A stretch of 64,000 nucleotides of DNA from Candidatus Obscuribacteraceae bacterium (GTDB taxonomy: Bacteria; Cyanobacteriota; Vampirovibrionia; Obscuribacterales; Obscuribacteraceae): positions 64,001-128,000 of the forward strand of contig JBGASG010000009.1 of assembly GCA_044229845.1 (NCBI GenBank), read 5' to 3'. Under the pieces are notes generated by a model. The model worked only from the letters and a program-made list of their open reading frames with translations. It was not told the DNA's origin and did no database searches. Positions 1 to 64,000 of the stretch are shown piece by piece. The translations under genes were made by a program, and so were the position numbers. How positions within the stretch are numbered: position 1 is the first letter of the stretch; every line of letters begins with the position of its first letter.

Positions 1-1
1 C

Positions 2-2251
2 GCCCAAGAAAAGTGCATTGACGAGAGCGGCGTCTGTGTGTCGAGTCTCACCGCCTTCGCCTCGGATGAATTCGTTTGGAAGCACTTCGTTGAGTTTTGC
101 CTCTGCTTTGGCGAGCGTCTCGGCGACGTCGGCTTCGGTGACTTTGTAGGTGTTGCCGTCGTTTGCCTTGTATTCGACCGGACCATGTTCTTGAAGAAAC
201 TGTCGTTGCTCGCGCAGCGCGGCGACGACTGTGCCGAGCGAGGAGGCGTGTTCTCCTCGACGGTCTTCCCAGGCTCCCAGATCCCAGTCTTCCCACGCAT
301 GGATCTTTTTGAAGTACGTAGGCAGCAGAGCTGCATATGCTTCTGCATAAGGTTGAATGGCTGGATCATTCCATTTCAATTCGCCCTTATTGAGCTGATG
401 GAAAAGCATGAAGTCAACGAATGCCAGCGAATCATTTTGCGCATGTCCCCACGGATCGCCGACTTCGGCCAGCGAAATCGGGTTGTATCTAATGTTTGGT
501 CGTTTGCCCAGCTCCAGTCCGGTCACCTTGTCGTTGATGATGTCGGTGAAACGGAACTGATTGAGGAAATGGTGCTTCAGCGAAGCAGTCAAACCGGCTT
601 TGGCTGCATCCGGCGAAATTTCCAGGGACTTGCCTAGCACCGGATCATTTTTTGCGGCCCGTTCTGCCAGAGCCTGGAAAATGTTGTCGCGGTCCCATTG
701 GAAAATCAACAGACCGTCCACCGCTGATTGCAACGTCGGCTTGCTGTCGACCGTGACTGCCGAATGTCCGCCGCTGTCGTAGCGCACCAGGCGCAAAGTC
801 TTGTTGCCGGCCAGTGTTCGTGTAATGTTGTCGAGGCTGATTTCATCGTGTGCGGCCTTGTAATAAGGGCGCATGTCCTGATTTTGATATGCCGCGGTGC
901 CATCGGCGCCGACGTATTGCACGGGCGGACGATACTCTCCGCCGGTGGCAACGAAGTGTTGCCATTCATTGCTCCAGACATCGCCGTAGGTCAGATCGCC
1001 GGCTAGCTTTTGGGCGGGCAGGTCGCGCATAGCCGCTGCTGCATCGAAAGTTTCAAGTGCGCTTGTGCTGCCTGTTTCTCTCGACATTATATGATTGGCT
1101 TGCCGCACGCCAAGTTCTTGAGCCAGGCGCACGTTGTCGAAGACCTCGCGTGCTTCCGCAGTTTTGCCTTGCCTCAAAAGATCCGCCGCCAGTGAGTATT
1201 GCCCTTCTGCTGCGGTACCGGGCTTGCTCTGTGAATGTTGATAGAGCATGAGACCCAGATTTTCCTTAGGCATCGTTGCAGATATTTCTATGCGGCCGCT
1301 GCCCGGGACATATTGTGGAAGTTCTGCGCCAGGCTGAATGCGCACCCACGGATTCTGTTCGATCATCTTGCGGACATAAGGCGTGATCAATTCAGGATGT
1401 TCTTTTGCATAACTGGAGCGCAAGAACTGGTCGCCGTACATTCCTCTTCCGAGAGCGATATTGTTCTCGTTGACGACTCTCTCTAAACCGCGTTGAGTGC
1501 CGGGCAACACCAGATTGAGTGCGCCGCCTTGCATGGCGACTTGCCCGAGCATCTCAGTGTTGACCGAGCCTTTCGATATCAGTTCGGACGTGACAAATTG
1601 CGATGAAGCTCCGACTGCACCGATCGTCAGCATGCCCAGCCCTTTAGCCGGGATGCCCGGCAATCTCTTGATCAGAGGATTCATAGTTTCGAATACGGTG
1701 AATCCGGCTACACCACCCATGGCATTGCCGAAGCGCGTCTGCCCGGCGTCCGGTACGCGGAAAAAGTCGTATGTACCGGCACCGAGAATCATGGCTGTCT
1801 TCTGGCTCTTGAGCACGCTGGCCAGAGCACCTTCGGCGGCAAGCTTGCTGCCGGTGGCACGCAACAGCGATCCGGCGAATTTGCCCGATATCGCATACGG
1901 TACTATGCTGCCGAGACCGCCGAAAAATCCTTGCGTCAGTCCGGTACCGCTGGTTGGAGATGCCATCGGTACAGCCAGCTTGTCCGGCTCAGGAAGGATC
2001 TCGACTGTTGCCACCGTTTTGGTGACGGCATTTACTGAATGAGTGATCGCTCTCAGTGGATCGATCAGACCGGCGTTGATAGCCGGATTCAGCATGTTGT
2101 CTTGCGCCCAGTCGGCCACGCCGGGTTTTCTTTTCGGCACCGCCGGCACGTTGGCATACACGGATGCAGCTAACTCTTCCGGAGAAGAGTGCACGAAACC
2201 AGCTTCCGGCCCCCGCTGCTGCAGGCCGAAAAACGCGTTTTCGGATGACAT
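2..2251 (-). CDS. Large protein (partial, runs off window start): Gly/Ala-rich hydrophobic N-terminal region plus C-terminal GH15/phosphorylase-kinase-like domain
   Basis: Read manually: ATG at 2251 (in-frame TAG shortly upstream), open to position 2. It is not in the ORF track because it has no stop in the window. Translation MSSENAFFGLQQRGPE...WGHAQNDSLAF...WDLGAWEDRRGEHASSLGTVVAAL...TDAALVNAL matches GH15 motifs (WGxxQND, DxGxWE...HASS, DAAL). Confidence 0.75.
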   Translation of the reverse strand, partial: MSSENAFFGLQQRGPEAGFVHSSPEELAASVYANVPAVPKRKPGVADWAQDNMLNPAINAGLIDPLRAITHSVNAVTKTVATVEILPEPDKLAVPMASPTSGTGLTQGFFGGLGSIVPYAISGKFAGSLLRATGSKLAAEGALASVLKSQKTAMILGAGTYDFFRVPDAGQTRFGNAMGGVAGFTVFETMNPLIKRLPGIPAKGLGMLTIGAVGASSQFVTSELISKGSVNTEMLGQVAMQGGALNLVLPGTQRGLERVVNENNIALGRGMYGDQFLRSSYAKEHPELITPYVRKMIEQNPWVRIQPGAELPQYVPGSGRIEISATMPKENLGLMLYQHSQSKPGTAAEGQYSLAADLLRQGKTAEAREVFDNVRLAQELGVRQANHIMSRETGSTSALETFDAAAAMRDLPAQKLAGDLTYGDVWSNEWQHFVATGGEYRPPVQYVGADGTAAYQNQDMRPYYKAAHDEISLDNITRTLAGNKTLRLVRYDSGGHSAVTVDSKPTLQSAVDGLLIFQWDRDNIFQALAERAAKNDPVLGKSLEISPDAAKAGLTASLKHHFLNQFRFTDIINDKVTGLELGKRPNIRYNPISLAEVGDPWGHAQNDSLAFVDFMLFHQLNKGELKWNDPAIQPYAEAYAALLPTYFKKIHAWEDWDLGAWEDRRGEHASSLGTVVAALREQRQFLQEHGPVEYKANDGNTYKVTEADVAETLAKAEAKLNEVLPNEFIRGEGGETRHTDAALVNALFLG

Positions 2252-2474
2252 ATTTGTGAGTACCGCCTAACCCCTGACAAGATAGTATGATTTCGCTCTA
2301 AAAAAGCCATGGTGGTTTCCCCACTGAAAGCGGCACTTTCTGAAATGCATCAAATTGTGAAAGCCCGCTCATATTGGGCGTTTCAGACTTTGATTATGAG
2401 CGCCGTCTCATGTTGTCGGCGGCATCGAATGTGGTGTCACGTTCGATCTTTAATGGGGTGGGCGGCCAGAGAGC

Positions 2475-3413
2475 TCAGAGCAAATCGCCGTGCGGATCTT
2501 TCTTGATCACATAGCTCGATGTGAATCTGAGGTTCTGCTCGATGGGAAGTATTTGTCCGACCGTGGTCTGGATGGTGGCGCAGATATTGTCCAGCGGCAG
2601 ATCATCACCATCGTAGCCGAATGGATCTTCGATGTCTTCGGCGATCAGCTCGATGCCGATCAGGAAATATGCGCTGATCAAAATCACGGGCAGATACCAG
2701 AGCAGCGGAAAATCCGGTGCCATGTACCAGGGCATGGCGAGCAGGGTGAGAGCGATACCCTGGCGCATGAAGGCACGGTACGAAATGGCGATCGGGCTGT
2801 TTTTAATACGCTCGCAACTGCCGCAAATGTCCATCAAAGCGCGGGCGTGCGGATCGAGTTGCCAGAGCATCATGCCGTCGATGGCGTGTTTACGATGCCA
2901 CTGCAAAATGCGCTGGTAGAGAACGCCGGCTATGTAGAGCGGCAGGTGCTTACCTTCTACTTCTGAATCTTTCTGGTCGATGCCCGGCAGTGGCTCGGTG
3001 GGAGTGGTGCCGCGCAGATGGTGCTTGAGCGCGAAGGCAAACGAGATCAAAAGTTGCGCCACCAGTATTCTGTCTGCTTGAGAGATCGTGTCGATAGCGC
3101 TGACTTTGAGACTGAGGTTGCGCGAGTCATTGACCAGTTGTCCCCACAACTTGCGCCCTTCCCACCATCGTTCGTAAGCCGAGTTGGTGCGAAACACAAG
3201 CAGCAAGCCGAGGATAATCCCAACTGCGGACAGACTCTGTAAGTCTCGGAAGGAGGGGAAGTGATAGACGTCGGTTATGATGTCCGCGCCAACGGAATAC
3301 ACAGCGATTAGGAAGATGTAAATCCATACGCGCTTAAATACTGGAACTCTGTGCACCAGAACTATGGGACGCAGCCACTTGCGCAGTGCAGGGTCGCCGA
3401 CCTTCTTTGACAA
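2475..3413 (-). CDS. Bestrophin family (YneE-like) ion channel
   Basis: LLLVFRTNSAYERWWEGRKLWGQLVN, CERIKNSPI and IEDPFGYDGDDLPL motifs; TM segments. Confidence 0.9.
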   Translation of the reverse strand: MSKKVGDPALRKWLRPIVLVHRVPVFKRVWIYIFLIAVYSVGADIITDVYHFPSFRDLQSLSAVGIILGLLLVFRTNSAYERWWEGRKLWGQLVNDSRNLSLKVSAIDTISQADRILVAQLLISFAFALKHHLRGTTPTEPLPGIDQKDSEVEGKHLPLYIAGVLYQRILQWHRKHAIDGMMLWQLDPHARALMDICGSCERIKNSPIAISYRAFMRQGIALTLLAMPWYMAPDFPLLWYLPVILISAYFLIGIELIAEDIEDPFGYDGDDLPLDNICATIQTTVGQILPIEQNLRFTSSYVIKKDPHGDLL

Positions 3414-3464
3414 AACAAGTCTCCCGTCTTCGGATCCGAGTGAATATCTGACTTTCTTCCTCGA

Positions 3465-3941
3465 TTATGCCCGCCCGAAGCAATTCATTAAGATGCGACC
3501 GAATAAATTTGTCCCGACGAAGAATCTTCCCGACTCCGGCAGAATGCAGCAAAGTATGTGAAACCGTCGGGGACTGCCGTCAAAGTGGCGGTGCAGACGA
3601 AAAGCCAACAACTCAAGACGGGCGTTGTCAGACAGATGATGACCGTGGACTATCAGCCACGTGCCGAACTGAAAGCCATCCAGCGCCGGATTCTCGACGA
3701 TCAGCGGTGCTGCGTTCTGGGTGTAATGGGCAAATTGCAGATTGAATGTGCTGCCCAGGCTGGACGACAGATGGGGATAGCAACGGGACACGGTGTGGCA
3801 GCGTTTCGTCCAGAGTGAACCGGCTGCTACAGCCAGCGCCTCCTTGGAGAATCCGGGCGGCGGCCCTGAGAGCTTGAGCAGAGCTTGCAGGAGTTGCTCC
3901 TGTTCTGCTTCCATCGCATCTCTGATGTCTTTTGTCACCAT
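3465..3941 (-). CDS. DUF692-associated partner protein (SCO6045-like / putative RiPP recognition partner)
   Basis: Start overlaps the DUF692 stop (ATGGTGA). The pattern QxxLLxAL...PPGF...L..KR...V....P.L...LG..F...F..Y...DG..F is typical of MNIO partners. Confidence 0.65.
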   Translation of the reverse strand: MVTKDIRDAMEAEQEQLLQALLKLSGPPPGFSKEALAVAAGSLWTKRCHTVSRCYPHLSSSLGSTFNLQFAHYTQNAAPLIVENPALDGFQFGTWLIVHGHHLSDNARLELLAFRLHRHFDGSPRRFHILCCILPESGRFFVGTNLFGRILMNCFGRA

Positions 3942-4750
3942 ATCGCTGGTGCCCTCAAAGCCTGCCCAATCAAGTCGAGCTCGCTGCGCACCGATGCTAT
4001 CGACTGATAATTATCATCCTGCTCAAGGAGCACTGCCGGCAAGGTGATTCTTTGCGCCAGGTCGGATAGCACGGACAGCGGTCCTTGCTGCAATGGGTGC
4101 GCGTGCGTGTCGTGCTGGAACTTCCCGATTATGCAGCCCCCGGCAATGTGCACATACGCAATGGCAGAAAGAGGTATGGTGTCCAGATAATCAGTGTACG
4201 ACCAGCCGAGGTTGATATGGTTGGTGTACAGATTGGAGACATCCAGCAGAAGTCCGATGCTGGTTTCTTCAATGATTGTTTTGATAAACTGCGGTTCCGA
4301 GATCTCATGGTCCGGCCAGTCGAAAAAGGTGGCGATATTTTCCAGGCAGAGCGGCACCGGCAGGCGCTCCTGTGCATACCGGATGTTCTCGATCACCACC
4401 TCGAGGGTCTGCTGAGTGCGCTTGAAAGGCAGAAGATGCCCCGACTCCAGTCCCGCTGCTCGTGTGAATGCGAAGTGTTCGCTGACATAAGGTGCTTGCA
4501 ATTTCTCAGCAAGAGCGCCGAGGCGGTGGAGCTTTATGTCGTCGGGCTGGCGGGCGCCTCCTAAAGACAGTGACACCGCATGTGGAATCACCGGCACGCC
4601 GCTGTCGCGCAGATTCAGCAGAGCCGCGGGCAAGTGCCGGTGTTCCCAGAAATTCTCCGCCAGCACTTCGCTGATTGCGATCTCGTTTTCGCCTTGAGCA
4701 ATGAAGTGACTTAGTTCTGCGCGCCACGCAACTCCAACTTGAGTGTTCAT
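3935..4750 (-). CDS. DUF692 family multinuclear non-heme iron oxidase (MNIO)
   Basis: GVAWR, EVLAENF, HAVSLSLG, SEHFAF, LENI, LLLDVSNLY, YVHIAGG, DTHAHP and LLEQD motifs. True start is ATG 4750, 1 nt after the upstream stop. Confidence 0.9.
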   Translation of the reverse strand: MNTQVGVAWRAELSHFIAQGENEIAISEVLAENFWEHRHLPAALLNLRDSGVPVIPHAVSLSLGGARQPDDIKLHRLGALAEKLQAPYVSEHFAFTRAAGLESGHLLPFKRTQQTLEVVIENIRYAQERLPVPLCLENIATFFDWPDHEISEPQFIKTIIEETSIGLLLDVSNLYTNHINLGWSYTDYLDTIPLSAIAYVHIAGGCIIGKFQHDTHAHPLQQGPLSVLSDLAQRITLPAVLLEQDDNYQSIASVRSELDLIGQALRAPAIW

Positions 4751-4751
4751 A

Positions 4752-5645
4752 TCAGCTGCCTCCGCAGCCGCCGCAACCGCCACCGCATCCGCCACCACCG
4801 CAGCTGCCGCCGCCGCAACTGCCGCTTCCGCAACTGCCGCCTGACGAGGGTGGCGCGGTGGCTTTGCGCAAGTCATACAGCGGGCCCAAGCCGAAGGCGG
4901 TCGTTGAGAAAAGCGCTACTGCCAGGGCTGCCTGGTGGTTGGTGAGCAAATGCGAGTCGGCGGAAGCTGTATCAAGCAGCGCCGCTTCCTGTCTCTTTGT
5001 TCGGTTGAGGACGTCATCACCGCCGGCGGTGCGCAGCGGCTTGCGCAGCAAAAACAGAGCCGCCATGGTAGAAACAGCGATCATGCCCATGATCAAGAAT
5101 CCGACGGGCTTATGATGCTCGGTTCCAATCACCAATTTGGGAATGGACAGGATCACCGGCAGAGCAGCAATTGTTGCCGTGGCTAGGGCGATTTCAGCGG
5201 CTCTGCGTTCGGTGAATATCAAGTCGTGCTGTTCGAGCCGTTTGCGAATCAATTGCAGGGCAGCCAAGTGCCGTTCCTTGAGTCGACTCATCACAGAAGG
5301 TAAGTTATCTTCAGCCATGGACGGAATCGCGTTGAGAACGTCTCTGATTAGAGGCTCTCTCTCTGCTGTTTGCCCGGAGCGCACCTTGACGTACCTGCCG
5401 CCGGCGACGGTATCTATTCTGATCGCCTCCGACTGGATCAAGCTAGCTAGTGCCGCCAGCAGAGCAGTCTCGGTTCCACCCGACAGATAAGCCATTTCGT
5501 AGGGGCCCAACTTGGGCGGCGGTTGGGTACTCTTTATTGCTTCGATGTGGATGGTTCGATAGACGAACGCGCCGGCAATGGACAGAGCGCTGGCAATACC
5601 GTACAGACCAAGAAAACTCGGTCCGGTCAAATCATAGGGGGTCAT
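4752..5645 (-). CDS. TIGR04222-domain membrane protein with low-complexity Gly/Ser/Cys C-terminal tail
   Basis: N-term GPSFLGLY, PYEMAYLSGG, KPVGFL, RTAGG; tail SSGGSCGSGSCGGGSCGGGGCGGGCGGCGGS (6 Cys). Confidence 0.85.
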   Translation of the reverse strand: MTPYDLTGPSFLGLYGIASALSIAGAFVYRTIHIEAIKSTQPPPKLGPYEMAYLSGGTETALLAALASLIQSEAIRIDTVAGGRYVKVRSGQTAEREPLIRDVLNAIPSMAEDNLPSVMSRLKERHLAALQLIRKRLEQHDLIFTERRAAEIALATATIAALPVILSIPKLVIGTEHHKPVGFLIMGMIAVSTMAALFLLRKPLRTAGGDDVLNRTKRQEAALLDTASADSHLLTNHQAALAVALFSTTAFGLGPLYDLRKATAPPSSGGSCGSGSCGGGSCGGGGCGGGCGGCGGS

Positions 5646-5766
5646 CTTTCACCTCAGCGACACCGTCGCTGCTTCACTGCATTTCTTTTACGCTTCTATT
5701 GTCCGGCTCAGGTGGTTAAGAAGTTGCCAAGAGATCGTGAAGATTGGATGAAACCCGACTGCTCAG

Positions 5767-6561
5767 TCAGTCGTGGTATTCCATCTCCAGCTCTTGCATG
5801 ACCTTGAGGTCGTAGAAGAATGGACGCGAGGTGATGCGCATGTATCCCTTATAGGGATTGTTGAACAGCGCCACCAGAAGCAGGTTCAGTGACAGAGCCA
5901 GAGTGACCAGAGCGGTCATGAAGACCTGCGCCTTGGCATCTTCGACTTCGAACAAGTAAGTGAATAGAACGGTCAATGCGCCGCCGGCGATCAAGACTCC
6001 CCACATAACCGAGGGCAATCCTTGTTGGCTGACAATCAAGCGATACCGGCGCCCGTCAGCGAAGTCGTCCATTTCATCCAGAAGGTTTTGATAGGCATTC
6101 TGTTCGCGGCCGGTTTGTGGTTCGTACTGGGTGAGTGTCCACCAGATATCGCGAAACGGTCTCTTAGCGTTTTCATTGAATGCACCGGTTTTTAAAATCG
6201 ACGGCCATTCATCGTCGATCACCGTTCGCATGTAGGAGCGCAGCTGAGTATGGAGTCTTGTCCTCACGTCTCTTGGGGCTGTATAGGCCAGATGAAAGAG
6301 ATCGAGCGCGCTGTCTGCTTCCCTTTGCGTCATCGCTCTGGCTTCCTGATATTTTGACTGGGTGTCGACGACCACCAGTCCCAGCAGGACTGAGTAAAGA
6401 GTGCCGACGATGGAGAGCATGTAACCGGCTACTTCGTGGTGGCGTTTTAGCCGGCCGTCCTTCGAGAAGCGCCGAGCCAGCCAGACTCCGAGCGCGGAAA
6501 ATCCGACGGCTCCGCCGACAATACTTGCTCCGAAAATCCAGATGTCTATGTTGTTGTCCAT
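5767..6561 (-). CDS. DUF4239 / bestrophin-like membrane protein
   Basis: HHEVAG...VGTLYSVLLGLVVV, Y...VIDDEWP, RRYRL...LP..MW, NPYKG. Confidence 0.75.
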   Translation of the reverse strand: MDNNIDIWIFGASIVGGAVGFSALGVWLARRFSKDGRLKRHHEVAGYMLSIVGTLYSVLLGLVVVDTQSKYQEARAMTQREADSALDLFHLAYTAPRDVRTRLHTQLRSYMRTVIDDEWPSILKTGAFNENAKRPFRDIWWTLTQYEPQTGREQNAYQNLLDEMDDFADGRRYRLIVSQQGLPSVMWGVLIAGGALTVLFTYLFEVEDAKAQVFMTALVTLALSLNLLLVALFNNPYKGYMRITSRPFFYDLKVMQELEMEYHD

Positions 6562-7298
6562 TAATTCGTGTTGCCCGCATCAATGCTGTCGATCATCTTT
6601 TTGAAGACGGGCTGAAACTCTCGAGCCCAGCGATCCCAGGACGTAAACGCGATGCAGTACGCCTTTTTCTTGGTGACGAAGAGAACGATGTCCTGTTGGC
6701 ACCGGATTGACTGCGCCTTAGGTGGATTGATGTTGCCTTTGATGACCAGTTTCACACCCTTGAACGCTTTGAGTTGAATAGGTGAGCGCGACACCAGTTC
6801 AAAGTTGGTGAGGACTTTCTGAGTGGTTGCCACCACCGAATCAGCGCATACGTCGGCAGTGGTTGTTGGCGGCACAGGCTCGGTTGTAATCAGCGCATTG
6901 ACGGCACCGTTCAAAGTTCTGATGTCGAGGATTTTTCCCGCTGTCGTCACCGGCAGTGGTATCTTCTGCCAGGCGCTCGGATAGTTCATCGAGAAGTCTG
7001 CGTTGGAGAAGGTTGCATCAGTGACCGCGGTCGCAGCAACCTTATTGGCGGTGCCATCGAATTTTTGCGCGGCGACAGGTCCTGTCGGGTTGGCGGCACC
7101 CCCGCCTGTGGCGGTTGTGGTCGTGGGGGACGAATGTTGGCTGGCGTCGAGGAGCTCTTTACCGCCTTGCATGGTCATGCAGACGCCTTGCCATACACAA
7201 ACCAGCCCGATGATCAGAGCGAACACGACAAAACCCGCGCTGGACTTTGGCGGTTCGGAGTTGGGCTTGTTTTGCTGGTTCGGATTCGGATTTTGCAC
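6561..7298 (-). CDS. Membrane-anchored PsbP/DcrB-like protein
   Basis: Single N-terminal TM, Thr/Ala linker, FSMNYPSAW and C-terminal PVFKKMIDSI. Confidence 0.55.
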   Translation of the reverse strand: MQNPNPNQQNKPNSEPPKSSAGFVVFALIIGLVCVWQGVCMTMQGGKELLDASQHSSPTTTTATGGGAANPTGPVAAQKFDGTANKVAATAVTDATFSNADFSMNYPSAWQKIPLPVTTAGKILDIRTLNGAVNALITTEPVPPTTTADVCADSVVATTQKVLTNFELVSRSPIQLKAFKGVKLVIKGNINPPKAQSIRCQQDIVLFVTKKKAYCIAFTSWDRWAREFQPVFKKMIDSIDAGNTN

Positions 7299-7455
7299 GG
7301 TGAAGCCTCGCCGCTTGAGAACCGGGTGGGCTGATTAAATTTGCACGTCGCTGATTGTAACTGGTACGTGAGCCGCACACGCTGGTAGGCTTGGGTCTTC
7401 ATCAATGACGCGACAAATCGAAGTTTTTCGCGTGTGTCGGGGAATAGAGAAACTG

Positions 7456-8712
7456 ATGGCTCTGGAGTCGACGAATCGCACCATGACTAATTTTTCCAAC
7501 AAAACGAATGGCAGACCGGGAGACGGTCGTCAAGGGAATGATCCAATGTCTCCGCCAGATGATGAGCCGGGCAATGGCGTCAAAACTCGGGCGGATGTGC
7601 CGGACTCTAGCAAGCACGAAGCTGACCAACTCGACCCCGCCACCAGAGCGCAGGCTATGGCGGCCGCTGCTGCTGCTGAGATTGCCGTACAGGGCGCAGC
7701 CATCGCCGACAATAAGAAACAGAAGGGCGGCGACCGCAAAAGTGCGACCAGAGATCCTGGTGATGCCAGGCTCAGTGATGGTGCCAGGCTTGCCGACAAC
7801 AATCGCGCCATCGCTGATAGTGACGATTCGTCAGCCAACAAGAAAGTTTCGATCAAGCGCTCTCTGCATAAACTGACAGAGGGAGACCTGCACCTGCTCA
7901 ACAGTTCACGCGGGTTGAAGGAGATGCTGCGCGAGAGAAACATCAAAGTCAAAGATGTCCTCGATGCCCTCAGGTATGAAGATGAGCTGGTGCTGCTGCA
8001 AATCGAACTGGTGAAGTTGCAACGCTGGCTCCAGCAACAGAACAAGCGTGTGATCATCTTATTTGAGGGACGCGACGCGGCGGGCAAGGGTGGAACGATT
8101 CGTCGCTTTACCGAGCACCTCAATCCCCGTTCGTTGCGAGTGGTGGCATTGCCGAAACCGACAGAAGAAGAGAGAGGTCAATGGTACTTCCAGCGATACT
8201 CTAAACAGTTGCCCAATGCTGGTGAAATCGTCTTTTTCGACCGCAGCTGGTACAACCGGGCGGTGGTTGAGCCGGTGATGAATTTCTCTACCAAGGTGGA
8301 ATACGATCGCTTCATGCAACAGGTGCCCGAATACGAGCACATGTTATATGAGGATGGTATCACGATCATCAAATTCTGGTTCTCCATTTCCAAAGATGAG
8401 CAGCAGCGTCGCTTCGAATCGCGAGCGCAAAATCCTTTGAAGCAGTGGAAGCTGAGCCCGATTGACAAAGAGGCGCAGCAACTCTGGGACAGGTACACGC
8501 AATTCAAGGAACAGATGTTCAGTCGCACGCACACATCTTTTGCGCCATGGATCATCGTGCGCGCCAACAATAAAAAGCGCGCCCGGCTGGAAAGCATCCG
8601 CTACGTGCTCAGCCTTTTCGATTATGCCGAAAAGGACAAGGGTAAAGTCAATCTTTTCCCGGACCCGAACGTTGTAGAAAGATTCAATCGTAACATCATC
8701 AAGCTCGACTGA
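7456..8712 (+). CDS. ppk2: Polyphosphate kinase 2 with long low-complexity N-terminal extension (start uncertain)
   Basis: FEGRDAAGKGGTI, QWYFQRY, FDRSWYNR, WKLSPID. Confidence 0.92.
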   Translation: MALESTNRTMTNFSNKTNGRPGDGRQGNDPMSPPDDEPGNGVKTRADVPDSSKHEADQLDPATRAQAMAAAAAAEIAVQGAAIADNKKQKGGDRKSATRDPGDARLSDGARLADNNRAIADSDDSSANKKVSIKRSLHKLTEGDLHLLNSSRGLKEMLRERNIKVKDVLDALRYEDELVLLQIELVKLQRWLQQQNKRVIILFEGRDAAGKGGTIRRFTEHLNPRSLRVVALPKPTEEERGQWYFQRYSKQLPNAGEIVFFDRSWYNRAVVEPVMNFSTKVEYDRFMQQVPEYEHMLYEDGITIIKFWFSISKDEQQRRFESRAQNPLKQWKLSPIDKEAQQLWDRYTQFKEQMFSRTHTSFAPWIIVRANNKKRARLESIRYVLSLFDYAEKDKGKVNLFPDPNVVERFNRNIIKLD

Positions 8713-8728
8713 CGAATAACCCGCGCCG

Positions 8729-11700
8729 TTACTCCTCAATAGGTGCCAGCAGATATTTCAGATCGCGCTCTGTAAAGTGATTGGTCAGGGCACCAGTAGT
8801 AGTGCCCTTGTCATAAATGCCATCGGCAATCAGGCGTTTCTCTTCCTGGCGCTTAAGCATCTTTTCTTCGACAGTACCGGTGGTGATTAACCGATAGACG
8901 AACACCGGCTTATTCTGTCCGATGCGATGAGCGCGGTCGGTTGCCTGTTCTTCGACCGCCGGATTCCACCAGGGATCGTAGTGGATGACGGTATCGGCAG
9001 CAGTCAAGTTAAGACCTGTGCCACCGGCTTTGAGGCTGATCAAGAAAACGGGCGCTTTGCCGGCTTGAAACTGTTTCACTGGTGTTTTGCGGTCGGCAGT
9101 GCTGCCTCGCAGTTCCAGATATTTGATCTCCCTTGTTATCAGCTCCTCGGCAATCAAGTCGAGCATGCTGGTGAACTGAGAAAAGACGAGTACTCGTCGC
9201 CCTTCATCAACCAGTTGGGTGAGCATCTCCATCAGAACGGATAACTTTGCAGATTCGCCGACAGCTCGCGCTTCTTCGAGCTTTAACAGCCGCGGATCAC
9301 AGCACACCTGACGCAGCCGCATGAGTGCTTTCAGGATGACAATCTGACTGCGATTGATGCCTTTCTCTTCGACAACTTCGAGGACCCGTTTGTGCATGGC
9401 CAGTCGCACGGTTTCATACAGATCGCGCTGTCCGCCCTCCAGGGTAATGTTGCGGTGGATAACCGTCTTTGTGGGCAATTCTTCGCCGACTTCTGATTTG
9501 GTGCGGCGCAACAGGAACGGACGAATGCGAGCGGCGAGAAACGCCCGCATGTACGGGTCATTGAATTTTTCGATCGGCGTGCGAAAGACTCTGGTGAAGA
9601 TTTCGTGTGTGCTCAACAGCCCAGGCATCAGAAATGCGAATTGCGACCAGAGCTCGCCCAGATGATTCTGAACCGGAGTGCCGGTCATGCAGATGCGATG
9701 ATTCGCTTTCAGGCGCCGGCAGACGTCGGCAACTTGTGTCTGCCTGTTTTTGATCATCTGCGCTTCGTCCAGAATCACCATATGCCACTCGCGCAAAGTG
9801 AGCAGTGATGCATCGCGTTGCAATAATGGATAAGAGGTGAGAACAATATCTACGTCGTCGAGTTTGCTCTGGCGAGTAAATCGATCGTAATCTCGCAAAC
9901 ACACAACTCGCAGGTGCGGCACCATGCGTTGGGCTTCCTCAATCCAGTTGGGCAAAACACTGGTCGGGCAAACAACCAGGCAGGGGCGCTGCAGATGGTT
10001 GCTCTCATACTCCATCTGGATGTGCGCCAGTGCTTCGACAGTCTTGCCCAGCCCCATGTCGTCTGCAAGTATCCCGCCGATGTTATGCGAAGCGATAAAT
10101 TGCAGCCAGGCGACACCTTGTTTCTGGTAATCGCGAAGGGTGACGCCGAACTCATTCGGTGCGGCATGTGTTGGCCAATCGCTTCCTGCCTTCAACAATG
10201 AAGCGGCCAGAGCACGCAGGCGGTCACCGCCCTGGAAGGCGATCGGTTGTTCAGCTCCGAGCAACTGCACCAGTTGTCCGGCGCTAATCGGCATGCGTCC
10301 TTGGCGATTTACAGAACTTTCATCGAAAACTTCGATCAAAGTTTTGATCAGCGATTTGACGCGTGGAAACGGCAAAGAAAGTTTGGCGCCATCAGCCATG
10401 GTGACATAGAATCTGCCGCCCTGATTCATCGCCTCCAGAAAATTGTCGTCGATGACATCCATCGGTTCAAATCCGGCGCGGGCGTCGGACATATTATACG
10501 GAATGCTGCGCACCGCCTGCATAAGCAGCGGCAGCAACGAAACTTTTTCACCCCGGACATTGATGCCCAGGTCGACGCTGAACCATCCTTCTTCCTCGAC
10601 AATATCTCCTTGCCAGTCGTCATCATCTGGCATAACGACACGATCGTGAAAGGACTTGTCATAAATAATGTCCCAACCAAGCTTTTCGAGCCGCGGAATT
10701 TCCAGGGCAACAAAATCAGTCAGTTGACGCAACTGCGGCAGTATCAAGCAGAGCCCGTCATTTACGCGCGGGAAGTTGGCCATGGGCAGCTGCAATTCTT
10801 CGGTGAGCATCGAACTGAGCTCTCGCTCTGCTTTCAGGTTGCGGCGGTAAACGACGGTGCGCGAGGCACCGTTGATGGTGACATGGTTGCCGCTGTCTGT
10901 GGGATTGCAGCGCTTGTTGCCGTACTTCACCCAGTGAAAGGCGTAAGCTGCATCTTTCTGCACGCCGTTGTCGAATTTTGTGAGAAACAATACCGGCGTC
11001 GGCACCGCTTCTCTATGTTCGATGACGACCTGTTCTGACGGCAGCGGAATTTCCAGATCGGGCAATCGCTTTTGCAACAAATCGCGGGTGTATTTGGCTT
11101 GTTCTACATCCAGGCGCGGTCCAAACAAGATAGGTTCAACTAGATCTGCAGGGAAAGGCAATGTCAATCGCCCGGCGCAGCCGGTTTTTTCATCCACATA
11201 CCAGGGGCTGGGCGCCAGCAAGACTTGCGCTTCGTGCGTGGTGACGGTGGTGCGCTGGCGACCTTGCTCGTCGACTGCCCACACCAGTTCGCCCGGGCGG
11301 GCGTCACCCAGTGTGAGCGGCAACCCGTCTTTGGTGCGCCAGAAACAGCGCCCGGTCTTAATGACCGAGTTCAGCAAGAGGTCGATTAGTTCGGGTTCAG
11401 CTGTTTCAAATGAATAGTCCAGCCAGTATCCGGAGCGCATGCTGCCCAGAAGTGCGCCAATCATGCGGTCGGCGGCATCGAGAAAGCCGGCGCGACCGGT
11501 GGTCAAATCGTAGCGTTCTTCGCGTCCATATCCGCCGGCTTTCAGCTTGCTGGCGGCGATGGTTTCCAGTCTTAGATACGGTTTTTCGGCGGAGCCGGTG
11601 GTCACCAGATAGAGCAAAGTCTTGCTGTCTTTGAGCTTCTCTTTGCGGGTTACCGTCTCGTTGATCTTACAGAGGTCGGAAACCCATCCATCTATAAGAG

Positions 11701-12160
11701 GATGCACTTTGGCGGGTTGCTCTTGATCCGGAGGCGCGATTTCGCTGGGGGCAATTTCCTCGATGTCATCTTCGTCTTCGCCGGTGCGCTCGCGCAGCAC
11801 GTGATACAGCAGTGCTGCGCCGTGTTTGCAGGTGGTGCCGACCGGGCATTCGCAGCGGCAGTCGACGATGGAATTGGGGCGCCCGCCAGGCTTAATTTGC
11901 ACATAGGTGTCGTACTTGGTCGTGCCCTGCACGAGCCCGGATATGGCGCTCCAGTCGTCATTTATCGCGTATTCGAGAACTCTGAAGCCACGCGCGTAAT
12001 CAAAACCACGCTTCGCTGAGGCGACGCCGAAAAAATCTTCAATCTGCCAATCGGCGAAGGGGGAGCACTTCCGACACTGGCAACGACCATCCGGACACTC
12101 CAGATTGCGGGAGCGATTCTTCGGGGAATGGCTATTTCTTGGAGGTTTTATCTTTGCCAT
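8729..12160 (-). CDS. SWIM zinc finger + SNF2 family helicase/ATPase
   Basis: CECP...CKH SWIM motif; LADDMGLGKT, LDEAQ, TGTPVQN, QATDRAHRIGQ. Confidence 0.93.
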   Translation of the reverse strand: MAKIKPPRNSHSPKNRSRNLECPDGRCQCRKCSPFADWQIEDFFGVASAKRGFDYARGFRVLEYAINDDWSAISGLVQGTTKYDTYVQIKPGGRPNSIVDCRCECPVGTTCKHGAALLYHVLRERTGEDEDDIEEIAPSEIAPPDQEQPAKVHPLIDGWVSDLCKINETVTRKEKLKDSKTLLYLVTTGSAEKPYLRLETIAASKLKAGGYGREERYDLTTGRAGFLDAADRMIGALLGSMRSGYWLDYSFETAEPELIDLLLNSVIKTGRCFWRTKDGLPLTLGDARPGELVWAVDEQGRQRTTVTTHEAQVLLAPSPWYVDEKTGCAGRLTLPFPADLVEPILFGPRLDVEQAKYTRDLLQKRLPDLEIPLPSEQVVIEHREAVPTPVLFLTKFDNGVQKDAAYAFHWVKYGNKRCNPTDSGNHVTINGASRTVVYRRNLKAERELSSMLTEELQLPMANFPRVNDGLCLILPQLRQLTDFVALEIPRLEKLGWDIIYDKSFHDRVVMPDDDDWQGDIVEEEGWFSVDLGINVRGEKVSLLPLLMQAVRSIPYNMSDARAGFEPMDVIDDNFLEAMNQGGRFYVTMADGAKLSLPFPRVKSLIKTLIEVFDESSVNRQGRMPISAGQLVQLLGAEQPIAFQGGDRLRALAASLLKAGSDWPTHAAPNEFGVTLRDYQKQGVAWLQFIASHNIGGILADDMGLGKTVEALAHIQMEYESNHLQRPCLVVCPTSVLPNWIEEAQRMVPHLRVVCLRDYDRFTRQSKLDDVDIVLTSYPLLQRDASLLTLREWHMVILDEAQMIKNRQTQVADVCRRLKANHRICMTGTPVQNHLGELWSQFAFLMPGLLSTHEIFTRVFRTPIEKFNDPYMRAFLAARIRPFLLRRTKSEVGEELPTKTVIHRNITLEGGQRDLYETVRLAMHKRVLEVVEEKGINRSQIVILKALMRLRQVCCDPRLLKLEEARAVGESAKLSVLMEMLTQLVDEGRRVLVFSQFTSMLDLIAEELITREIKYLELRGSTADRKTPVKQFQAGKAPVFLISLKAGGTGLNLTAADTVIHYDPWWNPAVEEQATDRAHRIGQNKPVFVYRLITTGTVEEKMLKRQEEKRLIADGIYDKGTTTGALTNHFTERDLKYLLAPIEE

Positions 12161-12240
12161 GGGCGATACACAGCGGGGCTGGTTGTAGATTGTACCGTCG
12201 ACATGCTGCTAAGTGCCAAGAAACGAAACTTATACTTGAC

Positions 12241-12270
12241 TTGCCATCAGCCCAACCTCCGTGCTACTTT
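12241..12270 (+). promoter_or_regulatory. Putative sigma70 promoter of the his operon
   Basis: TTGCCA (12241) - 18 nt - TACTTT (12265), preceded by TG (extended -10). Confidence 0.4.
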
Positions 12271-12274
12271 TCGC

Positions 12275-12370
12275 ATGTCAGAGAAAAAACGCGTGGAGTC
12301 GCGCCTGTCAGTGATCGTTGGATTTAATCATCATCACCACCATCACCTGGTCCTCAACGGAGCGGACTGA
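12275..12370 (+). CDS. hisL: Histidine operon leader peptide (MSEKKRVESRLSVIVGFNHHHHHHLVLNGAD; alternative GTG starts at 12293 and 12311)
   Basis: Six consecutive His codons (CAT CAT CAC CAC CAT CAC) in a short ORF just upstream of a terminator and hisG. Confidence 0.85.
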   Translation: MSEKKRVESRLSVIVGFNHHHHHHLVLNGAD

Positions 12371-12408
12371 CAGACAGCCACGTATTCATTTTCTTGCTAA
12401 CTGTCTTC

Positions 12409-12441
12409 AAGCCCGCCCATAAAGCGGGTCTTTTTGTGTTT
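12409..12441 (+). terminator. Attenuator terminator of the his leader
   Basis: GCCCGC-ccataaa-GCGGGT stem followed by CTTTTTGTGTTT. Upstream AGACAG/CTGTCT stem, and GCGG (12362) can pair with CCGC of the terminator 5' arm. Confidence 0.8.
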
Positions 12442-12457
12442 CCACAGGAATTTATCC

Positions 12458-13387
12458 ATGTCTAGCAATCAGAAATTGACGAATTCGCCTTCCGCACAAG
12501 AGCAGGCATCAGCCGACAACGGCGCCGCGGCGCTGCGACTGACCATTCCCACCGGACGCATTCAGGAGAAAGTGCTCGGGTTGCTGGATGCAATCGGCGT
12601 CAAAATGGCCAAGGACGGCAGATCTTACAAGCCGACGTGTTCTGAGAACGGCATTGAAATAAAGATGCTGAAAGCTCAGAACATCCCCAATCTGGTGGCG
12701 CTCGGACGACATGATTGCGGGTTTTCCGGCTACGACTGGATCACTGAGCAGCGCGCCGATGTGGTCGAACTTCTCGACCTGGAATTCGACCCCGTGCGCA
12801 TAGTTGCTGCTGTGCCCGAATATCTGGCGGAGAACGACCTGTATAAAACGATCGATCGCCAACTGGTTGTGGCCTCGGAATATCGGCAGCTTTCCACCGA
12901 TTTCATCGCTCGCAATAAACTGAACGCCGTGTTCTTGCAGACTTTCGGTGCCACCGAAGCGTTGCCGCCGGAAGATGCGGATATCATCGTCGACAATACC
13001 GCCACCGGTACCACGCTGCGTCACAACCGCCTGGTAGAAATCGAAGTGTTGATGCGGTCGACCACCAGGTTCATTTGCAATCGCGAGGCTTACGAGAACA
13101 AAGAAAAACGCCGCAAGCTCGATGAGCTGACGATGCTCATGCAGGCTTCTTTGCGCGCGCGCGACAAGGTCTTGCTGGAAATGAACGTCGCTCGTGAAGA
13201 CTTCGAGCGTCTGGTGGGAGACTTGCCCTGTATGCGGGCACCGACAATTTCCGAACTGTACAACGGTGACGGCTACGCCGTCAAAATCGCCGTTTCGTCC
13301 AGAGATGTTCCGACTCTGATACCAAAACTGGTGGCACTGGGGGCGCGGGACATTCTCGAATACAAACTGCAGAAGATTGTGATTTAA
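12458..13387 (+). CDS. hisG: ATP phosphoribosyltransferase, long form
   Basis: P.GRI, DCGFSGYDW, GATE..PP..ADIIVD...TGTTLRHNRL; C-terminal regulatory domain (PTISEL, GARDILEY). Confidence 0.93.
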   Translation: MSSNQKLTNSPSAQEQASADNGAAALRLTIPTGRIQEKVLGLLDAIGVKMAKDGRSYKPTCSENGIEIKMLKAQNIPNLVALGRHDCGFSGYDWITEQRADVVELLDLEFDPVRIVAAVPEYLAENDLYKTIDRQLVVASEYRQLSTDFIARNKLNAVFLQTFGATEALPPEDADIIVDNTATGTTLRHNRLVEIEVLMRSTTRFICNREAYENKEKRRKLDELTMLMQASLRARDKVLLEMNVAREDFERLVGDLPCMRAPTISELYNGDGYAVKIAVSSRDVPTLIPKLVALGARDILEYKLQKIVI

Positions 13388-13408
13388 CTGAAGGCACCCG
13401 GGAAGTCG

Positions 13409-14047
13409 ATGAATATTTCGCCCGCGATACCATCCAGAGCACAAGCTGCCGCTTGCGAAGTCGACCTGGTCGATGTAGGCGGTGGCAACATCGGCAGCGT
13501 GCGCCGCTGCCTGCACAGGCTGGGTATCACCTATCGCGATGTCGGTGCCGATAATCTACCGGGCGGCTCGCGTCCATTGATCTTGCCTGGGGTCGGTGCA
13601 TTCGGCACCGTTATGGACAGCTTGCGAAGAAACGGTTTGGACGAAAGCATAAAAAATTTGGTGGCCAAGGGTACACCACTGCTGGGTGTTTGCGTCGGAA
13701 TGCAGGTTCTGTTCGACAGCAGCGAAGAAGCACCGGGCGTGCCGGGACTGTCGCTGGTGCCAGGGAAAGTGGTGCGCTTCGTGGCTGACAAAGTGCCGCA
13801 GATCGGGTGGAATCATATCGATGCGAAGCAGTCAGGCTGGGAAGGCGGCTATGTCTATTTTGTCAACTCTTTCTATGCACAACCCGAAAACGATAACGTG
13901 GTGCTATACCAGGCGCAGTATGGCGACACGGAATTCTGTGCCGCGCTGCGGACTGGAAACATAACCGCCTTTCAGTTTCATCCTGAAAAAAGTAGTGCCT
14001 TTGGTGCCAGTTTGCTTGCGAGGTGGATAGCCAGTGTCACTCTGTAA
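13409..14047 (+). CDS. hisH: Imidazole glycerol phosphate synthase glutaminase subunit
   Basis: [34 protein letters not shown]. Confidence 0.95.
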
Positions 14048-14798
14048 GCGCATCATTCCCTGCCTTGACGTAGCCAACGGCATGACCGTGAAAGGTGTGA
14101 AGTTCACCAATCTGCGAACCATCGGCGACCCCGTCGAACTGGGCTTGATCTACGAAGAACAAGGCGCCGACGAACTGACGTTTCTCGACATATCTGCATC
14201 GTCCGAAGAGCGAGCGACCGTCGTCGAGCTGGTCGAGCGCGTCGCCGACAATCTCTCGATTCCATTTACAGTCGGCGGCGGCATCACCACAGCCGCTGAT
14301 GCGAAAAAACTTTTGAGCAGTGGTGCCGACAAGGTTTCGATCAACACTGCGGCGGTGCAGCGGCCGGAACTGATCGGCGAGATTTCCTCTGCCTGGGGCT
14401 CGCAGTGCTGCGTGGTGGCAATCGATGCACGGGCTGCGGCGTCTCCCGGCACGTGGGAAGTACTGATCAAGGGCGGTCGCGTGGCGACCGGACGTGATGC
14501 TTTCCAGTGGGCTCAGGAATGTGTTGAGCGCGGCGCCGGCGAGATACTTCTGACGTCGTGGGATCGTGACGGCACCTTATCTGGTTTCGACCTGGAGATG
14601 GTGCGCACCTTCGCGCGCAATCTGCCGGTGCCGGTGATTGCGTCGGGCGGTGCTCGCGACCCGGAGAGTTTCGTCGACGTGTTCAAGGAAGCCAGCGCTG
14701 ATGCCGCCCTGGCAGCAAGTATTTTTCACGATGGCACCTACACCATCGCTCAGGTCAAAGAGCGTTTGCGCGCAGCAGGAGTACCAGCAAGGCTATGA
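14034..14798 (+). CDS. hisF: Imidazole glycerol phosphate synthase cyclase subunit
   Basis: [42 protein letters not shown]. Confidence 0.96.
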
Positions 14799-16036
14799 TT
14801 GTTCCCAGCATCGATATTATCGGCGGAAAAGCGGTGCAACTTCGCCAGGGCAAGGAGTTTGTCCTGGAGAGCGAGCGCGATCCGGTAGACCTGGCCCGTG
14901 AATTCAATCGATACGGTGAAGTGGCGGTGATCGATCTTGATTCCGCCATGGGCAAAGGCAACAATCGCGAATTGATTGAGCGCATTTGCAAAGTTGCCGA
15001 TGTCCGAGTCGGTGGCGGCATCCGCGATGTAGAAACGGGACGCGCATTGCTGCGTGCCGGGGCCAAGTCACTGATTGTCGGAACCAAAGCTACTCCCGAG
15101 TTTCTCAGCCAGTTTCCTGCAGACCGCATTATTGTGGCGCTCGATCATGTCAACGAAGAAGTTGTCGATAAGGGATGGACCAATTCTACCGGTGAATCGA
15201 TTTGGGATCGGGCCGGCAGGCTGGAACCATATTGCAGTGGGTTTCTGGTCACGTTTGTGGAAGCAGAGGGTGGATTGGGTGGACTGCCCGCCTCAGCAGC
15301 AGCAAGCCTCCTGGAGAAACTGAAAAGGCATGTCACCGTTGCCGGTGGCATCGCTTCCACGACGGAAGTAGCCGATATCTCGGCGCTGGGTGCAGACGTG
15401 CAGGTGGGCATGGCCCTATATAAAGGATTAGTCGATCCGGTCGAGGCGGTCGTGCAGAGTGTCAACTTCGACACCAACGGCACCGGTGTCGTGCCCACGG
15501 TCGTTCAGGACATGAACGGACAGGTTTTGATGCTGGCATATAGCTCACCGGAGTCGTTGCGGCGAGCACTTAAAGAGGGCAAGGGCATCTATTACAGCCG
15601 TTCTCGCCAGGAGATATGGGAGAAGGGATTGACTTCGGGTGCGACGCAGCAGCTGGTTTCTTGCCGGGTAGATTGCGATCGCGACAGTCTCCTGTTCCGC
15701 ATCGAGCAAACCGAGGGCGCCTGCCACCGGGGTTCCTACAGCTGCTTCGGGCAAGCAACGGCTGCCAGGCAGTTCTCCGTCGGACAGTTGTTCAGCATTC
15801 TGCAGCAGCGGAAGCAGGAGATGCCGGAAGGTTCTTATTCGGCAACGCTATTTAAAGACCGGCGTAAGTTGCTGAAGAAACTGATGGAAGAAGCGCACGA
15901 GGTCTGCACCTTCGAGTCTACCGAAAATTTGCGCTGGGAGATTGCCGATTTGATCTACTTCGCCAGTTTGCTGGCAGTGGATGAAGGTGTGTCGTGGGCT
16001 GACATCGAATGCGAACTGGGAGGTCGTGCCAAGTGA
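14795..16036 (+). CDS. hisA-hisIE: Fusion of HisA-like TIM barrel, phosphoribosyl-AMP cyclohydrolase (HisI) and phosphoribosyl-ATP pyrophosphatase (HisE)
   Basis: N-term [30 protein letters not shown]; His[28 protein letters not shown]; HisE SY...[16 protein letters not shown]. Confidence 0.88.
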
Positions 16037-17307
16037 CGCAAATGAGCAGATCTGTATTCGAACGAGTCGAGGGCGAGTCGGATGTCTCCGATATCGCCAA
16101 GCGAGTGGCTCAGATTTCCGTCTCTGCCATCAAGCAAATGCCGGTGCTGGCCGCCAGGGTCGGCGGGTGCGTATCGCTGGGGCAGGGCATCCCGTCTTTG
16201 AATACGCCGGAGTTTATTCGCCGCGCCGTCATCGAAGAGCTGCAAAATCCGTCGACAGCGATCGGCAAGTATTCTATTCAGCCAGGTTTGCCGGAGTTGA
16301 AACAAGAAATCGCCCGCGACTTGAAGCGAACTCGCGGTGTGGCGAATGTGGACCACGAGAAGGAGATATTTGTCAGTTGTGGTGGCATGGAGGCGCTCGC
16401 CGCCGGCATCGCTACCATTGTGGAACGTGACGATGAGGTGATTTTGCCGTCGCCCACCTACGCTTCCCATATTGAACAAGTGCTCTTTGCTGAAGGCGTA
16501 CCGCGATTCGTACCTCTGGTTGAAGATCAGGGATGGAAACTGGACATTGAGGCAATCAGAAAAGCAGTCTCGAAGAAAACCAAAGCGATCATTCTCTGCA
16601 ATCCGGTCAACCCGACAGGCACCGTATTCAGTGAGAGCGAATTGAACGAAGTCGCCAAGATCGTGTTGGAGAACGATTTGTTTCTTATCCTCGATGAAGC
16701 CTACGATTTCCTGGTCTACGACGGTCTGCCGTTCTACAGTTTGATGTCGCGCGTCGATCTGAAGGAGAATGTCATCGCTGTCTGCAGTTTCTCCAAGCGG
16801 TATTGCATGACCGGCTGGCGAGTCGGTTTCATGTACGCTCCAGAGCGCATTATTCGTCAGGTCTTGAAAGTGCATGATGCGTTTGCCATCTGTGCTCCGA
16901 CGATATCGCAGTTCGCTGCTCTGGCGGCGCTACGTGCCACCAATGGCGTCGACGGCGAAGGAGACCGCAGCGTTCAGCAACTTGTCGATGCGCTCGGGCG
17001 CAGACGAGACCTGGTGTGTTCGCGACTGGAACGGCTGACCGAAATCTTTTCCTATGTCAAACCGGTGGGCGGATACTACGTCTTCCCCCGGTTCAATGCG
17101 GCGGTGAAGGCAGCTTCCTCCGATTTAGAGTCTTCCATTGATTTCACGCTGCGCATATTGAATGAAGCAAAAGTGATCACCATTCCGGGGAGTGCATTTG
17201 GACCCACCGGCGAGAATCATATACGAATGTCTTTCGGTGCCGACGAAGCCGAGCTGACTGAAGCCTTTGACCGACTCGATACTTACTTTGCAGGGAGAAA
17301 ATCATGA
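16033..17307 (+). CDS. PLP-dependent class I/II aminotransferase (AspC/PatA-like), candidate histidinol-phosphate aminotransferase by position (start GTG 16033 or ATG 16042)
   Basis: SLGQGIP, CNPVNPTG, DEAY, SFSKRYCMTGWRVG; 4-nt overlaps with both neighbours. Confidence 0.85.
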   Translation: MTQMSRSVFERVEGESDVSDIAKRVAQISVSAIKQMPVLAARVGGCVSLGQGIPSLNTPEFIRRAVIEELQNPSTAIGKYSIQPGLPELKQEIARDLKRTRGVANVDHEKEIFVSCGGMEALAAGIATIVERDDEVILPSPTYASHIEQVLFAEGVPRFVPLVEDQGWKLDIEAIRKAVSKKTKAIILCNPVNPTGTVFSESELNEVAKIVLENDLFLILDEAYDFLVYDGLPFYSLMSRVDLKENVIAVCSFSKRYCMTGWRVGFMYAPERIIRQVLKVHDAFAICAPTISQFAALAALRATNGVDGEGDRSVQQLVDALGRRRDLVCSRLERLTEIFSYVKPVGGYYVFPRFNAAVKAASSDLESSIDFTLRILNEAKVITIPGSAFGPTGENHIRMSFGADEAELTEAFDRLDTYFAGRKS

Positions 17308-18626
17308 TTCGCACGTTCCAACTGAATTCCATGTCGAAACAGGACCGGGATAAGGTCATGAAACGCGCACATGAGGATATCGACAGCGTCAAGCCGAAGG
17401 TCGAGCAGATTATTCAAGCCGTGCGCAGCGAAGGCGATGCGGCGCTGGTGCGTTTCACGAAAGAATGGGATGACCCTGAGTACACCGCAGACCGCCTGGT
17501 GGTGACCGAAGCCGATATTGACGAAGCCTATAAGAACACCAGCAAAGAAACGCTGGAACGCATCCGCGAACAAATCTCCCTGTCGAAGCGATTTCATGAA
17601 CTGCAGCGACAGCAAGTCCCGGAATGGGAAAACGAGATGGAGAATGGCATCGTTGTCGGCGAGAAGTGGACTCCACTGTCCGATGTCGGGCTGTATGTGC
17701 CTGGTGGAAAAAATCCGTTTCCGACTGTGCAGCAAATTCTGGCGGTGGCAGCCAAGGCTGCGGGCTGCCCGCGCATAGTTTCGTGCATCTCGCCGCGAGG
17801 CAAGGGCTATGAGGTGTTGATTGCGGCGCGGGAGTGCGGCGTCACGGAGATATATCGGGTTGGTGGAGCACAAGCGATTGCCGCTCTTGCCTATGGAACA
17901 GAGACTATCAAGCCGGTATTGCTGATTGCCGGACCGGGAAATCCGTTTGTCACCGCTGCCAAGATTCTTTGTCAGTCGAAGGTGTCCATCGATATGCCGG
18001 CTGGACCAAGTGAGGCGATTGTGCTCGCCGATGGCACCACGCCGGAAGGACTGGATTTGCCGACCAAGGCGACTTATTGTGCGGCCGACTTGCTGGCGCG
18101 TGCGGAGCACGGACCGGATTCCGCCGGTGTGCTGCTCACTGATTCCGCGGAGCTTGCCGAGCTGACCGAGAAGGAAATCGAGAAGCAGTACAAAACTCTG
18201 TCGAGGCAAGACTATATTAAGAAGGCACTGGAGACCTACAGCGCAATTATTGTGGTGCCCTCCATGAAGGAGGCGGTTGACTTCACCAACGAGTACGCGC
18301 CTGAACACCTCGAAATACTAACGGAGGATCCCGATGCCACATTGAAGGGCATTGAGAATGCCGGGTCGGCTTTCCTTGGCTATTACAATCCGGTTGCTAC
18401 CGGTGACTACGCTACCGGCATCAACCACGTGCTGCCGTCGTGCGGATGGGCGAGGCAGACATCTCCGGTTGGTGTGTGGACCTTCATGAAGCGTGTGCAA
18501 TACTCAACCGTCAGCAAGAGTGGACTGGACAGGCTGCGACCGATTGTTCAGACAATTGCCACCGTGGAAGGATTGGATGCGCACCGTCGCAGCGTTGAAG
18601 TGCGCTTTGAGAAACAGAATGTCTGA
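17304..18626 (+). CDS. hisD: Histidinol dehydrogenase (divergent)
   Basis: GLYVPGG, VGGAQAIAALAYGTE, GPGN, IDMPAGPSE, APEHL, GDY, NHVLP, EGLDAH. Confidence 0.92.
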   Translation: MIRTFQLNSMSKQDRDKVMKRAHEDIDSVKPKVEQIIQAVRSEGDAALVRFTKEWDDPEYTADRLVVTEADIDEAYKNTSKETLERIREQISLSKRFHELQRQQVPEWENEMENGIVVGEKWTPLSDVGLYVPGGKNPFPTVQQILAVAAKAAGCPRIVSCISPRGKGYEVLIAARECGVTEIYRVGGAQAIAALAYGTETIKPVLLIAGPGNPFVTAAKILCQSKVSIDMPAGPSEAIVLADGTTPEGLDLPTKATYCAADLLARAEHGPDSAGVLLTDSAELAELTEKEIEKQYKTLSRQDYIKKALETYSAIIVVPSMKEAVDFTNEYAPEHLEILTEDPDATLKGIENAGSAFLGYYNPVATGDYATGINHVLPSCGWARQTSPVGVWTFMKRVQYSTVSKSGLDRLRPIVQTIATVEGLDAHRRSVEVRFEKQNV

Positions 18627-19923
18627 GACTGATGTGGATGATGCGGCTCAGCTGCGTTTGATCGATATTCAGAAACTGCAGTTTGCCGATCGTGTCGGCG
18701 CGGAGCAGGCTTTGCTGGCATTCTTGAAAAAGAGTGAGGATGCCGCAATCACTAGGGTTGAGTTGCGTCCAAAACCGGAATCGCTCAATTCGATCAATGG
18801 CTTTGTCACCTTCGGCGAGAGCGAGCGTTATTTCTTCAAGATGCACGTCGAGGAAAACGAGCGTCTCAGTGAATATTACAACGCAAAGACGCTGGCTGAT
18901 GCCGGGTATCCCGTGGTGACGGCGAAGCAAATCTCGCATCGCCCTGGCAAGCAACTTGTGCTTTACGAGATCATTGAGTTCGCTACTTTGTTTGATGTGG
19001 CGAAGGAGGCGGAGGACGAGTTGCTGCAGGCGCGTGACGTGTCGAACTTTGATGCCATCGTTGCCGCACAAAATCAGTTGGACGCGATTACAAGCTCGAT
19101 ATACGCAAAGACTCTCGCGCAGACTCCGGAAACCGAAGATCTGCCCGCGCCGATTCATCAATTGTTTTCACATCGTCTGGCAGAAGATGGACGGCTGCGA
19201 TTGTTTTATCGTGGTAAGACCATGAAGACAGAATCTGGCACCCCGATCGCTTTTGATGAACTGGCAAACATGCATTGGGTGATCAATGGGGTTCGCCACG
19301 GAGAGACTTTGAACGAGATCATCGAGCGGGCGCAAATTCAGCTGGCACCATCGGCGGGACCATCGGTGATCGGACACGGCGATGCACACAATGGAAATGT
19401 ATTCTTCGATCCCGTCGAAAATAGTTTGTTGATGTTTGATCCAGCGTTCGCAGGCCGACATCACCCGCTGTTGGATCTCACCAAACCGCTCTTCCATAAC
19501 GTCTTCGCTCGCTGGATGTATTACCCGTCCGAGGTTGACAAAGAATTTAGCCTCGCTATGGTGATGGACAAGGGTGTAATCGAGATTACTCACAATTTCG
19601 AGATCTCAGGACTGCGCAAGGCATTCCTGGAATCAAAGCTGAAATACGTCCTGCGTCCGACGCTCAAGCTGCTGCACGAGCAGGGGATGCTGCGCGGCGA
19701 CTGGCAAACTTATTTGAGATCATCGCTGTTTTGCTGTCCGTTTTTGACGGTCAACCATTTCGCTCCTTATAAGGCTGACGGAACTCTGTCCGAGCGCTAC
19801 TCCTTCTGGGTGCGCATGCTCGGGTTGTCCATGTCGGTGGAGTTGGGTTCGGGATACCGTGAGGGTAGCAACGGCATGACCGACCTGCTTGACCGTATCC
19901 TCGATTTTCCGTTTGCTGGATAA
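18619..19923 (+). CDS. Unknown protein with APH/choline-kinase-like motifs, translationally coupled to hisD
   Basis: ATG 18619 overlaps the hisD stop by 8 nt. SLNSING, YFFKMH, IGHGDAHNGNVF (Brenner HxDxxxxN), MFDPAFAG. Confidence 0.75.
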   Translation: MSETDVDDAAQLRLIDIQKLQFADRVGAEQALLAFLKKSEDAAITRVELRPKPESLNSINGFVTFGESERYFFKMHVEENERLSEYYNAKTLADAGYPVVTAKQISHRPGKQLVLYEIIEFATLFDVAKEAEDELLQARDVSNFDAIVAAQNQLDAITSSIYAKTLAQTPETEDLPAPIHQLFSHRLAEDGRLRLFYRGKTMKTESGTPIAFDELANMHWVINGVRHGETLNEIIERAQIQLAPSAGPSVIGHGDAHNGNVFFDPVENSLLMFDPAFAGRHHPLLDLTKPLFHNVFARWMYYPSEVDKEFSLAMVMDKGVIEITHNFEISGLRKAFLESKLKYVLRPTLKLLHEQGMLRGDWQTYLRSSLFCCPFLTVNHFAPYKADGTLSERYSFWVRMLGLSMSVELGSGYREGSNGMTDLLDRILDFPFAG

Positions 19924-20012
19924 GGTTTGTCCCTGCATGTCTGGACAACCGGCAGTCGCTGGTCGAAAATGTGCGTCTGACGCATTAGGCGTTGTCAAGC
20001 TTTGATTGCCAA

Positions 20013-21290
20013 ATGGAACATCGCCCAACCCTAAATCTGCTATTGCTCGATGTGGACGGAGTCCTTGTGGAACCGCTCGCTTATCGCCAGTGCATCGTCA
20101 AGACGCTGGAGATTTTAGGCAGGCAAGTGGGGCTCCGCAATCTCGAAGATGTGATGCCGACGGAATCCGACATCGCGCATATGGAAGCCTGTGGCATTCA
20201 TGATGTCTGGGATATGACCAATATCCTGTTCAGCGCGATTTTGGAGCGGATCACATTCCATCTGACCGGCACTGAGGCTCACGAGAAGAGCTTGAGCGAC
20301 CGCCTGGAGGGACTGGAGACTATCAACCAGCGCCTGACTGTTTTTCAAAAAACGCCGCTGGTTATCCAGAAACCCGGCTACACAGAAATAGCCACCGAGT
20401 TAATGAAGCGATTGCCGGCACACCCGCCTGATATCGCGTTGCAGATGGTCGAGGCGCAGATTCGCAAACAGTTTGCTGCCAGAGCCTTGATTTATTCCCT
20501 GTTGGAAATTCACAAAGCTTTCCTGATGGGAACGCGTTCTGTGTATGAGAGCTATGGCACAGGGCTTTTTCAAAACATTCTCCTTGGCAAGGATGAGTTT
20601 GAGAAGACCTACAATCTGCACAGCGAGTACAACGAGGAGCCACTGCTTCGCGTTGCTGACAAAGCGCTGATTTCTCAGCAGTCGGTTGCCATGCTGCAAC
20701 TTTTGAATGAACGCCCTGATTGCCGCGCGGCGATCTATACGGCACGTCCGAGTTTGCCCCCACCGTCGGAAGAAGCGACCGAAGGCTTCTCTCCGGAAGC
20801 GGAGATTGCGCTGGATCTGTGTGGTATGAAGGGCTTTCCCCTGGTGGGGATGGGCATGATGCAATGGCTTGCTGCCAGAACTAATTGCCGGACGGAAGAC
20901 CTGACGAAACCAAATACCACGCAAGCGCTGGCGGCATTGGCGGCGGCGATCTATCAGCAAAACGATATCGATTTATTGGAGGCGGCGTACAGAGTCGACC
21001 GCGAGGGCGAAAATCCGCACGAGCACCTGCTTGCGAATCTGGCTGAGACACCGATTCGGATCTATGTATTCGAGGACACAGTGTCAGGGATCAATCCGAT
21101 GCTGAAGGTTGCCCAGAAACTGCAGGGCGATGGATTTTCTGTGAGTGTTACCCCGATGGGTATCGCACAGCAGAAGAGCAAGCACCAGGCACTATCCATG
21201 GTGACCAAGCATGTGTTTGGCAATGTGGATTTTGCATTGCGGTTTGCCTCTCACGATATGAATACTGCAGCGAGCAGCGGGGCTCTCTAG
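20013..21290 (+). CDS. HAD-superfamily hydrolase with large cap, candidate histidinol-phosphatase
   Basis: LLLDVDGV (motif I), YTAR (motif II), TKP (motif III), VFEDTVSG (motif IV); last co-oriented gene after the his genes. Confidence 0.7.
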
Positions 21291-22027
21291 GATAGGGACT
21301 GCCCGGTTTTGGGCTTGGGCTTAGGCATTTCGTCCCAAGTGCGACCTTCGAGCAGTCGACCGGCGGCTTTCTTATTGCGACCGCCCCACTGTTTGAAGAA
21401 GAAAGCGACGTTTTGTTCTTTGCACTGATCGCGAATGGTGGTTACCCAATCCTTATCTATGGGGCGGGAACGATGGCCGGATTCGCCACCGACAATCACC
21501 CAGTCGATGCCGGTGAGATCGAGGTTGTCTCCGAGCGGACCAATTAATGGCTCGATGGAGAGAAACTTGGTGTGAGCCCGCGTACGTCGCAAATGATCGA
21601 TGCGGTATTTGTAGTCGGCGTTTTCTACGCTTACCCCCTGCCAGATATGGGGGCACCAGGGCAGGATGGGATCAATCTCTTCGAGACGTTCCGCGCGTTT
21701 CGTGAGGATTTGGAACGTGTGCCATTTTGCTTGCTTCATCACCTGGAAGATTTTCAGAATAAATTCTTGCGGCACATCCTTGTGGTAGAGGTCGCTCATC
21801 GAGTTCACGAAGATGCGCTTGGGCTTCCGCCAGGAAAGTGGTAGCTCCAGGCGATTGGGCCACATTTTTAGATCGAATCCTTGTTCATAAGGATGGTCTG
21901 GAACTCCACGAAAGCGTTCCGCGAAAGTCTCCGCATAGCAGTTTGCGCAACCCGGACTGATCTTGTGGCACCCGGTGATTGGGTTCCACGTGGCGTCGGT
22001 CCATTCAATGCTGGAGTTATCACTCAT
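21287..22027 (-). CDS. DUF5131 (phage Gp37/Gp68) family radical-SAM-like protein
   Basis: [61 protein letters not shown]. Confidence 0.9.
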
Positions 22028-22163
22028 GCCCGATGTTCTCCTCGGAATACTTTAGCGTGCTAGAGGCAAGGTTGCCAGGGAATGTGTTAAAACTCGAGCA
22101 TACTCACGTGTACACGCTCGCATTTTTCTCGCTGGTGCCTCGCGCCGTGCGCCCTGATGAGTC

Positions 22164-22189
22164 GAAAGAAATTCCGCGAAAATTCTTGC
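22164..22189. repeat. Degenerate copy of 26-bp palindrome
   Basis: GAAAGAAATTCCGCGAAAATTCTTGC, 22/26 identical to 23066-23091. Confidence 0.6.
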
Positions 22190-22404
22190 CAGGCACCGCG
22201 GGCGGTACGAAGGTTCTCAAGATTTCCAGTGAGCCTGGGCCCATAGTGCCCTAGCTCATCGAGGCGTTTCAGCGGAATTCTCCGTGCAAAAAATCACGCA
22301 ATCTCTTGCGGAGGTAAAGTCCTCGTGCATTTTTTCTTTGGCTTGCGATTGAACTTTTTGCCACCATCCGACGTTTAAAAAGAAGTACTTCACCCCACTC
22401 CGAA

Positions 22405-23019
22405 ATGGAGGATTTGCATATGGCAATTAAACAAATCAGGGAGCATTTCAAAAACCTTGGTCCGCTAGAGATATTTTGCACGCGGGATTTGCTGCAATAC
22501 GGAAAGCGTACGGCAGTTGATACCGCCACCTTCAGACTAGTGAAGCAAAAGGAGATAAAGAGACTCGCTAGTGGAGTGTTTATAAAATACAACGATTCTG
22601 GACTACGCCCGTCGGATGAGGAGATCGCGATGGCAAAAGCGAAAGCATTTGATCGTCAGATAGTGGAGATTAGCCGAGCTCTAGCATTGGAGCTGGGAGT
22701 ACCTATCAATGAAAATGCTGATGCGTATTTTGCTACGAATGGGCGGACAACGCAGTTCATGATTGAAAAAAAAAGACTCGTTCAATTCGTTGGGGTCGCA
22801 CCAAGAAAGGTGGAACTCGGAAGAACCAGAGTTGGAACGGAATTGAGGACGTTCTGGAAGATTGGGAAACGCTCTCTCCCCTCCGTAAGAGTTCGGCTCC
22901 TCGCAAATAACTGGTCTTGGCGCGATGCGAACGAATGCGCGGGGAGGATCAGGCAATTGCCTCAGTGGCTCTCTGAGATGCTGGGTCTTCCTCGCGCCGC
23001 GCTGCACGGCGCGGCGTAG
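22405..23019 (+). CDS. DUF6088 / AbiEi-antitoxin-like wHTH protein
   Basis: IFCTRDLL..G.R.AVD....RLV....I.RLA.GVF; visibly AT-richer than its neighbours. Confidence 0.65.
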   Translation: MEDLHMAIKQIREHFKNLGPLEIFCTRDLLQYGKRTAVDTATFRLVKQKEIKRLASGVFIKYNDSGLRPSDEEIAMAKAKAFDRQIVEISRALALELGVPINENADAYFATNGRTTQFMIEKKRLVQFVGVAPRKVELGRTRVGTELRTFWKIGKRSLPSVRVRLLANNWSWRDANECAGRIRQLPQWLSEMLGLPRAALHGAA

Positions 23020-23065
23020 TCACGCGCCGCCCGCCCGCCGGCGCGCTCTGGCTCATAGCGTGACC

Positions 23066-23091
23066 GCAAGAATTTTCTCGAAAATTCTTGC
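23066..23091. repeat. Perfect 12-bp-arm palindrome between convergent genes
   Basis: GCAAGAATTTTC-TC-GAAAATTCTTGC. Confidence 0.75.
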
Positions 23092-23111
23092 CGCGCCAGC
23101 GGGATGAGAAA

Positions 23112-23786
23112 TCAGGCAGCAGGCAAAACAATGGCAAAAGTAAGCCCGTCGTAGCCCTTGCATCCAACTGTCTGAATTGCGGTGGCACTAACGCGTGATT
23201 CGGCACCGACTCTCTCATGAAACAACCGCATTCCCCTGACGTTGGGATCCTCGCTGGCACCATCTATGATGGCGCCCTGGCGAATCACGTTGTCGGCCAC
23301 GATTAAAGTCCCCGGTCGTGACAACTTCAGCGCCCAATCAAAGTACTCAGGGTAAGCAGGCTTGTCCGCATCAATGAAGATCATATCGAAGGGACCGATG
23401 TTATCTTGAGCGAGCTGAGGCAGGCTGTCCAGCGCCCTACCAACTCGCACTTCGACTGCCTTAGCCAGACCGGCGCGCTCGATGTTTGTGCGCGCCACTT
23501 CAGCGTGTTTCGGTTCATACTCAAGGGTAATCAACTTCCCATCGGCCGACAAACCGCGGGCTAACCAGATGGTGCTGTACCCACCCAAGGTGCCGATTTC
23601 TAGGATGCGCCGAGCGTTCATCGCCCGCGCCAGGATCATCAGCAGCTTGCCTTGATTAGGGGCAACTTGAATGGCGGGCAACCCAGACTCTGTACTCAGT
23701 TGTAGCGCCGCATCCAGAATCACATCTGGGGGCATCATCAGATCGCTGATGTATGTGTCGACTGCGGACCATTGTTCCTGGGTCAT
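23112..23786 (-). CDS. O-methyltransferase (caffeoyl-CoA/COMT-like)
   Basis: ILEIGTLGGYSTIW, FDMIFIDADK, IVADNV, KGYDG. Confidence 0.92.
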   Translation of the reverse strand: MTQEQWSAVDTYISDLMMPPDVILDAALQLSTESGLPAIQVAPNQGKLLMILARAMNARRILEIGTLGGYSTIWLARGLSADGKLITLEYEPKHAEVARTNIERAGLAKAVEVRVGRALDSLPQLAQDNIGPFDMIFIDADKPAYPEYFDWALKLSRPGTLIVADNVIRQGAIIDGASEDPNVRGMRLFHERVGAESRVSATAIQTVGCKGYDGLTFAIVLPAA

Positions 23787-23838
23787 CTGTTCGTTTCCTT
23801 CCTGTATCCAGTGCGCCGTGATTCAGCATGCCGGGCGG

Positions 23839-24600
23839 TTATTTCATCTCAACCTCGACGATCCCTCGCTGCTCCTGCTCCGCTTTTGTTGCCTTCTCGA
23901 GAAATGCCCATTTTGTTGCCGACAGCCTGTGATTTGGGTTGAACGTGTACCAGACATAACATGGGAACGGTGTACCCCCCAGTGTGATGTTCCAAGCTTC
24001 CATGCGACAGTTGACCGCGCGGTATGCCACCCATCGCCAGTAGCTTCTGTCCTTGTTCTTTGTTGTTGCATAAACAAGCTCTTGATGCAGAAGTACGGGA
24101 GTTGTGCCACCACCGCGAAGGCGCACCAGATCCTCGATTGTATTTTTCTTCTCGTCGCTATTGAAGTATCCCGCTAATCTGAATCCACGCGGAGTTCCGT
24201 TCTTGTCGAAAAGCAGAATTGTCACTTCCCTCGGTGGCGCAATGCCGCATGCTGCGGTGTTGGTAATCAGCAACAAGTCCGGATGACCATTTCTGTCCAG
24301 ATCCGCCTGGTAGAGCGTGCCGCCGAAACCAATGGGATCCCGTTCAAAAGACCACGGCTTACCAGATTTACTCGTTCCTTTTAGCGAGAAAACATCGCCT
24401 TGATTGGACAATTTGACGTTTCCTAACTGAAGAGTTTGAGCCGGCTTGACCTCCGCCAGCTGCTTCAGAGAAATCGGTTTCATTTTGCCTAGAACACCCG
24501 CTGGCAGGTAGTCTTCGATGTATGCGAGGACCGGAGTGCACATTCCAATGACCAGCAATATTGCTAGAGTCGGCGGCAGTAGTAGCGACCGTGATTTCAT
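23839..24600 (-). CDS. Hypothetical exported protein
   Basis: Signal peptide from MKSRSLLL; contains a DLDRNGHPD Ca-loop-like motif. Confidence 0.6.
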   Translation of the reverse strand: MKSRSLLLPPTLAILLVIGMCTPVLAYIEDYLPAGVLGKMKPISLKQLAEVKPAQTLQLGNVKLSNQGDVFSLKGTSKSGKPWSFERDPIGFGGTLYQADLDRNGHPDLLLITNTAACGIAPPREVTILLFDKNGTPRGFRLAGYFNSDEKKNTIEDLVRLRGGGTTPVLLHQELVYATTKNKDRSYWRWVAYRAVNCRMEAWNITLGGTPFPCYVWYTFNPNHRLSATKWAFLEKATKAEQEQRGIVEVEMK

Positions 24601-24663
24601 GGGACTCATTGTCTCATGAGCTGAGTCTCTATGGTATAAAGAGACAGTTCGGCAGGAAGCACC

Positions 24664-27600
24664 TTGAATCCGCTCAACGTAATTGCCACACTTCGCAAGT
24701 TTGGAAACTTCCTGGTTGGGTTGTTCCCCTTTCTGGCAGTTGTCGGTGCGAAACTCTCCAAGTTGACTGGAACAGTCTGGCTCGAGAAGGTGATCGCCTG
24801 GCTGAAAGCGCACAAACGCCTTGCTCCCGTCGGCAATGCCATCGAACGTTTCTTCTGGAAAGACTACGCTCGTGATCGGCTGGTGGCGGACACTTTTCCG
24901 GCCGGCACACTAACACTGCTGCGCGTGTCTTCGCTTGTCACCCTGGCGCTGACTCTTTGCACGCCGCTGGCATTTGTTTTGACGAAAGCAGCTGTGCCGG
25001 TGGAACTTAATTCCGGTACCATCAGCAGTGCACCGCTCTGGGTCGTTTACCTCTGGATCATCGGTGCGTCCCTCGGTTGGGGCGCTATCCTGGCTGGCGC
25101 CGCCCAGTGTCATCGCGTCATTTTCGCGGTGCTGGCAGTCGCCTGCGTCTGGTTTGTCGGCTCTTGCGCACTATTTTCGCCGCGGTCTTACTTCAACTGG
25201 TTGTTGCCTGCAGCTATCTACCTGGCGATTCACTACAGTGGCTACAAATCGGTGCGCGCCGAAGGAGCTCGCAATTTTCCGGCGGTGCTGAGTGCGCTGG
25301 TCGCCGGCAGTGCTGCCGGAATGTTCCTTGTCGTACTGTGTCCGCTCGGTGCCCTGGCCAAACCTTACGGACTTCAGTGGGGCGCAGCCGTCGGCAGCGT
25401 ACTTGGTTTGATTGCTTTGCTGACTGCCAATCAAAAGGAGGAGCCAGCCGCTGCAATTGAGAGTGAAGAACTTGCTGCGCCGGTTGTCACCATGACGTTC
25501 ACACTGATGCCTTTGATTCTCGCGTTTAGCTTTAGCGTTGTGATTCGTGGTGGCGTCAGTCCATTTGCAGGGCAGATGATCGCCTCTCTACAGCAGTGGA
25601 ATGGATTCTTATGGCCGCTCTGGTATTTCGTCGGCGTCGGGATCGTTTACAAGTTGCTGAAGAACGCCAAGATCATGACTTATACGGTGCGCGACCTTTT
25701 GTCGGCCCGCATATTCAATCCGCTGGCGGTTTTGATCATTATCGTGGCCGCGCTGGTTGTCTGCAGCGGCGAACTGCGTGGTGAACTGAGTAGGGTTGAT
25801 GCGTTGTTGCCTGTGGCTGTTTTCTTCAATAATGTGCATCACGCCAATGGCTGGTTCTGGAGTCAGCAGTTGAATCAGCTGGCGGCGCCGTGGATGTCTT
25901 ATATCCTGCTGTTTGACCTGACAGCAATCTTGTGGATGGCGATCAGAAAGCAGCTGAACGAAGAGCGGCTGGTGACCATGCTCTACTTCACGACTCTTTG
26001 CTGGCTGCTCATCTACGAATACCAATTCCAGTTTTCGTCATTTGCCCAGAGTCCCGGTCATAACGTGATGGTGGTCGTCACCTTTGCTGTCTGGCTCTTG
26101 TGGCTGTTTCATACATCGGTGTTTGCCATGTGCTCGCAGTCCACGCGCAGCTGGCCAAAGGGCGGCCGAATAGGACTATATTGCGGATTGATCAGCCTGT
26201 GTCTGTTGATGATCGCGGCTCGTACCGTCGTCAAAGACTTCAAAGTGACCAACGAAATTTTTCTTGTCATGTTCAGAGGCATCATTGATATCGGGTTGCC
26301 GTACTTTCTTTATGTACTTTCGGTTAGACGGTTTGAGCGGCTTCCGATCAGGGTTTTGCGGGTGTTCCAGTGCTTCTGCGCCGGGGCGCTTGTTACTTTT
26401 CCCTTCAATCTGCTGGACAAACTAGCACTCTCTGATTGGTCACTCTATCGGTTTTTCGAATTGCTCAAACATGAAGTCGCCAATCTGAGCACGCACGGCT
26501 ACCTGGAGGGGTTCACAGTCATTTTGCCCGGGGCATGGGTCTTGATCCGCTCGCTTCTATACTCAGCACTTCTGGTGGCACTCTTCCTGGTTGGACGAAA
26601 ACGTCTCGTCAAGGACGATGCGCAATTTCCAGCCGCTATCATTTTTGCTTTGCTATCGTTTGCCAGCGGATTTGGATCATTCTGCAAGACCAATGTTGAT
26701 CTGCCTTTGCCACCACTGCTGACAGCACTGGTCATGCCGTTCAACGTCTCTTATTCAATCGACTGGAACTGGATCTTCTCGTACCTGGCAGTACTGTTGC
26801 CCTGTTTGTTCTTTGCGTTGCTGACCACCGCCGGCAAGGCTCTGTCAAATGTGAAACTGGTTGGCGTGGGGCTGATGACTTCCGTCATTACCTTCTGCTT
26901 TTGGACGGCTTATCCTCGATATGAAAGCTACCTGCAATCGACAAACTTGATGAACACGTTGCTTGCCGCATGCAGCATGTTGTTTCTCTACATGATCTTC
27001 CACATCGTCTGGAAACTAGAGAGTACTGCGGACATTCTGAAAAAAAGCAAACCGGAGACGACTGAGTCGGTGCTTCTCGAAGAGGAAGATTCGATGGATT
27101 CAGAGCTGCAGTTTGTAACCATGGGAGAAGAGGAGGAAACACCAGCGCCTGACGCTGACGGCACTGCAGCACCGGAAGTTAAACCACTAGTCGGTGTACG
27201 CGGACTGACGGCTTTGACGGCCGCTGCGTGCATTTGTTTTATCGCCTTTGGATTCTATAGAGGAAACGCCAAGCGTCTGATTCCGCAATCTGTGCCACCA
27301 CTGAATGCCACCATGAAGCTGCCCGCGGATTGGCAGCCCGGGAAATCTGGCGGAGGACCGTCCGCTATATTTATCTCACCGGGACAAGGACTGAATTCAA
27401 CTCTGGAGATCGGTACGCTTCCTTCTAATCCTGAGGGTGTGGAAGCTCTGGCCATCGCCTTGGCGAAGACCTGCGAGAGCAAACAGGTGCTGCCGAAGTT
27501 CGCCACGCAAAACATATTGCGCTGGCGCGAGATTCCGGGTAAGCCAGCCGCAATATACTTTCGGTTTACGATTAAAGTCGGCGAGATCGAGATGCCTCGC

Positions 27601-27753
27601 TTTGGTGTCACGGCCCTCGTCCCTCGCGATGATGGAAAGACTGAATACTTGACGATATGCTGCTTCGCCGATGAATCGGACGAGCGTATCGGCGATCTCA
27701 AACGTATTCTGCAAGCGCAGGCAAGCAGCGCAAATCCGTTGCTGGGCAAATAG
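24664..27753 (+). CDS. Large polytopic membrane protein of unknown function with C-terminal soluble domain
   Basis: 1029-aa ORF with many hydrophobic segments, an acidic linker and a C-terminal MKLPADW (PsbP-like) domain. Confidence 0.75.
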   Translation: MNPLNVIATLRKFGNFLVGLFPFLAVVGAKLSKLTGTVWLEKVIAWLKAHKRLAPVGNAIERFFWKDYARDRLVADTFPAGTLTLLRVSSLVTLALTLCTPLAFVLTKAAVPVELNSGTISSAPLWVVYLWIIGASLGWGAILAGAAQCHRVIFAVLAVACVWFVGSCALFSPRSYFNWLLPAAIYLAIHYSGYKSVRAEGARNFPAVLSALVAGSAAGMFLVVLCPLGALAKPYGLQWGAAVGSVLGLIALLTANQKEEPAAAIESEELAAPVVTMTFTLMPLILAFSFSVVIRGGVSPFAGQMIASLQQWNGFLWPLWYFVGVGIVYKLLKNAKIMTYTVRDLLSARIFNPLAVLIIIVAALVVCSGELRGELSRVDALLPVAVFFNNVHHANGWFWSQQLNQLAAPWMSYILLFDLTAILWMAIRKQLNEERLVTMLYFTTLCWLLIYEYQFQFSSFAQSPGHNVMVVVTFAVWLLWLFHTSVFAMCSQSTRSWPKGGRIGLYCGLISLCLLMIAARTVVKDFKVTNEIFLVMFRGIIDIGLPYFLYVLSVRRFERLPIRVLRVFQCFCAGALVTFPFNLLDKLALSDWSLYRFFELLKHEVANLSTHGYLEGFTVILPGAWVLIRSLLYSALLVALFLVGRKRLVKDDAQFPAAIIFALLSFASGFGSFCKTNVDLPLPPLLTALVMPFNVSYSIDWNWIFSYLAVLLPCLFFALLTTAGKALSNVKLVGVGLMTSVITFCFWTAYPRYESYLQSTNLMNTLLAACSMLFLYMIFHIVWKLESTADILKKSKPETTESVLLEEEDSMDSELQFVTMGEEEETPAPDADGTAAPEVKPLVGVRGLTALTAAACICFIAFGFYRGNAKRLIPQSVPPLNATMKLPADWQPGKSGGGPSAIFISPGQGLNSTLEIGTLPSNPEGVEALAIALAKTCESKQVLPKFATQNILRWREIPGKPAAIYFRFTIKVGEIEMPRFGVTALVPRDDGKTEYLTICCFADESDERIGDLKRILQAQASSANPLLGK

Positions 27754-27789
27754 AAAAACACGGCGCAAGTAAAAGCAACTTGCGCCGTG
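27754..27789 (-). terminator. Intrinsic terminator between convergent genes
   Basis: CACGGCGCAAGT-7 nt-ACTTGCGCCGTG preceded by AAAAA (U-tract on the minus strand). Confidence 0.8.
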
Positions 27790-27973
27790 AGAGCTGATAC
27801 CGCACACGCCAATGCGCGGTGTTCAGAGGTGCCGCCAACGTCCTCACCAGAGACTGTTACGTGGGGTGATGGGTATTGCAGGGAACATTTCGCCCTTAAG
27901 CATGAATGATGGATAGGCTGGAGTCAGTACGTAATTGCGTACGCGGACAGTCGGGGTCGCACACACAGACCGG

Positions 27974-29260
27974 CTAAGTCTCACGGGTTACGAAACAGTT
28001 GCGGCCTTTTTGTTTGCCTTTGTACAGCCTGGAATCAGCAAGGTTGACCAGTTCCTCTGCGGTCTGCACTTCGTCGGGCAGCGAAGCCAGCCCGATTGTA
28101 ATCGTGATTTTCCGTTTCTCGACTCCTCCTTGCACGATGGTGCAGCTCTTCGGCACCTCCGCAACCAGACGCTCAGCCAGATCGTCGGCATGATCGAGAT
28201 CGGCATCGGGAAGGATCACGGAGAACTCCTCGCCACCATAGCGGCACAGGAAATCGGACTTGCGGATGATCGCTTGCATGGTGTGTGCCACCAGCGACAA
28301 GACGCGGTCGCCTTCCGCATGTCCGTATGTGTCGTTGATGCTCTTGAAATGATCGATGTCGATCATCAGGAGCGCGAGCGGACGGCCGGCGCGATGCGAA
28401 AGTGCCACCTCGGAATGCAGGATGTCGTCGAAGAATGCCCTGTTGTACACACTGGTGAGTGCGTCACGAGTTGCTTGAATACGCATGGCTTCGTACTTCT
28501 GTCGGTAGGTGAGCACCTGGAACAGGTCTCCCAATGCGCGTCTCTCACCGGGTGCCAAAGGTTGTGTGACGTCGAAGCGGCGCAGATAAATGGTCAACAC
28601 CACAGCGTAAAGCAGCGCCGCAACCGACTTGCCTAGCAAGCCTGAAAGCAGCAAGTGAACATAGTTAGGGAGTTCGACAAAACTGCCGGTGACGAAGAAC
28701 ACCGTGTCAAAAGCCAGCACTAGAGTCATCGAAAAGAAAATCGGCAGGAAAAGAGAACGGGGAAAGCGACGTGCGAAAAACTCGTACACAAGAATAATCA
28801 GGATGGCGTCAAAGAAGAGAGCAAACGAGCCGACCAGATCAATGCGCGGCTTGTGCACGAAGAGCTCTGCCGACAGATGGTATGGATTGAAAACGCTTGC
28901 GCCGCGCAGGTGCAGCACCACGAGCAGATTCAAGAGAGAAGCCACCAGGTTGGTGGCAACCAGAGCGTAAATCAGTTTGCGGGCTTCGGCGGCATCTTCG
29001 CGAATGTAGATAAACAGCACTGCGAAAATTGACGCCGGGAAGAGAACGACCGATCCCGGACTGACGAGAATGTCCGGAGTGATCATCACGTATATAGTCG
29101 CGGCGAGCAAGTTGGACAGTTGGAAAAAGACACCGAGCGTGGTGTAAATCGGTGCCAATCCAAAAGTGGCACGCAGGCGGAAGAAAAGTAGCAATATCGA
29201 AGAAACGAGCACCGTTTCCACGAGCATCAAAAGTATCTGCTGTCCAACCTGGAATGGCAT
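27974..29260 (-). CDS. Diguanylate cyclase with N-terminal VUT/YhhQ-like membrane domain
   Basis: DALTSVYNR, DIDHFKSINDTYGH, RYGGEEF; N-terminal TMs with SPGSVVLFP...EARKLI. Confidence 0.85.
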   Translation of the reverse strand: MPFQVGQQILLMLVETVLVSSILLLFFRLRATFGLAPIYTTLGVFFQLSNLLAATIYVMITPDILVSPGSVVLFPASIFAVLFIYIREDAAEARKLIYALVATNLVASLLNLLVVLHLRGASVFNPYHLSAELFVHKPRIDLVGSFALFFDAILIILVYEFFARRFPRSLFLPIFFSMTLVLAFDTVFFVTGSFVELPNYVHLLLSGLLGKSVAALLYAVVLTIYLRRFDVTQPLAPGERRALGDLFQVLTYRQKYEAMRIQATRDALTSVYNRAFFDDILHSEVALSHRAGRPLALLMIDIDHFKSINDTYGHAEGDRVLSLVAHTMQAIIRKSDFLCRYGGEEFSVILPDADLDHADDLAERLVAEVPKSCTIVQGGVEKRKITITIGLASLPDEVQTAEELVNLADSRLYKGKQKGRNCFVTRET

Positions 29261-29335
29261 AGGAGCCATCATACACCCGGGGGTTGTCTGTAGTAGGATC
29301 AACCTGTCACGGAATGTGGGTTTGAGGGCTTGCGG

Positions 29336-30559
29336 ATGAAGCGCTTTCTGGCATGGAGTTTGGTCGCGCTGGCGTGTCTGTGCGACATAACCGGCACCGC
29401 TGCCTTTGCTCAAGAAACCGCTGCTGGAACGTTTCCTGTTGATCTGTTCAGAGAAACAGCCAAAGGCAGGTCCGACAAGAATGTCCTGGTTTCGCCCTTT
29501 AGCGCCGCTACCGCCCTGACCATGGCCTATGCAGGCTCGGAAGGCGGTACGCGGGAAGCGATGGCGCGCGTGCTGGGACTGCCCGCCGAAGACGAGAAAG
29601 CGTACGCGGCGCAGAAAGCACTTCTTGATAGCCTCAGCAAGCCTGGCGACGCAACCATTCTGGAGATTGCTAATGCTCTGTTCGGCAACCAGAGTGTGAA
29701 ATTCAAAGAGGCATTCCTGTCCGTTAATAGAAAGTACTTTGACTGTGAAGTCAACTCGCTCGACTTCTCCGCAACCGCTTCGCTCGCGAAGATTAACTCC
29801 TGGGTTTCAGAGAAGACGCACGCGAAAATTCCCACCATTATCCAGAGTGTTGATCCTAAGAGCGTTCTCTTTCTTATCAATGCTGTCTACTTCAAAGGAA
29901 CATGGGCACAAAAATTCGAGAAGGCGCTGACCAAGCAGGCACCATTCAAGATGGCTGACGGTTCAGTCAAGAACGTGTCCATGATGAGTACGGTCCGCAA
30001 AGATTTTCGGTACCTGCAGACCGATGATTTTCAGGCGGTGGCACTACCTTATTCGGACGGGCGCTTGAGTCTGTATGTGATCCTGCCGATCAATATAAAG
30101 CCACTCAATATCTTCGAAGCTGAGATGACGCAGGAGAAATGGAACGAGTGGCTTGGGAAGTTTGCGAATAATCCCGGCACGCTCGCGATGCCACGCTTCA
30201 AAATCGATGATGACATGCTGCTCAACGATCCCCTATCTCAAATGGGTATGGGCGTAGCATTCCAGCCGAAGAGCGCGAATTTTGTCGAGATGGTGGAGCA
30301 AGGCGACGATCAAGAAATCTTCATTAGCAAAGTGATTCAGAAGACTTTCATGGACGTGACTGAAGACGGCACGGAGGCTGCTGCGACCACAGTTGTCGCC
30401 ATGCCGCGCGGTCTTTCCATTCCTGATAAAAAGCGGCCCTTCTATATGACGGTCGATCATCCATTCATCGTGGCGATCGTGGATGAAACCACCAGAGCTA
30501 CGTTGTTCATAGGACATGTGGCAGATCCGGTGGGCGGGTCTGCTCCGGGAACCAAGTAA
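29336..30559 (+). CDS. Secreted serpin 1
   Basis: Signal peptide; NVLVSPFS, INAVYFKGTW, hinge EDGTEAAATT, DHPF. Confidence 0.93.
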   Translation: MKRFLAWSLVALACLCDITGTAAFAQETAAGTFPVDLFRETAKGRSDKNVLVSPFSAATALTMAYAGSEGGTREAMARVLGLPAEDEKAYAAQKALLDSLSKPGDATILEIANALFGNQSVKFKEAFLSVNRKYFDCEVNSLDFSATASLAKINSWVSEKTHAKIPTIIQSVDPKSVLFLINAVYFKGTWAQKFEKALTKQAPFKMADGSVKNVSMMSTVRKDFRYLQTDDFQAVALPYSDGRLSLYVILPINIKPLNIFEAEMTQEKWNEWLGKFANNPGTLAMPRFKIDDDMLLNDPLSQMGMGVAFQPKSANFVEMVEQGDDQEIFISKVIQKTFMDVTEDGTEAAATTVVAMPRGLSIPDKKRPFYMTVDHPFIVAIVDETTRATLFIGHVADPVGGSAPGTK

Positions 30560-30599
30560 AGCGGTTACCATTGTTTTTACAGAGTGAGGAACTGCATTT

Positions 30600-31805
30600 A
30601 TGAAAGGCATGCTGGCGCTGTGTCTTACATTCGTCCTGGGCGCGGGTGCGATGCCGCCAGCCTGTGCGGACGAGGAGGGACCGGTGATGTCTGGTTTTCC
30701 GTTACAGTTGTTTCAAGAGGTTGCGAAGGAGCATCCGGACGCCAACGTGCTTGTGTCGCCGTTCAGTGTAAAGACTGCTTTGACGATGACCTACAATGGC
30801 GCCGCCGGCGATACCAGGAAGGACATGGGAAAAGTGCTCGGATTCGCTGAACTGGGATCGGTAGAGGCGGTCGCGGCCCGTGAACAGTTAGTGTTGAATA
30901 GCCTCAGGCAGCCAGGACTGAGCACCCAGCTCGAGATTGCCAACGCGCTCTTCGGCGAGAAGTCTATCGCATTCAAGCCGGACTTCGTCTCACTGAACAA
31001 GCAATACTTCGGAGCCGAAATCAACTCGCTTGATTTCAAGTCACCCGATGCGGTGAACACGATTAACCAGTGGGTATCCGACAAGACACACGAAAAGATT
31101 CCAACCATTCTCGAGCAGGTCAGTGAAGACGCGATTCTCTATTTGATCAACGCTATCTACTTCAAGGGGGCATGGCAGCACAAGTTCGACAAGGCGCTCA
31201 CCAAACCGGGCGACTTCCATCTGCCGAACGGGTCCACGAAGAAGGTGCCCATGATGCATCTCAGTCGTGACGATTTTCGCTACTACGAAACTGGCGACTT
31301 CAAAATCATCAGTCTCCCTTATGCAGATGGACGCCTCAGCATGTATGTGATACTGCCTGGCAAAGCAACATCGTTGTCCGCATTCGAAGCCAGTCTCACA
31401 CCGCAGATGTGGGTCGACCTGGTTAATCGCGTACACAAAAGCGATGGACGTCTTGTGCTGCCGCGCTTCAAGCTGGAAGACAAAATGACGCTCAAAGAAG
31501 TTCTCTGTCGAATGGGGTTGGAGGTAGCCTTCGATCAAAACAAAGCCGATTTCAGCGAGATGTCGGATTTGAAACAGCGTGTCTATATCAGCCAGGTCTT
31601 CCACAAGACTTTTATGGACGTGAACGAGGAGGGCACCGAAGCCGCCGCTGCCACTGCGGTGGAGATGGCTCCTACGATGGCCATGGCAAATCCGCCACCG
31701 CCCTTTGAAATGATCGTCGACAGACCATTTGTTATCGCGCTGCGGGACAACAAGACGGACAGTCTGCTGTTTATGGGGCACGTAGTGGAGCCGCCCGGAC
31801 AGTAA
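30600..31805 (+). CDS. Secreted serpin 2
   Basis: Signal peptide; NVLVSPFS, INAIYFKGAW, hinge EEGTEAAAAT, DRPF. Confidence 0.94.
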   Translation: MKGMLALCLTFVLGAGAMPPACADEEGPVMSGFPLQLFQEVAKEHPDANVLVSPFSVKTALTMTYNGAAGDTRKDMGKVLGFAELGSVEAVAAREQLVLNSLRQPGLSTQLEIANALFGEKSIAFKPDFVSLNKQYFGAEINSLDFKSPDAVNTINQWVSDKTHEKIPTILEQVSEDAILYLINAIYFKGAWQHKFDKALTKPGDFHLPNGSTKKVPMMHLSRDDFRYYETGDFKIISLPYADGRLSMYVILPGKATSLSAFEASLTPQMWVDLVNRVHKSDGRLVLPRFKLEDKMTLKEVLCRMGLEVAFDQNKADFSEMSDLKQRVYISQVFHKTFMDVNEEGTEAAAATAVEMAPTMAMANPPPPFEMIVDRPFVIALRDNKTDSLLFMGHVVEPPGQ

Positions 31806-31850
31806 GCTTTCTGGTAGACTTCTCTCAGTTTCAGCCGGAGGTCTTCCGAG

Positions 31851-32477
31851 ATGAACACCCGTGCCAGTCAAGTCTCCTGGTGTGTCAACCGGGCGGCATC
31901 GGCATGGATTGTAATCGGCTGCGTCGGCGCTTTCAGTACCCTCACTCTCTCGTTAACAAGCTGCACACCGCCGCCCGCACCGCCTGCGCGCACCGGACCG
32001 GCACCGGTTGTCACCCGCAAAGCGCCCTTGATGGGGTTGCACTTCAACGTGTCCATGCCGGGCATCGCGACCAAGGAGGAGGTGGCAAAGGATGATATGA
32101 CCGGCTACACATCCAATGTTGACGGTGCTGTCTTCGTGGCTTATGAACAGCAGACGACCGATTATGACTTCTCCGAGGACAAAAAACTGATTGAAGGCGT
32201 CTTGAACGGCGCCTGCGACGGATTTGCCAAGGGTGCCAGTGGTAAAGAAAAGAAGCGCGTAAACATTGCAAAGGAAGATTGGCCGGGCAAAGAAGTTGAA
32301 GGAGCCATGCCAAAGGAGTCAGGCAGCGATTCTATTTATCGGATGCGCGTCTTTGTGGATCCGGTCAAGGGACGCACGATGTATCTGGGAGTCTTCGGAC
32401 CCAAAAAGCGGCTGACTGAGAGCGATGTCGAAGAGTTTTTCCGGTCTTTCTCGCCGCCGCCGCAACTGGATAAGTAA
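31851..32477 (+). CDS. Hypothetical lipoprotein
   Basis: Hydrophobic N-terminus ending in LTSC, Pro-rich linker, FNVSMPG...FFRSF. Confidence 0.6.
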   Translation: MNTRASQVSWCVNRAASAWIVIGCVGAFSTLTLSLTSCTPPPAPPARTGPAPVVTRKAPLMGLHFNVSMPGIATKEEVAKDDMTGYTSNVDGAVFVAYEQQTTDYDFSEDKKLIEGVLNGACDGFAKGASGKEKKRVNIAKEDWPGKEVEGAMPKESGSDSIYRMRVFVDPVKGRTMYLGVFGPKKRLTESDVEEFFRSFSPPPQLDK

Positions 32478-32480
32478 ACA

Positions 32481-33851
32481 CTAGCGACCGGGCGTAATTT
32501 CCATAGATTGCGGTCTGATGACCTTGCCGGCCTTCATGACAAATACCACGTGTTCCAGCACTTGCACGTCTTTTATAGGGTCGCCGTTCACCGCGATCAA
32601 ATCGGCTAACTTGCCGGGTTTGATCGATCCAAGTTCGTCCTTTTTGTCCAGCAGGTCTGCCGCATTGATCGTGGCTGACTGGATGGCCTGCATGGGGGTC
32701 AGTCCATACTTGACCATGGTGGCAAATTGCTTGGCGTTGGTGCCGTGCGGAAAGACACCGGCATCGGTGCCGAATGCCATTTTTACTCCGGCCTTCGCTG
32801 CGCGTTCGAAGCTTTTGCGCTGTTCGACACCAAGTTGTGCGTCGTGCTCAATAAAGTCTTGTGGCATGCCCTTGCTGCGTTTATCGCCCTGAATGTAATC
32901 GTCGTTGTAGATGTCTGCCACCAGATAGGTGCCCTTCTCCTTCATCAAGGCGATGCACTCATCGTCCAGCAGGCTGCCGTGTTCGATGGACGCCACACCG
33001 GCTCGCACTGCGTCTTTAATGCCTTTGGTAGCATGCGCGTGAGCGGCTACTTTCAGACCGAACTTGCTCGCCTCGTCAACTGCCGTTTGCAACTCTTCGA
33101 AAGTGTACTCTTGTGCGCCGGGTTTACTGCCGTGTGTGAGAATCGCACCGGTGGCAATTACTTTGATCAAGTCGACACCGCAATGTGCCAATTCGCGGAT
33201 GCGTTTGCGCACCTCCCAAGGGCCGTCAGCCTTGCCGAATTGCAAATCTGGAGGAATGGTTATGTCAGGCGCGTATCCACTCAAGCACCCGCCACCACCT
33301 GTGATCGTCACGTAAGCGCCGCAGGCGAACATGCGCGGGCCGACCACATCACCGCGGGCGATGGCATCACGAAGAGCCAGATCCACCAGGGCTCTGTATG
33401 TGCCGACATCGCGTACGGTCGTGAAGCCCGCTTCCACCGTGCGTCTCGCATAGGGAATAGATTCAAAAGCCTTCTGCGCCGCCGTGCGCTGCAACTCAGT
33501 GACCGGATCGGGATTGTTTTCGTCGGTCAAATGCGTATGACAGTCAATTAAGCCCGGCAAGACCGTATTGTCCGAGCAATCGACTACACTGGCTCCCTTC
33601 GGGATCGTGATTTCGCCTTGCCCACCAACCGCCTTGATCCGAGAGTTCTCGATGAGGATTACCTGATTGCTGGTCACGACCCCGAGTTCCGGGTCTACTA
33701 ATTTTCCCGCCTTCACGGCGATGATTTCAGCTTGGGCGCCCGCGGATGCGCAGATGGACAGAGTGGCGGCCACGCTGAGGGCTTTTCGCGCATCTTGCCA
33801 ACGTGCCAGGTTGCGGACTCGGACAGCCGTTTTCTTAATCGCAGCAAGCAT
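32481..33851 (-). CDS. Amidohydrolase (Xaa-Pro dipeptidase-like)
   Basis: LPGLIDCHTH, GFTTVRD, AAHAH, SIEHG, FGTDAG, GKLADLIAV. Confidence 0.9.
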   Translation of the reverse strand: MLAAIKKTAVRVRNLARWQDARKALSVAATLSICASAGAQAEIIAVKAGKLVDPELGVVTSNQVILIENSRIKAVGGQGEITIPKGASVVDCSDNTVLPGLIDCHTHLTDENNPDPVTELQRTAAQKAFESIPYARRTVEAGFTTVRDVGTYRALVDLALRDAIARGDVVGPRMFACGAYVTITGGGGCLSGYAPDITIPPDLQFGKADGPWEVRKRIRELAHCGVDLIKVIATGAILTHGSKPGAQEYTFEELQTAVDEASKFGLKVAAHAHATKGIKDAVRAGVASIEHGSLLDDECIALMKEKGTYLVADIYNDDYIQGDKRSKGMPQDFIEHDAQLGVEQRKSFERAAKAGVKMAFGTDAGVFPHGTNAKQFATMVKYGLTPMQAIQSATINAADLLDKKDELGSIKPGKLADLIAVNGDPIKDVQVLEHVVFVMKAGKVIRPQSMEITPGR

Positions 33852-33869
33852 TTGAAAACCTCACCCCTG

Positions 33870-34649
33870 CTATCGCTGAATCATTGTATGTTGCTGCGGC
33901 GACCATTTCCAGTTGGACGGAAATACCTGGCTTAGCAAGGAATAAAGCTCAGGGTCGTACGTGCGCAGCTGATCGCGTGTGTGAATTTCGTTGTGTATGC
34001 CGTTGGGTTTGGTGGTCCAGAGATTAGCGTCGAACCAGTCTTGTACTCCCTCTGCCCAGTATTCGTTGGCGTTGCTGCCGGCATAAGTGTTTTTCCACTT
34101 ACCGGCAGCGATGGCATTGCGATAAGCCTGGTCCACACGTGCCACGAAGGACGGATCGATGTACTTGATTCCCATCTCGAGCACTGTGTGCCCGAACTCG
34201 TGGATCAAGATGCACTCGCCGTGGTATCGGTCTACCGGATATTGCAGCAGGTTTTCCTCACCGCAACTTGTAACCGGACGTGCTTCGGTGGCACCGACTC
34301 CGCGTGTGCGCGTGTTCCAGTCCCATTGCTTAAAGACTGCGTTGAGGTCGGCGTGTTCCGGGATGTCCGTCGTCACTTGATCGGCTCCGATAATCGCCAC
34401 TTTGACGTTATGTGCCACCATTGCTCGGGCGATGTCCGGACGCTGCGACAACATGCAAGAAACAATGTCCTGGGCGCTGCGCAATGCGGCATCCGGAACA
34501 CTGGCTGCACAAGCGATTTTCAACCCGCATGCCGTGGTGCTTTTCTTATAGAACTGATTGGCTGAGGGCGGGCTGGCTGACGCAACGCTTGCTGCCAATC
34601 CTGAGTACAGCAGCGTGCCGCCCAATGCTATGGACAGAAACAGTTTCAT
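33870..34649 (-). CDS. Secreted zincin metallopeptidase-like protein
   Basis: Signal peptide; RGVG, GEENLL, HEFGH, YA..N..EYWAEG, YDP.LY. Confidence 0.75.
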   Translation of the reverse strand: MKLFLSIALGGTLLYSGLAASVASASPPSANQFYKKSTTACGLKIACAASVPDAALRSAQDIVSCMLSQRPDIARAMVAHNVKVAIIGADQVTTDIPEHADLNAVFKQWDWNTRTRGVGATEARPVTSCGEENLLQYPVDRYHGECILIHEFGHTVLEMGIKYIDPSFVARVDQAYRNAIAAGKWKNTYAGSNANEYWAEGVQDWFDANLWTTKPNGIHNEIHTRDQLRTYDPELYSLLSQVFPSNWKWSPQQHTMIQR

Positions 34650-34656
34650 GGCATTC

Positions 34657-36051
34657 TCAAGGCAGGGTGGCAAACAAAAGATTGAGGCTTTCAGCCATGG
34701 TTGGATGAGTAAAAATAGTGTTGGCTACTTGCGGATAGGTTACTTTGCCGATCATGGCCATTTGAACGACCGACATCACCTCTCCTGCTGAATGACAGAG
34801 AAGTGAGCAACCAAGTATCTGTTTTGTTTGTTTGTCGACAACGGCTTTCAGCAGACCTTGCGGTTCGCCGGATGTGACGGCACGCGGGACTTTGCTTGCC
34901 GGAATCTTTGCCATCAGGATATCCAAACCCTTCTTACGTGCGTCCTGCTCAGTCAGTCCGACCCGTCCGAGTTCAGGATCGACAAACAGGGTGTAGGGCA
35001 TGATGCGGTCAGTGGTGCTGCGCCCCGCGTCGTGCAGGACGTTGTCGCGAATGATGCGATAGTCGTCCCATGACGCATGCGTAAACAGCGGGCCGCCGTT
35101 GCAATCTCCAATTGCCCAAATTGAATCGGCAGAAGTTTGCAATTTCTCGTTCACGACTATATTGCCGCGATCGTCAGTTTTTACTCCGGCTGCTTCCAGA
35201 TTGAGATCCTTAGTATTTGGATTGCGTCCGATTGCCACCATCAAGTGACTGCACGAAACTGTTTCAGCACCACTTTCGGTGTCGACCTTGAGAACAACTG
35301 CGTCAGCCGATTTTTCAACCGAGTCATAACTGGTAACTGTCTTGAAGAAAACGCCATCGTCTTCCAAAACTTGTTTTACGGCTTGTGCTATGTCTTCATC
35401 TTCGCGCGGCAGAAATCGATCGCCGCGCATGAGCACGGTGACGCGACTGCCCAGACGAGCAAACACCTGAGCGAACTCCAGAGCAATGTAACCGGCACCG
35501 ATGATCACCAGGTGACGGGGTTGCTCAGTCAGCTCCATCAAAGAAGTGCTGGTGAGAAACGGCACGTCACTCAAACCGGGGATTGATGGAACGGCAGTTC
35601 TGCTGCCTGTGTTGATATAGATGCGGTCGGCAGTCAGCGTTCTGGTGCCGCCGCCGTCAACTGCGATTTCGATTTCTCTGGGACTGACAAACTTACCGGT
35701 GCCCAGGATAAATTCCATATTGGCAGTTGTGGCGAAGAGTGTTTTGTGGGTGTCAATCATGCCTTGCACCACGCGCCGCTTACGCTCCAGTACACCGGCT
35801 AGACTGGGTGCGGCCTCTTGCAGTCGCACGCCGAAGCTATCCGCATGCTTGGCCGCATGAATTAGTTTTGCGCTCGCCACCATGGTCTTCGTCGGAATGC
35901 AGGCGACATTTATACAGGTGCCGCCGATCTGACCGCGTTCGATCAACGCCACTTTGTGTCCGGCGGGACCTAGCGCCATGGCTAGCGATTTGCCGCCCTT
36001 GCCACCACCCAAAATGATGTCATCGAAATGTTCGACTACTGCTGCTGCCAT
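34657..36051 (-). CDS. Pyridine nucleotide-disulfide oxidoreductase (MerA/RclA-like, no C-terminal Cys pair)
   Basis: GGGKGG, GGTCINVACIPTK, GAGYIALE, AIGD, THPT. Confidence 0.9.
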   Translation of the reverse strand: MAAAVVEHFDDIILGGGKGGKSLAMALGPAGHKVALIERGQIGGTCINVACIPTKTMVASAKLIHAAKHADSFGVRLQEAAPSLAGVLERKRRVVQGMIDTHKTLFATTANMEFILGTGKFVSPREIEIAVDGGGTRTLTADRIYINTGSRTAVPSIPGLSDVPFLTSTSLMELTEQPRHLVIIGAGYIALEFAQVFARLGSRVTVLMRGDRFLPREDEDIAQAVKQVLEDDGVFFKTVTSYDSVEKSADAVVLKVDTESGAETVSCSHLMVAIGRNPNTKDLNLEAAGVKTDDRGNIVVNEKLQTSADSIWAIGDCNGGPLFTHASWDDYRIIRDNVLHDAGRSTTDRIMPYTLFVDPELGRVGLTEQDARKKGLDILMAKIPASKVPRAVTSGEPQGLLKAVVDKQTKQILGCSLLCHSAGEVMSVVQMAMIGKVTYPQVANTIFTHPTMAESLNLLFATLP

Positions 36052-36156
36052 AATCTTGCCGCTCTCTTCCTGAACTTGACCCGGGGGCATAAGACGATAG
36101 CACCTGCATGTTCTGCTTTGCAACGCTTGTCGTGTCGGCGGGAATAATTGGCAAGA

Positions 36157-36942
36157 TCAGTCGCCCTTGCCGCGCGTGCACTGAATAACTGCTGTATAGC
36201 CTCGCTCTGCCCAGAGGCGACCCATCAAGTTGGCGGTGATCATGTTGCCGAGTGTTTTTGTGTATGAAATGCGGACGATGATTGTCGGACTGTGATCGAG
36301 GTGCTGTGGATGGTAAACGTCTGCTACGAGAATTACTCCATCGTCAACCGGATTCTGTACATCGCGTTCGATGCCGACAGCATATTCCGCTGGACGCAGG
36401 TGGAACGTGTATGCCATTACAGCCGGTGCCAACTGATATATTAGCCATACCAGCATGCCGGTTGCCGCCAAAGCTCGCCAAGCAATCGGTGTCCACGTTT
36501 TGTGCCGCCGTGTTTTCACAACCGAGAGCAAATGGTAAGTGCCGTAGACCATCACGAAGAGCGCCAGCACGCAATGGAAGAATATCGGCAGTGAGCCGCC
36601 TAACCAACGTTCATGCGGATAGAGAGCCATACGCATTGCATAACGCATCACCATGATCGTGAAATAGAAGGCACCAGCCTCTATAAGAAACCTGCCCAGA
36701 CGCCCACTTGGCTGAGCAAAGTAGCCGTCTCTGCGCTGTACGTCCCAGCAAATCTTGCCCATCAGAGCAATAATGCCTATTTGTAGTGCCAGCAAGACCG
36801 GATACGAAACTGCTCCCGACATCCATGCTTCCATCGGCGGTAGCCATGTCACGTGAAAGAATGCCACCAGAAACTGCCCGATTACTCGTAAGCAAAAGAG
36901 CATTGCCAGCGCCGATAAAATAGTTAGACAGATTCGTCGCAC
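36157..36942 (-). CDS. Membrane protein with a truncated CocE/NonD hydrolase N-terminal fragment (possible pseudogene)
   Basis: TMs, then DGVILVADVYHP..PTIIVR.SY...AERGYTAVIQCTRGKGD and a stop before any nucleophile motif. Confidence 0.55.
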   Translation of the reverse strand: MRRICLTILSALAMLFCLRVIGQFLVAFFHVTWLPPMEAWMSGAVSYPVLLALQIGIIALMGKICWDVQRRDGYFAQPSGRLGRFLIEAGAFYFTIMVMRYAMRMALYPHERWLGGSLPIFFHCVLALFVMVYGTYHLLSVVKTRRHKTWTPIAWRALAATGMLVWLIYQLAPAVMAYTFHLRPAEYAVGIERDVQNPVDDGVILVADVYHPQHLDHSPTIIVRISYTKTLGNMITANLMGRLWAERGYTAVIQCTRGKGD

Positions 36943-37034
36943 GTAGTGAGACCTTCCGTTTCTCAGACTATTCGATTATCGATCTGAATTAAGGTCGGGA
37001 AGGCGCAACTCGATCAGTTTGGTAAGTGTTCGTG

Positions 37035-37064
37035 AAAAAACAGCCAGCCCTGGGGGCTGGCTGT
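37035..37064 (-). terminator. Intrinsic terminator
   Basis: AAAAA + ACAGCCAGCCC-tgg-GGGCTGGCTGT, downstream of 37101..37418 (-). Confidence 0.8.
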
Positions 37065-37100
37065 CCGGTTGCACACCGTGCACGTGTTGGTTCAGCTGAA

Positions 37101-37418
37101 TCAAGGCAGCAATTCAACATGCGTCTCAGGAGCAATCAATATCGGCTGTTCAAACAGCCTGGTGTTGCCGTATCTGGTCTCAACCGTGTACGGCTCAGAC
37201 AGCGCAGTCGTTCTTTGCTCGATCACAGCGGCTTGGGTCCTGACCTGTGGAATAATCACCGGTGCAAACATCACGTCTTGTTCCGGAACAATGACTGCCG
37301 GGCTGGTCACTATTTCCCGTTTCATCAACACGGTATCAGCATGTGACGCTGAGATGCTGGCTGTGCCGGCAACGGCAAAACCCAGCAATGCCAGAGTCAC
37401 TTTACTGAGGTTCGTCAT
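37101..37418 (-). CDS. Small secreted hypothetical protein
   Basis: GAGG SD, signal peptide ending ASHA, and its own terminator. Confidence 0.7.
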   Translation of the reverse strand: MTNLSKVTLALLGFAVAGTASISASHADTVLMKREIVTSPAVIVPEQDVMFAPVIIPQVRTQAAVIEQRTTALSEPYTVETRYGNTRLFEQPILIAPETHVELLP

Positions 37419-37499
37419 AACATCTACCTCTCATCCCCTCACGCGAGAGGAGACGAGGGTAAGAGCACATGGTTCCTCTGGATGAGCCCGACAGCTCAA

Positions 37500-38585
37500 C
37501 TATAGCGTAGCGACGAAAACGCGATTAAACGGAGTTTCTGTAGCCCGCCTGAACGTCTTGAAACCACCTGCTTTAACAACCAATTCCAGGGCGCTGTCGG
37601 TGGCGACGGTTCCCAGTTGAGTCGGTCCGGATGCCATCGCCGCTGGTGTGCAACAAAGGACGCTGGCGCCTGTATAAACACGACCGACCAGGTTGAAGTT
37701 TTCTTCGAGCGTTCTGCCGCCCATCGGTTCGATCAGCACCATCAGTCCGTCCGGCTTCAAAATTTGCGCGACCCTGCGACAGGCTGATTGAGGATCTCCC
37801 ATATCGTGTAGACAATCGAAAAATGCCACCACATCGTAATCGTTCCCCGGCAACTCGGCTGCCGATGCGACTTCATAGGTGATGCGCTCGCTCAGTCCCG
37901 CGGCGGCGGCAACGTTGCGCGCCTGTTCTATCGAAGGCGCGTGATTGTCGAATCCGTAGAATTTCGAGGCGGGGAAAGCTTGAGCCATCTCCATGGTTGA
38001 GATTCCATGTCCGCAACCGACGTCGGCCACCTTTGCGCCTCGTTCCAGCTTCGATTGCAACTCCGGCACATCGGGAATCCACTTTTGCACGAGCACATTC
38101 TTGTATGCGGTGCGGAAAAACCTTTCGGTGCCGGAGAAAAGGTGCGGGTCGTGTTCGCCCCAGCCCAATCCTTTGCCTGTCTTGAAGCAGTCGACAAGGC
38201 GTTCGTAAGACTGCAAAAGTGCCAGGTACGTTTCGAACCCTCCGGCAGCAAAATACGGACTGTTGTCGTTGCAAAGTACTTCGGCGTGTTCTGCCGGTAA
38301 TACAAACTTTTGCGAGTCGTTTTCGTAGCGAATGTATCCGCTCGCCGCTTGATTCAGGCACCACTCACGGACATAACGCCCGTTGCAGCCGGCGCGTGTG
38401 GCAATTTGATCGGTGGTAGCCGCCCCTAGCTCATGCATCGCCTTATACAGACCGAGGCGATCGCCGAGGGCACCACAAGCGACCGCTACCAGACCTGCGA
38501 AGTCCTCGACGCACCGATGCTGGAAAGCTGCGGCTTTCTCTCTGTCGACAGTGCTGGTTGGATGGGGGCCGCCGGCAGTAGTCAT
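37500..38585 (-). CDS. Class I SAM methyltransferase with N-terminal wHTH (Rv2258c-like)
   Basis: GDRLGLY, RYVREW, VADVGCGHG, FDCLHDMGDP, TPFNRVF. Confidence 0.88.
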   Translation of the reverse strand: MTTAGGPHPTSTVDREKAAAFQHRCVEDFAGLVAVACGALGDRLGLYKAMHELGAATTDQIATRAGCNGRYVREWCLNQAASGYIRYENDSQKFVLPAEHAEVLCNDNSPYFAAGGFETYLALLQSYERLVDCFKTGKGLGWGEHDPHLFSGTERFFRTAYKNVLVQKWIPDVPELQSKLERGAKVADVGCGHGISTMEMAQAFPASKFYGFDNHAPSIEQARNVAAAAGLSERITYEVASAAELPGNDYDVVAFFDCLHDMGDPQSACRRVAQILKPDGLMVLIEPMGGRTLEENFNLVGRVYTGASVLCCTPAAMASGPTQLGTVATDSALELVVKAGGFKTFRRATETPFNRVFVATL

Positions 38586-38727
38586 GTTGTCGTCTCCCTA
38601 CAAGCTGAAGGAGAGTAACTCTATCTCATTGCATCACTGAAACGATATCGCTTTAGCTTTTCAGGTGGTGCGCACCTTTCCCACTTGGTAGGATATGCAC
38701 GCCCAGGCATCTTGAGGATCGTTTCCG

Positions 38728-39270
38728 ATGACAAGCATGAAGTTGCATGCCGCTGTAGCTGCTGTTTCAGTCGCAGCCGCATGCGTGTTTATTTTGTCGT
38801 CTTGCGGTAGCGGCCCGCCCCCGGCTGCAGTCACTCCCGCTTCGGAGCAGTCGCAAAAGCCGGACTTCATCGATAACGCCCTGGTTGGTCAGGCAGCCGC
38901 AATCCAAGAGTCGGTCGAAGCTTATGCGGTCGATCATGGAGGAAACTATCCGACACGCGTCGACGATGCGTTGAAGAGTTACTTTCCGAAAGAGGGCTTC
39001 ACCAATCCCGCCACAGGTAAAACAAACCAGATGCCGGAGCAAGGCGATATCAAAGACCTGGAGTCCGTTTTTCGCGGTGAGGTGGTGCCGGCGACCAAAG
39101 CCGGGATGGTTCAATATTCCGCTCTGGACAACGGCAAGATGTACGCCATTGTATGTGGTGGCGCAGGCGATAAGCCGATACATGATCCCGATCACGAAGA
39201 TCGCATCTTCATGTTGTCCAACGTCAAAAGATTCAGTTCCAGCGTTGACTACCTGAGAAAGTCCAAATGA
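38728..39270 (+). CDS. Hypothetical lipoprotein with pseudopilin-like globular domain
   Basis: Lipobox LSSC; VEAYAVDHGGNYP...NP.TG. Confidence 0.55.
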   Translation: MTSMKLHAAVAAVSVAAACVFILSSCGSGPPPAAVTPASEQSQKPDFIDNALVGQAAAIQESVEAYAVDHGGNYPTRVDDALKSYFPKEGFTNPATGKTNQMPEQGDIKDLESVFRGEVVPATKAGMVQYSALDNGKMYAIVCGGAGDKPIHDPDHEDRIFMLSNVKRFSSSVDYLRKSK

Positions 39271-40262
39271 GATCAGCCAGTTTAAGGAGAGCTGTTATGT
39301 CCGTCAGCAAACTCGCACTAGTTGCCCTATCGGTGTGCACACAGTTGGCAATGCTTGCCCCTGCTGTCGAGGCGAAACCACCGGCACGCCGAGCGGTGCC
39401 TGCGAAGGCACGGTTGCCGATCTGGAGTGAAGGCGTCAAGGTGCCCTATCGAGCCTGGCTGCCGATTGATAAACCCAGAGAAGTGTTGCTCTGCATTCAC
39501 GGACTTGGTTTCAGCAGCGAGTCTTATGCTGAGTTTGGGCGAGTGATGGCATCGCGCGGCATCGCTGTGTATGCCATGGATGTGCGCGGATTTGGAAAGT
39601 GGATGCAGGTGCGCGGTAAAGAGAAAGTCGATTTCGAAGGCTGTCTCGCCGATACGGAAGCAGCTTTGCGGGCTCTGCGAGCTGCCTTTCCAGGCACACC
39701 GATCTTCATCGTCGGCGAATCGATGGGTGGTGCTATAGCTTTGCGGGCGGTGTCAAGAAACCCTCAGCTTGTCGATGGATTGGTCTCCTCTGTGCCATCA
39801 AGCGATCGCTACGGCAAATGGCACAGCAACATCGTCGTCGGTGTTCGTTATATCGGGAACAAAGATAAACCGATGGATGTGGCTCCGGAAGTGGTTTCGA
39901 AAGCTACTTCCAACGAATATCTGCAGAAGAAATGGGAAGACAATAAAATCAACCGCATGGAGCTGACGCCCGACGAATTGAAGCAGTTCAACGACTTCAT
40001 GAAAGGCAATTACGACGCTGCGGTGTTGGTGGAAAAGGTGCCGGTCTTGATGCTGGCTGGATTTAAAGACAAGCTGGTAAAGCCGGAAGGCACCATCGAT
40101 TTGTTCAACGATCTGACGGTCCAGGAGAAACTATTGATGGTTGTCGGAGATGGCGAACATCTTCTGCTGGAAGAGAATCAGCTGACACACCAGTTGGCGA
40201 CGCTAATCATCGATTGGTTACACAGTGAGTCTCGTCGGCAGGGTGTAACGGCGCACCCCTAA
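39267..40262 (+). CDS. Secreted alpha/beta hydrolase (lysophospholipase-like)
   Basis: CIHGLG, DVRGFG, GESMGG, D.LV, GEHLL. Confidence 0.88.
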   Translation: MRSASLRRAVMSVSKLALVALSVCTQLAMLAPAVEAKPPARRAVPAKARLPIWSEGVKVPYRAWLPIDKPREVLLCIHGLGFSSESYAEFGRVMASRGIAVYAMDVRGFGKWMQVRGKEKVDFEGCLADTEAALRALRAAFPGTPIFIVGESMGGAIALRAVSRNPQLVDGLVSSVPSSDRYGKWHSNIVVGVRYIGNKDKPMDVAPEVVSKATSNEYLQKKWEDNKINRMELTPDELKQFNDFMKGNYDAAVLVEKVPVLMLAGFKDKLVKPEGTIDLFNDLTVQEKLLMVVGDGEHLLLEENQLTHQLATLIIDWLHSESRRQGVTAHP

Positions 40263-40280
40263 GCTGCCGCGCGGGTACGA

Positions 40281-40664
40281 CTATTTGCTGTTGCCCTGAA
40301 CCTGAACGCGCTTCTCAAGCTTCAGCTTGCTGATCGCCACGGACACTTTGTTGAGTTCTTCTTCCAGAGAAGCTATGTCTTTCGGCGATAGTTGCTTGTT
40401 GGAGCTCTTTTTGATCATACTGCGCTTCTTGCGCATGACGTCCGCCAGATCCGAACGAAGCTTGGTGCACTCTTTGACTGTCAGTTCTTTATTCTTCTGA
40501 CCGGCATTGACGTCTTGCATCAGTTGAGCCTGGCGTTCGTCGATCGTCCATGTTTTGGAGATGCCAGGCGAGGCAACTGCTACCAGGAGCGAGATTGCCA
40601 TGACGGCTGCCAATTTCTTTGAGTGAAGATGCACGGAACAGACCTCGTAAGGTGACAGGGCCAA
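40281..40664 (-). CDS. Small secreted helical hypothetical protein (start uncertain)
   Basis: Signal-like N-terminus, charged helical body. Confidence 0.6.
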   Translation of the reverse strand: MALSPYEVCSVHLHSKKLAAVMAISLLVAVASPGISKTWTIDERQAQLMQDVNAGQKNKELTVKECTKLRSDLADVMRKKRSMIKKSSNKQLSPKDIASLEEELNKVSVAISKLKLEKRVQVQGNSK

Positions 40665-40695
40665 ATTATCATATGTCGAGATATCTGATCAATTC

Positions 40696-41565
40696 TCAGG
40701 ACTCAGAAAGAAGGATCGACTTTAGTTGGGCTGCGGCTGTGCCTTCGCGAGCGGCGCCGGACAGGTGAAACAAGTGATAATGTACTTGCGGAAGTTCGGT
40801 GAGCTTGCGTGACACCAGTCCCGCCGGCAGCGATACCATCGAGTTGACAATCGCCAGTCCCAGCCCGAGTTTTACGAAGTGGAGCATCAGCTCCCAGCCG
40901 TTTGCTTCCACCGCCACCTGCCAGTCGACCTCGGCCGATTGCAGGGCGCGTGCCAATATCTGTCGATGTGGGCGGTCCGCCGATGGAACTATCAATGACT
41001 GCCCCTGCAATGACGTCAGTCGCAAAGACTTACGTGTGGCGAGCGCATGCCCTTTCGGCATCACCAGCATCTGGTCGCAGCGAGACAGTAGTGTAGATCG
41101 ACAACCATCCGGCACTGTTTCCAGTGACGCGACCCCAATGTGAGCTTTGCCGCTCACCACCGCCTCAATGACGCCTTCACGATTGGACGTGATCAACTTG
41201 AGAGGCGTTTTTGACTGTTTGAGAAACTGCTTGATGCCGTTGCCCAGAATATATAAGTACGTCCCTTCTCCGCCGGCCAGCACGATCGGCTGTGAACTGG
41301 CGCCGCCGTGCAACTCACTCCCGAAAGCCTCCACTTGGGACAGCATCTGGCGGGCGAATCTAGCCACCTGGAGACCCTGCTCGGTGAGTTTGAGGCGGCG
41401 CCCGATCTTTATATAGAGCGGTGCGTCCAATGTGTTTGCCAGTTGCTGCACCTTCATGTGCAGGGCGGGCTGTGAGATGAAGAGTTCGTCTGCCGCATGG
41501 GTGAAGTTGAGGTGTTCGGCAAACGCCGCAAAGGCTCGCAAGGTCGAAAAATCAACATTTAGCAT
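40696..41565 (-). CDS. LysR family transcriptional regulator
   Basis: NFTHAADELFISQPAL...LTEQG HTH; substrate-binding domain. Confidence 0.92.
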   Translation of the reverse strand: MLNVDFSTLRAFAAFAEHLNFTHAADELFISQPALHMKVQQLANTLDAPLYIKIGRRLKLTEQGLQVARFARQMLSQVEAFGSELHGGASSQPIVLAGGEGTYLYILGNGIKQFLKQSKTPLKLITSNREGVIEAVVSGKAHIGVASLETVPDGCRSTLLSRCDQMLVMPKGHALATRKSLRLTSLQGQSLIVPSADRPHRQILARALQSAEVDWQVAVEANGWELMLHFVKLGLGLAIVNSMVSLPAGLVSRKLTELPQVHYHLFHLSGAAREGTAAAQLKSILLSES

Positions 41566-41681
41566 GAGCTGTTGTCCGGCGTTGAGAGATATAAGAAAAT
41601 ACGATAGTGCATCTAATTATTATAGTTCCCCATTATAGCGTCTGGCGATACCCTGGAATTGAAATAACAGGAGAATCAAAA

Positions 41682-42200
41682 ATGACAGCTAGAGAAAAAC
41701 AAGCCGTAATCGGGGTCGACATCGGTGGCGTCTTGATCGCCCACAGCGACGACCGCAGCGACACATCTTTTTTCAGCAAGCACTATTTGAAGACGCCCGC
41801 CTGTGATGGCGCCTTCGAAGCGATTAGACAACTGGTATCCGCCGGTTGCGACGTGCACCTGGTGTCGAAGTGCGGCGAGACCGTCGAAGGCAAGTCTCGC
41901 AAGTGGTTGCTTACCAACCGCTTTTATGAGATCACCGGGTTGACGCCGGAGAAAGTGCACTTTTGCCGCGAGCGAGCCGACAAAGCGGCTATCTGTACTG
42001 ACCTGGGAGCCACCCACTTTGTGGACGATCGCCTGGAGGTGCTCTCTTACTTGCATGATGTGCCGAACAAATACTTGTTCAATCCCAATCCCAAAGAGGT
42101 GAGCAAGTTTAAAGCGGCATTGGACTCGGTGCAGAAGGTCTCGACCTGGGAGCAGTTGCTGCCGCTTATTCTGGTGGCGGAGCTAGTCGCCGAACGTTAA
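41682..42200 (+). CDS. HAD-like protein (NT5C-like)
   Basis: AGGAG SD; GVDIGGV, LVSK, K, HFVDDR. Confidence 0.7.
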   Translation: MTAREKQAVIGVDIGGVLIAHSDDRSDTSFFSKHYLKTPACDGAFEAIRQLVSAGCDVHLVSKCGETVEGKSRKWLLTNRFYEITGLTPEKVHFCRERADKAAICTDLGATHFVDDRLEVLSYLHDVPNKYLFNPNPKEVSKFKAALDSVQKVSTWEQLLPLILVAELVAER

Positions 42201-42725
42201 ATAGTTCGGCGGGACGTGCTCCGTTAGCCAGACGCGGTTGTCGCTGACGAAAAACGCGAATCCGTCCCGGTGCATCTCGCCCGCGTCGACGCTGACCAAG
42301 ATCGGCTTTCCATGGCGTGAGCCGACTGTGCGAGCCGTGTCCCGATTGGTCGTCAGATGTACATGGTGGCGCTTGCCTTTAATCAGTCCGGATGTCTTTA
42401 TAGAGTCGATAAAGCGATCGGCGGTGCCGTGATAGAGCATTGCGGGCGGAGTTTGAGCCTGGTAACCCAGCTCGACTTCAATAGAGTGACCTTGATTGGC
42501 GCGGATGCGAGTCTGGTCTGCGTTAAGCGCAAACCGTTGCTTGTCGCTGGTTTGCACGATTAGCAGCAAATTTGCCAGGGAGAGCGGGTGTCCGTGCTGG
42601 GCACAGGCTTCCAGCAAATGCGGTACCGAAACCCAGCCGCCCGCGTCCAGGGACAAACCGACTGTTTCCGGTTTGTGCCTCAAGATGAGAGACAGGAATT
42701 TGCTCATCGCAATGAGGTCAGTCAC
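42183..42725 (-). CDS. kptA: RNA 2'-phosphotransferase (Tpt1/KptA)
   Basis: SKFLSLILRH, KQRF, IRANQGHS, LYHGT, RHHVHL, VWL. Confidence 0.93.
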   Translation of the reverse strand: MTDLIAMSKFLSLILRHKPETVGLSLDAGGWVSVPHLLEACAQHGHPLSLANLLLIVQTSDKQRFALNADQTRIRANQGHSIEVELGYQAQTPPAMLYHGTADRFIDSIKTSGLIKGKRHHVHLTTNRDTARTVGSRHGKPILVSVDAGEMHRDGFAFFVSDNRVWLTEHVPPNYLTFGD

Positions 42726-43315
42726 ACTACCACTTCGCTAACCTTATCGATGGCATCCTTGAGTTTGGCGATCTCTTCCATGTGCAACTGGCGCCATACC
42801 TCATTGGTGGCTCGGAGCAGACCGTAGGCCTTCACCACGGACGGTGGCGTACCGAATTCGATGAACGACTGCCGCACCAGATCCATCTTTACGACCATGC
42901 TGCGTTCTTCATCTGTCAAGGTTTTCCAGCAGCGCTCTTCTCGTTGCAGCCGCTTGAACCATTCCGCCAGTTGCTGCCGGTGCGGATGGGTGGCGCCGGC
43001 TCTGATCAGTTTCAGATCCGACTGGCAGATATCAAACCCGATGTAATCGTGCCCGCAGCTGACATAAGGAAAGAGTTGTTCGATGCGAACATACTTTACG
43101 TCTTCACCAAGCTTAATAGGGGACGCCCCGTCGCGGGTCCAATCGTCGTGTTTGTCGATTCGCCACATGTAGTCCAGTTTGCCAAACGCGTCTTTACCGT
43201 CCGGAGCGAGCATGATTATGAACGTACCGCCCGTTAACAAGGGCAGTTTAGTATGCCAGCTGTGGGCGTTCATCAGGTGGGCGAGAAAGGCAGAACGTTG
43301 GGCTTCTGTGGTCAC
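42722..43315 (-). CDS. Hypothetical protein coupled to kptA
   Basis: 197-aa ORF with a 4-nt overlap with the kptA start. Confidence 0.6.
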   Translation of the reverse strand: MTTEAQRSAFLAHLMNAHSWHTKLPLLTGGTFIIMLAPDGKDAFGKLDYMWRIDKHDDWTRDGASPIKLGEDVKYVRIEQLFPYVSCGHDYIGFDICQSDLKLIRAGATHPHRQQLAEWFKRLQREERCWKTLTDEERSMVVKMDLVRQSFIEFGTPPSVVKAYGLLRATNEVWRQLHMEEIAKLKDAIDKVSEVVV

Positions 43316-43502
43316 GGACGCTGATTCCTTCGCTTCGGCAGGAACCCATTTTAACTTGAAGGGCGATTGCGCGCGCTACCCCCTTTTAGGGGGAGGTAGA
43401 CTCGTGTTTACAAGCGGCATGGATGGATGCCCGGATGGGTACATCCAGAAGAGGGAAAATGGGCTGTGGCGTGGCCGTTTGCCTGTAGACAACCAAAGAG
43501 TC

Positions 43503-45740
43503 ATGGCTGAAAAAATTGTGTTGCACAAGAAGGAGCAGCAGACCGTCTCGCGGCGGTTGCTGTTTCTGGCTCCGTTTTTCCTTGCCAATACGGTCTTCGT
43601 GATGGCTCACTGGTTCGCTCCCACCCCCACCGCGATGGTTGGTTTCTGGCAGCAGGTGGTGGGAACGCTGCTGGGGTTGCTGGGCTTGCCAGCAGTCTAT
43701 GCCATCCTCTGGAAAAACTGTCTGGACAAGCGGCTGGAAGTGACGGACGGACGGCTGGTCGGTCTGCATGGGCTGGCCAATCATCAGCTTGCGGATCTGG
43801 CTGAGATTACAGGCGATGCCGGCAGCGAGAAGGATGACTTCCGAGATTCGATTATTTTGCGTTTTGCCAACGATGACGAGATTTCGTTGTATGTTGAAGA
43901 CTATGAGGAAAAGGAGCTGCTGTCGTTTCTTGCCCATCTGAAAAAAGAACGGCCCGATGTTCCATGCACTTATTCCGACATCATTTCACTGGAATCGCGG
44001 GGCTTGCTGCGGTTTCTCGTCAGTTCGGTCGAACCTGACAATGTTGTCCTCAAGCTCAGCAAAAGTCCATTTGAAGACACTGTTATGCGCCTGCTCAAGT
44101 CCCACGAGAGCATCTTCTGGCGCATCTATTCTTGTATGTGGATGGCTGCGGTGTTTGGACTGGCGGCCTTCAGCATCTTGATTGAGAATGAACGAAGCAC
44201 CGGCGTCAGCGTCTGGGATCCATCCAGGGTCGTCCACGATTTGCAGGCGGTGGTCTCTCACTCCGGCGGTCATCCTGGATTTTGGGACAACCTCAATCTG
44301 CAAGCTTGGGTCACCTATAAAGCAGCCTTCGATTACTTCATGGCTTCCGGCGTCGATTTCATGCGCGTTGTCTGGTTGCTGATCGGTGTGTTGGTGGTGG
44401 CAATTCCGATCATTCGATTGCTATCACCGACGTTTCTTTTTGTTGACGGTAACAGCCTCGGCTCTGGAACGCGATTTGTGCCCTGGGATAGAGCGAGCGC
44501 CATCAGTCTCAACCATGGCTCTGGTAGCGTGGATTCACTGGAGGACGGTACGCTGACGATCGAGTCGACGGCACAGAGCCCGCTGGAAATCGATCTGCGC
44601 CGAGTGACCGACGAAAAACAGCGACATTTGCTCTTGCGGCTGGTCGACAATTATGCAGGCAACGCCAAGCGCAATGCCGAGTTTATGCGCACTACCAACA
44701 CTCTGGTCGACTTGCAGTTCACGGACATCTGGCTCGACCAGCTGGAGGCAAGTGGCGGCACCGATGTGCCGAAGCCGGTGCCGGATGAAACCGGTGAACG
44801 CACGCTGGCTGCCGGCAAGTATCAGGTTTTGAGGGCGCTCGGGTTTGGTGGACAGGGAACAGCGTACCTGGGGCGGTCGGTAGAACCGCTGACGGTCTCT
44901 AGTGGTGACGCTGAAGAGGCAAAAGAGCCGACTGCGGCACCCTCCCGCGATGTGGTGGTCAAAGAGCTGGTGCTGCCCAATTACGCCGATGTGCGCGTGC
45001 TGCAGGATGCGACAGCCAGGTTCGAACGCGGAGCGACCTTGCTGGAGAGTCTGCGTCATCCGCAAATCGTTCGTCTTTGGGATCACTTCGTCGAGGACGG
45101 ACGGGCCTTTCTGGTTCTCGAATATATTGAAGGCAAAAACTTGAGACAGGTTGTTCAAGAGTCCGGCGCGTTCTCTCTCAAGCAAGTGTGCGAATTCGGC
45201 ATGCAGCTCTGCGAAATTTTGAGCTACCTGCATTCTCAACAGCCTGCGGTTATACACTGCGACTTCGCTCCCGATAACTTGATTCTGACACCGGGAGGCA
45301 AACTGAAACTCGTTGACTTCGACGTGGCTCAGGTTCTGGATGCGCGAGCTTATTCGTTTGTTGCGGGCAGACCGTCATATACGCCGCCGGAGCAGTTTCG
45401 CGGACAACCTACAACGCAGAGCGATGTATTTGCTCTGGGCGGCATATTGCATTTCTTGCTCAACGGCGCCGATCCGTCCCCTCTCGGTGCCAGTGCCGAG
45501 GGACCCGATGTGCAGACCGATTTTGAGCAGCTGATCGGTGAATGTCTGGCATTCGAAGCTTCTGAGCGACCGCAGTCCGCTGAAGATGTGCGCCTGCGTT
45601 TGCAGGCAATCGCCGCCGGGAGTAATGTCGGCAGTAATACCAGTAATACCGCCAGTGATGGCATACCGGAAGAGGACGATGATGGCGTGATTATAAAACT
45701 GGCGCAGCGCGAACCAAGTGAAGTAATTGTGGAAGGTTAG
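43503..45740 (+). CDS. Membrane Ser/Thr (Hanks-type) protein kinase
   Basis: TMs; LGFGGQG, VVKE, HCDFAPDN, VDFD, YTPPEQ, SDVFALG. Likely start is ATG 43503. Confidence 0.85.
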   Translation: MAEKIVLHKKEQQTVSRRLLFLAPFFLANTVFVMAHWFAPTPTAMVGFWQQVVGTLLGLLGLPAVYAILWKNCLDKRLEVTDGRLVGLHGLANHQLADLAEITGDAGSEKDDFRDSIILRFANDDEISLYVEDYEEKELLSFLAHLKKERPDVPCTYSDIISLESRGLLRFLVSSVEPDNVVLKLSKSPFEDTVMRLLKSHESIFWRIYSCMWMAAVFGLAAFSILIENERSTGVSVWDPSRVVHDLQAVVSHSGGHPGFWDNLNLQAWVTYKAAFDYFMASGVDFMRVVWLLIGVLVVAIPIIRLLSPTFLFVDGNSLGSGTRFVPWDRASAISLNHGSGSVDSLEDGTLTIESTAQSPLEIDLRRVTDEKQRHLLLRLVDNYAGNAKRNAEFMRTTNTLVDLQFTDIWLDQLEASGGTDVPKPVPDETGERTLAAGKYQVLRALGFGGQGTAYLGRSVEPLTVSSGDAEEAKEPTAAPSRDVVVKELVLPNYADVRVLQDATARFERGATLLESLRHPQIVRLWDHFVEDGRAFLVLEYIEGKNLRQVVQESGAFSLKQVCEFGMQLCEILSYLHSQQPAVIHCDFAPDNLILTPGGKLKLVDFDVAQVLDARAYSFVAGRPSYTPPEQFRGQPTTQSDVFALGGILHFLLNGADPSPLGASAEGPDVQTDFEQLIGECLAFEASERPQSAEDVRLRLQAIAAGSNVGSNTSNTASDGIPEEDDDGVIIKLAQREPSEVIVEG

Positions 45741-45759
45741 TTGATACTGTAAGGAAGGT

Positions 45760-47166
45760 TTGATCTTGGCTGACAGGACGGAAAAGGCAGCGGTAATCGA
45801 ATACACCAGTCCGCTTGCCGGCTACTGCAGAATCATGGCAGTCACTGCAACCGCCGGACTGATTGTTTTCTTTCCCCTGCCCTTCATCGCCTCGGTAATG
45901 TTCGGATCGCATCCGGTGATTACTGTATTGTTGGTGACTATCGCTGTCCTTTCACTTTTGTTCTTTGCTCTGGCGATCAATGCATATCGCAGCAACCGGG
46001 CCGGGCGACTGATTATCACCGACACCGGCATCATGTGGGGAAGATCTGCCAGGAAGGGTGGTTTGCCCTGGAGCAAAGTGAAGACGATCAGTTTCTTGAA
46101 GAAACCTCTTGGTGACGCCACGGATGGTGAGTTTGTCATAAAGCGCGAGTCTGGTTCGCCGCTTTCGCTGCAGACGTCCTCCCTGTCTCAGGAAAATCTG
46201 GACAAGCTGGTTTCGGCGTGCTCGCTCTGGGCTAATGCATGGTCAAAAGATGAATCGTTTACTCAACTCCTGGAGTCGGTGACGAGAAAACGCAGCGACA
46301 CCAGCGATTCAAATTTCACCGCGCTCTGGATGCAGGAGTCGCAGCGCCGATTGAACACGACGCCATTTGTTCCGCTGGCTCCAGGCAAGAGCCTGCAAAA
46401 CGGACGCGTTAAAGTTGTTCAGCCGTTAACGGCAGGCGGCTGGTCTGCCATTTACCTGTGCCAATGGACAGAGAACACGCCGGCGATCTTGAAAGAAGCC
46501 GTGGTGCCGCCCCTGGTGGCAGCGCCGGTGAAGGAGAAGGCATACGAGCATTTCGAGCGCGAGGCAGTATTGCTGTCCGGGCTCGAACACAAGCAGATTG
46601 CCAAAGTGCTGGACTATTTCATCGAGGATGGGCGGCAGTACATGGTGCTCGAGCGTCTGACCGGCGCCAACTTGCGAACTTTCATCAAGGACAAGGGTGC
46701 CGTTTCTCACAAACAAGCATCTAAGTGGATCGGGGAACTGGTCGATATCCTCTCTTATTTGCACAGCCGCCAACCGGCGATTATTCACCGCGACCTCACC
46801 CCGGAGAATCTGGTGCTTGATATGAAAGGCTCGCTTGTGCTGATCGATTTCGGTTCTGCCAACGAGTTTGTCGCCACCTGCACAGGTACACTGGTCGGCA
46901 AGCCGTCGTACATCGCACCGGAACAGTTCTCCGGACACTCGACTTTGCAGAGCGATCTTTATTCACTGGGCGCCGTTATCTACTTCATGTACACAGGACA
47001 GGATCCCGAACCATTGACGGTGGCAAGCCCAAGGGCGGCAAATGCTGCCGTCCCTGAAGAAGTAGACAAACTGGTTGCTGATCTCATGAAGCTTGACCTC
47101 AAACAGCGCCTGAAAAATATCGATGCTGTCAAACAACGTCTTTCGGCGACTGCAGTCGAGACCTAA
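45760..47166 (+). CDS. Membrane Ser/Thr (Hanks-type) protein kinase
   Basis: Two TMs; ILKE, HRDLTPEN, IDFG, YIAPEQ, SDLYSLG. Confidence 0.88.
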   Translation: MILADRTEKAAVIEYTSPLAGYCRIMAVTATAGLIVFFPLPFIASVMFGSHPVITVLLVTIAVLSLLFFALAINAYRSNRAGRLIITDTGIMWGRSARKGGLPWSKVKTISFLKKPLGDATDGEFVIKRESGSPLSLQTSSLSQENLDKLVSACSLWANAWSKDESFTQLLESVTRKRSDTSDSNFTALWMQESQRRLNTTPFVPLAPGKSLQNGRVKVVQPLTAGGWSAIYLCQWTENTPAILKEAVVPPLVAAPVKEKAYEHFEREAVLLSGLEHKQIAKVLDYFIEDGRQYMVLERLTGANLRTFIKDKGAVSHKQASKWIGELVDILSYLHSRQPAIIHRDLTPENLVLDMKGSLVLIDFGSANEFVATCTGTLVGKPSYIAPEQFSGHSTLQSDLYSLGAVIYFMYTGQDPEPLTVASPRAANAAVPEEVDKLVADLMKLDLKQRLKNIDAVKQRLSATAVET

Positions 47167-47642
47167 TCGCGCGAGACCATCTTTTTGAACCAGATCATTG
47201 CGCCTTCGCTGTCTCGAAGCGTGGCGTCATGCTGCCAGTTAAACCACTCAACGCGACCACCGGCGTGGATGTTCATCGATGTGATGGTGGCGCCTTTGGT
47301 GTCGAGGAAAACCAGCTCTACACCAGGACCGAATTCGATGAATGAAACTTGCTGCGCGTTCACCTTCAGGATATTTGTCAGCTGCTTCACGTCTGCCGGG
47401 CTGTTCAATTTGAAAGTAGACTTCTTCAAGTGCCAATCACTAATTGCCCAGTCATTCGGACGCACAATCACTGAGGTGGTCTTTTTCAGCACCGCATCCA
47501 GAGCTGCCTGATCTGCTTCCGGTTGGTCGGCTCGGCAAGTGGCGCCGATGCTGCGTAAGTACTTCACCACGCCGGCGGCATCTTTTCCGGAGTCGAGAGC
47601 GAGATCGAGGGGTGTTTTGAGAAATTGCGATTTCGCGTTGAC
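47163..47642 (-). pseudogene. 3' fragment of IS-interrupted ankyrin-repeat gene
   Basis: Reads VNAKSQFLKTPLDLALDSG..VVKYL, the second half of an ankyrin repeat, directly from the IS left junction. Confidence 0.75.
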
Positions 47643-47711
47643 CAAGATGCGCGGCAAGCCTCGTCCTTCAGGGCGAGGAGGATAGCGCCGGCGGCGCAGA
47701 CGCCTTGTCGA

Positions 47712-48128
47712 TCAGTGTGGGGTGCGTTGCTGCTCAATATACTGGCGAACAATGCTGATAGGGGCGCCTCCGCAACTTCCAGCGAAGTAGCTAGGAGACC
47801 ATAGACTGTCTCCCCAGAGCTTCTTGGAGATGGCGGCACCATGTTGCTTCCGAAGCAGACGACTGGAAACACCTTTCAGGCTGTTTACTAGATGCGAAAT
47901 TGCGACTTTCGGAGGATAAGTCACCAACAAATGGACATGGTCGTCTTCGCCGTTGAATTCGAGCAATTCAGCCTCAAAGTCCTCGCAAACATCGGAGAAA
48001 ATCTCCTGAAGATCGGACAACAGGGATTTAGTGAATACAAATCGATGATATTTGGTCACAAAGACCAAATGCACATGCAAATTGAACACGCAGTGTCTAC
48101 CGCGTCTAATGTCAGTGGCAGCTTTCAT
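47712..48128 (-). CDS. tnpA: IS200-type Y1 HUH transposase
   Basis: HLVFVTKY, DHVHLL (HUH), LKGVSSR, LWSPSYF, YIEQQ. Confidence 0.95.
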   Translation of the reverse strand: MKAATDIRRGRHCVFNLHVHLVFVTKYHRFVFTKSLLSDLQEIFSDVCEDFEAELLEFNGEDDHVHLLVTYPPKVAISHLVNSLKGVSSRLLRKQHGAAISKKLWGDSLWSPSYFAGSCGGAPISIVRQYIEQQRTPH

Positions 48129-48151
48129 AGACCAACAGTATAATTCAATGT

Positions 48152-49363
48152 ATGAAACGACTGCAAGCATACAAATTTCAGTTGATGGCGACGCCAACGC
48201 AAGAGCGCAAAATGGCACGCTTTGCTGGTTGCCGACGCTTTGTGTATAACGAAGCGCTGGCATTGCAGAAGCGGCGTTTTGAATCTGGTGAATCAAGATT
48301 GGGATATGCTGCGCTGTGCAGAGAACTTACAAAGTGGCGGCATTTGAAAGAAAAGTCGTTTTTGGCGGAGGCACCAACACATCCACTTCAGCAAGCGCTG
48401 AAAGATCTAGAGCGAGCGTACGGCAATTTCTTTGGTGGTCGCGGCGGGTTACCGAAGTTTCACAGACGAGGGAGACAGGATGGATTTCGTTATCCAGATC
48501 CGAAACAGATCAAGCACGATGAGGTGAATGGCAGGATCTTCTTGCCTAAATTGGGATGGATGCGATACCGAAAGAGTCGGGAAATAGCAGGTGCGATCAA
48601 GCAAGTTACAGTGGTTCGAAAGTGCGGACGGTGGTACGTGAGCATCCAGACAGAGCGTGAATTGATCGGCAAAGAGCGAGTCAACGACTCGATGGTAGGG
48701 ATAGATATGGGGGTTGCGAGATTTGCCACGTTATCTGATGGCACTGTGTACGAGCCGGAAAATCACTACAGGAGGAACGAGAAACGGCTGGCGAAGGCGC
48801 AGCGGCAGATGTCGCGAAAGCGCAAGTTCGGAGCCAATTGGAGGAAGCAATTGAGGCGCGTTAAGCAGCTGCACATGCGAATCGCCGAATGTCGGAGAGA
48901 CTTTCTGCACAAGAGCACCACGACCATCTGCAAGAACCACGCGATGGTAGTGATAGAAGATCTTTGTGTGAAGGGAATGAGTGCGTCAGCTGCTGGTACG
49001 TTGGAGAGACCTGGAACAAATGTCAGAGCGAAAGCCGGATTAAACAAGGCCATATTAGATCAGGGCTGGGGAGAGTTTCGGCGCCAGCTGGAGTACAAGC
49101 AGTTGTGGCAAGGGGGCATTGTGATTGCGGTGGCGCCGCGAAACACAAGCCGAATGTGTGCTAAATGTGGACATACTGATGCCGGCAATAGAACTGCCCA
49201 GGAAAAGTTCAAGTGTGTTGCATGTGGAGAGGCTGAAAATGCTGATCTCAATGCAGCGCGCAACATACTGGCGGCGGGGCGCGCCGTTATAGCCTGTGGA
49301 GAGGTGCCGATGGGTGCCTCGGCGAAGCAGGAACCCACCGTGTCGGCAGCTTCGGCTGCTTAG
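48152..49363 (+). CDS. tnpB: TnpB RNA-guided endonuclease
   Basis: RuvC GIDMG / VIEDL / NADLNAA intact; Zn finger CAKC...CVAC. Confidence 0.95.
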
Positions 49364-49416
49364 CCGGAATCCCCTTCCTTCAGGGAGGGGAGGACGTCAA
49401 GTTTGCATGTGACCAA
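49280..49416 (+). ncRNA. Predicted TnpB omegaRNA (reRNA); 5' boundary approximate
   Basis: Right-end scaffold conserved with the second element; by established TnpB biology the guide is the flank after TCAA. Confidence 0.5.
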
Positions 49417-50487
49417 CAGTTTCACAACCTCCAGACTGCCGCGCTCTGCAGCCGAATGCAGCGGCGTTTTCATCTCATCCAGTGAAAGAGGTGCGTTGAT
49501 GGTGCCATGGCTGCTGAAGCGCCTGGACTCCAGATTGGCGCCATGCTTGATCAATACTTCGGCAGCTGCCGGAAGATTACAGGACGCCGCCCAGTGCAAC
49601 GGGGTGGTATCACCTTCCGACCGGGAATTGACGTTGGCCCCATGATCGATCAACAGCAGCATAATGTCCGGACGGTTGGCCCATGTAGCCATGAAGAGCG
49701 GTGTCCAATGGTTGATGCCACTGGCTTTATTGACGTCGGCACCGGCCTTGATCAGCTGTCCTATCGTTTCTTTATTCGAATGGCTGCAGGCATCGGTGAG
49801 CAAGGTTTGTCCGAAGTCCACAGTGTCGTTGGCACTGAAGCCGCTTGCGATCAAGTAACGAACAACAGAGTCGCGATTGTTGTAGGCAGCGATTGCCAGC
49901 GCCGATCTTTTCTTTTCCGCGGAGAGCTTTTTCAATTGCGCCAGTGGCGTTGCTTTCACCAGGTCGAGCCGACCGAGTCCGCAAGCGGACAGCGGCGAAA
50001 TGGTGGCACCGTGTGCAACCAGCATGTCGGCAATCTCGCTGTTGTGATTCCACAGCGCTTCTTCCAGCGGCGAGGTGCGGTCGGCGCCGGCCAGGTTGAC
50101 ATTGGCACCGTGCGCTAGAAGAATCGGCACCACATTTTTGCACCCCTGGCGAGACGCAATGTGGAGGGCGCTTTCCGGACCGGTGTCTACCGGCGCATGC
50201 AGCCGCAGGAGCACCTTTGTTATCTCAATGCGATCCCCCGAGGCAGCAAGCTGCAGCGGAGTCTCTTTAGTGCCGGCCTTGAAGTCGCTGAAAACGACGG
50301 CGTTGATCAGTTGCGGGTCTGACTTCAGAATCGCTTCAACCTGGGACGGTTTCTCATCGAAGATGGCTCGTGCCAGTTTGTCTGTCTTGGCATTTCGGTC
50401 AAAAGAGGAGCCGGCTTCGCATGGTTGGACGCCCATAACGAAAGCCGAGATTGCCACTGTGAGCAGCGAAGCCGTAAGTCGTTTCAT
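49401..50487 (-). pseudogene. 5' part of secreted ankyrin-repeat protein, interrupted by IS
   Basis: Signal peptide and many TPLH/ANVN ankyrin repeats; the ORF reads into the IS right end. Confidence 0.8.
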
Positions 50488-50781
50488 GTCTGGTTTCCGC
50501 TGGGTGCTGTGATTCTACTTGTCGACTTTAGGCGTGGACACGGTATTAAGGAGAGGAGTTAGATTAAACGTGCGGTTCCGCGCGCACATAGCTGGACGAA
50601 TCGGCTAATCTTCTGAGGCAAAATCCCACTAACCCCACGGGGCGGGCATGGAAAGAAGTTCAGAGGAATTTCTTTCTGCGCCGCAAACCTTTGTCAAGGT
50701 GACGGAAGTACTGGATTCTGCCGGGTTGCCAGCCCTTCGGGCGGGCATATCGCACATACCCCCCTAGGAATTTGAGGCTTC

Positions 50782-53550
50782 ATGGCTAAACAAACGCAGA
50801 GTTTCCGTATCCCCGAGCGCACCCGCCTTGACTATGCGCGCGACCACATCGAACCGTGGAAAAAATGGGGACCATATCTGAGCGAGCGCCAATGGGGCAC
50901 AGTTCGCGAAGACTACAGCGATAACGGCGATGCCTGGAACTACTTCACCCACGACATGTCGCGCTCGCGAGCCTACCGCTGGGGCGAGGATGGGCTGGCC
51001 GGCATTAGCGACGACCACCAAGTGCTCTGCTTTGCGCTGGCGATGTGGAACGGCCGCTGCCCGATCGTCAAAGAAAGACTTTACGGATTGACCAACACTG
51101 AAGGCAATCACGGCGAAGACGTGAAGGAGTACTACTTCTACCTAGACAGCACGCCCACGCATTCGTACATGAAGTACTTGTACAAGTATCCGCAACGTCC
51201 GTTTCCCTACGCCGAATTGATCGATGGCAATCGCAATCGCGGCAAGGATCAGTTCGAGTATGAGTTGCTCGACACTGGAGTCTTCGATGACGATCGGTAC
51301 TACGACGTTTTTGTCGAGTACGCCAAAAAATCCGCTGAGGATGTGCACGTCAAAATCACCGTGATCAATCGCGGACCTGATCTGGCGACGATCGATCTAC
51401 TGCCGACCCTCTGGTTCCGCAATACCTGGTCGTGGAAAGACGGCGGATCGAAGCCGGAAATCAGAGACGACAGCACCGAGCAGTTCTCGGCTGCCTATGC
51501 CTGCAATACCGACTGCAACCTCGAGGAGTTCATCCGTCAGTATCACCTCTACTGCGATCGCAAGGTGCCGTTGCTTTTCACTGAAAACGAAACCAACAAC
51601 AAGAAACTCTACGGCACTGATAACGAGAATCAGTATTGCAAGGATGGTATCAACGAATTTATCGTGCACGGCAACCACTCCGCAATCAACCCTGAAAATT
51701 GCGGCACCAAGGTTGCTGCTCACTACAGACTGACCATTCCGCCCGGCGGAACCGAGGTTGTGCGCCTGCGCCTGCGCGCCAGTGCTCTCGAAGATCCGCT
51801 CGACGAGTTTGATGAAACCTTCGCCGATCGCATTGCCGAAGCAGACGAATTTTACGATGAACTGATGGCACCGGAAATGCGCGGGCCCGGCAAAGATAAG
51901 GAAGATCGCCGGCGCGTCTGGCGCCAGGCTCTGAGCGGTATGCTGTGGGGCAAACAGTATTTCTATTATGACGTCGATCAATGGCTGCGCGAGCATAACG
52001 TCAGCCCCTGGTCACCGAGCTCTCACCAGGCCAAAGTGCGCAATGCCAATTGGTTCCACATGCACAACGACGACATCATCTCGATGCCGGACAAGTGGGA
52101 GTATCCATGGTATGCCGCGTGGGATCTGGCGTTTCACATGTTGCCGCTCAATTTGCTTGATTCGGATTTCGCCAAATCGCAGCTCGACATGATGCTGCGC
52201 AACTCCTATCTGCATCCAAATGGGCAGATACCAGCCTACGAGTGGAACTTCAGCGACGTCAATCCGCCTGTGCATGCCTTTGCGACGTTTCATGCCTTCA
52301 TGTTCGACAGAGCTCGTCGCGACGACGGTAAGGGTGATATCGACTTTCTCAAATACGCCTTCTCCAAGCTGCTGGTTAACTTCACCTGGTGGGTCAATCG
52401 CAAAGATCCGCGTGGGCAGAATGTCTTCGATGGCGGCTTCCTCGGACTGGACAATATTGGCGTCTTTGACCGCAGCGCCGCGCTGCCCACAGGTGGTGCG
52501 CTCGAGCAAGCCGACGGTACGGCATGGATGGTTTTCTACAGCCAGCAAATGTTGAACATCGCCGTTGAGCTGGCCCAAGAAGATCCGCTCTACGAAGAGT
52601 TCGCCATGAAGTTCTTCAAACACACCTTGTGGATCGCGGCAGCCATGGACAGATTGGGTATGCACAGCGACGAACTGTGGGATGAGAAAGACGGATTTTT
52701 CTACGACGTGTTGCGTCTGCCCAACGGACAGGCCATGCGTCTGCCGGTGCGTTCTATGGTCGGACTGCTGCCGTTGTGTTCGGTGGTCATGTTTGAGGAT
52801 GAAACCTGGAATCGCATTCCCGGTTTCAAAACTCAAGCTCTCAAGTTTGTAGAGCGGCATGGTGAGCTGTGCGCCAATATCCATCTTCCCAATTTGATTG
52901 GGCACCGCGGGCGGCGTATGCTCTCAGTTTGTGATGAAACAAAACTGCGCCTGATCTTTAAACGCTTGTTCGACGAAAAAGAATTCTTGAGTGACTTTGG
53001 TATTCGCAGCCTCTCGCGAGCACACCTGGACAATCCATTTGTCTACAAATACGGTAACGAAGAGTTCCGCGTCGAGTACGTTCCAGGCGAGTCCAACACC
53101 GGTATGTTCGGAGGCAATTCCAACTGGCGCGGTCCGATCTGGTTCCCGATGAACATGCTGATCATTCGCGCGCTGCTCAACTACTACAGCTATTTCGGCA
53201 AGGACTTCACAGTCGAATATCCAACCGGCTCCGGAAATCAAATGCACTTATTCGCGATCTGTCAGGATTTGATGGACAGATTGACGCGCATCTTTTTGAG
53301 AGACGAAAACGGACGGCGCGCCGTATATGGTGGCACCGAAAAATTCCAATCCGATCCTCACTGGCGCGATCATATTCTTTTCTATGAATATTTCCATGGA
53401 GACAACGGAGCCGGTCTGGGGGCAAGCCATCAAACGGGCTGGACCGGGCTGGTCGCCCAAATACTCTGGTTAAGAGATTTACTCACTGAAGAAACCTGGT
53501 TAAACGCCGCTCCGATGAAGGAAATTGCTAAAATTGCTGCATCGCGATAA
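50782..53550 (+). CDS. GH63/MGH1-like glycoside hydrolase
   Basis: WGPYLSERQWGTVREDYS, SMPDKWEYPWYAAWDLAFH, NWRGPIW, FYEYFHGDNGAGLGASHQTGWT. Confidence 0.9.
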   Translation: MAKQTQSFRIPERTRLDYARDHIEPWKKWGPYLSERQWGTVREDYSDNGDAWNYFTHDMSRSRAYRWGEDGLAGISDDHQVLCFALAMWNGRCPIVKERLYGLTNTEGNHGEDVKEYYFYLDSTPTHSYMKYLYKYPQRPFPYAELIDGNRNRGKDQFEYELLDTGVFDDDRYYDVFVEYAKKSAEDVHVKITVINRGPDLATIDLLPTLWFRNTWSWKDGGSKPEIRDDSTEQFSAAYACNTDCNLEEFIRQYHLYCDRKVPLLFTENETNNKKLYGTDNENQYCKDGINEFIVHGNHSAINPENCGTKVAAHYRLTIPPGGTEVVRLRLRASALEDPLDEFDETFADRIAEADEFYDELMAPEMRGPGKDKEDRRRVWRQALSGMLWGKQYFYYDVDQWLREHNVSPWSPSSHQAKVRNANWFHMHNDDIISMPDKWEYPWYAAWDLAFHMLPLNLLDSDFAKSQLDMMLRNSYLHPNGQIPAYEWNFSDVNPPVHAFATFHAFMFDRARRDDGKGDIDFLKYAFSKLLVNFTWWVNRKDPRGQNVFDGGFLGLDNIGVFDRSAALPTGGALEQADGTAWMVFYSQQMLNIAVELAQEDPLYEEFAMKFFKHTLWIAAAMDRLGMHSDELWDEKDGFFYDVLRLPNGQAMRLPVRSMVGLLPLCSVVMFEDETWNRIPGFKTQALKFVERHGELCANIHLPNLIGHRGRRMLSVCDETKLRLIFKRLFDEKEFLSDFGIRSLSRAHLDNPFVYKYGNEEFRVEYVPGESNTGMFGGNSNWRGPIWFPMNMLIIRALLNYYSYFGKDFTVEYPTGSGNQMHLFAICQDLMDRLTRIFLRDENGRRAVYGGTEKFQSDPHWRDHILFYEYFHGDNGAGLGASHQTGWTGLVAQILWLRDLLTEETWLNAAPMKEIAKIAASR

Positions 53551-53571
53551 CCACCCCGTGAGATTAAAACC

Positions 53572-55113
53572 ATGGATAAACACCCAGCCCTGTTTCAGGT
53601 CAACACTCGGGTCTATATCAAGGAGCTTTCGGACACTCTGAAACGACAGGCGACTCTGGACGACATTCCAGATGCTTTTCTTGACGAGCTGGCTGAAAAG
53701 GGGTTTTCCTGGGTCTACCTTCTCAGTGTGTGGAAGACAGGAGAAGCCGGGCGCAAGGTTTCGCGCACTAATGAGGGCTGGCTGAATGAATTCCGCAGCA
53801 ATCTGCCCGATCTAAAAGAAGAGGACATATGCGGCTCCGGCTTTGCGATTGCCGGCTATACGCTCGACCCTTTCTTCGGCAAGCCGGACGGGCTCGCCAA
53901 ATTGCGCGATCGCCTGCACAAGCGCGGCATGAAGCTGATGCTCGACTTTGTGCCCAACCACACTGCCATTGACCATCCTTGGGTCTCCGCTCACCCCGAA
54001 TACTATATTGAAGGAAACGAAGAGGCGCTCGCTCACGCCCCGCAAAATTTCATCAAGGTCGGAGAGAAGGGCAAGGAGAAAATTTTCGCTTACGGGCGCG
54101 ACCCGTATTTCGATGGCTGGCCGGATACGCTGCAACTGAACTACGGTGACGCCGGGCTACGCAAAGCCATGACCGCCGAACTAAACAACATTGCCGATGT
54201 CTGCGACGGAGTGCGCTGCGACATGGCTATGCTGGTTTTGCCGGAGATCTTCCAACGCACCTGGAACATCCAGACCGAACCATTCTGGTCGCAAGCCATT
54301 GCGTCTGTGCGCAAAGGGCATGCCGATTTTACATTTATGGCGGAAGTGTACTGGGACATGGAGTGGGAGTTGCAGCAACAAGGCTTCGACTTCACTTATG
54401 ACAAGCGCCTCTACGATCGTTTGCGTCAAGGTGACGCCCGCCCGGTCCGCGAGCATTTCTGGGCAGACTTCGAGTACCAGAGTCACTCGGCACGTTTCCT
54501 GGAAAATCATGATGAGCCGCGTGCGGCAGGAGTCTTTCCTGTCGATCAGCACAAAGCGGCGGCGATGATTTCGTTCTTCAGCCCCGGGTTGCGTTTCTTC
54601 CACCAGGGTCAATTCGAAGGGTTGCAGAAAAAACTCTCAGTGCACCTCAATCGTCGCGGGCCGGAAGAAGCGAATGCCGACTTGCAGCAATTCTATGATT
54701 TGTTGCTCAACTGTCTGAAGCTGCCGGTGGCACATTGTGGACACTGGAACCTGCTGGAGTGCACACCGGCATGGGATGACAATCCGACGTTCGATCGTTT
54801 CATCGCTTTCAACTGGAGCGATCATCACAAAGAATTGCAGCTGACAGTGATCGTCAACTACGCGCCTCACCAGAGCCAGTGTTATGTGAAAGTGCCTGTG
54901 GGTGCCGGTGGTGGCGCTCTCATCGAATTCAGCGATCAACTGAAGCGCGATATCTACTTGCGCGAAGCTTCCGGCGTGATGCGACGCGGACTGTATGTCG
55001 ATCTGCCTGCCTGGGGGTTCCATGCCTTCGTCGTGCAGCCGGTCGAACGCGAAATCAAGGCGCCTTCGCAGACGCCACCGCCGCGCGAGAAATCGCTCAG
55101 CGCCAAGAAATAG
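53572..55113 (+). CDS. Alpha-amylase family (GH13) protein
   Basis: LDFVPNH, DGVRCDMAM, AEVYW, FLENHDEPR. Confidence 0.9.
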   Translation: MDKHPALFQVNTRVYIKELSDTLKRQATLDDIPDAFLDELAEKGFSWVYLLSVWKTGEAGRKVSRTNEGWLNEFRSNLPDLKEEDICGSGFAIAGYTLDPFFGKPDGLAKLRDRLHKRGMKLMLDFVPNHTAIDHPWVSAHPEYYIEGNEEALAHAPQNFIKVGEKGKEKIFAYGRDPYFDGWPDTLQLNYGDAGLRKAMTAELNNIADVCDGVRCDMAMLVLPEIFQRTWNIQTEPFWSQAIASVRKGHADFTFMAEVYWDMEWELQQQGFDFTYDKRLYDRLRQGDARPVREHFWADFEYQSHSARFLENHDEPRAAGVFPVDQHKAAAMISFFSPGLRFFHQGQFEGLQKKLSVHLNRRGPEEANADLQQFYDLLLNCLKLPVAHCGHWNLLECTPAWDDNPTFDRFIAFNWSDHHKELQLTVIVNYAPHQSQCYVKVPVGAGGGALIEFSDQLKRDIYLREASGVMRRGLYVDLPAWGFHAFVVQPVEREIKAPSQTPPPREKSLSAKK

Positions 55114-55138
55114 CGCGAGCTGCTGCGCCTGGAAGAAA

Positions 55139-55164
55139 CAAGAGACCTCTTGCGAGGTCTCTTG
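55139..55164. terminator. Hairpin between convergent genes
   Basis: CAAGAGACCTC-TTGC-GAGGTCTCTTG perfect 11-bp stem. Confidence 0.65.
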
Positions 55165-55240
55165 CTGCGTTGCGTTCCATGGTTGTTGCGGGTGAGGAAA
55201 TAAGGGAACCAAAGATCGAGGGCGCGAAAAACTCGTTTTT

Positions 55241-55765
55241 TCAGCTGAACAAATTGGCGTCTCGTGAAGATGCCACCAGCCAGTTGATGCAGCCGGGAAC
55301 CGCGAGACCACCGGTGACACCACCGCAGCCCCAGATGACCTTTTTCATCGCCTGCTGCGATCCCGCCGCCATATGCATGAAGCCGAGGATCATAGTTGGT
55401 CCGCCCCATGCGATGCCCAATATCTCCATGCCGTTGGCGATGATGTTCAGTAGAGCTTCGATGTTGGCGAGGTTGTTGACGCGCACGGTGCCGGCGGTGT
55501 TGACGCCCATGATGACGACCGCGTCTTCATCTTTGGGACCGATGGTACCAAATGTGGCGCCATTCAAAGTGGGTGCTTGTTGTACACCGCCTTGAAAGTT
55601 TGTTTGTGTGAGTGTCTGGTTCCAGCTGCTGTGATCACCGCCGCCGGCACCGGTAGCGGCGCTGCCGTAGTCGTAGCTGGCAAAGGCGTCCTGGGCCTGT
55701 GCAGACGTGCTGAGTAGTAAACCAAGCCCGACGGCGAGCATGGTGGTGGTAGCAAAATTGCGCAT
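55241..55765 (-). CDS. Secreted/membrane protein with C-terminal TrbC/VirB2-pilin-like two-helix region
   Basis: GGAGG SD, signal peptide ending AQA, two hydrophobic Gly-rich helices separated by AMKKV. Confidence 0.6.
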   Translation of the reverse strand: MRNFATTTMLAVGLGLLLSTSAQAQDAFASYDYGSAATGAGGGDHSSWNQTLTQTNFQGGVQQAPTLNGATFGTIGPKDEDAVVIMGVNTAGTVRVNNLANIEALLNIIANGMEILGIAWGGPTMILGFMHMAAGSQQAMKKVIWGCGGVTGGLAVPGCINWLVASSRDANLFS

Positions 55766-55930
55766 CGAAGAACCTCCGCTGCGTGAAGCAGTGATGGTGG
55801 GGTGGTGGGTGGTAATCCTCCCGGATAAGAGCTACAAAGCCTGGTGCTTTGTTGCAATCAACATGCGGGGGGTGGTGGGCGACTTTTCCTTGACAATTAC
55901 CGTACCAGAACGGCATTACCAAGACGTTAC

Positions 55931-57342
55931 CAAAATGCGCGGAAAGCCCCGTCGTTTACGGCGGGGATGGACAGCGCGGGCGACGCAGTCGCCTAACCGA
56001 AGATTTTATGTAGTCCATTGAACTTTTTTGCAAGTCGCGACGTATTAGTAAGTGAAGGCTTGCCAGAGGGTTCAGCATGAGGAAACTTCGAGCATTTAAA
56101 TTCAGGCTGCTCCAAAGCCAAAACAAGAGCTACTGCTGCGCCGTTCAGCAGGATGTCGCCGATATGTGTTCAACAAGGGATTGGAGATTCAGAAGGAGCG
56201 CTACGAGAAAGGTGGAGAAAAGCTCAGTTATGCCGGTTTGTGCAAGGAGCTGACCTCCTGGAAGCACCAGAGCGACAGTGCATTTCTGGCAGCTGCGCCG
56301 TCTCAAGTTCTTCAGCAGGCACTAAAGGATCTGGAAAGGTCCTATGAAAATTTCTTCGCGGGACGGGCGGGTTTTCCGAAGTTCAAGAAGAGAGGAAAGG
56401 GAGACAGTTTTCGCTATCCCGATCCGAAGCAAATAAAACTAGACGAAATCAACAGCAGAATATTCTTGCCGAAACTAGGGTGGTTTCGATACCGGAAGAG
56501 TCGCAAGGTGATGGGTTCTGTCAGGCAAGTGACTGTGAGTTGGAACGGAAGTAATTGGTTTGTAAGTATTCAAACAGAGGAGGAAGTATCAGCGCCCAAA
56601 CATCCCTCAAGCTCGATGGTTGGAGTGGACTTGGGCGTGGTGAGCTTTGCGGTGCTGTCTGATGGGAGTAACTACTCTCCAGTCAACAGTTTCCGCAAGC
56701 GAGAAAAGCAAATAGCTCGCTGCCAGCGGCGGCTGGCTCGGAAGCAAAAATTCAGTGCGAACTGGCGGAGGCAGAAGGAAAGACTGCAAAAGATACATAC
56801 AAAGGTGGCGAATATCCGACGCGAATATCTGCATAAAACATCAACGACGATTAGCAAGAACCACGCGATAGTTGTGATTGAAGATCTACAGGTGCGCAAT
56901 ATGTGCAGTTCTGCCTCCGGAACAGTTGAAAAGCCAGGGCGCAACGTCAGGGCAAAGAGCGGATTGAACAAATCAATTCTGGATCAGGGATGGTATGAAT
57001 TTCGGCGCCAGTTGGAATATAAGCAGAACTGGAGAGGCGGTGCTGTAGTCGCTGTATCACCTCAATATACAAGCCAAAAGTGCTCATTGTGTCGATGCGT
57101 GGACGCAGAGAGTCGGTCGGTGCAATCGACGTTCTCTTGTGTGCGGTGTGGATATACTGCCAGTGCAGACTTCAATGCTGCACGAAACATACTCGCGGCG
57201 GGGCTCGCCGTGATTGCCTGTGGAGGAGACATAAGACCGGAAGCGATTCCGGCGGCTTCGTTGAAGCAGGAACCCACCGTGTCGGCGGTCTAATCAACCG
57301 CTCAGCCGGAATCCCCGTCCTTTAGGGCTGGGAGGAAGTCAA
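55931..57342 (+). mobile_element. Non-autonomous IS200/IS605 element (tnpB only)
   Basis: TTAC|CAAAATGCGCGG left end, hairpin CCCCGTCG-TTTA-CGGCGGGG; right end hairpin and terminal TCAA; ends homologous to 47643..49400. Confidence 0.88.
56077..57293 (+). pseudogene. tnpB: TnpB with 5' frameshift near 56110
   Basis: ATG 56077 gives MRKLRAFKFRL in one frame; PKPKQELLLRRSAGCRRYVFN continues in the frame of ORF 56166. RuvC D/E/D intact. Confidence 0.8.
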
Positions 57343-57350
57343 CTGGGAAA

Positions 57351-59207
57351 TCACTGCTGTCCGCTGCCGCCCAGACGACGAATATCCAGCTGCTGGTTGA
57401 CCTTGAAGCTGCCTGTCAGCAATCCTCGTTTGACGATGCCAAACCACGGATATACCAGGCTCATTTGCTGTGGTCGCGGAAACACACCATTCTCTGCAAA
57501 GTAGCGGCTGCGTGCCATCACGCCTTCCAGCTGTGGAACCGACCAGCCGGTCTGCTCCCGCAGGTATGTTCGCCCTGCTGCGTTGTCGTAGCTGTCTAAG
57601 AAACTTCGCGCATTTTCGCGCACGGTTTGAGGTGCGACCTTTCCCTGCAGATCTTTATAGAGGAGGGTGTTCAATCCATCCCACCCTCTCAAGAAACCGG
57701 CGTCCGGCACCAGATCCCACGTGTGATTGGCTGGTTTGAGGGCGTCCTGCATGTCTATATTTTTGACGGTCTTCTGCCCGTTTGCTTTCTCAACAACTAG
57801 ATTGTTCAGGGCGTGGTTGTCCCATTCGCCGAGAATCATCCGATCGGCCATGGCGCTGGCGAAACTGTTTTGTAATTGCGTATCACTGCGAAATGCCCGC
57901 AGCATGTTTTGCGGAGTGTCGGAGCCATAGAGACTTTTAGCCTTATCACTCAAGTAAGCGCGCAGATCCACGCCTTCCATAGATTGCATGTATCCCGGCT
58001 GCAGGTTACCTTCGTTTTTGATGAAACGGGCGACCGTAGCCGGGGAGCCTTCCGGATTGATGCCCGAGATTTTGCCGAAAGCGTAGCCGGAAACTTCGGC
58101 CTGCATTCGCTGATGATATCCTGGTACGTTCACATCTGGACGAAAGAGTGTCGGTCGCGTACTACCGTCAGGCAACGTGACTTTGCCGCTGACGACCGTG
58201 TTAGTGAGATTCTCACTGACGGTTAGCGGAGTGAAGGTGCCGTCTCGCATAGCCTGCAACTCGGCATCCAAAAATGTCGGCAACTTCGGCGGCTGACCAA
58301 AGCCGGGCTGCGAAGAATAGTCGATGCGCGAATAGCGTTCGGCTTGTCTGCCGCCGAGATACCCGCTCAGTGCGCCAAACCCGCCCTCGGTGGCGGTGCG
58401 CTCGATAAGGCGAAGCGGGTCGATGTCGCCCGTGCGAATCTGCCGCATCAATTCATGGCCGCCACCACTGGCGACACCAATGGTGGCGCCGGTAAACGTG
58501 CTGGTAATCATCGGATTGAAGTAGGCCGTGCCTCGCGTGCGGCTGTATAAGCGTCCCCAGACAATATCGGCTGCGCCGAAAGAAGCCATGTCCATGACCA
58601 GCATTTCCGGGCGCAATGTGGTGCTGAGCGCGGTGCTTACGCCTCTTTTGACCGAATAGTCCCCGTTCTTGTCGAGATAGTTTTCGCGCGTCAGCAACGA
58701 GTCAGAGCCGCGATTCATGATACCCATCTCAAGACCGATAGTCGTCGGTGCTTGCTTGAAGTTTTTCGCCAGCAGGAATGTGCCTTTCAGCGCGCCGGCT
58801 TTGCCCAACCCCAGGGCACCATCAATGAGTTGGTTTTGCCACGAGTCGCCGTACTTAGCTTCGTCTGAAGCGTACAGACCACCCAACGCCAGATAGCCCT
58901 TCGGACCTTCCATAAAGAGCGGCGCTAACTTCAATGCCGCCTTTGTAAAGCCGGTCCACTCCTCAGTCCGCCTTTCGTCCAGCACCGTGCCCAGCACCGG
59001 GCGTACTGTGTTATTGAGCGCTATATCCAGATAGGAGTCTTTCCTCTGCGCCTGTTGCGGCGGCTGCCACTGAAAAACGCCGACATCAAGTTCCGCGCCC
59101 CGATGGCGATCCTGGACGTAGCGTTCCAGTCCGCGTTTGCTGCTGTGGTCGTCCATGGACATGGGATACCGGGATGCCTGTGGCAGAATGATTGCGGGAA
59201 GCGACAA
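57351..59207 (-). CDS. Hypothetical protein: Gly-rich hydrophobic N-terminal half plus kinase-like (PI3/4K/HipA-like) C-terminal domain; start uncertain
   Basis: 618-aa ORF; AEVSGY...SPATVAR...GYMQ...DRMILGEWDNHALNNLV...NIDM. Confidence 0.6.
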   Translation of the reverse strand: MSLPAIILPQASRYPMSMDDHSSKRGLERYVQDRHRGAELDVGVFQWQPPQQAQRKDSYLDIALNNTVRPVLGTVLDERRTEEWTGFTKAALKLAPLFMEGPKGYLALGGLYASDEAKYGDSWQNQLIDGALGLGKAGALKGTFLLAKNFKQAPTTIGLEMGIMNRGSDSLLTRENYLDKNGDYSVKRGVSTALSTTLRPEMLVMDMASFGAADIVWGRLYSRTRGTAYFNPMITSTFTGATIGVASGGGHELMRQIRTGDIDPLRLIERTATEGGFGALSGYLGGRQAERYSRIDYSSQPGFGQPPKLPTFLDAELQAMRDGTFTPLTVSENLTNTVVSGKVTLPDGSTRPTLFRPDVNVPGYHQRMQAEVSGYAFGKISGINPEGSPATVARFIKNEGNLQPGYMQSMEGVDLRAYLSDKAKSLYGSDTPQNMLRAFRSDTQLQNSFASAMADRMILGEWDNHALNNLVVEKANGQKTVKNIDMQDALKPANHTWDLVPDAGFLRGWDGLNTLLYKDLQGKVAPQTVRENARSFLDSYDNAAGRTYLREQTGWSVPQLEGVMARSRYFAENGVFPRPQQMSLVYPWFGIVKRGLLTGSFKVNQQLDIRRLGGSGQQ

Positions 59208-59265
59208 AATTGCTGTCCTACCTATATATGCCCAAAAACTGACGGGCGGAACCTATCCGGCAAAT

Positions 59266-59305
59266 TAGTTGACAAAGTCAATAAACTAATTGACAATGAC
59301 AACTA
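59266..59305. promoter_or_regulatory. Tandem palindromic operators upstream of MarR-GNAT gene
   Basis: TAGTTGAC-AAA-GTCAATAA (59266) and TAATTGAC-AAT-GACAACTA (59287); each contains TTGACA. Confidence 0.65.
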
Positions 59306-59327
59306 AATCCCTGGCTTGAGAGGCCCC

Positions 59328-60290
59328 ATGCGGAGTACCCAAACCCTCGCGCAACCGCTGGCAGAGCGGGTCGAGCAGGTCCGCCGTTTTAATCGTTTCT
59401 ACACTAGGCAAATTGGCGTGCTCCGCGAGGGGTTTCTCGACTCTTCATACTCACTTGCCGAAGTCCGAGTCCTGTCGGAGCTGTTTCGTAGTGGCGAAGT
59501 CACATCCGCCGCGTTGTGCAAAGAACTGGATCTTGATCCCGGCTATTTGAGTCGAATTTTGAAAAAGTTCGAGTCTGACAAGCTGGTCTCGCGAAAGCGC
59601 AGCGACAACGATGGCAGGCAGCAAATGCTTTCACTCACCGAATTGGGACTGCGAACATTCAAGCCATTGAACGAAAAGCAACATCTACAAGTATCCGAAA
59701 CGCTGGAGCACCTGGATGAAACTGCGCAGCAGCAGTTAATTGCGGCAATGAAAGTGATTGAAACGCTGCTCCGCGACTCGGGTGAGGCAGGCAGCATCGA
59801 ACGCAATCGGTCCTTTGTAATCAGGCAACATCATCCCGGCGACATGGGATGGGTTGTTCATCGGCACGGCGCCCTCTACGCAAAAGAGTACAACTGGACC
59901 GACGAATTCGAAGCACTGGTGGCAAAGATTGTCGCCGAGTTCATCGAGAACTATGACCCGGCTTGCGAACGTTGCTGGATCGCGGAAAGGGATGGCGAGA
60001 TTCTTGGCGCCGTCTTCCTGGTGAAAAAATCCAAGTCTGTTGCGCAATTGCGACTCTTCTATGTCGAGCCCACTGAGCGTGGTCAGGGTATCGGCAAAAA
60101 ACTTGTCGGGGAGTGCATTCAGTTTGCTCGTCAATGTGGCTATCGAAGTGTCGTGCTCTGGACGCAGAGCAATCTTGATGCTGCCAGGCACATCTACAAG
60201 CGCGCCGGGTTTGTGAAAAAATCCGAAGAGCCGCACCACAGCTTTGGCAAAGATCTGGTCGCCGAAACCTGGGAACTGGCACTCGACTGA
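59328..60290 (+). CDS. Bifunctional MarR HTH regulator / GNAT acetyltransferase
   Basis: VRRFNRFYT, LDPGYLSRIL, D.R, PGDMGWVVHRHG, RGQGIGKKL, ARHIY...GF. Confidence 0.92.
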   Translation: MRSTQTLAQPLAERVEQVRRFNRFYTRQIGVLREGFLDSSYSLAEVRVLSELFRSGEVTSAALCKELDLDPGYLSRILKKFESDKLVSRKRSDNDGRQQMLSLTELGLRTFKPLNEKQHLQVSETLEHLDETAQQQLIAAMKVIETLLRDSGEAGSIERNRSFVIRQHHPGDMGWVVHRHGALYAKEYNWTDEFEALVAKIVAEFIENYDPACERCWIAERDGEILGAVFLVKKSKSVAQLRLFYVEPTERGQGIGKKLVGECIQFARQCGYRSVVLWTQSNLDAARHIYKRAGFVKKSEEPHHSFGKDLVAETWELALD

Positions 60291-60299
60291 TTGCCTCGA

Positions 60300-60830
60300 C
60301 TACATGGCAACGAAACTTGCCAGAATCTTGCTGAACAGTTTTTCTTGCTTCGGAAAGTTCTCGCGGGTATCAGCGCACGTGACGATAAAGCACCGCCCGT
60401 TTGAGATTGCAAACAGTGTCATGATCTTGCGTTTTTCGCCATTTACGTTCGTGTCGGCGATCATGACGCGTGTCTGGCGTGGAGGCACACCGCTGGTGGT
60501 GTCGGACTTGACGTTCCATGATATTCCCCACTGTTTTCGCTCGCTATCGCCCAGTAACTTCAGTGTCAAGCCAGCCTCAGCTGGTCTGACGCGCACCTTA
60601 AGTGAAGGCAGTTCGTTGGCGGAATTGATGACTTCACGCGGCGCCGCGACGACCGGCAAAATTACATCGTTGCGCGTCTTCCAACTGACGGGCAGCTTGA
60701 TTGCGAAGTGCGATGCAGAGAAGTCATGACTTTTGAGAGAAACGTCAGGCGGAGGGACCGCGCATACCGGCACTGAGTTACCAATTACGGCAACTAGAAC
60801 CAGCAAACTAACCAGAATAAGGCGCTTCAT
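60300..60830 (-). CDS. Secreted PsbP/DcrB-like protein
   Basis: Signal peptide MKRLILV; FAIKLPVSW...LFSKILASF. Confidence 0.55.
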   Translation of the reverse strand: MKRLILVSLLVLVAVIGNSVPVCAVPPPDVSLKSHDFSASHFAIKLPVSWKTRNDVILPVVAAPREVINSANELPSLKVRVRPAEAGLTLKLLGDSERKQWGISWNVKSDTTSGVPPRQTRVMIADTNVNGEKRKIMTLFAISNGRCFIVTCADTRENFPKQEKLFSKILASFVAM

Positions 60831-61016
60831 CGCACGGAACTTTGCCGACCCAATCTTAGTCACTTCCACAAAGCAATCTAAAGCAATAGAGGTAGTTATG
60901 GTTATTCTCTGGGGTCCGAGTCTGCTGCTCAGCATCGTTTTGTCGATTGCATTAACACTTTTGCTCAACGCTATCATTCGTCACTAACTTGGCAGGCTTT
61001 CTCTCGGGGCGCCGCC

Positions 61017-62582
61017 CTATTGCGCCGGGTTCATATGCCCGCGTAACCAGGTCGTCACGCCTTCCAATAGAAGCGGTGTGAACTGACTGTTCTCGAAAAT
61101 CAAATGCTCTTTTCCGCCAAGCAAAATTAGTGTCTTGTCGGGCGTTTTGATTGCTTCGAACAGGTCCATAGTACTGCCCGGCTTGACCAGCGGATCAGCT
61201 GCGCCCTGCGTGATCAACACAGGCAGGTCGAGTTCGCTGACCACGCCCTTCGTCTTTTTCATGAACGAATCGAATTCCATCAACTCCTTGGGAGAAACGT
61301 GCTTTCGCACGCCCGGGTCGTTTTTGAATTTATCGACGGTCTCTTGATCTCGACTAGTGTGTTCGATCACATCCTCGGTGATATCGAAATCGTTTCCTGG
61401 TTTCGTCAGCAAATTAAAGGCAACTTTGAAGGCCGTTTCCTTGCCGTTGAAACGGTCCGCCGCCGGCACCGAAGAAATGACTCCATCGACGAGCGGGCAG
61501 TCGCAAGCTGATTGCAAGGCAATCGCTCCGCCCATCGATTCGCCGACGAGGAACAGTTTCACCCCTGGATTGTATGCCTTGAGAATTTTGGCAAGGTCCT
61601 TTATGTCATTGGCGCAGAAGTCAAAATCCAGCTCGTCATACTTTCGCAAAGTGCGCCAGGAGCCAAAGCCTCGCACATCCATTGCAGCAACCAGCGCACC
61701 CTTCTTGGACATCTCTTCGCCAAAGCCGGCAAAACACGACTTGTGCAAACCCATGCCATGTATGCAAAGGAGAATAACCCAGGGCTTGGTGCCCTGGGGC
61801 GGACGCCAGGTCAATACTGGTGACTTATCAACTTTTGGTTCCAGTACATCCCAGAGATCTCTGGGCAGCGCCGGACGATCATGGTGCACCAAGATTGGTG
61901 GCAGATCGATCACCCTGCGAAAAGCGATGGCAGCGCGATTCAGCGCCAAATTGGCTTCAGTTGTCTTGCCCTGTTTCTCGTAGCAGTCTTTTAAGCCCAT
62001 ATATGTCCAGCCGATCTTATCGTCGCGCTCGACCTCTTGCAACTTAGCCAGCTGTTTCAAGTACTCGGCGGCTTGCTCATAGTCTTCATCGTAGAAGTAC
62101 ACATCGCTCATTGCTTTCAGTACTGCTTCTTTGAAGTCGAGAGAATTGACCACGCCATCGGCATGACTCAACGCGTCTGTGTAATGTTTGATCGCTGCTT
62201 CGCTTTTGCCTTTGATCGCTTCGCAATCTCCGAGATGCTTGTGCAATGGTGGAGCATATTGTGCGTAGCGTGGACAGTCCGGCGTGAACCAGTCGATAGC
62301 CTGCTGCAAGTGTTTGGCTGCTTCGCCGAATTCTTCCTCTGCGAATTCACACGCGGCCAGGTTCGACGCTATGCGGGCGGCGACGCACTTGTTCGATTTT
62401 GATTCCGTCGGCAATCGTTTCTTCAGTTGCATCTTCAGGTTCTCAAGGCGAGTTTCCATGGTTTCGTTCTTCACCATGTCGCCTGGCTCTGCCATCACAG
62501 GTGGTGAGGACATGAACAGACTGGAGATGGTCATCGCTGCTGCCAACACAGCAAGAACTGTCGTTTTTCGCAGGGGCATCAT
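61017..62582 (-). CDS. Secreted TPR-domain alpha/beta hydrolase
   Basis: Signal peptide, TPR-like helices, CIHGMG, DVRGFG, GESMGG, DPLV, EHLI. Confidence 0.85.
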   Translation of the reverse strand: MMPLRKTTVLAVLAAAMTISSLFMSSPPVMAEPGDMVKNETMETRLENLKMQLKKRLPTESKSNKCVAARIASNLAACEFAEEEFGEAAKHLQQAIDWFTPDCPRYAQYAPPLHKHLGDCEAIKGKSEAAIKHYTDALSHADGVVNSLDFKEAVLKAMSDVYFYDEDYEQAAEYLKQLAKLQEVERDDKIGWTYMGLKDCYEKQGKTTEANLALNRAAIAFRRVIDLPPILVHHDRPALPRDLWDVLEPKVDKSPVLTWRPPQGTKPWVILLCIHGMGLHKSCFAGFGEEMSKKGALVAAMDVRGFGSWRTLRKYDELDFDFCANDIKDLAKILKAYNPGVKLFLVGESMGGAIALQSACDCPLVDGVISSVPAADRFNGKETAFKVAFNLLTKPGNDFDITEDVIEHTSRDQETVDKFKNDPGVRKHVSPKELMEFDSFMKKTKGVVSELDLPVLITQGAADPLVKPGSTMDLFEAIKTPDKTLILLGGKEHLIFENSQFTPLLLEGVTTWLRGHMNPAQ

Positions 62583-62615
62583 AATGTTTCGTCCTTGATT
62601 TGAGACTTGATCCGC

Positions 62616-63446
62616 CTAACCGGCGGGCAGCACGCGGCCGGCATGGTGAAAACGCTTGTAATACCAGGATGTCTCCGTGAAGGGGCGGATCTGCACACCC
62701 GTAGGAATTGATTTGCCGTTGCAATCAACGTGTCCGGTGGCAGTGCAGTCGATGATCAATGGCACACCATTGGGAGACTTGCCGTACTTGCCCAGCCACA
62801 TCACCACATGACTGCATTCGTTCTGTTGGTCTTTGGCGCGGATGAACAGCAGATCTCCGGGAAGCAGTTTCTCGCCGAATGAGGTGTATTCGGGTCCTGT
62901 TTCTACTGGCTGCAGAGCTAGAGCTGCCTGTTTGTGCACATCGGAGGTGAACTTTATTCCCAGCCCGTAGTTATAAACCCAGGCCGTGAAATTGCTGCAA
63001 TCCAGCCCGGGCGAATTCTTGCCGAACGGAACTTCGCGCATCGGCCAATCAGCAGGCGGTCCCCACGCCGGAATATGATGATGCTGGTACTCGAGATTAA
63101 TGTACTTGCTGGCCACGGCAAGCAGGCGCTGTTGCTGCCACGCCAGGGACGCCGTTGCGTGATTGGACAACTGAGGATAGGTGCGCGCCGGCGGACCCCA
63201 GGTGCCGTATCGCCGCCGCGTGGCATCGCTGTACCACTGATTAACGGGCACAATTTCTGATTGCAGCGCAGCTTCGTTGCGCGGGGCGTGCGAATCGGGC
63301 GCCAACAATTCATCAAGCGGAATCTCGAAGTTTATCGCGTATGGAGACACATAGCGGCTATCACTTTCGGCGACAGCGCCGGACGCACCGGCAGCGAGCA
63401 ATCCGCAAATTGTCAGTGATGAAACTGCCGCCGTGGCTTTCTTCAT
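62616..63446 (-). CDS. Secreted NlpC/P60 family peptidase
   Basis: Signal peptide; GLDCSNFT, PGDLLF, SHVVMW. Confidence 0.82.
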   Translation of the reverse strand: MKKATAAVSSLTICGLLAAGASGAVAESDSRYVSPYAINFEIPLDELLAPDSHAPRNEAALQSEIVPVNQWYSDATRRRYGTWGPPARTYPQLSNHATASLAWQQQRLLAVASKYINLEYQHHHIPAWGPPADWPMREVPFGKNSPGLDCSNFTAWVYNYGLGIKFTSDVHKQAALALQPVETGPEYTSFGEKLLPGDLLFIRAKDQQNECSHVVMWLGKYGKSPNGVPLIIDCTATGHVDCNGKSIPTGVQIRPFTETSWYYKRFHHAGRVLPAG

Positions 63447-63644
63447 GTCCAAAATCCGCCTCGATTTTCATGGGACTCATAAGTTTAAGTGAGATGGGGC
63501 ATACGAGCAAAACCATGGGTAACCGCTAAACATCAGAGGGATCCGGTAATCTCCTTGACAGCTGCGCCGTGCTAATCTGTGCCCCATTCGATATCTATTC
63601 GGTCTGACTTTGCAACAGCCGTAAGACATAAGAGGGACATATAA

Positions 63645-64000
63645 ATGAAGAAGCAACTGGTCATGGGAATCAGTGCGACCGAAGCTGAAGCGAACGCGGT
63701 TGTTGAATCGCTTAAAACCGCCGGCTTTGCCACTGAAGACATTTCGGTTCTGATGAAAGAAGACGCCGTCAAACGCGATCTTAGCGACAGCACAATCCTC
63801 AAAGGCGCAACCAGAGGCGCTGAAGGTGGAGTGCTTGCAGGTGGAGCTATCGGCTTGTTGGCCGGTATCGGCTTGATCACCATTCCAGCGCTTGGACCGT
63901 TCATCGCTGCCGGTCCGTTGATGGCCGCCATCGCCGGTGCCGCCATGGGTGGTGCTTCGGGCGGATTGGGTGGTGCGCTTTTGGGCGTCACCATGCCAGA
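63645..64000 (+). CDS. General stress protein (YflT/17M-like) with glycine-zipper region, partial
   Basis: AGAGGG SD, ATG 63645: MKKQLVMG...LKTAGFATEDISVL...GLLAGIGLITIPALGPFIAAGP; open to the window end and absent from the ORF track. Confidence 0.8.
   Translation, partial: MKKQLVMGISATEAEANAVVESLKTAGFATEDISVLMKEDAVKRDLSDSTILKGATRGAEGGVLAGGAIGLLAGIGLITIPALGPFIAAGPLMAAIAGAAMGGASGGLGGALLGVTMP

Follow-up and report, generated by a model that had tools for sequence, protein, structure and literature searches.

The window analysed here, 64,000 nucleotides from a Candidatus Obscuribacteraceae bacterium (genome G000, 88% complete), carries a histidine operon whose late part departs from the canonical gene set (Table 1). 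Gene content and order were as given in the first-pass annotation: a leader, hisG, hisH, hisF, a hisA-hisI-hisE fusion that is also present in canonical sister operons, an aminotransferase gene (AT), hisD (its variant product is called HisD* below), an APH-family ORF (KIN) and a HAD ORF (HAD). The annotated chain of overlapping genes from hisH through KIN needs one correction: the fusion gene and AT are 5 nt apart, with the start of AT set at 16042 because its homologues begin there; elsewhere the overlaps stand.

The leader region combines a short ORF containing a run of His codons with a terminator downstream, the two marks of a His-leader attenuator. Of 20 related his loci, 15, with canonical ones among them, likewise have a leader ORF with a His run on their upstream side. 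The Rfam Trp_leader model matched the region weakly (E 0.054, under the gathering score), and in a search for an antiterminator the whole leader gave a fold z of -0.57.

Table 1. Features of the histidine operon, in positions of the window
Feature	Position	Strand	Basis
Leader peptide, 31 codons, six consecutive His codons (attenuator)	12275..12370	+	open reading frame
Intrinsic terminator-like hairpin, then T run	12411..12429	+	3 sites found vs 0.4 expected
hisG, long form	12458..13387	+	TIGR00070 and TIGR03455 above cut-off
hisH	13409..14047	+	TIGR01855 above cut-off
hisF	14034..14798	+	TIGR00735 above cut-off
HisA-HisI-HisE fusion	14795..16036	+	PF00977, PF01502, PF01503
AT: class I PLP aminotransferase, aromatic/aspartate type, not HisC	16042..17307	+	closest solved Pyrococcus 1GD9/1DJU; HisC model
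HisD*: variant hisD, Arg266 for zinc-ligand Gln	17304..18626	+	alignment
KIN: APH / methylthioribose-kinase fold protein	18619..19923	+	PF01636 E 2e-7; predicted fold
HAD: large-cap phosphatase	20013..21290	+	motifs; fold of 1QYI

HisB and the occurrence of KIN and HAD

The absence of hisB, noted at first for the window, extends to the whole of G000. PF00475 gave no match there at E<=10, and a profile built from 17 HisB proteins reached a best E of 0.48 against 42,166 six-frame segments; these sensitive searches for a divergent HisB covered G000 only. KIN, HAD and AT all lack the combination of PF00475 with two HHxxE motifs that defines HisB.

HisB is encoded in 46 of the 83 family genomes. 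The 12 genomes that have HisD without HisB all carry KIN and HAD, which occur in exactly these same 12 of the 83; KIN was found in none of the 43 HisB-containing family genomes searched, and HAD and AT (the latter present in 11 of the 83) in none of the 46, counts that overstate independence since the genomes are related MAGs. AT, KIN and HAD stand where sister operons with the same scaffold have hisB, hisC and a small HAD. The three extra genes are anti-correlated with HisB, a pattern that the first-pass annotation had proposed to look for, along with co-location with his genes, among homologues of KIN and HAD.

The same exclusion was observed in the Chloroflexota. PF00475 is absent from all 32 KIN-containing genomes tested and from G008 (33 in all), whereas it is present in 84 of the 101 genomes of the class to which G008 belongs. 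In many of the KIN-containing Chloroflexota a HAD-KIN fusion occupies the hisB slot, between hisG and hisH. Alignment A4 was used for the locus scan, being narrower than A3, whose diversity was too great for this purpose; among the metagenome loci a his gene lies within 2.5 kb in 71 of 80, and hisB in one of 80. There are two exceptions to the exclusion. In the cyanobacterium G937 (99% complete) KIN coexists with HisB; a canonical HisD is retained there, and a second HisD copy, of the Glu type, is part of the KIN cassette. On contig L109 an intact hisB directly follows a Glu-type hisD, with KIN adjoining; the idea that this HisB had lost its phosphate site was rejected, as the site is intact.

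What stays constant across the loci is KIN together with an altered HisD, in most cases accompanied by a HAD of some kind. All HisB-lacking lineages share KIN and no other non-canonical gene: the HAD belongs to one of two subfamilies or does not lie in the locus, and different aminotransferases occur. This distribution suggests that the KIN family very probably replaces the HisB step, through phosphorylation with ATP followed by elimination.

Properties of the late proteins

The predicted structure of KIN (pLDDT 91) has a protein-kinase-like fold according to Foldseek and VIA matches, and PF01636 scores over its cut-off; by this model KIN is a member of the APH / small-molecule kinase superfamily, which includes methylthioribose kinase and choline kinase. 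The best fold match is 2OLC (Z 16.3, rmsd 6.2, 324 aligned). The catalytic residues of the superfamily are conserved in KIN (K74, E85, H253-x-D255-x-H257-x-x-N260 and D274), which we take to be the catalytic Lys and Glu, the HxDxxxxN motif and the metal-binding Asp, respectively. H253, D255 and N260 are invariant among 75 KIN sequences and K74, E85 and D274 are present in at least 90%. The family differs from its superfamily in having invariant residues of its own (R186, R192, H257 and K289) and no solved relative in a PDB sequence search (best E 0.1). The kinase fold is also shared with the lanthipeptide dehydratase LxmKY (PDB 9DK1, Z 15.8), which dehydrates via a phosphoester with a separate lyase. 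A further fold neighbour is the 25-hydroxysteroid kinase of Sterolibacterium (PDB 9FSG, Z 13.4), for which dehydration via a phosphoester and elimination by a separate lyase are described in the accessible text of PMC8449060. The two systems set a precedent for dehydration driven by a kinase. Both proteins have other substrates and share only about 9% identity with KIN, and unlike in those systems no separate lyase is evident at the KIN locus. In the KIN tree the sequences cluster by HisD type, which we do not count as proof of co-evolution because kin share labels.

HAD contains D13-x-D15, T243, K299 and E354-D355, of which D13, D15, E354 and D355 are invariant and T243 and K299 occur in at least 90%. 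Its fold matches that of 1QYI (E 1.5e-9), an S. aureus protein that is itself uncharacterised, and by motifs I-IV and fold it is a HAD phosphatase. None of the curated HisN, HisB-N and HisJ models scored HAD over the cut-off; the only match was TIGR01548 (E 0.0035, 17 of 140 bits). The claim that a known histidinol-phosphatase is lacking holds to the extent that no PHP-type HisJ scored over the cut-off in G000, but the genome encodes, outside the window, an IMPase-family protein that reaches 207 of the 275 bits required by the HisN model and is therefore a possible phosphatase candidate. At locus L016 a HisN-like IMPase adjoins the cassette (265 of 275 bits).

AT belongs to the class I aminotransferases (PF00155, E 2.5e-66), with the PLP lysine K252 and the carboxylate-binding R395 present. 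Its closest solved relative is the aromatic aminotransferase of Pyrococcus horikoshii (1DJU/1GD9, E 6e-70), from which it differs in being operon-bound and confined to KIN-containing relatives (10 of 11 matches). Orthology with the aminotransferase of the Rhizobium cluster was rejected (33 bits). AT is also the best match to the HisC model TIGR01141 in G000, but its 122 bits fall short of the cut-off (276.55), which agrees with the annotated lack of a canonical hisC. However, a stand-alone HisC-family gene scores over the cut-off in all ten close KIN-containing relatives tested, and the 4 kb around this gene in the same-genus genome have no blastn match in G000. Together with the 88% completeness of G000, this makes an assembly gap the probable cause of the missing HisC, and we rejected a biological explanation for it. 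The stand-alone gene is kept in four of five relatives without HisD and is therefore not histidine-specific. Stand-alone HisC-family genes over the cut-off were found in 13 of 21 other KIN-containing genomes, with no HisC match in six of the 21 KIN-containing genomes outside the family sample. AT, KIN and HAD do stand in for hisB, hisC and the small HAD of the sister operons, but the argument that three genes simply fill three slots, as first supposed, is weakened: AT is missing from the operon in four of the ten loci compared (L010, L014, L015 and L016), close relatives have a HisC-family gene elsewhere in the genome, and in further lineages KIN is accompanied by genes of the HisC family.

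Tyr20 and Arg322 are absent from the HisC-like genes of three cyanobacteria-like cassettes, and the Arg matching Arg322 is described in the part of PMC4703992 available to us as holding the phosphate. HisC with both phosphate-site residues intact was found in four KIN loci (L083, L085, L086 and L091).

The altered HisD

HisD*, which had been treated as canonical, has lost the axial zinc-ligand Gln and has Arg266 instead. It otherwise scores well over the TIGR00069 cut-off (449 versus 244 bits), has the Glu-His pair and the zinc His, Asp and His, and keeps H269, E334, H335, D368, H375, E422 and H427 as the other catalytic and zinc residues. According to the accessible text of PMC5585171, the Gln becomes a zinc ligand when the substrate binds. 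All 27 canonical HisD proteins from HisB-containing genomes have the Gln. The 64 HisD rows taken from loci with KIN, among which one cassette is represented twice, all lack it and show Arg (18) or Glu (46) in its place. The Glu type forms a sister clade of the Arg clade, within which the Gln was regained at least three times in a quick HisD tree, twice verifiably beside hisB and hisC (G055 and G185). Of the columns invariant in the Arg clade, only that of Arg266 changed in all ten revertant rows, and a contig-length match, which is no more than a proxy for linkage, was obtained for 44 of 44 Arg and none of eight Gln proteins. We had first read G055 and G185 as showing a HisD clade that is compatible with HisB, and dropped this after the Arg/Gln switch had been seen. 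In the four HisB-lacking Chloroflexota genomes checked HisD* is the sole HisD. We infer that the substrate of HisD is altered where KIN is present, which lends real support to the earlier idea of other intermediates or a changed step order.

A comparable system is the dihydroxypropanesulfonate system HpsN-HpsO-HpsP of Cupriavidus. As far as the accessible text of PMC11382572 describes it, HpsN is a HisD-fold enzyme that converts a diol to a hydroxy acid, its gene being clustered with those of two oxidoreductases, a transporter and a regulator. HpsN retains the Gln, whereas HisD* retains the imidazole-binding Glu and has no His at the end of the HpsN motif G-R-Y-A/S-H (His126), as the motif is given there (PMC11382572). 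Since HpsN oxidises a diol yet keeps the Gln, the change of this residue is not simply an amine-to-hydroxyl switch. Importer clusters that include KIN are present on 106 plasmid records, and in the five clusters read KIN and HisD* are accompanied by an importer and an SDR, in four by a Zn-dehydrogenase and in three by an alpha-hydroxy-acid oxidase; no annotated phosphatase was found within these five. By analogy of gene content they resemble the HpsN/HpsO/HpsP diol system, which differs in having no kinase. For SMa0392 the accessible part of PMC8844928 gives no substrate.

A proposed re-ordered late pathway and its alternatives

The late histidine pathway is generally regarded as a single conserved route in which HisB is the sole dehydratase, and our literature search found no description of a HisB-free route. 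The operon shares with the canonical pathway (HisB/IGPD, PF00475; HisC, TIGR01141; HisN, HisJ or HisB-N; HisD) the early genes, the His-leader attenuation, the operon scaffold and the use of a HisD-fold enzyme, a HAD and a PLP aminotransferase. It differs in having an APH-fold protein instead of the IGPD fold with its HHxxE motifs, a HisD without the zinc Gln and an aminotransferase that is not HisC.

The observations are the set of genes with their folds and intact catalytic motifs, the mutual exclusion with HisB and the joint change of HisD and KIN; from these we infer all substrates and the order of the following route. The early genes would make imidazole glycerol phosphate (IGP) as usual, and HAD would remove the phosphate to give imidazole glycerol. 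HisD* would then oxidise the primary alcohol twice with NAD+ to imidazole glycerate, in the way that the homologous HpsN acts on a diol. KIN would phosphorylate the ring-adjacent hydroxyl with ATP, elimination of the phosphate yielding imidazole pyruvate, from which the aromatic-type AT, proposed here as a putative imidazole-pyruvate aminotransferase, would form L-histidine. The oxidation and phosphorylation steps may also be swapped, oxidation then triggering elimination. We give about even odds to a HisB-free operon with a re-ordered, amination-last route as the best explanation of the whole, and the case for amination last via imidazole pyruvate is similarly balanced; the exact order HAD, HisD*, KIN, AT is only tentative. 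In favour of amination last are the aromatic type of AT, the HisC-like genes without Tyr20 and Arg322, the six genomes with no HisC match and the plasmid clusters that resemble the diol system. Evidence against the proposed route as a whole comes from the four loci whose HisC is intact at the phosphate site, the stand-alone HisC-family genes of the relatives, L109 and G937 with both KIN and HisB, the IMPase at L016, the Gln kept by HpsN and the need for a lyase in the steroid system.

The usual order might also be kept, with KIN as an ATP-dependent IGP dehydratase producing imidazole acetol phosphate, AT or HisC aminating it, HAD acting as histidinol phosphatase and HisD* oxidising histidinol. 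In its favour, a HAD-KIN fusion placed in the hisB slot is a counterpart of bifunctional HisB, hisD-KIN-HAD-hisC cassettes hold exactly the four late genes, HisC with intact phosphate residues accompanies KIN in four loci, the invariant R186, R192 and K289 could bind the phosphate of IGP, and L109 combines a Glu-type HisD with an intact HisB. What this order leaves unexplained is the loss of the zinc Gln wherever KIN is present and its regain when hisB returns, the cassettes' own HisD* and the phosphatase-free importer clusters; it is possible, though we would not expect it. That KIN is an ordinary salvage kinase of imidazole glycerol, imidazole acetol or histidinol, dehydration being left to HAD, a PLP enzyme or an unlinked gene, appears improbable: all characterised fold neighbours are plain kinases and KIN is found alongside HisB (G937, L109) and in the plasmid importer clusters, but of the non-canonical genes KIN alone is common to all HisB-lacking lineages, while HAD and the aminotransferase vary.

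A HisB that was missed, being unassembled or too divergent for PF00475, is very unlikely. G000 is incomplete and without a gene kept by its relatives, but its operon is contiguous, it has no weak match, and the absence repeats in 12 family and 33 Chloroflexota genomes against the HisB of 46 of 83 and 84 of 101 neighbours. Least probable of all is that the late genes yield another imidazole product while histidine is imported. The altered HisD, the non-HisC aminotransferase and the accessory KIN cassettes of HisB-bearing genomes would fit such a product; the His-codon attenuator shared with canonical operons and the HisD* that is the only HisD in four of four HisB-lacking Chloroflexota would not.

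With the re-ordered route, there is perhaps an even chance of a second histidine pathway that is the main one in some Vampirovibrionia and Chloroflexota, its core being reused on rhizobial plasmids for imidazole-polyol salvage. If true, a non-homologous, ATP-using replacement of HisB would be a new enzyme activity, and amination last would make an alternative histidine pathway. The KIN family with its several hundred clusters, a family of large-cap HAD proteins and a HisD subfamily whose annotation is wrong would gain functions, and the orphan hisD/hisC cluster on Sinorhizobium pSymA would be explained. Auxotrophy calls for hisB-lacking genomes would then need correcting.

Operon layout and neighbourhood

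The histidine operon proposed in the first-pass annotation is confirmed. Named close relatives belong to the Obscuribacterales. In the operon a His6 leader is followed by a terminator-like hairpin and then by eight genes on the same strand: hisG, hisH, hisF, a HisA-I-E fusion, a class I aminotransferase gene (AT), hisD, an APH-fold kinase-like gene (KIN) and a large-cap HAD gene. The reported chain of overlapping genes mostly holds, with a single break of 5 nt between hisAIE and AT. An upstream His-run leader ORF was found in 15 of 20 related loci, including canonical ones. The flanking SWIM-SNF2 helicase and DUF5131 genes (see the table) appear to have no link to the pathway. Elsewhere the assembly (5.16 Mb, 88% complete) contains an additional hisH/hisF-like pair, perhaps of the sugar-amidation type, and an IMPase-family gene that scores 207 bits with the HisN model (cut-off 275).

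Features and their coordinates (G, genome; L, locus)
Feature	Location	Strand	Remark
SWIM-SNF2 helicase	window 8729-12160	(-)	divergent from leader
HisA-HisI-HisE triple fusion	window 14795-16036		common to both operon types of Obscuribacteraceae
DUF5131 gene	window 21287-22027	(-)	convergent on HAD, 4-nt overlap
hisH/hisF-like pair	G000:C5:38377-39776		source genome, outside window
IMPase-family gene	G000:C2:50040-50795		source genome
hisD*-KIN-HAD-hisC-like cassette	L212 5984-11338 (G937)		four genes; host also has canonical hisB and hisD
Plasmid clusters with Glu-type HisD	L057 2370-13278; L058 2435-14437; L207 6653-17352; L056 11992-20387; L206 105-7054		
Additional KIN copies	L174 8150-9358 (G697); L054 (G259)		
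Apparent HisG-HisC fusion	L045 11646-13694		682-aa ORF
Small HAD fused to HisC	L042 4615-6303; L046; L048; L049		canonical Obscuribacteraceae operons

KIN as a probable replacement of HisB

The lack of hisB first noticed in the window extends to the whole genome assembly, in which PF00475 had no match and a purpose-built profile search for a divergent HisB found nothing. Among 83 family genomes, each at least 80% complete, HisB was present in 46 and HisD in 56. KIN was found in all 12 genomes with HisD but without HisB (10 by genome search, two from fetched loci) and in none of the 43 HisB-positive genomes searched (three more lay outside that sample). The expected anti-correlation of the extra genes with hisB is thus borne out, and the HAD-positive genomes are exactly the same 12. 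AT occurs in 11 of the 83 genomes; of these, 10 have KIN and none has HisB. It is missing from four of the 10 KIN loci compared. Eight sister operons with hisB share the same scaffold, and most have a small HAD and HisC, often fused.

In the Chloroflexota KIN was found in 34 of 401 genomes (a tally that counts one unpublished genome, G598, which enters no other result). PF00475 was absent from all 32 KIN-positive genomes tested and from G008, in whose class 84 of 101 genomes have it. Many Chloroflexota genomes encode a HAD-KIN fusion flanked by hisG/hisH; further fusions carry a different, small HAD or have the order reversed. Among the metagenome loci, 80 in number, a his gene lies within 2.5 kb in 71; hisD is present in 52 and hisB in one. 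In each lineage the genomes compared are related to one another, and most are MAGs; none of these counts can be read as a set of independent trials.

The confidently predicted KIN model (pLDDT 91) has the APH/methylthioribose-kinase fold. A profile search with KIN yielded 540 clusters with E<=0.001, and in 75 diverse homologues the kinase residues are conserved, with R186, R192, H257 and K289 additionally invariant. In HAD the set of four motifs is complete and the fold is that of 1QYI, an uncharacterised protein; AT is nearest to the Pyrococcus aromatic aminotransferase. The comparative evidence gives good support to KIN as the functional replacement for HisB, which we consider very probable.

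Altered HisD, exceptions and plasmid clusters

Alignment with solved HisD shows that Arg266 of the window protein occupies the position of the Gln that enters the zinc shell upon substrate binding (PMC5585171). HisD from KIN-bearing loci has Arg in 18 cases, Glu in 46 and Gln in none, whereas canonical HisD from HisB-positive genomes has Gln in 27 of 27. In most Glu-type copies the zinc Asp is also replaced by Asn, and a His by Ala. A quick tree places the Arg clade as sister to the Glu clade (SH-aLRT 98). Gln was regained at least three times inside the Arg clade, in the cases of G055 and G185 within operons that have hisB and hisC; of the columns invariant in this clade (128 rows), Arg266 alone is changed in every one of the 10 revertant rows, which represent 8 distinct proteins.

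HisB and KIN do coexist in the cyanobacterium G937 (99% complete), which combines HisB and canonical HisD with a cassette of Glu-type hisD, KIN, HAD and hisC. Counter to the pattern, an intact hisB on contig L109 adjoins KIN and lies directly downstream of a long-branch Glu-type HisD. Of two additional KIN copies, one has no his genes nearby and the other belongs to a duplicate hisD-KIN located at the end of a contig; the contamination of that genome is 7%. Distant KIN homologues follow a fused N-terminal region of at least 300 aa, with no clear Pfam match, in P0357, P0358, P0359, P0364 and P0382.

Distant homologues also occur in 106 plasmid records, mostly of Sinorhizobium and Rhizobium, with about 31-37% identity among the matches listed; the hosts presumably carry a chromosomal hisB. 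In five plasmid clusters, from Sinorhizobium pSymA, Shinella, Rhizobium, Paroceanicella and Klebsiella (a sixth region examined is fragmented), the variant HisD and KIN stand together with an importer and an SDR. Added to these are a Zn-dehydrogenase (four), a HutC-like or UTRA regulator (four), an alpha-hydroxy-acid oxidase (three) and an aminotransferase (three); none of the five contains an annotated phosphatase. With this make-up, import of a substrate that carries no phosphate and a keto acid as the end point would be consistent, and the clusters are likely a salvage route for an imidazole polyol.

HisC and the order of the late steps

The proposed lack of HisC holds for the assembly itself, but a stand-alone HisC-family gene above the cut-off is present in all 10 KIN-positive family genomes searched (and in 13 of 21 other KIN-positive genomes), and is probably unassembled here. 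It looks like a housekeeping enzyme, because it is retained in four of five relatives without HisD; it could also serve histidine. Among the HisC-like genes, Tyr20 and Arg322 (roles from PMC4703992, where the aromatic enzyme keeps its Arg too) are missing in three cassettes; the two rhizobial copies carry Lys at that place, and both residues are kept in four others. A HisB-positive relative has an ORF matching both HisG and HisC.

If a change of HisD is necessary in every case where KIN takes over from HisB, HisD probably acts on another substrate, and the order of steps would then differ too. HAD would convert IGP to imidazole glycerol, which the variant HisD would oxidise to imidazole glycerate; phosphorylation by KIN followed by elimination would give imidazole pyruvate, and AT would form histidine. 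This order is favoured by the altered HisD, the plasmid cluster make-up, the residue losses in HisC-like proteins and the case of HpsN, an enzyme of the HisD fold whose oxidation of a diol yields a hydroxy acid (PMC11382572), although HpsN, unlike the variant HisD, retains the Gln. The altered order suggested in the first-pass annotation is therefore favoured, but we give it only about an even chance. For the KIN step, the 25-hydroxysteroid kinase is a precedent for kinase-driven dehydration, in a system that needs a separate lyase (PMC8449060). A strong rival is that KIN acts as a drop-in, ATP-dependent IGP dehydratase. The change in HisD argues against a drop-in, which we hold to be the less likely of the two.

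A full-text literature search, with most subscription journals outside its scope, gave no prior description of the KIN/HisD system, so an earlier one is possible; the portions covered of GapMind 2026 (PMC13759103), including a term search of six supplements, do not mention it. PMC10804674 deals with known phosphatase families. Finally, Arg-type HisD is found in Woesearchaeota, Peregrinibacteria and Gottesmanbacteria (P0477, P0517 and P0525). Judged from these sequences, the route of KIN and the variant HisD may therefore reach the archaea and the CPR.

Follow-up and report, generated by a model that had tools for sequence, protein, structure and literature searches.

A kinase-fold protein in a histidine operon without hisB: a candidate ATP-dependent dehydratase in a probably re-ordered lower pathway

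The hisB-less operon and its kinase-fold protein

The 64,000-nucleotide stretch analysed here (the window), from a Candidatus Obscuribacteraceae bacterium, carries on its forward strand a histidine operon without hisB. Profile searches identified hisG (12434..13387), encoding the ATP phosphoribosyltransferase of the canonical upper pathway, which is followed by hisH (13409..14047), by hisF (14034..14798), and by a hisA-hisI-hisE fusion (14795..16036); the IGP made by HisFH is where the route proposed below begins. A class I aminotransferase gene of the aspartate/aromatic type (16009..17307) stands in the place of hisC, followed by the gene of a histidinol-dehydrogenase homologue (17304..18626), here termed the altered HisD, in which alignment places Arg266 (CGT codon, 18099..18101) at a zinc-ligand Gln. 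The remaining genes encode KIN, a 434-residue protein of the APH/choline-kinase fold (18619..19923) predicted to be an ATP-dependent dehydratase replacing IGP dehydratase (IGPD), and a HAD-family phosphatase (19992..21290, likely start ATG 20013), which has visible motifs I (DVDGV) and IV (EDT), scored 16.9 bits against TIGR01548 (curated cut-off 140.2), and is predicted to dephosphorylate IGP. All eight operon genes are thus assigned to histidine enzymes, an aminotransferase, KIN or a HAD protein, and a dedicated lyase gene, as in the class V lanthipeptide pair LanK/LanY, is absent among them.

The KIN reading frame is open over 434 amino acids (18619-19923, plus strand), and its ATG lies within the hisD stop region (bases 18619-18626, ATGTCTGA; hisD TGA at 18624-18626), which bears out the 8-nt overlap claimed in a preliminary description of this locus. 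An upstream GTG start at 18493 was rejected because it falls within hisD and because the alignments of close homologues begin at 18619. A search of 8000 candidates retrieved 1202 relatives of KIN at E<=0.001, which marks it as a real, conserved gene; in viral contigs, none of 72 pattern matches encoded a relative.

Pfam returned APH (PF01636) as the only match to KIN (31.3 bits, cut-off 23.2), and a search of NCBIfam gave no match, so that KIN does not belong by sequence to the IGPD family (HisB-C/HIS3/HISN5, PF00475); the two are unrelated in sequence and fold, KIN having an ATP-kinase fold. The AlphaFold model (pLDDT 92.6, pTM 0.90) adopts the two-lobed protein-kinase-like fold with more than 300 residues aligned, matching PsiK (Z 16.9, rmsd 6.9, 322 residues), methylthioribose kinase (Z 15.6), homoserine kinase (Z 14.4) and lexapeptide LxmKY (Z 14.1), with a best Foldseek E of 6e-7. 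The small-molecule kinase fold first proposed from motifs was therefore recovered by structure prediction and fold search, and the motifs themselves are all present: FFK with K74, HGDAHNGN at 253-260 and FDP with D274. KIN shares with APH/choline-kinase-like enzymes (methylthioribose kinase, PsiK, homoserine kinase type II; Z 14-17) the catalytic residues K74, E85, D255, N260 and D274, H257 completing its set of kinase residues. The Brenner motif HxDxxxxN and the Mg-binding Asp are both found, with H253, D255, H257 and N260 invariant and D274 at least 90% conserved across 78 diverse rows of a profile search, in which K74 and E78/E85 of the N-lobe also reach at least 90%; the Glu partner of K74 (E78 or E85) was deduced from spacing. 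Unlike these kinases, KIN has its own invariant set (R186, R192, K289 and H293, together with H253) and is predicted to carry out a net dehydration rather than to release a phospho-product. Identity to any of the structures listed is at most 16%, and no solved relative was found by sequence. Assignment as an antibiotic-resistance kinase was rejected, as only the shared fold speaks for it and the context is histidine metabolism.

Distribution of KIN and IGPD

A test of 71 KIN-carrying genomes from Obscuribacterales, Cyanobacteria and Chloroflexota found IGPD in only one. As a control, the unlinked gene hisI was present in 50/50 KIN genomes, and all 260 sampled cyanobacteria carried IGPD. Among hisD-positive genomes sampled from the family of the window (n = 38), 31 had IGPD and 7 had KIN, with no genome having both or neither; a single cyanobacterium carries the two together, and photoautotrophs without IGPD were seen only where KIN is present. 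The genome of the window (88% complete) yielded no IGPD by HMM or tblastn. A divergent copy was rejected, since three IGPD queries gave no tblastn match at E<0.05, and so was an assembly gap, because the operon lies away from the ends of its 199-kb contig, hisB is likewise missing in 11 related genomes, and hisI was recovered in all 50 other KIN genomes.

KIN also occupies the operon position of IGPD. It is fused to the HAD phosphatase in other genomes, in both orders, and in one Chloroflexota lineage the fusion fills the hisB slot (hisG-[HAD-KIN]-hisH-hisA-hisF-hisI), much as IGPD is joined to a phosphatase in E. coli HisB, as described in PMC9798254. Because of this fusion and the near-complete mutual exclusion, the dehydration step of the histidine pathway is very likely carried out by KIN; the earlier proposal of a stand-in for IGPD holds up, with 70 of 71 carriers lacking that enzyme. 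A very unlikely alternative gives KIN no part in the missing step and sees in it a kinase of salvage or side products, with an unlinked gene that has escaped recognition taking the place of IGPD, or with histidine being imported. It would suit the proteobacterial KIN clade, which resides in catabolic-looking plasmid clusters (107 records), and the cyanobacterium with both genes, but it is opposed by the IGPD-or-KIN partition in 38/38 hisD-positive family genomes, by photoautotrophs that lack IGPD only when KIN is present, and by the HAD-KIN fusion found where hisB would stand. The related suggestion of pure salvage or of a histidine derivative likewise fails to account for KIN photoautotrophs without IGPD.

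KIN homologues occur in the cultured Scytonema sp. NUACC26 and Pseudanabaena sp. lw0831 and on pSymA of Sinorhizobium meliloti. The native HisD tree suggests several independent displacements in cyanobacteria, requiring four changes, of which well-supported branches force only one.

Altered HisD and aminotransferase partners

Directly upstream of KIN and in the same orientation, hisD was found at 71/80 genome loci (gap <=571 nt), a linkage beyond chance, and pairwise identities of KIN and the altered HisD correlate (Spearman 0.72, 105 loci, kin not independent). Canonical HisD binds zinc through Gln, His, Asp and His (PMC11382572). The zinc site was altered in 112/112 KIN-linked HisD rows examined: Gln259 (E. 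coli numbering) is Arg in 15/15 rows of the window's own clade, the protein of the window keeping its other ligands, and Glu accompanied by Asp360Asn and His367Ala in the remaining 97/97. E334/H335, equivalent to the canonical catalytic Glu326/His327, are invariant in all 112. In contrast, Gln259 was retained in 25/25 IGPD-linked HisD rows of this class, including two sisters 65-69% identical to the altered HisD of the window. Moreover, of nine key residues, one or more are gone from the native HisD of 14/14 IGPD-less KIN cyanobacteria, compared with none in 30/30 controls and none in the KIN genome that keeps IGPD; this decay could partly reflect redundancy.

The operon aminotransferase scored 122.2 bits against the HisC model TIGR01141, under the curated cut-off of 276.55, and its closest solved structures are the aspartate/aromatic aminotransferases 1gd9/1dju. 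HisC above cut-off was found in 0/5 KIN Anaerolineae versus 5/5 IGPD Anaerolineae; in the former, one query found no cassette HAD (0/5). The cyanobacterial cassette aminotransferase has lost Arg322 in 12/12 full-length copies and Tyr20 in 13/13 while keeping Arg335; HisC is thus missing or has given up a phosphate-binding arginine, and across KIN genomes it is lost, replaced or remodelled. Several observations, the missing HAD of Anaerolineae among them, count against a re-ordered route. An unlinked HisC-family gene with Tyr20, Arg322 and Arg335 intact is present in all five KIN Obscuribacterales tested; its product could transaminate IAP, but may be a housekeeping aromatic aminotransferase, since orthologues occur in 5/5 relatives without hisD or IGPD. 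In addition, one KIN locus labelled Chloroflexota/actinobacterial (L071) has a canonical-looking HisC beside the altered HisD and KIN. As the closest relative of the window's genome and four others have the unlinked gene, the absence of HisC from that genome was downgraded as support.

These partners bear on which reaction KIN would catalyze. The preliminary description suggested that KIN may convert IGP to imidazole-acetol phosphate with ATP; in such a one-for-one replacement, the aminotransferase, HAD and altered HisD would then act in the usual order through histidinol phosphate and histidinol to histidine. Replacement of the dehydratase stands, whereas this specific reaction now appears rather unlikely. 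The exclusion of IGPD and the fusion mirroring E. coli HisB agree with such a swap, invariant R186, R192 and K289 could hold the phosphate of IGP, and genes of the HisC family are still found in KIN Obscuribacterales and within the cyanobacterial cassette. It offers no account, however, of the alteration of every KIN-linked HisD while sister IGPD-linked enzymes keep Gln, of the decay of the native rather than the altered HisD, of the missing HisC in KIN Anaerolineae, or of KIN in catabolic clusters without an annotated phosphatase. This indirect evidence favours a KIN substrate other than IGP.

The catabolic clusters are those of Proteobacteria, which hold KIN, the altered HisD, an SDR, a Zn-dehydrogenase, an alpha-hydroxy-acid oxidase (at 12/80 proteobacterial-type loci), an ABC transporter and hutC; no phosphatase is annotated in three records. 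Within the stretches examined, hisD was present at 43/80 of these loci and at 31/40 of those of at least 9 kb. The genera of this plasmid-borne clade presumably have a normal hisB, the clusters are apparently catabolic, and the neighbours hutC, hutH, hutU, hisG and hisF point to imidazoles. For the S. meliloti cluster, a literature search by locus and gene tags yielded regulation data only, and the passages of PMC8844928 consulted name no substrate. The gene logic follows that of HpsN-HpsO-HpsP-SuyAB in Cupriavidus pinatubonensis, in which a HisD homologue oxidises a vicinal diol to an alpha-hydroxy acid and two 2-dehydrogenases and an eliminating enzyme give a 2-oxo acid (PMC11382572); this parallel suggests unphosphorylated substrates and alpha-hydroxy-acid products. 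The eliminating enzyme would be of the kinase fold in KIN clusters, whereas it is SuyAB in sulfonate catabolism. The altered HisD also differs from HpsN in its zinc-site changes and in the absence of the HpsN His126 motif (G-R-Y-A/S-H), which reads GKNPF in the window and GKGAF or GKGSF elsewhere. Since HpsN oxidises a diol with Gln and Asp kept, action on a hydroxyl group does not require the changes seen in the altered HisD, and these changes do not tell which compound it oxidises.

A candidate re-ordered route to histidine

Because the KIN-linked HisD is altered at zinc, canonical HisD decays after IGPD loss, and HisC is missing or lacks its phosphate-binding Arg, we tentatively place KIN, at a little under even confidence, as an ATP-dependent dehydratase within a probably re-ordered lower pathway running through imidazole-pyruvate. 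We infer four steps, with their substrates and order: the HAD phosphatase would strip the 1-phosphate from IGP to give imidazole-glycerol; the altered HisD, using NAD+, would carry out two oxidations at C1 to form imidazole-glycerate, in the manner of its homologue HpsN acting on the diol DHPS; KIN would phosphorylate the 3-OH of imidazole-glycerate (ATP/Mg) and eliminate phosphate to yield imidazole-pyruvate; and the aspartate/aromatic-type aminotransferase would convert this into histidine. KIN would thus probably act on a dephosphorylated, oxidised intermediate, the phosphorylation-elimination presumably being driven by ATP. A precedent lies in the lanthipeptide enzymes LanK/LanY and LanM, in which a hydroxyl is made ready to leave by an APH-like kinase; in class II LanM the elimination takes place inside the kinase active site (PMC9486802). 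Those dehydratases act on peptide Ser/Thr, class V with a separate lyase, whereas the KIN substrate would be a primary metabolite and the operon has no lyase.

The order of oxidation and elimination could also differ. KIN might be a plain 3-O-kinase that makes imidazole-glycerol 3-phosphate. Oxidation of this product would give the aldehyde, from which phosphate would leave by beta-elimination within or close to the altered HisD, and further oxidation would yield imidazole-pyruvate. The zinc-site Arg gained in the window's clade and the lost His367 bulk elsewhere could hold a phosphate, class V APH-like kinases only phosphorylate while a partner eliminates (PMC9486802), and the tight linkage and correlated identities of KIN and the altered HisD fit such a partnership. 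We regard it as unlikely: KIN would have to choose the 3-OH over the primary 1-OH to avoid a futile cycle with the HAD, and the alpha-hydroxy-acid oxidase of the proteobacterial-type loci suggests that the altered HisD releases alpha-hydroxy acids. Still less probable is that KIN dehydrates first, turning IGP or imidazole-glycerol into the acetol, with phosphate removal, oxidation of imidazole-acetol to imidazole-pyruvate by the altered HisD, and transamination. This order is consistent with HisC loss and an altered HisD, and in HAD-KIN fusions, which exist in either order, the two parts would catalyse successive steps. The SDR, Zn-dehydrogenase and alpha-hydroxy-acid oxidase partners, however, point to C2-hydroxy intermediates, and because imidazole-acetol has the C3 methylene of histidinol, remodelling on the scale of His367Ala would be less needed.

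Returning to the route through imidazole-glycerate, we think it fairly likely that these genes represent an unrecognised second lower half of histidine biosynthesis: a mobile cassette of HAD, altered HisD, KIN and keto-acid aminotransferase that would lead from IGP through imidazole-glycerate and imidazole-pyruvate to histidine, by way of a kinase-fold ATP-dependent dehydratase and without IGPD, imidazole-acetol phosphate, histidinol phosphate or histidinol. In Cyanobacteriota and Chloroflexota this cassette would have supplanted the canonical route repeatedly, and it would share its core with a catabolic pathway scavenging imidazole-polyols in plant-associated Proteobacteria. Our literature search found no description of a KIN-based histidine route.

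The IGPD reaction requires no ATP. IGPD is an Mn2+-dependent 24-mer (PMC10978614), and the fold and chemistry of histidine enzymes were described in 2023 as conserved across life with histidinol-phosphate phosphatase as the sole exception (PMC9798254). The KIN locus would add at least a second exception, probably with different last four steps. If correct, the proposal would close a gap in genomes of photoautotrophic cyanobacteria and Chloroflexota in which IGPD alone is missing among the his genes tested, and would correct annotations in which the altered HisD is labelled histidinol dehydrogenase and KIN 'hypothetical' or 'aminoglycoside phosphotransferase'. It would also bring a kinase-fold dehydratase into primary metabolism and imply histidine synthesis that is independent of IGPD and possibly of manganese.

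A kinase-fold gene in the histidine operon

The stop-free reading frame at 18619-19923 (+) encodes a 434-aa protein (KIN) and is the seventh gene of the operon hisG, hisH, hisF, hisA-IE, aminotransferase, hisD, KIN and HAD (a phosphatase gene), in which the intergenic gaps from hisG through KIN are 21, -14, -4, -28, -4 and -8 nt; the 8-nt overlap between the KIN start and the hisD stop claimed in the preliminary description is thus borne out in the window sequence. APH was its sole Pfam match, and the predicted structure combined with a fold search supports the small-molecule kinase fold read earlier from its motifs; public annotation gives 'hypothetical' or 'phosphotransferase'. Its close homologues bear names that put the source genome in the Obscuribacterales. 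In a set of 78 diverse relatives obtained by profile search, R186, R192, H253, D255, H257, N260 and K289 were invariant and K74, E78, E85, D274 and H293 at least 90% conserved; conservation was higher in 160 fetched KIN loci, partly by construction, because these loci were found via the same motifs. Flanking the operon are genes for PPK2 (7405-8712, +) and an SNF2 helicase with a SWIM finger (8729-12160, -) on the 5' side, a DUF5131 gene convergent with the HAD stop (21287-22027, -), and a DUF6088 gene (22405-23019, +).

hisD lay directly upstream of KIN in 71/80 genome loci, and in three loci without an adjacent hisD the zinc-site-altered, KIN-linked form (HisD*) was present elsewhere in the same genome. 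A UDP-sulfoquinovose synthase-like gene was located immediately 5' of hisD*-KIN in 35 loci. KIN and HAD were fused in both orders (KIN-HAD in P0122; HAD-KIN in P0130, P0133, P0142, P0155 and P0203), with one member of the fusion cluster bearing the name Ktedonobacteraceae. In a new Chloroflexota group (13 genomes examined, 14 regions), the two were fused in 12 genomes and adjacent in one, immediately 5' of hisH-hisA-hisF-hisI and with hisG ahead in 11, the position that hisB has in the textbook operon order. According to a passage of PMC9798254, E. coli HisB is likewise a phosphatase-IGPD fusion (IGPD, imidazoleglycerol phosphate dehydratase). One genome with a HAD-KIN fusion also carried a second, stand-alone KIN (L358, G1063:C8), and no his gene was detected up to 20 kb away from it.

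Distribution of KIN and IGPD

No match to PF00475 (IGPD) was found in the source genome, which is 88% complete. KIN occurred in 7 genomes of a 201-genome class sample, with IGPD in 0/7. The source family within this sample (n = 56) comprised 32 genomes with IGPD, 7 with KIN and 17 with neither; hisD was absent from all 17, and therefore the 38 hisD-positive genomes split into 31 with IGPD, 7 with KIN and none with both or neither (an IGPD genome without a hisD match, G114, falls outside the 38). Five extra family genomes, chosen by HisD type, all had KIN, with IGPD in 0/5. In family f6 of the class, IGPD and KIN were each found in 0/57 genomes, whose members are likely histidine auxotrophs.

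A scan of genome contigs yielded at least 562 KIN relatives, of which 80 were kept, chiefly from Anaerolineae and oxygenic Cyanobacteria. Genome-level tests on 50 of the 71 non-Obscuribacterales loci detected IGPD in 1/50, HisD in 49/50 and the control hisI in 50/50. In background samples, IGPD was present in 260/260 cyanobacteria (one of them with KIN) and in 126/180 Anaerolineae, where all 4 KIN carriers lacked it. KIN was found in 33/396 Chloroflexota genomes, a tally that takes in the unpublished genome G964, used in no other result, and IGPD in 0/5 newly tested KIN Chloroflexota genomes. The preliminary description proposed KIN as a candidate replacement for IGPD, a claim that common co-occurrence of the two would undercut; IGPD was encoded in just 1/71 KIN genomes (related genomes are not independent, and the count is given without a P value), and KIN is a real and widely distributed gene for which genome data give good support as the replacement for IGPD.

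Altered partner enzymes

The zinc ligands of HisD are a Gln, two His and an Asp, as stated in a section of PMC11382572. The window HisD has Arg266 where the canonical enzyme has Gln259, as do 15/15 own-clade rows, and Gln is kept in IGPD-linked HisDs (two sisters, from G045 and G169, and 23 others). All remaining KIN-linked HisDs (59 genome and 35 metagenome loci and 3 plasmids, counting ORFs longer than 330 aa) carried Gln259Glu, Asp360Asn and His367Ala together, with Glu326, His327, His262, Glu414 and His419 invariant; HisD* seems adapted away from histidinol. The HisDs of G045 and G169 are 69% and 65% identical to that of the window, and these genomes have HisC and IGPD in place of the aminotransferase, KIN and window-type HAD. 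Their Gln HisDs (L016, L017) nest within the Arg clade of the tree (support 0.86-0.94), and they may therefore be reversions to the canonical route.

A single HisD match was found in 20/50 KIN genomes. The 20 second copies fetched comprised 15 native cyanobacterial HisDs and 5 from Anaerolineae, 4 of the latter with a motif like that of HpsN, a HisD homologue of sulfonate catabolism (L233-L236, HpsN-like dehydrogenases). Of nine key residues, between 1 and 7 were gone from the native HisD of every one of the 14 IGPD-less KIN cyanobacteria, the sole intact copy among the 15 being that of G238, which retains IGPD; control HisDs were intact at all nine in 30/30 cases. Frames of the altered copies (L218-L231) were still full-length (~430-444 aa) despite up to 7/9 key residues gone, a pattern that fits slow degeneration or else a second function of HisD in cyanobacteria that is not enzymatic. 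The cassette stands alongside IGPD, intact HisD and native HisC in G238 (L309); IGPD is gone, HisD decayed and native HisC retained in G259 (L310); and the cassette aminotransferase is the only one seen in G224 and G262, possibly stages of displacement.

The window aminotransferase is of the aspartate/aromatic type, and HisC scored above cut-off in 0/5 KIN Anaerolineae versus 5/5 IGPD Anaerolineae. Cyanobacteria have the complete cassette hisD*-KIN-HAD-aminotransferase, whose aminotransferase scores as HisC with Lys at E. coli Tyr20, Gln or Ala at Arg322, and Arg335 retained; the Tyr and Arg were retained in 13/13 IGPD-linked HisC controls. In M. tuberculosis HisC, a part of PMC4703992 describes two C-terminal Arg holding the substrate phosphate and Tyr25 touching the substrate, residues that would correspond to E. 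coli Arg322, Arg335 and Tyr20. Against a remodelled partner counts an unlinked, intact HisC-family gene in 5/5 KIN Obscuribacterales; it groups with copies from 5/5 relatives without hisD or IGPD and is therefore probably no histidine-pathway marker, and it could even so act on imidazole-acetol phosphate (IAP). Such activity would suit a one-for-one swap with KIN taking imidazoleglycerol phosphate (IGP) to IAP, which, set beside the altered HisD* and aminotransferases, we consider unlikely. Other HisC variants were a HisC-HAD fusion within the IGPD-type his operon of G078 (L027:4615-6303), long HisC ORFs (L028) and a HisG-HisC fusion (L031).

A catabolic-looking clade and the proposed route

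In the KIN tree, a second clade stands apart from the biosynthetic clades (Obscuribacterales, Cyanobacteria and Anaerolineae). Its KINs are more distant (~31-42% identity) and occurred in 107 plasmid records, mostly from Sinorhizobium and Rhizobium. In three records examined, hisD* and KIN were accompanied by an SDR, a Zn-dehydrogenase and an ABC transporter; two of them also had an alpha-hydroxy-acid oxidase, and the one from S. meliloti had hutC and a hisC-like gene as well. These hosts presumably have IGPD, a setting consistent with a KIN function unrelated to the missing step, which is improbable beside the near absence of IGPD from KIN genomes and the least probable of the readings considered. 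Among 80 second-clade metagenome loci we counted hisD* (43), SDR (30), Zn-dehydrogenase (29), hutC-like regulator (17), alpha-hydroxy-acid oxidase (12), hutH (11), hutU (6) and HAD (4), with hisG, hisF and IGPD in 0/80 (40 of these loci being under 9 kb). The cluster looks like one that imports an unphosphorylated imidazole polyol and converts it to histidine for Hut degradation. It shares the logic of hpsNOP-suyAB, in which, according to a section of PMC11382572, HpsN turns a diol into an alpha-hydroxy acid, a pair of dehydrogenases takes one enantiomer to the other and back, and pyruvate is the product of a lyase.

Four KIN-hisD*-HAD cassettes inside this mostly catabolic clade (L159, L163, L168, L172) suggest another switch to biosynthesis. 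In L115, L116, L117, L121 and L126 KIN has no hisD; its neighbours are a divergent SDR, a gene of the enolase superfamily (in L121 it scored as cis-3-hydroxyproline dehydratase) and a class III aminotransferase in convergent orientation, and these five KINs may form a subfamily that acts on a different substrate. A distant family of 650-940 aa (P0238, P0243-P0245, P0248, P0253, P0254, P0257, P0266) has a KIN-like C-terminal domain and a nucleotidyltransferase-like N-terminal part (atlas score 0.91, a lead only); a Pfam rescan of two members gave no match.

The cassette's phosphatase, alcohol-to-acid dehydrogenase, kinase-fold enzyme and keto-acid-type aminotransferase would have to take IGP to histidine. 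Most economical, and our tentative preference at a little under an even chance, is the order HAD, HisD*, KIN and aminotransferase: HAD would convert IGP to imidazole-glycerol, HisD* would yield imidazole-glycerate, KIN would produce imidazole-pyruvate by 3-O-phosphorylation followed by elimination, with its invariant Arg, Lys and His residues possibly holding the carboxylate and driving the elimination, and the aminotransferase would form histidine. KIN would then be unable to reverse the phosphatase step because C1 is already oxidised. Phosphorylation-elimination by APH-like kinases is known in lanthipeptides, as a passage of PMC9486802 describes. KIN might instead be a plain kinase with elimination at HisD*, whose zinc site is altered, a reading that we rank just below the one-for-one swap; less probable still in our estimation would be dehydration first, with imidazole-acetol oxidised afterwards. 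The route likely runs via imidazole-pyruvate, and it is very likely that the missing dehydration is carried out, or made possible, by KIN.

A kinase replacing IGPD, or such a route, was not found described in the full-text literature, most subscription papers lying outside the search, and 'imidazoleglycerate' or 'imidazole glycerate' had zero occurrences in a small set of papers. KIN probably marks a re-ordered lower histidine pathway. Non-homologous displacement as an event type, and the fold of KIN, were known beforehand; the histidine pathway has been described as having one such exception only, yet the KIN case falls within this pathway.
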